From positions 38,750,001 through 38,814,000 of the forward strand of contig OZ286463.1 of the NCBI GenBank assembly GCA_965644265.1: a DNA stretch of 64,000 nucleotides, read 5' to 3'. The translations under genes and the position numbers were made by a program. This DNA comes from Glycera tridactyla. Its lineage: Eukaryota. The notes under the pieces were generated by a model, which was not told the DNA's origin, made no database searches, and saw nothing but the letters and a program-made list of their open reading frames with translations. Positions 1 to 64,000 of the stretch are shown here, one piece after another; position 1 is the stretch's first letter, and every line of letters starts with the position of its first letter.

Positions 1-15200: not shown

Positions 15201-16499
15201 TATGGTGGAAAAGATTAACGAGCATACTACAAGAATCTCTTGATCGAAAGAGAAAGCAGCCTCCAAATGAGACAGGTCACAGCTTCTGAAAGTTTGGATG
15301 GAGGTTTCAATCTTTAATTACCATATCTTCAGGGTGACGTGCAAATGTCAATCAGCAAACAAGTGATACAGTTTACGATTAGGGTATGATTTCTTACCAT
15401 TGATGATGATGAAGGAGTCATTGTATGATGATTGGTGAAAGATATGTGAAGGCAATTGAGTAATGCTTCCTATATCTATCATAATAACACTGATCTTTCG
15501 AGCAGGAATGTGGAGCTATTAATGTTGGTGGGAGAGAACACTGAGTAGGATCGACAAGGGATGGGGATGAAATGTGTGTATGGGACATCTATAGGACATC
15601 TATGTTAGATATGGCTGCGTGCGTATGCTCAGAAACAGATGCGCTCTATCATTTATAGGAAACGAAGCAAGCCTGGGGCAGTGGATCAAACTCTCACTGA
15701 CCAAAAGCTACGTATTCTTACTACAAAACGCAGTATAGCAAACTGAAAATAATGTAGGCAATGCGGTATAGTGTAGTATGAGGTCAGAACACCGGGCAAA
15801 GGCTCAATCTAAAGGTCTTCTGCGTTGTTGCTAGAGCAAAATGTCTCCCAATACATCGGGTTCATTTTTAGCCTTGGACATCGGAACTCACTCTGATATC
15901 TCCAACCTAAAAACTAATCTCAAACTGGTATTCTTTCAGTTGCGTCTTTTTCTTGTACTCTGAATACAGAATTGCAAGGGTGTGTATGAAGTTCAAAGTA
16001 CAAATTCATTTTAGGATTTTGGACATCTGAAACATGAGACCATGCTGCCCTCGAACTCTAAAACCAAGCTCTGAACGCGGCTCCCTGGTATCCAATGAAG
16101 CATTGGCTGAATCGGAATGATGATCTAGAGGGAAGACCACAGAATTTCCTTTACCTAATTTTGTTGATCATGAGTGGGATATTTCAGCCGAATTATGGCA
16201 GATTCAGCCTTTAGGTGTCCTGCTACTAATTTCTGTCCAATATAGATTGGTCAGGTGCTGACGAGATGTTGGACCAAACAAAGCAAATCTTAGTGGGGAA
16301 GCTCATCAAGAGCAATGTAAATACATCGAGGAATAATGTATACATGTCAGAAAATAGTCTACTTACATTCGGGACTTCTTATGGTATATTGGCAGGAGCA
16401 CGAAGATATGGATAGCAAAATCCCGAAAAATAGTTCCACGAACGAAAATTTTGCCCTTTCCATAAATGTGGCTCTTCTAGTAGATCCGTGTACTTCCAT
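363..16499 (-). CDS. Gene B (3'-partial, continues beyond left edge): secreted or membrane protein with signal peptide, SUEL-type lectin domain, Thr-rich stalk and EB-like 6-Cys module
   Basis: Exons 16367-16499, 4790-4947, 3144-3270, 363-536; GT-AG introns, phases 1,0,1,1 join in frame. Confidence 0.85.
3144..3270 (-). CDS. Gene B exon 3: second half of SUEL domain
   Basis: Acceptor TTACCCAG, donor C|GTAAGT; EFCHGKNRCQHLGVGWRNINTPGCADIYTNYVHIVYQCVRDA (not in the supplied ORF track). Confidence 0.9.
3330..4078. repeat. 30-bp minisatellite (~24 units, consensus GATATGATGGCTATGAAAGCACTGAGTTCA) with ~180-bp higher-order duplication
   Basis: 10-aa periodicity in translation (DMLAMKALSL); blocks 3790-3895 and 3970-4075 share diagnostic variants. 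Confidence 0.9.
4790..4947 (-). CDS. Gene B exon 2: first half of SUEL domain
   Basis: Acceptor ATTTCAG, donor AAA|GTGAGT; LVEDACYGGYVDINCNSQRIYVTEEVYGRHPLEKCTPSPEGSDCSVEGNFYK includes the YGR motif. Confidence 0.9.
7335..7540. repeat. Compound CAC/CAT/CCT microsatellite
   Basis: Direct reading. Confidence 0.9.
8400..9480. repeat. Local degenerate direct duplication (~8400-8760 vs ~9060-9480) of a triplet-repeat + (GA)n unit, spanning an N gap
   Basis: ACGACGACACCAGCAATG...CTTCATACCC...CTTCA.AGA.ACTGAGAGAGAG occurs twice; GATTGGCT..TTTTAC..ACG/ATGCT.TCTACAA and CTGGTAATGAGGTG are shared. Confidence 0.7.
10950..11960. mobile_element. Probable non-autonomous Helitron/Helentron-type (HINE-like) element with internal degenerate repeats and (TCAG)n
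   Basis: Repeated AGATGGCTAGCC..GAAACT and TTGAAATTCAAGATGG motifs (also inverted at ~19040-19190), (TCAG)n at 11407-11451, end ...GCAGGGCACCGGCTAGT. Confidence 0.35.
12468..13085 (-). mobile_element. L2-clade LINE 3' fragment (decayed RT C-terminus, 3' UTR, (TTA)n tail)
   Basis: LHWLSIEHQM and PTYLSQLPHYYIPSCSPRSSARHLLIVPKT match L2 RT C-terminal motifs; 3' end AAAGCGCCCTTGAG...ATGCGCTATAGAAAT then (TTA)n. Confidence 0.8.
16367..16499 (-). CDS. Gene B exon 1: signal peptide (ATG at 16499 or 16463)
   Basis: MEVHGSTRRATF-MERAKFSFVELFFGILLSISSCSCQYTIRSPE, donor T|GTAAGT phase 1 matches the exon at 4947; implies an 11.4-kb first intron. Confidence 0.7.
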
Positions 16500-17281
16500 T
16501 TTGTCACCACGCGATCTGTCTTAATTGTCCTTGCAATCAAGGACCGACAGTTTTTGCTCCTACTTGTGAAGACTATCCTGTTTGTCTCGCGCCGTCAAGT
16601 TAAAGACGCCATCATCCGAAAGGGCGTATCACAATATGAAAGACGTGGGCGATAATGAGTCAAAAGTGAAACCGACGCTGATTGATACCGATTAATGTGT
16701 GTCACCCTCCATTTTTGTCAAGTCAACAGATCTCGGTGCTACTCTCAAATATTCCTGGGACCAGTGTCCTCATCATTTGGCACAGGCGATTCGGATGAGA
16801 GGATGGTGACGATGAATGCAACGAAGGTCCTACGTGGAATTCCGTACTCAACTGAATACGCAGAAGGACACAAAGCGACAGGTCCGTGTACACAGTCCAC
16901 AATGGTGTATTGAGACTGGTAGCCTGCTTTTGACATACTGTCACTACACTTCTAAATTGAGGTTGGTCTATCCTAATTTCTTTTGATGGGGATTTTGTCG
17001 GTCTGGTAAAGTTCAATATATCCGTTTTTTGAGATGTTTGGGTGGCCTGGCATGACGGCACGTACAGTTGAGGCCAGGCCGATGCCAGAGAGCGCAAGGG
17101 GCCTGGTCGTCATTTACATACACGTACCCTGCGGGTTCAAACTGTCGGCCCTCAGGGCCAAAATGAGTATTGTTGCTTGTGATAGGCACCTACCGACGCC
17201 GCAGTATCCACCTCGCTATTTTAACCACAGCAAGAATACACGAGACCGTCCCACCGTGATTGCGCTCAACCCTTCACCACA

Positions 17282-17478
17282 AATTGGCCACATCCATGGG
17301 ACCCCTCCCCACTCCTCTCGATTTTTCACAACATCAAAGCGCCCCAACCCGCCCTTCTCGATTTTGTATGACATCCAAGTGATCCCTCCCCGCCCCTCCC
17401 GATTTTGTACTACATCCAAGCGACCCCTCCCCGCCACCTCTAGATATTGCACCACATTTAAGTGACCCCTCTCCACTA
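17282..17478. repeat. ~41-bp degenerate tandem repeat, 5 units (GGGAGGGGTCRCTTGGATGTAGTACAAAATCG... on minus)
   Basis: Periodic motif by eye. Confidence 0.75.
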
Positions 17479-17869
17479 CCTCTCAAGACCGCACCACATC
17501 ATAGCGTATCCTTCTGGACAGAGGAAAGCATAGGCGATTTCTTGGTTCGGAACATCATGTGTCGAGCACCCTTGGATTCTCCGCTTTTTCTGTATCTGTG
17601 AGATAACAATGATGTCAATAATGANNNNNNNNNNNNNNNNNNNNNNNNNNNNNNNNNNNNNNNNNNNNNNNNNNNNNNNNNNNNNNNNNNNNNNNNNNNN
17701 NNNNNNNNNNNNNNNNNNNNNNNNNNNNNNNNNNNNNNNNNNNNNNNNNNNNNNNNNNNNNNNNNNNNNNNATGAACGAAATGAGTATAGTATTATGATC
17801 ATCATCATTGATGATGGTGATTCATATAGTTCCGTTATCCATAGAATGTTCAAAGCGCTTCATAAATCT

Positions 17870-18170
17870 GAGATTAAATGGCATGCATCAACCAGGGGAT
17901 TATGTATGCTGTGTGTTCTCGGTCAATAGAAGCTAGATGTTCTCTCCCTGCAAACATCACTTACGCAAACCCTGAACACAAGATGATGGGGTTGTCAAGT
18001 GGAAGTAGCTAACAGTTCAGACACACCGCTACCAATCTAACATGAACATATCAAACCCGATGATGGAATATCTAACCATGTAATTAGCAGGAAGCTGACA
18101 CTCAAGCCTAATAGCAATGTTCTCTTTTGAGCAGATCGCAGCACTTGAAACAAGGAAAATCCCTCCATAA
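17870..18170 (-). mobile_element. Retroposon family R copy (degenerate 3' part)
   Basis: Shares CTCTCCCTGCA.ACATCACT..CACAAACCCTGAACACAAGATGATG...GTTGTCAAGTGGAAGTAGCT with other copies. Confidence 0.8.
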
Positions 18171-20386
18171 ATGAATGCGTACAAGACAATGCAATCTATC
18201 ATTACATTTTATCGTTTGAGATAGTTTTCAATCTGCAGAAGTCCAAATTGAGTATCACGCGAATGAGCTATTATAGTAGGCCACGGCACGCACACACATA
18301 TTTTCACGTGCCACTGATCCTTAAGTCATAACTGACTCGCTTTCCCTATTTATGCATCCTATTCAGGTGGTTTACAGCCGAGACAATACACAAATGATAT
18401 TCAAAAGCGACATCATCATATATTGTGCGGAAAGATCTTTTTAATAGTTTTTCGTTATGTCCGCCGGCAATGTTCTAATTCGGCTGTCATGAAACCAATA
18501 AATTCAATCCGAACTGAGAAGTTAGACAGTTAACACTTGCTGTCCTAGCCCCTCTATATCAGAAACTAATCCTCATGTTCTACAACCACAAATATCTAAT
18601 GGATTGATCGGAAGGGAGTGAACGGGAAGTTCGCAATCAGTTTCAGCACTGTCACCATAATCACCAGCATTATCTCCGACGCAAGCACCCACAGAAACAC
18701 CTGCACCGACACCTGTTGGACATTCCTATGCCTTTTCATCGCGTTTGCTCATTCAGTGATTCTTACCATATCAAGAAGAGAAGAAAGAAACAGGAGAAGA
18801 ATATTATTGCGAGCCAAAATGGTCTAAAAGAGAGAGATGTGTGAGGTAGTAGTTGAGACATCCTGATCCGGTTTTGGCATTGTCTCCCAAAATTGTCATA
18901 CAATATATTATCTTGCCATTGGTGCAAATCAATCACAGCACATATGCTAATTAAGGAGTTTAGGAGCTGAGATTGAGTCATCTATTGGTGAGAACTCTCT
19001 AACTAAAGCCTTCTAAGTGAAACACTAGATAGCAGGGCATGGTGTCAAAATGGTTTCCGGACAATAACTTCGAAGGTTTGAGGGCTAGCCTTTTCAAGCT
19101 TGATGCACAGACTTTCCCAGATTATAGCAAGGCACCTAATCATTTTGGGGCGACCATCTTGAATTTCAAGGTCACCGAGTGCAATAAGGCCGAAATTAGC
19201 TCCTCAAACTTGATTGGCTGGATGTTTTGGTTATTCACAGCAAGAAAATCAGCCTGGTGAGATCTTCTTTCTACCATCTAATGATATGCAAATTGTGAGA
19301 GAAAATGATAAGGGAAATACATGAATTTGTGGATGACATATGAAGGAATCGCCATAGAAAATCTACATTTTTGTCAATTTTCTCAAGATTCGGAGTTTTT
19401 TTCCTGCGAAATTTAGGCTGTTGACATGGTATATTTTGCTTTCATTCAATTCGTTTCATATGAGAAATAGCCCCCCGTAGCCCAATAGATGCCCAAAACT
19501 ATATTCACAAAAAAACTTAGTTAATGATATTTTGAAATTTTCAGTCAATTTCACTAATTTTTGTGTCGTGCATCACAGGGAGGTCTCACATAAAACAGAG
19601 ACAGTCAATAGGCCTGATCAATTTCGGTTAGCATATGAACAAACACAACCGAGTTTTGTGCGCAATGCTTACTATTATTATTGACACACACATACTCACA
19701 ACATACATATATACACATATATACACACACATTTTTATCAAACGCTTGCCAGTGACACACACACACCCACACCCCCCCCCCCCACACACACACATTAATT
19801 TGTGCACACACGCACATATGTTGAAAACACTGGCACCTCGACTTGTGATGTGTCAATTGTTTGGAGCGAATACAGATCACGCGAGCACCTTCTGCCCTCG
19901 GCAAGCTGCCATGTCTTCACCGAGGTAAGTGATTGTCTTGAGCTACCAGACAGGAGCAAACACCATGGGCATGGCCAATGCAAATGATCGACACAGAAAT
20001 TCACAGTGTAAGAGTACGTCACACCAAAGCATGGCGTATAATAGGTGGTTTTGCATGGGATATTTGGTGCTCAGGTGGGCTGATTAGTAGGTTGCCGTGC
20101 TCTCTCGTTAGAAGTTCAACCAGTTGTTTATTTGCCGGCCCATCCTTCTTTCCTTTCTCGTCCACTCAATCGCTAACTTGTTAGCCCAATCATTGGGATG
20201 GAAAGACATGTCTAAATCTATGGTTTTATGTATGTTCATATGTGCTGCATTCGCAGCATCAATCGAGGGAGTGATCGTGTACTAATCTAGGGCTCATAAC
20301 TAGCCTGCCCTTGCCAGCACAATTGCATCACCTCTATACAAGAGCAACTGACAACAAATGACACCCTGAGTAATGACCATGACAGT

Positions 20387-20619
20387 TTGTTTGTTTGTTT
20401 GTTTGTTTGAGGTTTAACGGCATGTATCAACTCACTGGATTATTTATGCTGTTCTCTCCCCTGCAGACATCACTCTCACAAACCCTGAACATAAGATGCT
20501 GTCAAGTGGAAGTAGCTGACAGTTCCAACACACCTCTACCTAATCTGAGTATATACATAATAAACATATGATGGCATTTCTAACTATATAGCTCGCTGGA
20601 AGCTAACACCCAAGCCTGA
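20387..20619 (-). mobile_element. Retroposon family R copy, 5'-truncated, (AAAC)n tail, ~12-bp TSD
   Basis: Flanked by GACCATGACAGT (20375-20386) and GACCGTGACAGT (20620-20631). Confidence 0.85.
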
Positions 20620-22589
20620 GACCGTGACAGTAGTTTCTGCATCAAACAACCTACTTTGGGAAAAGCTGCTTGCGAACTCTCTTAGGCCGTCATTGACAAA
20701 TCTATTCTTGTCGAAATGTTCACCTTCTGGGCGATGTCATGAACATTTATCTGAGTGAAATTGTCCTTATGGTACCAGTATCTAGTTCGGTGTGTCTAAA
20801 TAATTCACTTATCATCTCATCGATGCTGCCGATTACCGAACGATGCACCATCTCAAATAGTGTCATTGCTCTCACAAAATAGTTCCTTCGTATTCACATG
20901 ATCGGGGTCTCATGAGATCCCTTGGTAGGGCCATCGAGTGAAATAAGACTCATTCTATTCAATCTACATCCAATTCTGCCTTCATACCAGAAATATATCG
21001 GGTTCGGACAGTTTTTTTTCTGCGGTCATTTCAAATGAGTGAAGATAGCCAGTAATATTGCTGATGATGAGCATATGAATACCTTGGACAAAATGAGGCT
21101 ATATCATTGAACCAGGGGATTGGTGGGCAGGGATCAGCCGGTGAGAAATGGGGCATGATGGGTGTTTCTAGACCCACTCTCCTCGATGACTTGCATATCA
21201 ATACAATCAAGATAAAGATTAATGTGTTAAAACGTGAGTGGTATTGGAAAAGTTTGAGTACACGTGAATGACATGGAATATCGCTCAAATAATTGAAATA
21301 TCGTTTAAAGGGTTGGTTGGAATAAGCTTATTGGTCTTTAGGACAGCCGATGAGCAAATTCACCGATGAGAAACTTGGTGCTCCTGTTTATGTACTTTGT
21401 AAACAGTTTCAAATGTACTACTTCTACAAATCACGGGATGAGACTGCTCCCATTGCCATGGTAGTTTTGGGAATGATAACCACACAATTAGATCATCCAA
21501 ACAAATATTATGACCACGGTTCATTGATTGGTTGATGGGTTTGGTTGGTTGGCTAGCTGCGAGGTCAATCACTTGGTTGGTTGGTCGGTTAAATGATCGA
21601 CTGGATGGTTGGTTGGGCAGTCGAACATTTGGCTGTATTGATTCTTTTTGATCATAATTATTTGTGGTGTGTTCCAAGCTGGAGATCCTGTCACCTGAAA
21701 TCAACGCATTGACAAAACCAGAACACAGATGATGGAGGGCTAGACAGCAGGCCTGGCTATCGGACAGATTCCGTGCTGACCCTGACCGACCGCCAGGGCA
21801 ATGTTCACAACAAAATATAGCATTCGAAACCAGTATGAAGGTTTCACGGGTCAGTAATATGATCTATCCGCGCCAGATAGAGCATCATTAGGAGCAGACA
21901 TCCAAGGAGAGCGATTATGGAGGATTAGTGATGTGTGACAATCTGCTGAATATAGACACCTCATAACGACACGTTCCTCTGCTACTATATATAGAAACAT
22001 TATGAAACTCCCATAATACATGACGACTTGGCAACATGGAATATCACCTGCGCCACATACTAGTCATAAATTGTACTTTTTCATAAGCTAGGTCAAGGAT
22101 TTTCCATTTGGCACTCTCTAGTAATCCAAGGAATTTCCCAGGGCACTACTCTTGGTAACCCTCCAATACTGACATCAATGTGCATGCCTATCTCATGTGT
22201 CACCCCGATTATAAGATGCAGTCAGATCCAATTTAAGTATTACAGAATTCATTCTGCGCCAGTTACAATCTACAGTGCCTTTTCCTACGTAGTGTGAACC
22301 TGCATTCCTAGCGAAAGTTGCTTCGGCCCCGAGGAATTGGTTGATTGCTTGTTTGGCTATTCGCTTGGTGGGGTGGTTACTTGGTTGCTTGGTCGTCTGA
22401 TTGGCTGGCTGGCCGGCTGGCTGCCTATGGTTGCTTTAGACTGGCTGGCTGGCAGACTGACTGACTGATAGGTCAGAGTTTAATTACATGTATCGATCCA
22501 AAGGGCCGTGTATGTCATGTCATTCAGATCTTGCTCTGACCCCTGTAAGCGTCACATTCACACAATCGGAAGCATTGGTTGGATGATTG

Positions 22590-22900
22590 ATTGATTGATT
22601 GATCGATCCGTGTGATTAGATATGCTGTGTGTTACGGGTCTATGGGGGTAAGATGATCTGTCCCTGCAAGCATCACACCACACACCCTGAACACACGATG
22701 ATCGGTTGCCAGAGAGGTGGTCAAGAGGAAGTAGCTGTCACTTCGTGCGGACTTCCATCTGCCTCACATAAAACCAGATGAATCTATGCTTCACGTGGAT
22801 CTTGATGTCATATCATATGATATTGGATATGATTGGAAGCCAACCCACGCATGTGGGAGATATGGAACAGTATCACACCCACACGATGTTAACCTGATAT
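22590..22900 (-). mobile_element. Retroposon family R copy (old, degenerate)
   Basis: TCTGTCCCTGCAAGCATCACACC..ACACCCTGAACACACGATGAT...GGAAGTAGCTG. Confidence 0.65.
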
Positions 22901-23010
22901 CCCTTTCACTGCCTACATACTGTCTGTCCAGTCATCATCTACCATGTGAGCTGTCAAATACCCTAATGTAATACAGGATGTTGGCATGGTGTGCCGAAGC
23001 TGAACGAGTA

Positions 23011-23170
23011 CAGTCGAACCAGTCCACAAATACCACCCTAGGTGGCATGAAAAATGGCCATTGTAAAGAGGTCATTTACTGTGGAAAGTGCTCTCACGGT
23101 CGCAGCTCAAAGTAGGCTTTTTAGACAGGTGACCTTTGTATAGAGATGATCTCTCGAGCAGGTCGGACTG
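23011..23170. mobile_element. Tc1/mariner-pogo-type MITE
   Basis: TA-CAGTCGAACC...GGTCGGACTG-CA (right TA mutated); similar to the copy at 23358. Confidence 0.65.
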
Positions 23171-23357
23171 CATATGCCGATTAAAATGTTGGCCGGGAAA
23201 AGTCACCAACAAGCGTTCTAGGCTATAATGGATCAAGGGTTAACTGTGCTCCTGTGGTCAGATTGAATGATAGATCGATTGATTGCTTAATTCCAGGATT
23301 ATGGTTCAACGGCATGTCACCGTCAGACCGGGATGCATCTCAGGCGTTACGGAGATA

Positions 23358-23535
23358 CAGTCGAATCTGTCTATAAAGACCGCCTTCGGTCGCATCAAAA
23401 AGTGGTTTTTATAGGCAGGTGGTCTTTATAGAGAGGTCATCTACTATTGAAAATACTATCGTGGTCGCAGCTCAGGGTGGTCTTTATAGGCAGGTGGTCT
23501 TTAAAAAGAGGTGGTATTTAGAGCAGGTTCGACTG
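23358..23535. mobile_element. Tc1/mariner-pogo-type MITE
   Basis: TIR CAGTCGAATCTG / CAGGTTCGACTG (11/12 match), TA on both sides, internal GCAGGTGGTCTTTA repeats. Confidence 0.8.
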
Positions 23536-24860
23536 TACATCATTCCGTATTGACAGAGTGATATTTTGGGTGGGTGAACAACCAAGTAAATACTCAAGAC
23601 AGGAAGGTTCCACGGGGGAGGCTTGTCTTGTTCATTTTGCAAAGGTATTCTTTGTCCATTTTGCATTTTCGACCGATCAAGTGATTCAAAATATGGTTTC
23701 CAGTATTCTGGGTTTTTTGCGTGGGTTTTGGCATAGCATGTGCAATCCGTTATTCATGGCACTACGTGCCCCTAGACGACATATGCACGGAAAACTTCAA
23801 TTTAGTGGTGAGGTGTGGGAGGCTGGCCCAGGTTTGAGCCATGCATCACCATGTTTGGACGGGCCAGTCAGTTTAAAGTTCCACCTGTATGTACTAGCTA
23901 ACACACATACTCACACCGCCCCGGGCATTTGACAAGTGGCACACCCATCATATAGACTCTATCAGCATTCAGCATCATCCAGGCGGCCATCATAGTTGGG
24001 AGTACTACATCACGCACGACTCCCTTTGGTTTGAGTTGTCCCTCTCTGCAGTACACGGATTAATCAGAACATATTGGCCACTGTTGTATCCGGCGAATAA
24101 AGCATCGGTTGACATGTCCCTCCTCTATGCAGATCACAGCCGCGACTCCCATTACATATGTGATAGGGCGAGATGAAAACACCATGCCGATGTCGATTGT
24201 TCAATTGGTTGGTGGGTGGGTTGGTTGATTGGTTGGTGGGTTGGTTGATTGGTTGGTTGGTTGGTTGGTTGGCTGGTTGGTTGTTTGGTTGGTTAATTGA
24301 TCGGATGATTACAGCCTCATCAACATCGCGTAGGTTTAATTGAGAACAGCATACTTTTGGGCTTGCGAGGCAGACATTCACTACTGCTGGACCCACAAAC
24401 GGTAAGTGAAAATTGAAATTTATGAATGTTTGATTGGTTGGAGTTTAACTACATGTGTCGATCCACGTGATTATATATGCGCTTTGACACAGATTTATGG
24501 AACATGGATGATCTGTCCCTTGTTGGCATCACTCTCACAAACCGTGTGCCCAATTGGAAGTAGCGGCTGGTTCAGATATCCCTGGTAATTTATGTAATCG
24601 ACGGAATTGCAGGGTGTCATTTCTGATTTCAGTGATTCGTAATGGATCATACATGTTGCATTGTGAGTCACACTTCTTATGACTTCCAGACACATTAGAC
24701 CACATTGCCACTCCTACCTGTCGATATCACATATACACATCCTCCTACCGGATATGAACTAGGAATCTGAGCGATTTTCAACCGTTGATAGCCCTCATTC
24801 AACTTCTCACACTCAGCTAGTCACACATTGAACAGCAGTCCCCGTCCCCTCATTATGTGA

Positions 24861-25320
24861 TTGATGATTGATTGTTTGAGGTTTAACGGCATGTATCAAC
24901 CCACAGGATTATTTATGCCGTGTGTTCCTGCTTAATGAAAGCTAGATGTTCTCTCCCCTGCAGACATCACTCTCACAAACCCTGAACACAAGATGATGTG
25001 GAACCTGAAAGGTTGTCAAGTGGAAGTAGCTGACAGTTCAAACACACCTCTACCTAATCTAAACATATACAAATAAACCTAGGATGGCATATCTAACTAT
25101 ATAGCTGGCTGGAAGCTAACACCCAAGCCTGATAGCAATGCATTTTTTTTTCGCAAAGCGCAGCACTTGACACATAGAAAAGCATTAGGTTAGGAGAATA
25201 CTCAACCAAGTGTTCAATTACAAACTGCCAACTTCAAACCAGCTTTACAATATTTGTTGCCCTATACTCGCAGTACGATGCCATCACACATCCTAGCAAC
25301 CTAGTCGTCAGCCCTAGTAA
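24861..25320 (-). mobile_element. Retroposon family R copy, 5'-truncated, 15-bp perfect TSD
   Basis: CCCCTCATTATGTGA at 24846-24860 and 25321-25335. Confidence 0.9.
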
Positions 25321-25419
25321 CCCCTCATTATGTGAGTCAAGGTTGTTGTTGGTGGCTGGGACACAAAACTGTATTGAGATCACTTCCTCGACGTAGCAAC
25401 GAGAGTATTCTCAACGAAT

Positions 25420-26145
25420 TGTTCGTTTGTTTGAGGTTTAACGGCATGTATCAACCCTAGGGTTATATATAATGCCATGTGTTCCTGGTTGATGAAAGTC
25501 AGATACTCTCTCCCCTGCAGAAATCATTCTCACAAACCCTGAACACAAGATGATGGGAACCTGAAAGGTTGTCAAGTGGAAGTAGCTGACAGTTCAGACA
25601 CACCTCTACCTTTTCTACAAAAGTATGATACACCTGACGATGGCATATCAACTGACTGGAAGCTGACACTCAAGCCTGATAGCAATGTTCTTTTTTGCAA
25701 AGCACAGTACTTGAAACAAGGAAATGCATCAGGTTTGGAGAATACACAACCAATGTGTTCGATTACAAGCTGCCAAATTCAAACCAGCTTTACAATCATG
25801 GCTCACTCTATGCTCGCAGTACAATGCCATCACACAACCTAGTAACCTAGTCGCAGCTCTAGTAACCCAGAATTGGTGTGCCTGGTACCCGCTTTTTGCA
25901 TATTGACAATATCTACTACAGGCAAACCATGAGCTTTCCCTGAAGAAATATGAAAGAGCTTAGAAGGATAAAAGAAGTGAAGAAAAAGAAACCATGTTGA
26001 TAGTGTAATTTTGGTAGAGAATGCCTAAAGACAGATGACAGAAGATCTGAGGGTATGTTTCCATTCAACCCCCAAGCCGAATTTTGTTGAGAAAAAGAGA
26101 GGGGATGATGCTACACCTAGGCCACATCATCTCTGATGGCAACAC
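25420..26145 (-). mobile_element. Retroposon family R copy (long)
   Basis: Starts (TTTG)n-AGGTTTAACGGCATGTATCAACC and is colinear, in reverse complement, with the copy at 43085-43920. Confidence 0.8.
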
Positions 26146-27123
26146 TTCCAAGAAAATGACCCGCGCACATTGGTGGCTGCCATCTCTAGAGACCCTGGAC
26201 TCCCACTATTCTTAACGAAGATTTGAACAAAAGCTCAAATCCCCAAATCGTTCAACTAAACCAGCTTCCGTGCATCTGAATAAACAAGTTTTAGTTCGAT
26301 TCGGACTTGCGTTAAGCGGATGATCACAACAATGAAAGCATACTATCGAAACACTTATTCGGAAATTGCTTTGTTCAAAAAATATGAAAGTGCAAAAACA
26401 ATACTTATCATTTTATAAGTGCAAGAACGATACAGTTGTCCTCATCAGTATCTGGGTGAGAGCGTAAAAAATATTTGTCAAGACAAACCTCCTTACACGT
26501 GCAGTTAGAAGACAAACACATAGAGTCTGCAAGAAGTAAACACTGACGCAAGGATCCCAAACATAGTAACAGTAAACATCTGCTTGCCGGGCTTGATGTC
26601 GAAGATGTAAAAGGGGACTTCTGATGAACCTCTAAGACCATGTAACCTGCAAATGCGAAACCAATTTAAGACGCCTCCACTCGGCCTGAGATCAGGGTTG
26701 CATCCATGATTTCCAAAATAGGAGCAATTGGTCAATCAACTCAAGATATTTGGCATATCTACACAAAATTCCCATAATGGATTCATTTGATATGAAATAG
26801 TGCAAGCCTCCATGTTGAATAGTGGGCATCATGTCCCCTGATAGCCTTGAAAAGGGGTCAACGTGTGATGAATTGGGTGTGATACCCCCAGGTCCCCTTT
26901 GGATGCAACCCTGTAAGACGCCTCAAGATAATCCACATTTGCGATGCAGTACAGTTTTACACCAATATCGAAAAATGTCGAAAATGTCTTGAGGAATATA
27001 AACACGCATGTAGTCGAGTAATGCTGGTATTGGTCTGTCAATTCCCTGTTCTTGTATCGGTGATTGCCAAAGTTCACAGCAGAAGAAGTGCTAGTTCTAA
27101 CAGTGAGCTGCAGCTAGATATCG

Positions 27124-27292
27124 TTAGAATCCAAGCCGATTGTTCTTCTTGTCGACGACCAGTTTGGACTTCTGGTCGCCGTCGATGTAGACCTCGGTGA
27201 TGAAAGCGAAGCCGTTTCTGCCGCGTTCGCCGGAGTGTGATGACGCTGGTGACGGGGCTACGCCTGCTTCCACACTTCCCGCCCAGTCCGAC
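27124..27292 (-). CDS. Gene A exon 7: cytoplasmic tail and stop
   Basis: Acceptor GTTTCAG, phase 2; SDWAGSVEAGVAPSPASSHSGERGRNGFAFITEVYIDGDQKSKLVVDKKNNRLGF*, strong C-ending codon bias. Confidence 0.85.
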
Positions 27293-30200
27293 CTGAAACA
27301 CAACACCCATACTCGCATCATACATACGTCAACAACAAACGACTCAGAGACGAGTGCATTTATGAATCATTGACAAGGGTATTCACTACCTGTTTAAACC
27401 AAGCCTCATCAGTTTCATACTTTCTGGGTGCAGTAGTAAGCTATGGGGGGAAGGACGAATACAATAATGCCACCCATCTATCGACTTGGGCAATCTGAGA
27501 TATCTACAGATATGACCAGTCCTCCATTCCAGAGTTGTCTTGATTATACATGATTTGACATGCAGTGTCTGTTACATATCAAATAACATATACAGAACTC
27601 AAATACTAGTAAGTGTTCTTACCTCAATCGAGTGCATACGATGAAGATGACAACCAGCATAATGAAGAAGGAGATGGAGACCATGGCGATGAGTAGAACC
27701 ACTGTAACACGAACAACAGACATGGAGATATATAACATGTACACGTCATTCATCAGGTTGATATTGAATTATTCGTCAACATACTCGGTGAGCGTTTCCC
27801 TTCGTCGACTCTTCATAATATGTCATTTATTTGTTTGTTTGTTTGTTTGTTTGTTTGAGACTGAGATTGAGATATTTCATTCGCGTTCACGAGATGCATC
27901 CGTGCACTAATAATACAGGATATCCAATATACATTTGTTAAAATACATGTCAATGTAATGAAACTATTTCAACTGAAGAAATCAGTGAAACCAGTATCTG
28001 TCGTTTGTTTGTTTGTTTTTTGTTTAGGTTCAACCTCACTGGGTTATATCGGACTAAAAATAGGACAATGCCTCACTCTATGCGAAAAACGGCAATGTTA
28101 TTTTTATGTGCGCACACGAACAGCCTTCAATACAAGTGACCAGCATCCAAAACCCAGTCAGCCTCCATATGGCTCATATTTGACTAAACATTCCTAATTC
28201 ATGCACAAATTCAAATACAGTCTAACCTGTCCTGAGCAGCCACTGTACTAAGCAGCCACCTGTCCTAAGCAGCCACCGTTTGACTTCCCAAAGGGTGGCT
28301 GCTTAGAACAGGTTTGTTTGACTGTATTAGAATATGTGCATGAATTAGGAAAAGCATAACATCGTCGTAGTCAATGACTACGCTCGTAACATCTCGGATT
28401 TTTTCAAGCGTTTTCTTGATAAACAATGCATGAGCACGTATAATTATCCGGGTAATCCAAGACACGGAAGGGTATCTTAGAGTCATGCTCTCTATTTGCA
28501 ACAACCCCTAGATGTCGCGAGTAGCCTGGATTCACGACTACGACACGTCTGCTTGCTTGGACCGCGAGCAGAAGCAAACTTCCCGTCGACATCGATGACA
28601 TGCCGGGGTGTGGGTCATGGGATATCCGCTCAACTACCAGGTTCCTACTGGAAGCGGTTGTTGTTCAACGCGAAATGTACATGGTCGATGTCTATTGAGT
28701 CGACAAGCCAGTGAGGCCAAAAGTGCACGACATGCATTGTGAATCATACAGATGTGGTGTCAGATGGTGGTGGTAGTGGTGGTTGTTGTAATGGTGGGGG
28801 GGGGGGGGCGGTGGGGGATGATGTTGGTGGTGGCGATGGCGATGACGATGATGGTGACCAGTGGTGCTGATGCTTGGGCTGATGCTGGTGCTGATGCTGG
28901 TGCTGGTGCTGGTGCTGGTGCTGGTGCTGGTGCTGGTGCTGGTGCTGGTGCTGGTGCTGATGCTGATGCTTGGGCTGATGCTGGTGCTGATGCTGGTGCT
29001 GATGCTAATGCTGGTGGTGGTGCTGGTGGCGGGGCTGGTGCTGATAGTTTTAGTGCTAGTGATTTTGCTAGTGGTGGTGGTAGAGGGGTGGTGGTGGTGG
29101 CGGTGGTTGTGGTATCAGAGGTGATGGTGGTGGTATTGGTGTTTGTGGCGGCGGCGGCGGCGGCGGCGGCGATGGTGTACTTACATCTCCAGTCCATGCC
29201 TTCTTCGCCTGTGCTCGCCTCTGATGAGACAGTGACATCTGAAGTGACGGTGAGATCCGGTAGTGACGACTGATTGTAGCCACATTTCAGTGTCAACCCA
29301 TCACTGCTATACGCAGCTACAAAATAACAACAAATATACCTGGCGTTTAGACAAATAATAAATATGTTGGTTTCAATATTATTGAGTAATATCGGAGTGA
29401 ACATGTCGTAGAATGTAGACGCCGCTGCTGGGGACAATCACCTACTCTTCGCGAAGGACAGCAACGCTTGTTTTAGATGCACATGGGAAACAATCTAATA
29501 TGACCGTTGAAACTACCAGGAAAAGTTGTCATACTTGGTAATATGTAATACCTGGATTTTCGATAGGAATCTACAATAATGTACCACATTTTCAACATTG
29601 TATTGACACCTGGCTGTGAAACCAGGAGGTTTTACTTTTTACAAAATACATGTATGTGAATGAGTGAGGTACTCTCCTCAAACGGCAGAGCCCTGTATCA
29701 TGACCGTGTGCTATACTCGTCATTCTGCCTCAATCTGTGTCAGGCCATGACAGAGCCGTGTCCAATCTGCCTTTGTCTGCCTTTTTCTGCTTCATCATGT
29801 GTCTGATCCTGCTTCAAACCTTGTGAAAACTATAATGGAACTGCCTCAATCTGTGTCAGGCCATGACAGAGCCGTGTCCAATCTGCCTTTGTCTGCCTTT
29901 TTCTGCTTCATCATGTGTCTGATCCTGCTTCAAACCTTGTGAAAACTATAATGGAACCGCCGCAGATTTATAACAGAAAGATGCAGGCTGCAGCAGGTCT
30001 AACACATGATTCAACACGGTTGGGAGGCAGATAAGTTTTCCGTGTCCAAGATTTCAAGACCTTGTAAAAACTTTGAACCGGAAAAGTTGGCATCCCCGGT
30101 CTGAGGCGGAAAGAGACAGAAAGAGACAGAAAGAGACAGAAAGACGCGGTTGGGAGATGATTTTACCGCCGGTCCCCGGCGGAACGCTGATCGGGCGCCG

Positions 30201-33200
30201 ACCGTGTGTGAAATCGCGTAAGTGTAAAGGCAGCATGTATGATAATTCAAGGCTCCTCCATCCAGACCACTGACAGAAGATAAATTCACAGATACACAAG
30301 ATGTCATTTTGGGTATTTGTGAAAAAGTATACACGTGGTCAAATGGAAGTTTATAGTGAGTATCCATACATGTGCTCCAATTATTGTTTACAGCGGGAAA
30401 TTAAACAAGTGGTAATTGTGTATAAGCTGAACCCAAAATGAAACACCAAAGTGCCTGGTCATGATAGAGGCAGGCGGAAAGTCTACTGGACAGTGTACAG
30501 AGTATCTTTTGAAATACGCAACGTAAAGCGGCAGAGAAAGGTGGTAGTGAGAAAATGCGTGTATGAGTGACTTACTGACTAATCTGAGTACGAAGATGGA
30601 GCCGACGTCCGTGTCCGATGTGACGTATTCCAAGTTGTAAGTGGTGCTTTCCTGAGTACAGTTAAACACGTACTCAACGTCACCGCTGCAGAAATCATAC
30701 GTCGTCTCCGCGTCAGACACCTGAAAGACATACAAGGCATTGTATGTTGATGTTGTTGTTGTTATTGGTAGTGCTGCTGTTGTTGTTAGTGGTGGTGGTG
30801 GTGATGGTGGTGGTGGTGGTGGTGATGGTGGATGGTTGTGGTGGTGGTGATGGTGGTGGTGTATTCTTGTCACATGATATTTGGATACTGTATCATACGT
30901 AGTACCTGTATTGCCTTGTGTGATACGGTAGAAATGAAATTGATTTTAATCGAATTGATCAATATGGCGACTATTACCTGTATCTTCTGGTCACATTCAC
31001 TGTCGTACGTTCCTTTCTTGGTGTAGATAAGCATACTCATGGTGAACTCGGTGTAGGGGCTGACAGTGAAGGAGCAGGAGTAGGCCGTCTCGTAAGTGTA
31101 AACACCGAGTAAATTGTGAGGATGGTTGTTGATGTTGGCTTCTGTTCCTGACCACGCAGCATCAACATTACTCAGACTCATAGCACGCGCTGCTCCATTC
31201 ATGTTGAATACTGAAAGTGAAAGAAGAAAGAGTGGCTGATGCTAAAAGGTCAGGACTGAGGAGTGACTGATATTGTAAGATCAGGACTGACTAAGGAGTG
31301 GCTGATGCTGTGAGGATATGACTGAGGAGTGGCTGATGCTGTATCGTTAGGACCGCGGGGTAACTGATCTTGCAAGGTAAGATCAGGACTGACTAAGGAG
31401 TGGCTGATGCTGTAAGGTCAGGACTGAGTAGTGGCTGATGCTGTAAGGATATGGCCTAGGAGTGGCTGATGCTGTATCGTTAGAACCACGGGGTAACTGA
31501 TCTTGCAAGGTAAGATCAGGACCGACTAAGGAGTGGCTGATGCTGTAAGGTCGGGACTGAGTAGTGGCTGATGCTGTAAGGATATGACTGAGGAGTGGCT
31601 GATGCTGTATCGTTAGGACCGCAGGGTAACTGATCTTGCAAGGTAAGATCAGGACTGACTAAGGAGTGGCTGATGCTGTAAGGTCGGGACTGAGGAGTGT
31701 CTGATGCTGTGAGGTTAGGACTGAGGAGTGTCTGATGCTGTGAGGTTAGGACTGAGGAGTGGCTGATGTTGTAAGGTTAGGACTGAGGAATGGCTGATGC
31801 TTTAAGGTTAGGACTGAGGAATGGCTGATGTTCCAAGGTTAGCACTGAGGAGTGGCTGATGTTGTAAGGTTAGGACCGAGGAATGGCTGATGTTGTAAGG
31901 TTAGGACTGAGGAGTGGAAGATGTTGTAAGGTTAGGACTGAGGAGTGAGTGATGCTGCAAGGTTATGACTGAGGAGTGAGTGATGTTGTAAGGTTAGGAC
32001 CGAGGAGTGTCTGATGCTGTAAGATTTTGACTGAGGAGTGGCTGATGTTGTGAGGTTAGGGCTGAGGAATGGCTGATGCTTTAAGGTTAGGACTGAGGAG
32101 TGGAAGATGTTTTAAGATTGGGACTGAGGAGTGTCTGGTGCTGGAAGGTTATGACTGAGGAGTGCGTGATGTTGTAAGGTTAAGACCGAGGGGAGGCTTA
32201 TGTTGTAGGTTAGGACTGAGGAGTGTCTTGTGCTGTAAGGTTAGGACTGAGTCTTGTGCCCTGTTCAAAAACAGATTGGTTCATCCAACTTTGCTTTGCC
32301 TTATGTACGACCTGGTGGCCTGGTGGCCTGGCGATATGCTATGTATTTGTGTTCACCTTTTCATCATCATGGATGTATCTGACTGATGTCCTCACACCAG
32401 TCATCATCACCCCTAGCTCCCCCCCCCCCCCCCTTCCCCTCCCCCAACTCCAAAGAAAGCACATTCGGGTAATCAGTGAATGGTCTTTCCACACACTCAT
32501 CGATAGTGCTTCCGAACAAGTCCAATATTTGAGAAGACATATTCGAATAAATTAAGAACAGAAGAGAGAATGCTCTTTATATTAATTTGAACTCCATATA
32601 GTGTCTATTATCGAGGTGATTCAAACCGTAGTCAATATCAGTATTTTCATGGATAAAGTCTGCTCTATCTCGGAAAATCTAGCATGTCCATATAATGACA
32701 CGATTGAGAAATTCAACAGAAAGGTGGGGAACTGTTGGGAATTTTAGAGGAATACATTGTGGAATGCTAATAATTCGATATAGATAGACGTGGACTTGAA
32801 TGATACAAAGTTGAATTGAGGGGTTGGTCGGCGGTGGGCTCAAAAGAAAAAAGCTCATGGAGATTGTATAAGATCTTTATCACAATCGTCATAAGGGTGT
32901 TGAATATATTTGACCGAAGGCATGAGCCATGTGCCCCGAAAGTCACAAAGAGGTCAATTGACGAGAGGATATCTTCATCAACCAGGAATTACATCTGGAC
33001 AATGAAACTACGAAGAGCAGCTGAATCGATGGCAACATCAAAACCACCAACAACCTGAGGTTGAAATTAGGTCAATACCTCTTGTCGATATTTTGTTGAC
33101 AAATTAGTCAAAATGGCATCAGCCCAAGGCCAGATTGTGAACAGATGTAGACAATTGTCGATCACCCAATCGTGACTGGGTGTTTGTGTAGGTGGCGGGT

Positions 33201-36200
33201 CACAAAGTGTGGTGCGACCTGTAGTCCGTCACAACGATGAGTAATCAACCTGAGGTCATCGACCTCTTTTCTCAGGTCATTTCTGTGCCATCTATACAAT
33301 GTACCTGCCACCTACGACTATTTGTTAGATTATTCGAATAGCCGATGAATCGTCAACGTTACTTGCATTGTCTAAGCAAATAGGTCATCAAAAGTGTTGT
33401 GGGTGTGTACTGAGGACACGTGAATGCAGTCATTACGCAGTTACCCGAGGGCTAAAACAGTTGTCAAGTCATTAACCAAACTCAGTTTAACTAGCTAAAA
33501 AGAACTTGATCTGTAGCAATTGAAGACTGGCACTGTATACTCGGGTATGGTCCATGTAGTCATGGAAAGCCTGTGTTCAATGATATTTTCAACAGATTTC
33601 CAATATCAGGAACTCAACCCAAAGCGTATTTGGCAAAAGCAGGATCAATTTGGCTTCTTTTGCTACTGGAAATATTGTACTTGCGCCAACGTAGCTTGAC
33701 AACAAATAAACTTCAATTAATATTGTCTGCGATACTCACAGGGTTCACACTGGTAGATGACATCGATGTAGTCGACGTCTCCAGTACACGATGCTGACGT
33801 CTGTGAGACGATGCTGACACTACATGACTGCTGCTGATGACAGGTGTCCTGGACGCTTGTGACGTCACCATTGACGACACAACTAGACGAGTCATCAGCT
33901 GCCGCAGGGCAGGCTGCAGCATTCCGGTAGATGGCACTCTTGATGAGGATCCAGTGGTTGGCCGGGCAGTCGATGGTGAGAGGATCGCTGCTGTCCATAC
34001 AATACACGAGCTCTGATAGAACTGAAAAAAAGACACATGTAAAAACATTTATCATGTATTCAACAATCAGTGATGCCCCTGTAAAGTCATCAGAACTAGC
34101 AATGAAAAGGCAGATTGTCCAGCTGTAGGAGATCCTCGTGGACAGAACCTTGTCTACAGATAGCAATTTCTTGTCATTCCTACCCTGCCTAAACGAATTT
34201 GATGAGGGGCTATGTCCTCGCATCAGCGTTGGCGTTGGCGTTGGCGTCCGCACTATTGCAATGTTTTTCATCAAAGTCTTACATCAAAGTTTCCGTTTCT
34301 GCAACTTTTCATGTCAAACTTCTTCTTTAACTCGTCTACCATAATCAGATCTTGGGCACATGTGCTATAATACATCAGAAATGATATAAAAAGGGCATTT
34401 TCACCAACACACAGCTGAACTCTGAAGTCCATATTGTTTATGTCAAAGTTTATCATTGAAGTCTGTAGCTCAGCAACTATGGCCCCTACCACCCCAAGAT
34501 TTCATACTCCTGAGTACTTGAGGATATGGACTTCACTTCGAAGTTTATTTGGAGTCTGGTAACTCTAGAACCATGGACCCTACCCTCACCAGTAACAGTT
34601 TCCATAAACTCACGCTTCATCATGTTACAAGAGATGTTCACCCTTCACAAGTAGGGTAGTGATTTTGGGGTGAAAATACTCATTTTGGGGAAATTGGACT
34701 TTTTTGTTCACGTCAGGTAACTCTTCAACCATGGCCCTCACCTACACGATGTACACATGCTCCAGTGTGTTCTGCAGGGCATTCAACCATCACTACAGCA
34801 GTATGCAAGCCAGCTGTGTGACTTTTCAGACTTTGGGATAAAACCTCACTTTTTTTAAATGACCGGACTCTGACATTTTCGGTAATTATTGAGCACCCAG
34901 CCACAGAAAACTCAACAGATGCATTTTATTGCATTTCCTGGTGAATATCAGCCATGAATGGTGTCTCCCATCATGCTTGATAGATTTGGGGGACAAACTT
35001 ATTTTTTCGCAGAAGGATTTTTATTATGATCATCATTGCTCCTAGCCACACCAAAATTGACATGGATGAAATTTGCCGCATTCCTCAATAAAAGCCAGCC
35101 AGAGTTTTGGCACAAAATTAGATTTGAAGAAATGTATTTTTCTAAGTATGATGGCTACCCTTAGCCACATCAAACTTGACACAGATGCATTCCATAGGAC
35201 TCCCTATTGAATGCAGGCCATGATTTGGGTCATTTGATAAGCTCAATTGATTCTTGGGACAAAATCGGATCTTTGTGGGTGGATTTTTCTGAAGATGGTG
35301 GCCATTCCTAGCCACACCAGACTTGACGCAGATCTCTTTCATAGCCATACATACCTTCCATGGATGGGGTCTTCTGACAACCCTGATTGATTTGGGGGAC
35401 AAATTGGTGTTTCAGAGATGGATTTTTCAATCAATGATACCTGTCCCGGGCCACACCAGACCTGACACAGATGCCTCTCATGGCATCCCTCATTCATTCT
35501 CAGCCATGTATGGGATCATGCTGATCTTTGGGACATATATACTTTTTCAAAAAGATTTTTTGAGCAGAGGTGCCTTTCCCAAGTCATAGTATTCCCTGAT
35601 GAATGCCACGCAATGAATGGGGACTTCTCACATCCCTGGTTTTTCAGAAGTACATTTTGAAAATGTTGGCTGTCCTAAGCCACACCAAACTTGACTCAGC
35701 TACATTATGATTTCCCCAATGTATGTCAGCGATGGATGGAGTCATCCCACGGGCCTGATTGATCTGGGTCTGCCAAGCAGCCACACCAAACATGTCACAA
35801 ATGCCTTGTGGTCTCTTGACAATGCTCATGGATTTTTGGGACAAAATGCTCTCTTTTCAGAAATGTATGCAGTCTCTCCATGATCCTGCTCAGATTCAGA
35901 AAGTACTTGACGAATGTGTTCATCTATGTGTTGTCAACTTCAATAATTTGTACCAAATCTTATCTGAGATTAATGACCACGCAAGTTGAATTTTTCTGTT
36001 ATCTCCTGACATCTTAGCACCTTTCATATCCAGCTGTCATTCATCAGGAAATGCTATCAAATACATTTGCATCAAGTCCCATGTGACTAGGGGCATGAAG
36101 CATTGCTAGAAATGTATGCATGCTTGTCCAAAAAGAGGTGTCTTTACAAACCCCATAGCTGACTGTCAATCTGTGACAAGTTTGCTGTACTTAGAGATGG

Positions 36201-38025
36201 AGACCTCATACGGTGGCAGTCACTCATTTGTGGCTTCAAAAAAACCTAACCATAACCAAAATCTTAAACAAAACTTACACCATAAGTTGGACCTCAATGT
36301 TAACGCCGACAAAAAGGTAACGCCTATGTCCCACTACTGCTGAGGCAGGCGTGACAAAAATCAACCAGGCTTGTCTGAAGACCCCGTATATGGCTCGCTT
36401 TCATTAGATATCCTTTGGTGAGTACTGAAAACACGCCACAAATGTCAGATTCCAGTGATTTTATCCCGACTTCTCTTATGTGTCGCATGAAAGTTTGTCA
36501 TGGGTGGACTGAAATCACAGACAATAAAGACACATATGGAGTTTAAACCTCCCCACTGTTCATGATTCACGAGGATTCACAGAAATAGCCCTCTGACGGC
36601 CCATCATTTCATGAAAAAAAAACATTTTTCAACCGAAAATTAATGGAATTAATGCTGCCCTGGTGATGGCTGCGTTGACGAATGTGTTCAAGCATTAGAG
36701 GCGTCTTTCTGAGTCTCGGCTCCCTAGCTGCTTAGCAAAGAGACTTTTAACTTGGCCTTAATATGACTCTAATGTGACCTTAGCGCGGGGTAGAATGTGG
36801 ACGCTGACATCGATGCTGGGGCAACCACAACACCCTCCTCGACTCCATTGAGCTGAGATGAAAGCATCTTCAAAATGTCCGGATTTTTCTGTGATTGCAC
36901 ACATTTTATCCAAATTATCACCATGCTACTTTTTCTCCACACTCCACACTTTAATGGAAAGAGCAGACTGGTACGTTACACACGCCACTGGAATTGCCAT
37001 TTCTCATGCGATCATATTGCTGGTAGCTGGACTGGATTTCATACGATGTCAAGAGATCATCGAACCTTCTTTCAGATAATCTACTTGGTTGTGGAATGGA
37101 CTCGGTTCGATCTCATTATACCGATGGAGCATACTGTAGTATTGACTGATTAGCTGGAATGATGTGGACACGACAATTGTCCTCACTATGAAAGGCGACC
37201 ATGCTGGGTCGATATGATGGCGTACTTCATCGCAATCAAATTCTTGGTCAACGTGAATGTTAACAAAATCTTTCGGTGAGTTTCACTTCAATGGGATCCC
37301 AAAATCTGACTGAATAGTCGAAACAGTGATAATCCCACAGTATCAATATTTCTCAACGGATTCCCATGCATGAGGTGAAGGGGGGTGTCGATCTTAGGCA
37401 CTGTTTCGATCAATGAATTAAAATTCAGGGCATATTTGAGGGTATTCATCTTTTGTGTTGAGGGTGTTAGCGGAGAAGATAGGTCCGCATTGATTAGTGA
37501 CATCATGCTGTATACATGACCTCAACATGAGGTTATCACCTCAGAGGCAGTTATAGACACTTCGATATATATACCTTGCTATCGATGGTGATTTTGTGAA
37601 TTATTATAGGATTTATAGTGCGTAATGGTGACTGTGATGCCGGTGTTGGTGGCAGTGGCGATGGCAGTGGCGGTGGCGTGGTTATCATAATCATGTCTTG
37701 TAAGCTTTGCTGCATCCTGTTGTCCTATTGTATTTTCCCCGTGATCGATGTCTCGTGAAAAAGCTGATACCGATAGTGTATCACCAACTCGGATGCTAAT
37801 TTGCATGTAAAATCCAACAAAGCACAATAATTCCTTCAAAAATTATTTTTGGTTGCAATTTCCAAATGTCGGCAGTCAATCCATTGTTGATTACAAAAGC
37901 TGAAATTGTTAGCAACCATTGAATAGAAACTTTCCAAATACGGTAGTCAGAGATTAAATGTGGTGGCCATTGAGTAGCGACAGGTAGCAATGAAGAGTGC
38001 ACACATGCACGCGCGCGCACACACA

Positions 38026-38063
<38 letters not shown>

Positions 38064-40631
38064 TGCACGCACGCATACACACACAGAAGGGAATAGGGTG
38101 TATGCTTGTGGTTGAGCGTAGCCTCCAAACAGAGCACACAGCACACAAATTGTTTTCAGACAGATGGACAGACAGACGGACAGACTGAATCCATTACCCC
38201 CCCCCCCTTTCGGTTCGGGGCATAATAACATTCCGATAGATGACTTGAACTCGTGAAATTCCTGGAATAGTATAGCCGTGAATAGATCGCTCCCCGTACA
38301 CAAGCTGAAGAATGGGGGAGCAAATCTTCTTGTGATGACAAAGGAGCTACGCCTGTACTCGGACACGTGTTGTAAGATGGCAGCTGGCAGTCGACTGTGA
38401 CTGGTTTAGTGATACGCCCGGGATACACGGTATCTTAAGATATACAGGAAACAACCCGTATTCTGTGTGGCCGGCTGGTTCGTTGGTTATTTCGACCTCG
38501 ATTGCATGTTTCAGCCCATGGAGCATATACATCACAGATTTGGGCTTAGGCATCTGACACATTACATGGTCTGTTGCCTGCGCATCATGTCACTGACATG
38601 AAATTGATTTCAAAAATATGTTTGTGTAGATGAGAATGAAGAAATATCAATCAATGAATTGATCAATATGGTGAGCTGTAATCGATGTCCAAGCAATGTC
38701 AAATTGCCAGTCAGCCAGTCAGCCAGCCAGACAGACAGATAGGCAGACAGACAGACAGACAGCTACTTCTTCCTGACAACCTTTCAGGTTCCCCATCATC
38801 TCGAGTTCAGGGTTTGTGTAAGTGATGCCTGAATGGGACAAAACATCTAGCTTTCATTGGTCAGGAACAGGCGGCATAAACGATCCCCTGGGTTGATGCA
38901 TGCCGGTACACCTCATACAAACAAACAAACTTCCACTCATTTACGTAAACGTTTTTGTTTTTGTTTGAGGTTTAACGGCGTGTATCAACCCTATATGAAG
39001 ACATATCGTGTCTGATAATGAACATATACGTTACAACCGTCCATTGACATGTAACCAGCTGAGACGAGTGATGAGTGCCCCAGTTGAAAGGACCACTAAG
39101 CCTCCTGGTGCACTATTTCATGTAAATCATGAACTAAAAGAGAATTATGAAAACTTCAGCACTTTCGAACCTCGATTATTGGTTGGTTGCTGGTTGGTTG
39201 GTCGGTTGGTTTGCTTGGTTGGTTTGCCAGTTTGGTTCGCTGGCTGGTTGGTGTTCAACGGTATGTATCCATGCACATAATGACGTATACAGGGTGTTCG
39301 TGATCTATGAAAGCTATATACTCTGTCCCTGCAGGCACCACTCCCAAACACACTGGGTACAAGATGATGAGGAACTTGAAATGAGGAAGTAGCTGACACT
39401 CCAGAAATATTGATGGCATATTGATATTGAACATGTAACTGGCTGAAAGCTGGCACTCAAGCCTGGTGGTTATGGTTCTGTTTAAGGCGCAGTACTTCAA
39501 ACAAAGAAAAACCTTGTGGAGGAAATTGAACTGAAGGGTGATGGTCACAAATCGCTTCCAGTATTTTTTGGTCCACTTTGATCAGTGGGATAGGGACTCT
39601 GGATCTCCAAAAAGAAGAACTTTGTCTTCTCGGGTGCAGATAAAAAAGAAAGGGGCTTCAAACGAATTTTTACCGGATGAGATGTTTCTCTTTTGTAGGG
39701 ATGACACCAATATAATTGTTTGATTCCAATCAAGGGAATGAAACTCTAGGTTCGTGAGCGTGAGTGCTTTACACCAGTTATAAATAGGTGTGGGGAATAT
39801 GGGGTACTGTGATCGTTGTCACGGCCACAAAATAGTATTCATATCGATCTGCCCTTCTATAGGTTACCATGGGGCGAATAGATACGTCTTCCCCATATGA
39901 GTTCAGGCTCGTTTCTGAAATTAATTATTAATATGAATCATAATGATTCATGCTTGATGTCGATCGAACATACATTCTAATGTTCTAATTCGAATATTCT
40001 CTGTTTCAAATGGTCATCGTTCTCCATTTCTTCAACATTTTTGACACAGTCACATCTTAAATGACCGTCTGGGGATGAAGCAATGAGTCTCCCACCGAAT
40101 TCTTTAAGTGATTCAGAATTTCGATGGGTAGGACAGACAATTCTGCCAACCTGATGACTTCCAGGGAGTCAGCCAAGGAAATCAAAAATGTGTTCACTGT
40201 TTTCGCAGTTGCAGTACATCAAGATCCATCAAGATGCCTGGTTCATTATTTGAAAAACTGTATTTATTCTCGTATTACAAAATCAACCCAATGAAAAGGC
40301 TTTTTCGCAGAAGATGAATAGACAACTACATTGATTTGTGAGCTCATGTTTGATCTTGTTAGGATGGTTGCGTATGGAAGGGTTAACTCACTGAGCGCTT
40401 ACGAACGTCTCGTGCTCGACTATTCTGAGTTCGCCCACTGTCAATTCCCCCACACCCGTATAGTATGCAGGTCAATATCAAGTCATGCGTGACCACTCGT
40501 CTATACGCTGTTGACGACGGGGTGACGATTCTTGAAGTTTTCTACTTACTTGCGTTGCATTCCTGACCGTATGTCCGAAGTGAAGCGGCGAAAAATATAA
40601 CTCCAAATACAAGAACTTTGCTGACAGGCAT
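27124..40631 (-). CDS. Gene A (complete, 7 coding exons, 373 aa): type I membrane protein with signal peptide, SUEL-type lectin domain, CUB-like domain, Ser/Thr stalk, TM helix and 56-aa cytoplasmic tail
   Basis: Exons 40550-40631, 33740-34021, 30978-31210, 30576-30720, 29185-29316, 27623-27701, 27124-27292. All introns are GT-AG, phases 1,1,0,1,1,2 join without stops; 1122 nt = 373 aa + stop. Confidence 0.88.
27623..27701 (-). CDS. Gene A exon 6: transmembrane helix
   Basis: Acceptor GTTACAG, donor AG|GTAAGA; VLLIAMVSISFFIMLVVIFIVCTRLR (hydrophobic run plus basic stop-transfer residues). Confidence 0.9.
28218..28324. mobile_element. Short TA-flanked MITE (same TIR class as the 23358 copy)
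   Basis: TA-CAGTCTAACCTG...CAGGTTTGTTTGACTG-TA; internal CTAAGCAGCCAC direct and inverted repeats. Confidence 0.7.
28760..29172. repeat. Compound GGT/GCT/GAT/GCG triplet repeat in gene A intron 5
   Basis: (GCTGGT)n, (GGT)n and (GCG)n blocks. Confidence 0.9.
29185..29316 (-). CDS. Gene A exon 5: Ser/Thr-rich juxtamembrane stalk
   Basis: Acceptor TTTTGTAG, donor T|GTAAGT; AYSSDGLTLKCGYNQSSLPDLTVTSDVTVSSEASTGEEGMDWR. Confidence 0.85.
29725..29956. repeat. Perfect 116-bp tandem duplication
   Basis: 29725-29840 = 29841-29956 (CTGCCTCAATCTGTGTCAGG...CTATAATGGAA). Confidence 0.92.
30576..30720 (-). CDS. Gene A exon 4: C-terminal half of CUB-like domain
   Basis: Acceptor TCTTTCAG, donor A|GTAAGT; VSDAETTYDFCSGDVEYVFNCTQESTTYNLEYVTSDTDVGSIFVLRLV. 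Confidence 0.85.
30978..31210 (-). CDS. Gene A exon 3: N-terminal half of CUB-like domain
   Basis: Acceptor CACTTTCAG, donor CAG|GTAATA; ...YETAYSCSFTVSPYTEFTMSMLIYTKKGTYDSECDQKIQ resembles the CxWxI...C pattern of divergent CUB domains. Confidence 0.82.
31228..32250. repeat. 31-bp minisatellite (GAGGAGTGGCTGATGTTGTAAGGTTAGGACT) with three ~132-bp higher-order units
   Basis: 31-nt spacing measured at 31751/31782/31813; variant block GTATCGTTAG.ACC.CGGGGTAACTGATCTTGCAAGG recurs at ~31342, 31475, 31607. Confidence 0.92.
33740..34021 (-). CDS. Gene A exon 2: complete SUEL/Gal_Lectin-fold domain
   Basis: Acceptor TTTTTTCAG, donor T|GTGAGT; LSELVYCMDSSDPLTIDC...IKSAIYRNAAAC...SSSC...VQDTCHQQQSC...ASCTGDVDYIDVIYQCEP, 8 Cys with SUEL spacing. 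Confidence 0.9.
34980..35860. repeat. Degenerate ~120-150-bp satellite-like array in gene A intron 1
   Basis: Recurrent GCCACAYCARAYTTGAC and GATTTGGGGGACAAA motifs at ~35045, 35163, 35311, 35450, 35679, 35780. Confidence 0.65.
37985..38230. mobile_element. (CA)n plus HINE/pearl-like element end
   Basis: (GACA)n tract followed by TCCATTACCCCC...TTCGGTTCGGGGCATAATA stem-loop. Confidence 0.4.
38760..39530. mobile_element. Cluster of family R fragments (38760-38930 plus; 38955-38990 and 39240-39530 minus)
   Basis: CAGCTACTT...TGACAACCTTTCAGGTTCCCCATCATC...GATGCATGCCGGT..ACCTCATACAAACAAAC, then TTTGAGGTTTAACGGCGTGTATCAACCC. Confidence 0.7.
40550..40631 (-). CDS. Gene A exon 1: start codon and signal peptide MPVSKVLVFGVIFFAASLRTYGQECNA
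   Basis: AAG-ATG context, hydrophobic core, donor A|GTAAGT (phase 1) matching exon 2; CpG-rich surroundings. Confidence 0.8.
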
Positions 40632-40639
40632 CTTGAGTG

Positions 40640-40896
40640 TTTTAGGTGGTATGAAGTGACCTATGTCCGCAGTTCTGTTGGGATGTGTTATCCCCGTGCG
40701 TAAGTGATCAAACCTCTCCCGAGATCAGGTCGTTCGTTAATCAGTCAACTGTGTCCGCTTTGCCTGAAAGCATCACGCTGAGGCGATTAGACACAGCAGC
40801 ATAGATGGCGTGCTCGTCGGTTTGCCAGTGACTCATTTTAGCCCCGCGATGAGCCAATGTAAGCGGCACGCGGAAATCAATCGCTTATTGTGAAGT
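40640..40896 (-). promoter_or_regulatory. Probable gene A promoter/5' UTR region
   Basis: CpG-rich segment directly upstream of the ATG, with GAGCCAATG (CCAAT box) at 40851-40859; truncated by an N gap. Confidence 0.4.
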
Positions 40897-42388
40897 NNNN
40901 NNNNNNNNNNNNNNNNNNNNNNNNNNNNNNNNNNNNNNNNNNNNNNNNNNNNNNNNNNNNNNNNNNNNNNNNNNNNNNNNNNNNNNNNNNNNNNNNNNNN
41001 NNNNNNNNNNNNNNNNNNNNNNNNNNNNNNNNNNNNNNNNNNNNNNNNNNNNNNNNNNNNNNNNNNNNNNNNNNNNNNNNNNNNNNNNNNNNNNNNNNNN
41101 NNNNNNNNNNNNNNNNNNNNNNNNNNNNNNNNNNNNNNNNNNNNNNNNNNNNNNNNNNNNNNNNNNNNNGTAAATATAATGACTTACAGTCTTGTAATCC
41201 TTAACAATTTCACCCGACTCTACAATTATATTCCTTGGCAGGCCTGTCCAGGTTTGAACTTGGAGTACCCATTCACACCTGGGTGACATGGAGTGATGGA
41301 CTACAGAGATTCCACTCAGTTACCTCCACACACAGGTGTCTCCTTTGTGAGATGGGTAGATCAACTAGTCTGGGTTTGTAGCCAGCTTGGAACCCTGGAA
41401 AAAGTATGGAATTTGGCTTAGAGCTTTTTCATGTCTAGAACAAGCTAAAGGGTCTTGAAAATCCATGTCTTTGTATGAAAAAGTATGGAATCTTCATTCC
41501 TGGCCAATGCACAGGTGAGTAGCATATCATTGCACAGAGTATTCGAAACAATTGCATTACCAATTAATAAGAAAAGACAGGCAAGTCATCATTGAATTTA
41601 GATTGACCAATTATTGCCGCTGATTGCCATCACGCTACCTCAGGTGACACTGCCCCCCCCCCCCCCCCCATTGGCCTGTAAAAATAGAATTTGGGTCTGG
41701 AAAATATAAGGGAAAAGTATGGAATATGATACAACTTACCAAGAGTAAGGGTCGTTGAAAGGGCATCGTACTCACTAGCAAGCATCACATTACACAACAT
41801 TCAACACGACAGTTCTGACTCTGACAAAACAGCTTTCGCCAACATCCTACGTTGATTGGGCCTTCTGTGAGCTGGAATTTTCGGGTCGAACTATTTTCTA
41901 CATGAGGGTTATTGTAGCCAAAGCTGACTTGGCATATATTTAGATGCAAGCAAATGTGTCAGTGATTGCACTTGATGAAATGTGCCCACCCTCATGCCGC
42001 AGGCACCAATGCTGGTTAAGAAGAACTGTTCCAGATGCTCATACAGTGGGTGCTGGTGCTGGCTGCCACCAAACTGCTTGCCATCATACAGTGCTGTCTT
42101 AACAGGCCATGACTTTCATGGTGGGTAGATACTAGCAATGTTTCACTTCGTCGTTTTTTTTTTCCAAATCGTTGTACACAGCATCCAAATTAAGGTTATA
42201 TCTCATCTATATGAAAAAGGTTGTGGTGGTAATTGCCATTTCTGAAAGTTGATTTGGTAACATTTTCAACATTCTAATCAAGGTCAAATCCTTGACATTA
42301 CTAAACAGATATTCGTATATGTCAGTGGATTTAACGTGATCGCCATAACGCCCTCTCATCCACGATGTGGCCATCTCAAGGGCACTGG

Positions 42389-42570
42389 CAAGGTTGCATC
42401 CAGGATTTTCTGAAATGGGGGTATTGGGCCCCTCAAATGCCCCAAAATGGGTTCATTAACATTGCATTGTGCAAACCTTTTGTTGATTCAGGGGGCATTG
42501 TGGCCCATGATTGCATTGAAAAGGACCCACACTCAAAAATGTGTGAAATGCCCCTCTGGATGCAACCCTG
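42389..42570. mobile_element. 182-bp MITE with CA(G/A)GGTTGCATCCAG TIRs and an apparent 6-bp TSD
   Basis: CAAGGTTGCATCCAG / CTGGATGCAACCCTG (one mismatch), CACTGG on both flanks. Confidence 0.75.
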
Positions 42571-43084
42571 CACTGGTCACTCTGTCCAGCCGCGATATGG
42601 CCATCTTAAACGTCTTCAGGTCACAAACGTATGGGCGATACCTGGCTGGAACCGTGTTCGGTTCTATTGTTGGTCGATTTCCATCTCCTCAGCATCACCT
42701 GGGCTATATTGAGTCCCGGTACTGCATCCGAGTGGTGTACGTGTCGCTCAGAATTTAATCAGGTAGATGCCATGATAAGACTCTTGAGATTGAGATTGAA
42801 ATTGAAAAATATCTATTTGCTCTAATGGAGGTGTCAAACAGACCATATCTTTCTCCACTCAAGAAAAAACTCTTAGTCATCACTCGGCATTATGTGGGCG
42901 AGCATTGAGGTCAGAGATTACGTTCTTCTGGACTCGTAACGTAGTCGATCGAGCCACCTCGAATCTCGAATCAGAATGCGGCAGATCCTCTGCTCGTGTA
43001 ACACGACCATGTGGTGGTGGGGGGGGGGGCAATGCTATGTGTACCGAGGATCACGTCCACCACTCCCACTGACCACTCCACTGC

Positions 43085-43920
43085 AAAGCCTCCACTGATC
43101 GCGAATCAAGCCAGTCTTCTGGCAAACCATACATAACCTCTGAAGTGTTGCCATCGGGGATGATGTGGCCTAGGTGTAGCATCATCCCTTCTCTTCTTCT
43201 CAATATCTTTTGGAATGGGGGGTTGAATGAAAACATACCTTCAAAAATTTTCTATCATCTATCTTTAGGCATTTTCTACCAAAATTGCACTATCACCAGA
43301 TTTCTTTTTCTTGACCTCTTTCCTATCCCTCTAAGTTATTTCTTATTTCTTCAGTGAAATGGTCTCAGGTGTAGGTAGCTAATGGTTTGCCTGTAGCAGA
43401 TATTGTCACTATGCAAAACGCGGGTACCAGGCACACCAGTTCTGGGTTACTAGGGCTGCAACTAGGTTTACTAGGTTGTGTGATGGCATTGTACTGCAAG
43501 CATAGGGCAAGCCATGATTGTAAAGCTGGTTTGAAGTTGACAGTTCGTAATTGAAGACATTGTTTGAGTATTCTCCGAACCTAATGCTTTTCCTTGTTTC
43601 AAGTACTGCGCTTTGCGTTAAAAAAAGCATAGCTATCAGGCTTGAGTGTTAGCTTCCAGCCAGTTACATAGTTAGATATGCCATCATCAGGTTCAATATG
43701 TCTTTTTGTAGAGTTAGAGTTGGTAGGGGTGTGTCTGAACCATCAGCTACTTCCACTTGACAACCTTTCAGGGAGTTCCCCATCATCTTGTGTTCAGGGT
43801 TTGTGAGAGTGATGTCTGCAGGGGAGAGACCATCTAGCTTTCATTAACCAGGAACACACGGCATACATAATCCTGTGGGTTGATACATGCCGTTAAGCCT
43901 CAAACAAACAAACAAACAAA
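43085..43920 (+). mobile_element. Retroposon family R, longest copy in sense orientation, with 3' stem-loop and (AAAC)n tail
   Basis: 3' end ACGGCAT-ACATAATCCTGTGGGTTGATAC-ATGCCGT-TAAGCCTC(AAAC)n. Confidence 0.8.
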
Positions 43921-44799
43921 TCAGCCCGATATTGTGCATGGAAAGAAAGACTACCAATAAGTTGTGGTACTGTGGGGTAGATGTTCAATTCTCAATTCGT
44001 GGTTTGCATTGTGTTAACTGATTTCATGGAGTTTCATTACGAATACATTTGGCTGATACGACGACAAAGCCAAGCACCACCATGTACATGATTGCCTGGT
44101 GCATGACTCCCGTCTACTGTCCTCTGGGGATTAGCAACCAAGTTTTTTCTCGACTTAGTAATCATATGTATATCAGTGGTCATTTGTCACTACCCAGACA
44201 GCCGACCACTGAATTCTCATCAGGCTATCATCTCCAGCAAAATTAATTCACCGTGCTTATATATGCAGTTTTGTTCAGTGTACATGGCCAGGTTTTCAGG
44301 TTTTGCCTTGCGAAAACCAAGGACGAACTTGCCTCGCTTGGTGATGCATATTACATATATGTTTTGAGGAATCAAGAGGCAGCATTTTGTTTGATATACA
44401 CACGGTATAGATGCATCGGACATCAGAGGCATCGCCAGTGCTAACATTGACCTTCTAGGATCAATAAAACAATTTTCGTTCCGAGATAGTACACAAAATA
44501 CATGAAGAATGTTCTTGGTTCCAACGAGCATTAGTAAGACATTGCCTAGAGTGGTTTGACACCCATTCCATATCAAGTTTGATCAATGAAAGCCAGATAT
44601 TAAAACTGACATTTTTTCTGGTATACACTATGTCCTGCATCATCTCAGGTTCTTCCTGTGGCAGGCCAGTCTTGAATAGTGACGCGAAATGCAAATCAAT
44701 TTTTCTCACATTTAATGCTCATATTAAACGCATCACCATGCTTCGTCAGAACCTCTCTATACATCGCAAAAGAGATCTCAGCATCACCTAAGTGTGTTC

Positions 44800-45480
44800 C
44801 GAACACCTTAAGCAAAGTGCAGTGCATGAAACAAAGAAATACATTAGGTTTGGGAAATACTCAACCAATGTGTGCAGCTGTCAACTGTCAACTCCAAACC
44901 AGCCTTACAATGATTTGTACCCTATGCTTGCAGTGCGATGCCATCACACTTTCTAAGCCCAAATGAAGCCCTGGTGACCCAAGGCTTGTGTGCCTGGTAC
45001 CAACATTGTGCATGGTGACATTGCTGCTACTGGCAAACCATCGGCTATCTACGCAGGACACTATTTCACAGAAGAATCAAGAATCGCCCAGATGAATAGA
45101 ATAGATATTGAGGAATGGGAACCTGATGATAGAAAATGTCTAAAGATAGATGTTGTGAATTGTTTTCATGCGACCCCACACCAAAAGCTATCGACAAGCA
45201 TGGAAGGGGTGATGCTGCACCGAGGCCGGATCGTTCTCGAGAGCAAAACTCCAAAGTAAAGTCCATGTACCCACCATCATGGAAGTTGATTTGATAATTT
45301 TGAAGGCGTGTTTTTATTCAACCCCCCCCCCCCCCACACACACACACACACACAGCAAAACCTATTGAGAGAAGGAGAAGGATAATGCTACACCCAGGCC
45401 ACATCATCCCAAGTGGCATCATCCCAAATGTCCTACGCCCATCGGTAACTGCCATCTATAGAGAACCTGGACTCCGACCT
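44800..45480 (-). mobile_element. Internal fragments of family R
   Basis: GCAGTGC.TGAAACAAAGAAATACATTAGGTTTGGGAAATACTCAACCAATGTGT...GTGCCTGGTACC; ATGCTACACCCAGGCCACATCATC. Confidence 0.6.
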
Positions 45481-45799
45481 CTACCCAAAGGATGTTTGGT
45501 GAACATTTTCCATGCTAGCCAAACTGAGAGGCCGGATGGTTTCTACTCATCATTGGAACAACCCAAGAATGTGCTTCCGTTACACATAGAGAATGAGTTT
45601 TATTCCACGTTGTTATCAGGGTCATAGAACTTCATGTGTTAGGCCCCACAATTGGTGATGGTCTGGCTGTAGGAACAGTCACCTCTTATGAGATACAAGA
45701 TACAAAACAGCTTTATTGATGCTTTATCCTTCGGAGAACATCAGTTCAAATACAACAGAGAATACACATGCAGATTGGTAGTGGTAGGTGGTGACAACA

Positions 45800-46565
45800 T
45801 CTCCTCATGGTTAAGGCTACTTGCAGATGACAGCCTTTTGTATAGTCACATATCCAGTGAGAGGGACACAATCAAGCCACAAGCAGATTTAGATACCATT
45901 GTAGAATGGTCAAACACCTGGCAGATGCGTTTTAACCCCCCCCCCCCCAAGTGTTCTGTGCTGCAGATCACTCTGTGAAAGACACCTATACCATGATAGG
46001 AACGAGGCTGGCTGCCATCGATCACCACCCCTATCTCGATGTTGAACTGACTAGTGATCTATCTTGGTCCATGCACATTAATACCATCACAAACAAAGCA
46101 AGCAGGGCTCTGAATTTCATCAGCCGTAACCTCAATGGCTACCCCCCAATACATCAAGGAGACGGCGTATCAATCCTTCTTGAGGCCCAATCCAATGAGA
46201 AGAGTACGCACGTGCAGTATGGGACCAGCATCTGATCAAGGACAGAAACGCACTCGACAAAGTTCAACGAAGGGCAGCTCGTTTTGTGCTATCAAACTAT
46301 AATCGAGAAGACAGTGTCACATTGATGCTTGAAATATTGGACTGGCAATCTTTGAGCCAATAACGCTTTGTTGATCAACAAACAATTCTGTGGAAATCTC
46401 TGCGGTCCAAATTCCATCATATGTAGCCCCTAGCAGAACCCAATACAGAAGTGCCCACTCCAATAGTCTTGTGAATATAAGTGCTCGGACTGACTGTTAC
46501 AAATATAGCTTACCCCGCAGAGTACGATGCTGGAATTTACTTCCTGCAGACATAGCGGATGTGTT
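45800..46565 (+). mobile_element. CR1-group LINE RT C-terminal fragment (decayed)
   Basis: RLLADDSLLY...QADLDTIVEWSNTWQMRFN..KCSVL; HPYLDVELTSDLSWSMHINTITNKASRALNFISRNL; KVQRRAARFV; RTDCYKYS..PRRVRCWNLLP. Confidence 0.88.
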
Positions 46566-46567
46566 GT

Positions 46568-46700
46568 GCCCCATCTCGACCAACGGCCCAGGTTAACCCG
46601 GGAAGCTGCGTCACCGGCCCGGGTTAACATAGGCCCGGGTTAACCCGGGCTGCTCCAGGTTAACCCGGGCTGCACTGGGTCGACCTGGGCTGCACTGGGC
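46568..46700. repeat. Array of CCCGGGTTAACCCGGG palindromes
   Basis: Five to six full or partial copies, including perfect 18-mer GCCCGGGTTAACCCGGGC. Confidence 0.85.
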
Positions 46701-46774
46701 CAATGCTACTCATGACGAAATTCATGAATTGATGATGTATGGTAACTTGATTGGGAAATACTGATGGTGTTGTT

Positions 46775-46875
46775 CACAACTTTTATCCAACCGTGGCTTC
46801 ACACCTTTTATCCAACCGTGGCTTCACACCTTTCTTCTAGCCGTGGCATCACAACTTTTTCTTTAGCCATGGCGT
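46775..46875. repeat. 4 x 25-bp tandem repeat (CACAACTTTTATCCAACCGTGGCTT)
   Basis: 25-nt spacing at 46775/46800/46825/46850. Confidence 0.85.
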
Positions 46876-46899
46876 CCATCTAACGTTACTCGCTTCCAT

Positions 46900-46995
46900 C
46901 GTCACATGATGACGACGACAACGACGATGACGATGACGGTGACGACGATGATGACGATATCATTGTGATTATTATTGTTGTGATTATTATTGTTG

Positions 46996-47053
<58 letters not shown>

Positions 47054-47060
47054 CATTATT
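46900..47060. repeat. (GAC/GAT)n(ATT)n microsatellite
   Basis: Direct reading. Confidence 0.95.
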
Positions 47061-47061
47061 A

Positions 47062-47232
47062 ACAACATGTAGTATGCAATATGTTGGTCAAACAACCAAT
47101 ACGATCGCAACCAGGATGACCCAACACACCGCCGATATACGAAATAAAAAAAGACACCATGGTAGCGGTACATTTCAACAAGAACTGCAGCAAGCCCCAT
47201 GAAAAATTTGTAGGACCCGAACATTCGTGAAG
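47062..47232 (+). mobile_element. Penelope-like element GIY-YIG endonuclease fragment (frameshifted)
   Basis: CSMQYVGQTTNTIATRMTQHTADIRNKK then, after a shift in the A run, DTMVAVHFNK matches the PLE GIY-YIG consensus (YVGQT..R..EH....VA.HF). Confidence 0.8.
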
Positions 47233-47260
47233 TTCGGCAATCCTCGGCAATTTCCGCCAT

Positions 47261-47789
47261 TAGTCTGGTTCTCGCCGGTGACGCCAGGTGGCGCTGATGC
47301 GTTATTCGATCGCGCGAAACCTGCCCCTTGAATTTTTCAGTTCAATTATTGTTCTATATATTCTTCTCGATATTTTCACCAGAATTCTACAGGAATCACT
47401 TGCTCGTAGCTCCATTTGTTAGAACTTGTAACTATTATGGCCAATGAGGACTCTCCATTGTGTCGGGTGCATTTCAAGATGGCGTCGTAAACGACTGTCC
47501 CGCAGTCATGAAGCGAATATAGTACTACGGACCCGAGGCCGCCTTTGGCGGCCGTCGACGCCCTTCGGGCGTCTCCGGCCGCCTTCTGCGGCCTCGGGTC
47601 CTACGAACAAGCCCGGACATTCAGCCAAGAACATCAGAACTAGCGGACTGAGACACGCGTCACGGGTGGGCAACGTGCGCCTACGTCAAGAAGAGGCATG
47701 GATACTGTTGCTAGGCACGGAAGAGTCGCTCGGGCTTAACGTCAAGAGCGCGTAAGGGCGACTGCCACGTCGACACAGACGACACGAAG
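47261..47789 (+). promoter_or_regulatory. CpG-rich promoter-like/element-end region upstream of the ZnF ORF
   Basis: CTCF-like ACGCCAGGTGGCGCT (47281-47295), GCCAATGAG (CCAAT at 47441), YY1-like CAAGATGGCG (47475-47484). Confidence 0.45.
47529..47601. other. 73-nt GC-rich hairpin with alternative rod and three-arm cloverleaf folds
   Basis: Perfect 14-bp IR GGACCCGAGGCCGC / GCGGCCTCGGGTCC enclosing GGCCGCC-TTT-GGCGGCC, GACGCCC-TTC-GGGCGTC and GGCCGCC-TTC-TGCGGCC. Confidence 0.92.
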
Positions 47790-50495
47790 ATGCTGTACAA
47801 AAGCCATGCATCACCGAGGAAGTCGAAGTTGTACACAACCAAATCAAGAGATGAAGAAAAGAAGATCACAGAAATCCTGAGGTGGCTGGAAGAAGGTGAA
47901 GTCAACGCCTCGGAAATAAAGAAGAAGATCAAACAGTATGAGAATGAAGAAGAAGCGCAGGATGAGAAAAGAACAACTGAACCACAGACTGAATGCGGCC
48001 CCAAACGACAAATGAATAAAACCAACGAACACAGTGAGTGTAAATTTCCCAATATGTACTTTGATCCTCTGAAGCCGCCACCCTCTGAATTGTGGAAGCG
48101 ATCGACCCACAACAAAAGTGAAAGTTTGTCCACCACGCGGGAAAAACCAGGCCGACCACGTTGGCGGCAACCGATCAAAAGGTGCCCACTAAGCCCGGAC
48201 AATGACCCCGCAATCGGCGTATCGATACATACAGACACAATGTGCCACTGACACCGCGCAACCAGAAAGAAGCACATCCAACATAGACCAAATTAAAGCT
48301 GATTTATTTCTGAGCAGTGACGACTCAGAACCCGATACATCTCCAAAGAGACTCAAGAGCGTGATACATGTTGTGAAGAAAGATAAGCCACGAGATATGA
48401 CTCCGAATGACTGGGGGAAAAAAACCGACTCTGTACAATCCACGTGAGTTTGAGTGCCAGAAGAAATTCACCAGCCTTAACACCATGTATAGACATCGGA
48501 GAGAAGCATGTGGGACACAGAAATGGACATATGTGTGTCCATACTGTAGCACTAAAATCATGAGACGCAACAATTTCCATCGCCATATCCAGAGAAAACA
48601 CCCCGACCAGAAATTGTTTGACAATTACATAATCGAAGCGAAGAAATCAAAAGAAAGAAGAAATGAGACCTTCTACAACCCAATCATGGCGGCATCTACT
48701 CCAGTCGTGAAAAGACCAGCCGATGTTACTACCAAACAGACTCAGAAACCAAAATTCAGGATCGCCTCACAGAAAAGGAGAGCTGGCGCAAGCTCACCTG
48801 TCATACCATCTAAACGGGTGAACAAATCAGCAAAACCGCGAGACATCTCCAAAACAATGGAAGCACATGCTGCCAACCACATGCGAAAAGTAAAGGCAAC
48901 AACCACTTCAGAGAAGGTATCAAAGACTGAGCCTATCCCACAGGGAACACAGCCTGCACACGCACAAACCCCAAACAGAAGGGAATGCCTAGATACATCA
49001 AGAGGCAAACATACAGAGATCGAACGACTCCCACCACCCTCCACCGACATCCCAACTATATGCCAGGAGTCGGTGACGAATGTGGGAATGATCAATGAGA
49101 ACTACGATGACCTGCTACCTTCCAACTATGACATGCAAGAAGTGATCCCGGAGTTATTATTGGACCCGGCGGATATGGTCTTTAATGGAGAAAATGGAAT
49201 TCTGGTAGTGATATCCACGGTCAATAACACACCTGAGACATCTGAGAATATGAAATCTGAAACCATCATGACAGGAACGAAGCTACCATCGACCAGTCTA
49301 TGCAACCACAATTCTGGGGACAAGGCATTGAACAAGCAAGTGAGAATGACCCACGGAGAGATGAATAAAACACCAACAACAATTGGTACTAGCCCCCACA
49401 CAGACCTATATGGATCGCCGAAAGAGCTGAATACACACATCGAGAGAACGGACAAACTAGAGGGGATTCCCATCTTAATCGACCAGGACCATGTATTACA
49501 CAAATACACGCCACACGATCAAGAAGTAAAGAATGTGGTGACCAAATTGGAAGAAGACCCCCTTTTCCTGGCTTTATTGGGCGGAGACGATACGGCTAGC
49601 AGTGAAACTGACACAGAGACAATGCCATTAGCTGGCACTACAATTGGTACTCCAGAAAGTCCACTAAGGAGAACCTCAAGTGATGTACACATGGACGTAT
49701 CCAAAATTGAAAGTGGCACCAAGGCAGATGTAATCACCGAACCTAAGCACAATAGAAACTTTGACAATCTATTCAAAGGTGACTTTCAATTTGAATATAA
49801 ACCAAGTTCATCCGGCCATATTGTGACACCTCCAGCCACCTCACCGCTGATCAAAACGCTGGCTTTATTGGGATCACCTGCCATAACTGAAATCACAACC
49901 CATAAAACCAAGCTGATGAGGAACGAAAAACGAACGTGCCCTGCACTTGAATCGATCCTGATTAACTTGGAAATGAATCTAGATGTGCTAAACATGCAAC
50001 ACAATAACAAACCGTTGAAACAAAATCGAAAATCATTCAAATTGGTGGATGAATGTTCACAGAATATGGCCAGCCAACCCTATCACAAGTGAACCAATAA
50101 CAGAAACTGAAAACCCAGCAACATTGATGAATTCCCCGTTCATCAAGATGTGCGAGGAACTTCGAGGCAATTTACCACCGATGATAGGTGGCATATCAAA
50201 CCATGAATATGATCGCATCGAAATAGAAGTCGACCGAATTTGCTCGGATTTCCAGGCTACAGCAAATATCAGTATGACACCAGTCGACACAATTTGCGAG
50301 GACTTTCAGAAATCACTCCGAAACACGACGACCGGAGATAATGGAGTAAAGAGCAGATGCAGATCGAAACTAAGTCTCTCAAAGAAAAAACGGAAATCAC
50401 TTCCGGTGGTCAGCATCATCAAACGGGACATCGACTCAGAAGATGAATCCGAGACCGAGATGACGACCAGCGCGATGCAGAGAAATGGAAAGTGA
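47790..50495 (+). pseudogene. Frameshifted intronless ORF (~900 aa if joined) with two zinc fingers (C2HC-like, C2H2) and long S/T/K/E-rich low-complexity regions; probably TE-borne
   Basis: Overlapping ORFs 47790-48251, 48202-48447, 48407-50092, 50049-50495 in successive +1 frames; CQKKFTSLNTMYRHRREAC and CPYCSTKIMRRNNFHRHIQRKH. Confidence 0.7.
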
Positions 50496-51312
50496 GGATC
50501 AACCAACCGATGATGGGAGTCGGGAGAGGTCTAGGAGCCCCATCAAGCAAGAATTTGATAGTTTATAACCCTTGTTAGCTTTAGAATAGCAGAGAGGTAC
50601 AGCATGAAAGAAGAGGGAGGGAATAACCGCGAGCCAATTTAATGAGGTACCTCCTGGGGTGATCTGAGAGATGCAGCAGCAAGATGGGCATCCTTTGGGA
50701 CCATGATGAATGCCGGCAGGGCAAAACTAGGTCACCGCAACACAGCGAACATCTGGCAATAACAACCTCCCCGTGATAGTCCAGGAAGTGATCTTGATTT
50801 CCCCAGGAGATCCGCTACCTACTCTCATCTGACAGGAAGTTAGTGTCCAGTTATTCACCTTGTAGTCAACATGTGTGGGTTGAAATAGATGCAATCTCCT
50901 AAAAAATCGGACCAGTAGAACTCTAGTTATAAGGATTCCAAGAAGAAATTCCAGGTGGCAACCAGTGAAAAAGGTAAAGAAAAATCCTGTTTTCAACTTG
51001 CTCAAAATGTATGATGGAGGTGTTTGTAAACATTTATATTGATATATGTTGTGAAGAATATTCTTGTCAACCCATGGTATTTCTCTCATTAAATGCGAAA
51101 GAAAGCGAAACCATGTTTTTGGGAAGGATTCACCCGAGGGTTTAGGGTCATATATTGTGCATTCTGTACTGTGTGTGTGGGGGGGGGAGGATGTGTGTAT
51201 GTGTGTGGCTGTCTTTCTATTTGATTACAGTCAAACTTGTACTTAGCAAGACTTGTATTTAGCAAGAACTTGTCTTAAGCAATAGGCTTTTGTTCATCCC
51301 ACCTGAGTACTT

Positions 51313-54300
51313 TTCCAAAATCCCATCATATAGAAAGTGGTAGAACTTGCAAAGGAAGACTATACAATAAATAGGAGCTAGATAGAAGAATTTGCCTATA
51401 AAAGTGAGTTGATCGAAAATATGGTAGAAATCAAACATTGTTTGAAGTTGTTTTTTTTTGGTTTTGAAAAATCAAACTTCAAACATGAAAAATCAATCAA
51501 GTCCCAACACTATTGTCTATCCTTCCCATTCATGTCTGATGAATCTCTTGATCCACTCATGGTTTCCCCCCAAGAATCACCTTTTAGGACTGATGACCGG
51601 ACTACTTTCAGCCCATAGGAAATCAGCTCTGTCAACCAGCAGATTCTGATACCTATTAGGTCATGGTATTGAGAGCAGTCTCACATACTAATGTCACCTG
51701 CCTTGTCATAGGGACAACATAAATTCATGCATTAACAGAATTATCATAGGAGATTTCTGCATGCAGGATATAGGGCCTATGTACACAACTCATCTTGGGT
51801 GACAACCTCCATTGAGTTCAGTGCTCATGTCTCATAGCTACTACCCATCAGTGCAACCAATCATTTGCTTATCTATGCAGTGTATCTATTTTGAAATTCA
51901 ACTTAAACAAATCACTTTGAATTCTCTCATGCTGAGTCTCATTCCATCCTATGTACAATCATTATTTGACATTCATTCTACTGAAATTTAATCTATTGCT
52001 AGGATTTGTATATAACTGTTTATTTATCAATTTCTTTTTAGTTCATTCATGGATCCATGAGGATCATAGCCGATCAGAAGCATTTTAACATGCCATGACT
52101 GAAAATATATACCATCAGAGGCCAATTGATAATAGATGGTGGCATGACTCAAATCAGCATGTGTGGAGTATATAACACCACTGTAGTTCCTTTTTATGAA
52201 ATTTATCTGCCTGGTATATCCTCAGTCTCAGACCCATGTGTCCACACCCAACATAACTGAGACCAGACTTACAAACTAAACTTTCGAGCTAGTTACCTGA
52301 CTAGATACTCTGTCTGAGGCAAATTTCTATTATGCAACACAAAATAATCCCACAAACTTCCAGTTTCTTGTTCAACCTAGTTGTGATATCACTAGAATTG
52401 AAATAATCCCTCAAAAGTTGGGTTTTCAGGTTAGAATGACACCTAGCAAAGTGGTTGTTCCTTTTCATTTGCCAGATGGCTGATACCATAATTTGATCAA
52501 AATCTATTATATAGATAGGCATAGCTTTCCACAATGGTGGATTTTCTTTTGTTTTGAGGCACAACTCAGAACAGATGAGCTATGAGTATGATTCAGGGAT
52601 TTTCATGCTCAGGAATATATATGGGTTTTTCGGGCACAATGATAAAGATTTCATGTGCCATTTCGTGTTTGTGTGTGCCCCAAACCATGTAAAGTGTGGA
52701 TGTGCCTCAAACCATGTAAAGAGTGTATATATGGTCTGATGTGCCCTTTCACAACTTTATGTGCCATTTGCCACAGGGCACAGCGCAAATTGCAACTTGG
52801 GTACACCCATCCACCCCTTCAGTTTCATTTCACCCCTACAACATTTTAATTGGTCAAATTCTTTATTTTCTGAGAATGATTTTATTTATTATTCTACCAT
52901 TTTCCCCACAATACTACTAGCCCTTTGGGAGCTGAATCCCCCACTGTCTAACTCAAGCACTTCTTTCAATGATTATCTCCCCCTTTCTACTTTAACAACT
53001 TTCACATCTCCATCAAATCATCACATTTTCATCTTCCATTGGCATTAAAGATCTGGGCACTTGTTGCCGGTGACCTGCAGAAGTCTCTTCTGCAGATCCC
53101 AGACACACTTGACCAGATCCTTGATGATCATCCATCCATCCATCCATCCATCCATCCATCCATCCATCCATCCATCCATCCATCCATCCATCCTCACCAC
53201 CATCATTCATTCTTATTCCATGGATTGATTGCTGCTCTGACTGTAGTTGCTGTAATTGCTCTGTCCATTGGAATGATGTTTGTTGAACTTGAAAAGGTTA
53301 ACACTGTGGCAGTGTTAAAGAAGGTTCTCCTGTGTTGCACCTGTTGTAAGTTTTGCACTGAGATGAAGGTACCACAATATCTGGAGCAATTGGGCCTCGA
53401 GATGGCTAGTCGTGTGGGTATGATGCATGCCCCGCCATTTTACCAGCTCATGCAGCGGCGAGGTCCAACCTTCAGATGGTCACCGAGATTGCACCAACGC
53501 CTGGAGTGGCGTCGTAACCTGTTTTATGAAATCGTTGACTGAAAAGAAAGCACCACCGTATTAGGAGCCATTGGTCCTCGAGATGGCTAGTCGTGTGGGT
53601 ATGATGCATGCCCCGCCATTTTACTAGCTCATGCAGCGGCGAGGTCCAACCTTCTGATGGTCACCGAGATTGCACCAACGCCTGGAGTGGCGTCGTCTAA
53701 GTTGCACGTAACCTGTTTTATAAAATCGTTCACTGAAAAGAAAGCACCACCGTACTAGGAGCCATTGGGCCTTGAGATGGCTAGCCGTGAGGGTATGATG
53801 CATGCCCCGCCATTTTACCAGCTGATGCAGTGGCGAGGTCCAACCTCCTGACTGTCAAGCTGATAGCTTGACACACTTCGCACCTGTACCCGGATCTCTC
53901 AACGTCGTTTGATGACATTGCACCAACGCCTGGAGAGGCGTCGTCTTGTTCACATGTACCTTATTCTGATATGTTTGCTGAAGTTGTGGATGCGCCTGGA
54001 TTGGCGTTATCGTCAGTGAATTTGGGGCCAGAGCAGCCCAAAAATGAGTTGGATGATGCATCCTGCTCGCCTTGTGTTCGTGTCTCACGTGGACAAGTGA
54101 GGCCAAGCAATGTTTTCTTGCCTGCAACCAGTTCTTGTCGCCGTCGTTATCGTTCTGTTGTGTTCAGTCCTACTTACAAAACCAGATGTGCTCATGTACA
54201 TTCATCATCGTCATCATGTGCTCAGTGCTCTCGGTGTTGCTCAGTTCACTCACAAGGCATGTTGGATAGAATTATGTGCCTTGCAATTTTTGTATTCACC

Positions 54301-56248
54301 CTGTGACGTCACCTCGTGCCTACTCACCTACGTGGTGCAGTTTTTTACGCTATACATGCTTATACCTATCCCTAGTGTCACGCGCGTCATCATACTTGCA
54401 ATCCTCACACTTGTTGCCACCTGGTTCTCAACTGCCATCAACACGCTGCTGACATAGCCTTGGAGATTAGCTACCTCCACTTGTGCTTTCTCGTTCACGT
54501 GCTCACGAACTTCGATGACCGGCAACATTGGTAATGGTTTCAACCTTCAACCCCTGGATCCAGCCTGCTCGCGTCGTACACATGTGACATCTTCTTTAAG
54601 CCAATGGTGCTCATGGTGTTTTACTTGTTCTTGCTTGGACTCATTTTCCCATCACCCATGCCCGCTAACAGGAATTCTTCGTGTCGTTCATGAACTCAGT
54701 GACTCAGTACCAGCACGTTATGATCATGATTTAATGCAGATGAACTTTCCTGCCAATTTGACTTCAACAAGCAAATTGCTTGGGAACATTTTCATATTCT
54801 TCTCTTTCAGGTTTTGGTTTTGGTGTTGTATACAACCCAAATGTCATATTTACTTGTGTACTATGTGTCTTCTTACGTCTATAATCATCTGTCTCTATAA
54901 TCAAGTCTATTTTTATCCTCACCAGGTTCCCTTCACACAGGGACTGTGTGGCTTCTCCGCTAGGCTTCGAAGCTTTTCAGCGGGGGAGGAGTTATAACCA
55001 TGAAATTTAGGACATCTATCCCCACCTCTATTCATATCTATTCCTCACTCTATCTTCAACTATCCATTCACACTGTCTTCAACTATCCATTCATACATCT
55101 CTATCTTCAGCTATCCATTCACATCTATTCCAACCTGGAACTATTCCATATACTCTCCATACACTTCTTTTCACACACCTACAATCATACAGACAAACAT
55201 ATATTCCTTTAAACACACAGATGCACACACAGAGAAAACACACACACAGACAGACAAACATACAGACACACTTGTACACCCATACAGATGCAATCACTCA
55301 TGTACATCTTTGAAACCAGCCTTTACTGAAATGTCTTACTGCATTATGCACTGGCATTTTTCCGTAATCTTGAGTCTCTCTAATGAAGAATACCTGTGTA
55401 CAATAACAGGATAATCTTACTCCCTGCTCATTCATGCATGTATACGATATGCTCATCACCTGAAGTCACACGATCATCATGGCCTGCACACCATCTGTCA
55501 CACACCACTGATTACACTCTCCAATCTCCATGGCAATCACCACACTAACCAATGTAATACCACATACACTCCACCACTGACCTACCACCACCCACATAGC
55601 ACATGGAATCTCACATCAGGAATTCACCACACCCTCCAGAAAAACACACCCACACTCTCATGACACATTCCATATTCTACCATCATACGATCACTGCCAT
55701 TCACTACACTCTGGCTACTTCCCAGAGATTTCCAGAGACATATTGATTGAGTACAGTTTAACACCACCACATACTACCCACACATCTCATTGTCAATTCT
55801 CAATGTCTATGGTGGCCATCTTGGTTCACTCAATTAGTGAGTTGGACATGATTAAGATAACTCCTTCGTGACTTAGGTAACCTGATTGTGTAAACTTCCG
55901 TGACTATGATAACTTGATTATGTGATGTTGTAGTTAAGTCGATGTTGTGCTCAATGAAGTGTGAAATTGCCACTGATGCATCTTCTGGAGGGTTATGCAA
56001 CTGCTGTACGTTGGATCTATATAACCAGCGGCTGAGTTGTACTCAGCATCTCTTTATATCTTAGACACCTACATGCTAGCATCCTTGCTGCCAGTCAGAA
56101 GCACTGCATTGGTTGAACTTGGTTCTTCCAATAAATTGTGCTAAAATGACAGTCATATAGTTGTTCACTACTTGTGTCTCAGACACACCATTTTCTCAGA
56201 TTTATAAGTTGCACATGATTAAAATCTTGATCAAGGATGTCTCACTAA
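51313..56248 (+). repeat. Left arm of ~4.93-kb inverted duplication
   Basis: Reverse complement of 59000-63931; mirrored ORF coordinates sum to 115244 (outer part) and 115248 (inner part). Confidence 0.95.
53390..53945. repeat. Three ~182-194-bp tandem units inside the left arm (mirror at ~61303-61858)
   Basis: TTGGGCCTCGAGATGGCTAGTCGTGTGGGTATGATGCATGCCCCGCCATTTTA... recurs at ~53390, 53572, 53766. Confidence 0.9.
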
Positions 56249-56949
56249 CTCTAGAGTGGTCTGGTAGTTTAGCTACACGTAGGCAGGACAGGCTGCATTA
56301 TGTCACTTGTGCCGCAGCACACACATCACACCCTAGTGAATATAACACAAATGACACGTAGCCATATACAGTGGGGGACATTCTGGGGCCACATGAGCAT
56401 GACTCTCCCCATGAAGTTCACCTCACAACCACAAAAGTTTTAGCTTATATGTGTTGATTAAACTAGTGAATGTTCTGCTCTTCGGAGCACCACATTTCTT
56501 TACTCAACACACCATGATCGATTTCTATATTTCACAAGAATCTCTTCTCTCACTCCTAATTTCGATTATGAAAAATCTTCACATATCATCAATGTCCAAT
56601 TCTTCATGTGCATTCTGGATTAATTCCATACACTATCCACCTGAAATTTAATTCCGCCAAAATCGGGTCTCAATTACAACATCTCAAAAAGAAATGCTTA
56701 TTTCAAACAATGAATCAATTTTATAAAGCTGCCCAGGAAGGCCCACTAGTGGGCCTTCCTGGCCTAGCTAGGCTCATCAGCTGGGGCCTTCACAGCTTCT
56801 CGCTGTTGTAGGCCTTCAGTTGACTGCCCTAACATCCACCTGAAGAAGGAGAGCATTCGACTCCGAAATTGATTGTGGGCAGAGCGCTCAGGGTCACTGA
56901 AAGTCTATATATACGATAATTCTGAGGAGCTGTACGGTTGAGTTGTGTC

Positions 56950-57222
56950 NNNNNNNNNNNNNNNNNNNNNNNNNNNNNNNNNNNNNNNNNNNNNNNNNNN
57001 NNNNNNNNNNNNNNNNNNNNNNNNNNNNNNNNNNNNNNNNNNNNNNNNNNNNNNNNNNNNNNNNNNNNNNNNNNNNNNNNNNNNNNNNNNNNNNNNNNNN
57101 NNNNNNNNNNNNNNNNNNNNNNNNNNNNNNNNNNNNNNNNNNNNNNNNNNNNNNNNNNNNNNNNNNNNNNNNNNNNNNNNNNNNNNNNNNNNNNNNNNNN
57201 NNNNNNNNNNNNNNNNNNNNNN
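56950..57222. other. Assembly gap (273 N) inside the spacer of the inverted duplication
   Basis: N run; other gaps at 50-220, 8932-9062, 17625-17771, 40897-41169. Confidence 0.99.
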
Positions 57223-57477
57223 GTGGGACATACCTGAGGATTCCAGTCTGAAACTCTCTTTCCTGGCGTTAATGTCGGCTGTCCCGGCGTGTGGGTGGGT
57301 TAGAGGGTGAGTGGGTGAGTGAGTAAGTGAGCGAGTGTGTGAGCGAGTGTGTGTGCGTTGTTCACACCTCCCCCCTCGCCAACCGTAGCTTGTTAGCCGA
57401 GGATAGGCGTGAACATCAAACAGAGGGTTCATGTATGGATGTATAGATGGATGGATGGGTATATGGATGGATTGCAC

Positions 57478-57560
57478 CGTCCCGGTTTAACCCGGGCTGC
57501 CCCGTCTCGACCACACCATTGTGGCCAAGACGGGCTGCGTCCCGGGTTAACCCGGGATGG
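57478..57560. repeat. Two CCCGGGTTAACCCGGG-type palindromes flanking an imperfect hairpin
   Basis: CCCGGTTTAACCCGGG-CTGC-CCCGTCTCGACCAC...GTGGCCAAGACGGG-CTGCGT-CCCGGGTTAACCCGGG; same family as 46568-46700. Confidence 0.8.
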
Positions 57561-57971
57561 TGGTTGAGAGGGGGCACAACAGAGACACAAACTGCAAACC
57601 AATTCAAGAATGCCGTCTGCAGAGATATCATCTGGTAATGTCATCGTTGTTTTGCCTAAAGACTCTCAACACTGGCCTAGGCTGGGCCGCACCAAGGCTA
57701 TTAAGCAACCAACCATTGTTTACTGATGTGCTTCTGGACCCTACCCAGACTGTATATAGACAGTTTTAACATGCCCCGGAGGTGGCAGGACCTGGACATT
57801 ATCCGCAAGGCTTTCCAGTATCGATGTAGATGTAGATGTAGGCGGCATGTACACTGGCGGCATGTACACTGTACAGTAGTGACTGTCTAGGGTAGGAACA
57901 AAACTATTGGTTGATATGATTTGGGTGACAGTGTTGTTTATTTTTCTGATCCTGCTTTGAATGAATCCACA

Positions 57972-58995
57972 CATCATCATCATCATATCGGTTTCGTGGC
58001 GCATGTCACATTCCGATTTCCTGCTTCTCTCACCTTCCACCTTCCTCCGCCAGATGTCTCTTTCTAACGCACACACAGTTGCTTCTTCCCATGACATATT
58101 CAGGTTGTTTCTGAGGTCCTTTTCCACCGATCTTATCCATGTTGTTTTGTGACCTCCCCTTGGCATTTTCACTGGTCTTCTTGCTTCATTTAGGGCTATT
58201 TTGGCTGGTGTTGTATCTGGTAACCGTTGTACATGCCCAAACCACTGTAATCTCCTCTCTGTGATAATTTTGCTCCACTCTCTTTGTTTCACAATTCTTT
58301 GTAGATCAGCATTTGATATTTTCTTGGGCCATTTTATATTCAGTACATATCTCAGTAATCTTCTTTGAAAGGCGTCAATGCGTCCTAGAAGATCTTTCGT
58401 CATCGTCCATAATTCCGACTTGTATAAAAAAAAATACTGGCAACACATGCATTGAATCCTTTCAGCTTTATGTGAGTTGGTGCCCACAGATGTTTCAGTT
58501 TTTTCTCAGCTTCTAGAGCGAGGATTTTCCTCCGGTTGAAATCCGTTTCTGTATCGATCAGACTTCCAAGATATTCGCACTTTTTCCATTCGCATGTACT
58601 TGCTTTTCTATTTATAGTGTATTCCTCTGTTTTCTCCTCATTACATACTAGGTGTCGTTCTTTAAGCTTTCCAGGGACGATATTTTTGTAGTGTTGGATG
58701 ATGTGCTTGTTTCCTCCAGTGACCCAGCTGATGTCGTCTGCATACTGAGTTTCTATAATCACTGATGCTTGTTTATCTTCTTCTGCAGCATAACTGTGAT
58801 CAGTCTGATGTTGAGAGCGAGGGATGTTAATCAAAGTGTTATCACTGTGATAATTGTGATCGATGATATGTCTTGGTACTGGTTTGAGAGCATCAGCTAG
58901 ATATAATATGAAAAGTGTTGGACTGAGACAGTCACCTTGTGGAGTCCAAATTTGGGTGGTGAAACTAAGGTTCTCCACGTTCACTCCCACAACAT
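57972..58995 (-). mobile_element. RTE-clade LINE, 5'-truncated, with RT C-terminal half and (TGA)n tail
   Basis: TPQGDCLSPTLF, QYADD, YLGSLI, RIDAFQRRLLRYVLNIKWP, RRLQWFGHVQR, RGGHKTTW; one frameshift in the A run near 58430. Confidence 0.92.
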
Positions 58996-58999
58996 ACTA

Positions 59000-61900
59000 T
59001 TAGTGAGACATCCTTGATCAAGATTTTAATCATGTGCAACTTATAAATCTGAGAAAATGGTGTGTCTGAGACACAAGTAGTGAACAACTATATGACTGTC
59101 ATTTTAGCACAATTTATTGGAAGAACCAAGTTCAACCAATGCAGTGCTTCTGACTGGCAGCAAGGATGCTAGCATGTAGGTGTCTAAGATATAAAGAGAT
59201 GCTGAGTACAACTCAGCCGCTGGTTATATAGATCCAACGTACAGCAGTTGCATAACCCTCCAGAAGATGCATCAGTGGCAATTTCACACTTCATTGAGCA
59301 CAACATCGACTTAACTACAACATCACATAATCAAGTTATCATAGTCACGGAAGTTTACACAATCAGGTTACCTAAGTCACGAAGGAGTTATCTTAATCAT
59401 GTCCAACTCACTAATTGAGTGAACCAAGATGGCCACCATAGACATTGAGAATTGACAATGAGATGTGTGGGTAGTATGTGGTGGTGTTAAACTGTACTCA
59501 ATCAATATGTCTCTGGAAATCTCTGGGAAGTAGCCAGAGTGTAGTGAATGGCAGTGATCGTATGATGGTAGAATATGGAATGTGTCATGAGAGTGTGGGT
59601 GTGTTTTTCTGGAGGGTGTGGTGAATTCCTGATGTGAGATTCCATGTGCTATGTGGGTGGTGGTAGGTCAGTGGTGGAGTGTATGTGGTATTACATTGGT
59701 TAGTGTGGTGATTGCCATGGAGATTGGAGAGTGTAATCAGTGGTGTGTGACAGATGGTGTGCAGGCCATGATGATCGTGTGACTTCAGGTGATGAGCATA
59801 TCGTATACATGCATGAATGAGCAGGGAGTAAGATTATCCTGTTATTGTACACAGGTATTCTTCATTAGAGAGACTCAAGATTACGGAAAAATGCCAGTGC
59901 ATAATGCAGTAAGACATTTCAGTAAAGGCTGGTTTCAAAGATGTACATGAGTGATTGCATCTGTATGGGTGTACAAGTGTGTCTGTATGTTTGTCTGTCT
60001 GTGTGTGTGTTTTCTCTGTGTGTGCATCTGTGTGTTTAAAGGAATATATGTTTGTCTGTATGATTGTAGGTGTGTGAAAAGAAGTGTATGGAGAGTATAT
60101 GGAATAGTTCCAGGTTGGAATAGATGTGAATGGATAGCTGAAGATAGAGATGTATGAATGGATAGTTGAAGACAGTGTGAATGGATAGTTGAAGATAGAG
60201 TGAGGAATAGATATGAATAGAGGTGGGGATAGATGTCCTAAATTTCATGGTTATAACTCCTCCCCCGCTGAAAAGCTTCGAAGCCTAGCGGAGAAGCCAC
60301 ACAGTCCCTGTGTGAAGGGAACCTGGTGAGGATAAAAATAGACTTGATTATAGAGACAGATGATTATAGACGTAAGAAGACACATAGTACACAAGTAAAT
60401 ATGACATTTGGGTTGTATACAACACCAAAACCAAAACCTGAAAGAGAAGAATATGAAAATGTTCCCAAGCAATTTGCTTGTTGAAGTCAAATTGGCAGGA
60501 AAGTTCATCTGCATTAAATCATGATCATAACGTGCTGGTACTGAGTCACTGAGTTCATGAACGACACGAAGAATTCCTGTTAGCGGGCATGGGTGATGGG
60601 AAAATGAGTCCAAGCAAGAACAAGTAAAACACCATGAGCACCATTGGCTTAAAGAAGATGTCACATGTGTACGACGCGAGCAGGCTGGATCCAGGGGTTG
60701 AAGGTTGAAACCATTACCAATGTTGCCGGTCATCGAAGTTCGTGAGCACGTGAACGAGAAAGCACAAGTGGAGGTAGCTAATCTCCAAGGCTATGTCAGC
60801 AGCGTGTTGATGGCAGTTGAGAACCAGGTGGCAACAAGTGTGAGGATTGCAAGTATGATGACGCGCGTGACACTAGGGATAGGTATAAGCATGTATAGCG
60901 TAAAAAACTGCACCACGTAGGTGAGTAGGCACGAGGTGACGTCACAGGGTGAATACAAAAATTGCAAGGCACATAATTCTATCCAACATGCCTTGTGAGT
61001 GAACTGAGCAACACCGAGAGCACTGAGCACATGATGACGATGATGAATGTACATGAGCACATCTGGTTTTGTAAGTAGGACTGAACACAACAGAACGATA
61101 ACGACGGCGACAAGAACTGGTTGCAGGCAAGAAAACATTGCTTGGCCTCACTTGTCCACGTGAGACACGAACACAAGGCGAGCAGGATGCATCATCCAAC
61201 TCATTTTTGGGCTGCTCTGGCCCCAAATTCACTGACGATAACGCCAATCCAGGCGCATCCACAACTTCAGCAAACATATCAGAATAAGGTACATGTGAAC
61301 AAGACGACGCCTCTCCAGGCGTTGGTGCAATGTCATCAAACGACGTTGAGAGATCCGGGTACAGGTGCGAAGTGTGTCAAGCTATCAGCTTGACAGTCAG
61401 GAGGTTGGACCTCGCCACTGCATCAGCTGGTAAAATGGCGGGGCATGCATCATACCCTCACGGCTAGCCATCTCAAGGCCCAATGGCTCCTAGTACGGTG
61501 GTGCTTTCTTTTCAGTGAACGATTTTATAAAACAGGTTACGTGCAACTTAGACGACGCCACTCCAGGCGTTGGTGCAATCTCGGTGACCATCAGAAGGTT
61601 GGACCTCGCCGCTGCATGAGCTAGTAAAATGGCGGGGCATGCATCATACCCACACGACTAGCCATCTCGAGGCCCAATGGCTCCTAATACGGTGGTGCTT
61701 TCTTTTCAGTCAACGATTTCATAAAACAGGTTACGACGCCACTCCAGGCGTTGGTGCAATCTCGGTGACCATCTGAAGGTTGGACCTCGCCGCTGCATGA
61801 GCTGGTAAAATGGCGGGGCATGCATCATACCCACACGACTAGCCATCTCGAGGCCCAATTGCTCCAGATATTGTGGTACCTTCTTCTCAGTGCAAAACTT

Positions 61901-63931
61901 ACAACAGGTGCAACACAGGAGAACCTTCTTTAACACTGCCACAGTGTTAACCTTTTCAAGTTCAACAAACATCATTCCAATGGACAGAGCAATTACAGCA
62001 ACTACAGTCAGAGCAGCAATCAATCCATGGAATAAGAATGAATGATGGTGGTGAGGATGGATGGATGGATGGATGGATGGATGGATGGATGGATGGATGG
62101 ATGGATGGATGGATGATCATCAAGGATCTGGTCAAGTGTGTCTGGGATCTGCAGAAGAGACTTCTGCAGGTCACCGGCAACAAGTGCCCAGATCTTTAAT
62201 GCCAATGGAAGATGAAAATGTGATGATTTGATGGAGATGTGAAAGTTGTTAAAGTAGAAAGGGGGAGATAATCATTGAAAGAAGTGCTTGAGTTAGACAG
62301 TGGGGGATTCAGCTCCCAAAGGGCTAGTAGTATTGTGGGGAAAATGGTAGAATAATAAATAAAATCATTCTCAGAAAATAAAGAATTTGACCAATTAAAA
62401 TGTTGTAGGGGTGAAATGAAACTGAAGGGGTGGATGGGTGTACCCAAGTTGCAATTTGCGCTGTGCCCTGTGGCAAATGGCACATAAAGTTGTGAAAGGG
62501 CACATCAGACCATATATACACTCTTTACATGGTTTGAGGCACATCCACACTTTACATGGTTTGGGGCACACACAAACACAAAATGGCACATGAAATCTTT
62601 ATCATTGTGCCCGAAAAACCCATATATATTCCTGAGCATGAAAATCCCTGAATCATACTCATAGCTCATCTGTTCTGAGTTGTGCCTCAAAACAAAAGAA
62701 AATCCACCATTGTGGAAAGCTATGCCTATCTATATAATAGATTTTGATCAAATTATGGTATCAGCCATCTGGCAAATGAAAAGGAACAACCACTTTGCTA
62801 GGTGTCATTCTAACCTGAAAACCCAACTTTTGAGGGATTATTTCAATTCTAGTGATATCACAACTAGGTTGAACAAGAAACTGGAAGTTTGTGGGATTAT
62901 TTTGTGTTGCATAATAGAAATTTGCCTCAGACAGAGTATCTAGTCAGGTAACTAGCTCGAAAGTTTAGTTTGTAAGTCTGGTCTCAGTTATGTTGGGTGT
63001 GGACACATGGGTCTGAGACTGAGGATATACCAGGCAGATAAATTTCATAAAAAGGAACTACAGTGGTGTTATATACTCCACACATGCTGATTTGAGTCAT
63101 GCCACCATCTATTATCAATTGGCCTCTGATGGTATATATTTTCAGTCATGGCATGTTAAAATGCTTCTGATCGGCTATGATCCTCATGGATCCATGAATG
63201 AACTAAAAAGAAATTGATAAATAAACAGTTATATACAAATCCTAGCAATAGATTAAATTTCAGTAGAATGAATGTCAAATAATGATTGTACATAGGATGG
63301 AATGAGACTCAGCATGAGAGAATTCAAAGTGATTTGTTTAAGTTGAATTTCAAAATAGATACACTGCATAGATAAGCAAATGATTGGTTGCACTGATGGG
63401 TAGTAGCTATGAGACATGAGCACTGAACTCAATGGAGGTTGTCACCCAAGATGAGTTGTGTACATAGGCCCTATATCCTGCATGCAGAAATCTCCTATGA
63501 TAATTCTGTTAATGCATGAATTTATGTTGTCCCTATGACAAGGCAGGTGACATTAGTATGTGAGACTGCTCTCAATACCATGACCTAATAGGTATCAGAA
63601 TCTGCTGGTTGACAGAGCTGATTTCCTATGGGCTGAAAGTAGTCCGGTCATCAGTCCTAAAAGGTGATTCTTGGGGGGAATCCATGAGTGGATCAAGAGA
63701 TTCATCAGACATGAATGGGAAGGATAGACAATAGTGTTGGGACTTGATTGATTTTTCATGTTTGAAGTTTGATTTTTCAAAACCAAAAAAAAACAACTTC
63801 AAACAATGTTTGATTTCTACCATATTTTCGATCAACTCACTTTTATAGGCAAATTCTTCTATCTAGCTCCTATTTATTGTATAGTCTTCCTTTGCAAGTT
63901 CTACCACTTTCTATATGATGGGATTTTGGAA
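59000..63931 (-). repeat. Right arm of ~4.93-kb inverted duplication
   Basis: As for the left arm; differs by one (TCCA) unit and at least four substitutions that I spotted. Confidence 0.95.
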
Positions 63932-64000
63932 TATTCTCACACAAATGATAACAGAAATCACAAGGTGAACTGATGCAGTGGTCAGATGTGGATGATCCAC

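What the first reader, a model, noticed from the sequence alone, without database searches (positions are those of the whole stretch)
51313..63931. 12.6-kb palindrome-like structure: 4.93-kb arms nearly identical, 2.75-kb spacer
Seen: arms 51313-56248 and 59000-63931 are reverse complements; I spotted four substitutions (~51561, 52663, 53374, 53577) and one TCCA unit difference (no full alignment done). No TSD at the outer ends (GAGTACTT vs TATTCTCA) and no transposase in the spacer. An N gap lies between the arms. Inference: a very recent fold-back inverted duplication, or two alleles/contigs scaffolded head-to-head.
Basis: partly seen in the sequence, partly recalled or inferred. Interest (0 to 1): 0.7.

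Follow-up and report, generated by a model that had tools for sequence, protein, structure and literature searches.

The report
Inverted copy of retrotransposon half
The two near-identical 4.9-kb arms are real, but one is just a recent DNA-repair patch: an inverted copy of half of a neighbouring non-coding jumping gene plus 42 bases of its flank, an ordinary kind of structural change in gene-free animal DNA.

Summary
Arm A (51313-56248) and arm B (59000-63931) are reverse complements, differing by 4 substitutions and one CATC unit.

The arms are not a free-standing palindrome. Each is the 3' 4.9 kb of a ~9.6-kb non-coding LTR retrotransposon family, here called F. F has 1.2-kb LTRs, a primer-binding site, a polypurine tract and a 4-bp target duplication, and dozens of copies at 91-97% identity across the 2.04-Gb genome.

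- **Arm B** runs on into the rest of the element, as far as its 5' LTR.
- **Arm A** is a fragment.
- **Shared flank:** both arms carry 42 bp past the LTR end that occur nowhere else in the genome, so they are not independent insertions.
- **Empty site:** a paralogous locus on C7 shows that arm A sits where 979 bp of a hAT-like transposon and 129 bp of host repeat were lost. One junction has 3 bp of microhomology and the other is blunt.

Best reading: a recent templated insertion with deletion, from break repair or a replication template switch, copied from the neighbouring element.

Head-to-head haplotypes are not supported, because the flanks are not allelic. No reads were available to test the junctions. 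The arms lie on different contigs across an N gap, so their orientation and spacing rest on scaffolding. The scan noted other inverted duplications elsewhere in this genome. Low interest.

The parts
48582..50602 (+). Left part of a copy of repeat R3, the host of the arm-A insertion. It contains a 561-aa ORF at 48407-50092.
   Evidence: The C7 paralog L035 matches 48582-49323 (92%) and 50001-50602 (84%), and then carries on directly into the sequence found at 56250.
50603..51315 (+). The 5' 713 bp of a hAT-like TIR transposon, R2. The full element is 1692 bp with a 29-bp TIR and a 7-bp TSD, and the genome holds 560+ matches. It is cut off internally here, and its 3' 979 bp are absent.
   Evidence: Eight other copies align to 50600-51315 at 95-98% and carry on with sequence that is absent from the window.
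51313..56248 (+). Arm A. It comprises the internal part of LTR element F (51313-54992, with the polypurine tract at 54979-54992), the complete 3' LTR (54993-56206), and 42 bp of arm B's unique flank (56207-56248). Junction J1 has 3 bp of microhomology (TTC, 51313-51315). Junction J2 (56248|56249) is blunt.
56249..56949 (+). Right part of the same R3 copy, collinear with the left part. 129 bp of R3 are missing between the two parts.
   Evidence: L035 1501-2192 matches 56250-56949 at 91%. L035 1372-1500 has no counterpart in the window. The C18 copies agree.
56950..57222 (.). Assembly gap (273 N) between the contig that carries arm A and the contig that carries arm B.
   Evidence: Continuity across it is not shown.
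57223..57974 (.). Repeat-rich spacer DNA. It holds a GT-rich minisatellite and a short palindrome-bearing unit that recurs at many loci.
57975..58999 (-). 5'-truncated LINE fragment: the C-terminal part of the RT domain through to the 3' end, with an (ATG)n-type tail. Its 5' end abuts arm B to within 3 bp.
   Evidence: RVT_1, E=1e-8, profile positions 116-202. Family copies share the 3' end at 57975 and have ragged 5' ends. Reading frame shown.
59000..63931 (-). Arm B, the source copy. It comprises the 42-bp flank (59000-59041), the 3' LTR (59042-60255) and the internal part of F. The element carries on past 63931 to window-equivalent 67733, where a 100-N gap cuts its 5' LTR.
   Evidence: (59041-59379 matches 67395-67733 at 99.4%, in direct orientation), plus 27 and 28.

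Best explanation
Arm B is the 3' part of an ordinary, fairly young copy of F, a ~9.6-kb non-coding (LARD-like) LTR retrotransposon. Arm A is a secondary DNA-level copy of the last 4894 bp of that copy plus 42 bp of its 3' flank. It is inserted in inverted orientation a few kb away, inside a copy of another repeat (R3), where it replaces about 1.1 kb: the 3' 979 bp of a hAT-like transposon (R2) and 129 bp of R3.

In the vocabulary of cancer-genome structural variation this is a templated insertion with deletion, a 'bridge'.

Most likely course of events (inferred):
1. A DNA break or collapsed fork arose in or next to the hAT-like element, possibly from its own excision.
2. The 3' end ...TTC annealed by 3-bp microhomology inside the neighbouring LTR element.
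3. Synthesis copied 4.9 kb.
4. The new end was joined bluntly to the other side of the break.

The copy stops exactly where arm B meets a LINE fragment. This suggests the template had a physical DNA end there, so copying ran off the end. In that case 58999|59000 would be a third breakpoint of the same event.

Shown here: the repeat identity, the shared unique flank, the empty-site paralog, the junction sequences and the relative ages. Inferred: the order of steps, the origin of the break and the run-off idea.
For: - **Arms are real.** They differ at 4 bases plus one microsatellite unit.
- **The arm is part of a dispersed family.** At least 30 loci on many chromosomes match at 91-97% and all end at the same 3' terminus, arm position ~4894.
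- **F is an LTR element.** It has 1214-bp LTRs (TATAAC...TTTATA), the polypurine tract GGGGGAGGAG, a TGGTGCC... primer site just after the 5' LTR, and the 4-bp TSD AGTA in the C51 copy. No ORF hit any Pfam family.
- **Arm B is the longer copy.** It carries on for 3.8 kb more into F, up to a 5' LTR that is 99.4% identical to its 3' LTR. Arm A stops at an internal position.
- **The flank is unique.** The stretch after the LTR end occurs only at these two places in 2.04 Gb, allowing up to 3 mismatches.
- **There is an empty site.** The C7 paralog L035 and the C18 copies run straight from the equivalent of 50602, through 129 bp, to the equivalent of 56250, in the same orientation.
- **R2 is cut internally.** It stops at 51315 of the window, and its remainder is nowhere in the 74.5 kb examined.
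- **Junctions.** J1 has the microhomology TTC and J2 is blunt.
- **Relative ages.** Arm against arm is 0.08%. The two LTRs of arm B's copy differ by 0.59%. Other F copies differ by 3-9%.
- **Polarity of the differences.** 3 of the 4 substitutions are derived in arm A. This is the direction expected for error-prone repair synthesis, but it is not significant.
Against: - No reads test the junctions or the depth. The only public runs are Logan contigs that come from other family copies.
- The arms lie on different contigs, so 'inverted, 2.75 kb apart' rests on the scaffold join across the N gap.
- J2 has no microhomology, so a purely replicative template switch is not favoured at that junction.
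- The end of the copy coincides with the LINE 5' junction, and this is explained only by an untested idea. The LINE family looks old: its best other copy is 94% identical. A LINE integration at the time of the duplication is therefore unlikely.
- The 5' LTR of arm B's copy is visible for only 339 bp before a gap, so 'full-length source' is not proven.
Confidence: 0.66

Rival explanations
1. Assembly artefact. Arm A would be a chimeric or wrongly filled stretch of its contig, or contig B would be misplaced or misoriented, so no such palindrome exists in the animal.
For: - An N gap separates the arms.
- Arm A ends only 700 bp from its contig's end.
- A second gap cuts arm B's element at window-equivalent 67734.
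- There is no independent read support.
- The inner 2.67 kb of the arms is 100% identical.
Against: - Arm A is bounded by two clean novel junctions inside one contig, between collinear halves of R3.
- A mis-join needs shared sequence, and only 3 bp and 0 bp are shared at the two junctions.
- The arms differ at 4 bases and one microsatellite unit, so they were assembled separately.
- No other near-identical duplicates flank gaps in the 74.5 kb examined.
- A wrong orientation of contig B would change 'inverted' to 'direct', but the duplication would remain.
Confidence: 0.17
2. Two haplotypes of one locus, scaffolded head-to-head.
Against: Allelic contigs should stay homologous beyond the arms on at least one side, and here all four flanks are unrelated. 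Arm A is a 5'-truncated fragment embedded in R3, whereas arm B is part of a longer element. No third copy of the 42-bp flank exists on any unplaced scaffold.
Confidence: 0.05
3. Classical fold-back inverted duplication, or an L1-type LINE-bridged fold-back. A broken end folded back on itself, or a LINE cDNA bridged sister chromatids, and arm A was primed from the spacer end.
For: - The geometry fits: two inverted arms and a single-copy spacer of 2.75 kb. Reported spacers have a median of 3.4 kb (PMC3907307).
- A LINE fragment lies exactly at the inner end of arm B. L1-bridged fold-back inversions are known (PMC7058536).
Against: - There is no inverted microhomology at the spacer/arm-A junction (CTCTAG... 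against TAGTAT...).
- The duplication is only 4.9 kb and rejoins the same chromosome about 1.1 kb from where it left, rather than running outward.
- The LINE family is old: at most 94% identity to other copies, against 0.08% between the arms.
Confidence: 0.1
4. Two independent insertions of the same active LTR element close to each other, or two old copies homogenised by gene conversion.
For: F is a multi-copy family with young members.
Against: - The arms share 42 bp of unique non-element flank.
- Arm A has no 5' half, no 5' LTR and no TSD, and one of its ends is at an internal position of F.
- Gene conversion cannot create a shared flank.
- The duplication must be younger than arm B's insertion, whose LTRs differ by 0.59%.
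Confidence: 0.02

Closest known systems
Templated insertion with deletion: 'bridge' of templated insertions; FoSTeS/MMBIR-type or synthesis-dependent break repair (PMC7025897)
   Same: A kb-scale segment is copied, not moved. It is inserted at a second site and leaves a gap there. There are two junctions with 0-3 bp of microhomology, and the template is nearby.
   Different: Here it is seen as a fixed or germline feature of an animal reference genome, not in a tumour. The template is half of a retrotransposon. The end of the template coincides with a repeat boundary.
Fold-back inverted duplications with a single-copy spacer (PMC3907307)
   Same: Inverted arms lie around a 2.75-kb single-copy spacer, and the structure is of recent origin.
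   Different: There is no inverted microhomology at the spacer junction. The arm is short and is closed by a second junction 1.1 kb from the first on the original sequence. No terminal deletion or dicentric is implied.
Filler DNA and internal deletions after DNA-transposon excision: aborted gap repair, as known for P, Ac/Ds and Mu (from my own knowledge, not checked in papers here)
   Same: A TIR transposon keeps one end and loses the other end together with some flanking DNA. Foreign templated DNA fills the gap.
   Different: Filler DNA is usually tens of bp, whereas here it is 4.9 kb. Excision of R2 at this site is not shown.
LARD-type non-autonomous LTR retrotransposons (this applies to family F itself)
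   Same: Long LTRs, a primer-binding site, a polypurine tract, a 4-bp TSD, and a 7-kb internal region with no recognisable ORF.
   Different: Only ORFs of 70 aa or more were tested against Pfam. The autonomous partner was not identified.

Membership tests
Templated insertion with deletion ('bridge') | The inserted segment is a copy of a segment that is still present at its source. | tested here: met
   Arm B is retained with its own context, and only two copies of the unique flank exist in the genome.
Templated insertion with deletion ('bridge') | The host site is collinear on both sides and has lost some sequence. | tested here: met
   The C7 and C18 paralogs run from the equivalent of 50602 to the equivalent of 56250 in the same orientation. 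979 bp of R2 and 129 bp of R3 are missing.
Templated insertion with deletion ('bridge') | Junctions are non-homologous, with 0 to a few bp of microhomology. | tested here: met
   J1 has TTC (3 bp) and J2 has 0 bp.
Fold-back inverted duplication | Inverted arms are separated by a single-copy spacer. | tested here: met
   The spacer is 2751 bp and has no internal symmetry. This depends on the scaffold join.
Fold-back inverted duplication | [quoted passage not shown] | tested here: not met
   Window 56249... reads CTCTAG, while the reverse complement of ...58999 reads TAGTAT. That is 0 bp of microhomology.
Fold-back inverted duplication | The duplication runs outward from the spacer to a distant second break. 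| tested here: not met
   Arm A ends after 4936 bp and rejoins the same R3 copy.
Inversion with breakpoint duplications (staggered-break model) | The segment between the duplicates is inverted relative to the flanks. | tested here: not met
   R3-left and R3-right have the same orientation as in the paralogs.
False duplication of haplotigs | The flanks of the two copies are allelic. | tested here: not met
   All four flanks are unrelated.
False duplication of haplotigs | Each copy has half the read depth. | not testable with these tools
   Only Logan contigs of two small runs were available, and contig depth is not interpretable.
LTR retrotransposon (family F) | Direct long terminal repeats. 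| tested here: met
   The LTRs are 1214-1215 bp in copies L016 and L019-L021. In arm B's own copy, 339 bp of the 5' LTR are visible and match at 99.4%.
LTR retrotransposon (family F) | A primer-binding site after the 5' LTR, a polypurine tract before the 3' LTR, and a short TSD. | tested here: met
   TGGTGCC... lies 2 nt after the LTR, GGGGGAGGAG lies just before the 3' LTR, and the TSD AGTA is present in the C51 copy. Contigs from runs X1 and X2 show the same LTR-to-primer-site junction.
LTR retrotransposon (family F) | A gag/pol coding region, which would make the element autonomous. | tested here: not met
   No ORF exceeds 167 aa, and 10 ORFs gave no Pfam hit. F is therefore non-autonomous (LARD-like).
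L1-type LINE-bridged fold-back | The LINE insertion is contemporaneous with the duplication. | tested here: inconclusive
   The LINE abuts arm B to within 3 bp, but its family is low-copy and at most 94% identical to this copy. That points to an older insertion.

The most novel reading that the evidence does not exclude
All three breakpoints would belong to one germline event. These are the hAT-like element | arm A junction, the arm A | R3 junction, and the LINE | 42-bp flank junction. In that event a broken end copied the neighbouring duplex right up to a physical DNA end (run-off). This would make the locus a rare, junction-resolved natural example of one-ended break-induced copying, possibly started by DNA-transposon excision, in an animal germline. 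The resulting 4.9-kb near-perfect inverted repeat may still be polymorphic and prone to rearrangement.
Probability: 0.2. Interest if true: 0.4.

Novelty: new member of a known kind. Interest (0 to 1): 0.2.

Why it matters
It matters little for biology. The region has no recognisable gene or RNA, and the class of rearrangement is well known.

It has two uses:
- **As a cautionary case.** A striking 'palindrome' turned out to be a partial secondary copy of a dispersed retrotransposon.
- **As a worked example.** A paralogous empty site allowed base-level reconstruction of the event, giving the deletion size, the microhomology and the direction of copying.

If the arrangement is confirmed by reads, the 0.08%-diverged 4.9-kb inverted repeat could serve as a marker for structural polymorphism. 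It could also serve as a substrate for inversion of the 2.75-kb spacer in populations of this animal.

Tried and rejected
1. **Independent transposon insertions.** Rejected because of the shared unique 42-bp flank and because arm A lacks a 5' half.

2. **3' transduction by a LINE-like or Helitron-like element.** I considered this before the LTR structure was seen. Rejected because F has LTRs, a primer-binding site, a polypurine tract and a TSD, and arm A has no tail or TSD.

3. **My early reading that 56249/56250 is a terminus of repeat R3.** This was wrong, an artefact of where the query started. The paralogs carry on upstream and revealed the empty site.

4. **Inversion with staggered breaks.** Rejected because the spacer's left part is collinear with the left flank.

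5. **Reads.** What was laid on arm A came from other copies of F and R2, with loose ends at 56207 (the LTR-to-primer-site junction) and at 51315 (R2 continuing). Nothing crossed J1, J2 or the gap.

6. **The 5' end of F in more copies.** The LTR length came from loci already held.

7. **Rfam and tRNA scans of 48000-64000.** Nothing found.

8. **Organism.** I did not identify it and did not spend a large protein search on it.
Full report
**1. Observation**

The inverted repeat is real. The repeat finder gave two collinear pieces split only by a microsatellite. BLAST gave one 4936-column alignment at 99.84%.

A global alignment placed the differences exactly:
- substitutions at 51563, 52664, 53364 and 53575;
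- one CATC unit at 53129-53132.

The arms are 51313-56248 and 59000-63931, with 2751 bp between them. N runs lie at 56950-57222, inside the spacer, and at four other places in the window. In the 74.5 kb that I could assemble from the window and fetched loci, this is the only near-identical duplicate apart from an LTR pair.

**2. What the arms are**

The window is C11:38750001-38814000 of a 2.04-Gb, 207-piece eukaryotic assembly. Earlier notes of this scan call it animal DNA; I did not check that.

Arm A matches at least 30 other loci on many chromosomes at 91-97% identity. All of them stop at the same 3' point, arm position ~4894, which is window 56206.

The outer flank of arm B is shared with those other copies, but the outer flank of arm A is not. 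So the family is longer than the arm, and arm A is truncated.

Beyond the window's end, arm B's copy carries on for 3.8 kb. It ends, at a 100-N gap, in a second direct copy of the last 339 bp of the arm, at 99.4% identity. Other copies show that this repeat is a 1214-1215-bp LTR.

The LTR begins TATAAC and ends TTTATA. The other hallmarks are all present:
- a GGGGGAGGAG polypurine tract precedes the 3' LTR;
- TGGTGCC... follows the 5' LTR after 2 nt;
- the C51 copy has the 4-bp target duplication AGTA.

Contigs of two public runs that end at 56207 and carry on with ATGGTGCC... are the same LTR-to-primer-site junction in other copies.

The ~7-kb internal region has no ORF above 167 aa. Ten ORFs gave no Pfam match. 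It carries a 181-bp tandem repeat and the (CATC)n microsatellite.

Family F is therefore a ~9.6-kb non-autonomous, LARD-like LTR retrotransposon. Each arm is its 3' 4894 bp.

**3. The arms are not independent insertions**

Both arms carry on for 42 bp past the LTR end (56207-56248 and 59000-59041). The last 41 of those bases occur only at these two places in the whole genome, allowing up to 3 mismatches. So a piece of genomic DNA, element plus flank, was copied.

**4. Which arm is the copy**

Arm A is the copy.
- **On its left**, 50603-51315 is the 5' 713 bp of a 1692-bp TIR element, R2. R2 has a 29-bp TIR and a 7-bp TSD, looks hAT-like, and gives 560+ matches in the genome. Eight other copies align up to 51315 and then carry on with sequence that is absent from the window and its extension.
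- **On its right**, 56250-56949 belongs to another repeat, R3.

The closest R3 paralog (C7, locus L035) matches in three blocks:
- L035 1-733 matches window 48582-49323;
- L035 730-1371 matches window 50001-50602;
- after 129 bp more, L035 1501-2192 matches window 56250-56949, in the same orientation.

Two C18 copies agree. The paralogs are thus an empty site. In the window, one R3 copy first received R2. Later the 3' 979 bp of R2 and 129 bp of R3 were replaced by the 4936-bp inverted copy.

Junction J1 shares TTC between R2 and F. Junction J2 is blunt.

Arm B, by contrast, is in place within a longer element that has its own 5' LTR.

**5. Timing**

| Comparison | Divergence |
|---|---|
| Arm A against arm B | 0.08% |
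| The two LTRs of arm B's copy | 0.59% (2 of 339) |
| F copies against each other | 3-9% |

The copy is therefore younger than arm B's insertion, and recent.

Judged against the family consensus, 3 of the 4 substitutions are derived in arm A. One, a CpG transition, is derived in arm B. All four lie in the outer 2.3 kb. Neither pattern is significant.

**6. The spacer and the gap**

The spacer consists of the following pieces:
- R3-right (56249-56949);
- the 273-N gap;
- repeat-rich DNA (57223-57974);
- a LINE fragment on the minus strand (57975-58999).

The LINE fragment has RVT_1 at E=1e-8, matching profile positions 116-202. Its family shares a 3' end at 57975 and has ragged 5' ends.

The RT-like reading frame runs to within 3 bp of 59000. 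So the copy of arm B stops exactly at the LINE's 5' edge.

The LINE family is low-copy, and its best other member is 94% identical. The LINE therefore probably predates both F and the duplication.

A coincidence this exact is best explained by a physical DNA end at 59000 during the event. That would mean run-off copying, with 58999|59000 as a third breakpoint. This is inference only.

Continuity across the gap is not shown. The C7 paralog's downstream sequence does not match what follows the gap, and no contig crossed it. The arms lie on different contigs, so their relative orientation and distance depend on the scaffold. The existence of two copies in different contexts does not.

**7. Mechanism and comparison with known classes**

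It resembles fold-back inverted duplications in geometry and spacer size (PMC3907307). It fails two of their defining features: there is no inverted microhomology at the spacer junction, and the duplication is short and closed rather than running outward.

LINE-bridged fold-back (PMC7058536) is unlikely, because the LINE looks old.

An inversion by staggered breaks is excluded by the collinearity of the two R3 halves.

The break may have come from excision of the hAT-like element followed by aborted gap repair with template switching. That is a lead from general knowledge, not tested here.

**8. Artefact question**

Head-to-head haplotypes are not supported, because none of the four flanks is allelic.

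A chimeric contig would need two novel junctions, with 3 bp and 0 bp of overlap, placed so that the paralog-defined host sequence resumes 1.1 kb further on. That is unlikely, but it cannot be excluded without reads.

The decisive test, long reads and depth from the same individual, could not be run. The one run search returned only two small runs kept as contigs.

**9. Verdict**

The structure is a real-looking, recent but ordinary structural variant in gene-free, repeat-rich DNA: an inverted templated copy of half a retrotransposon. No Rfam family and no tRNA lie in 48-64 kb.

Earlier notes of this scan report other, older inverted duplications elsewhere in this genome. I did not test them.

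Noticed in passing
L011:6575-10000 (window-equivalent 69575-73000 and beyond): A DIRS-like tyrosine-recombinase retrotransposon. It has a 642-aa RT/RNase H ORF and a 349-aa Phage_integrase ORF. Copies on C10 and C1 are 100% identical and a C7 copy is 96% identical, so the family is very young and probably active.
   Followed up: partly
window 48407-50092 (within R3, 48582-50602): A 561-aa open frame with only weak, sub-threshold C2H2 zinc-finger matches, inside the repeated unit R3. The C7 paralog lacks the equivalent of 49324-50000.
   Followed up: no
window 50603-51315; full copies in L024-L031: A 1692-bp TIR element with a 29-bp TIR starting CATGAAAG and a 7-bp TSD. The genome holds 560+ matches, and copies are 95-98% alike. 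It is probably a recently active non-autonomous hAT-like transposon.
   Followed up: partly
window-equivalent 68500-69140 (L013/L012): Two fragments that are 84-89% similar to F's region 63729-64164 but lie in the opposite orientation, between the 100-N gap and the DIRS-like element. They look like an older, partial F-like remnant.
   Followed up: no
window 52660-52854: Contig depth in runs X1 and X2 jumps to 750-900, against 10-50 elsewhere, with loose ends at about 52727 and 52789. A ~60-bp piece of F is therefore shared with something very abundant in those runs.
   Followed up: no
window 57291-57582: A GT-rich minisatellite plus a unit carrying a CCCGGGTTAACCCGGG-type palindrome. It recurs at many loci, and in tandem arrays on C29 and C82.
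   Followed up: no
window 40897-41169 and 56950-57222: Two assembly gaps with the identical length of 273 N. The other gaps are 171, 131, 147 and 100 N.
   Followed up: no
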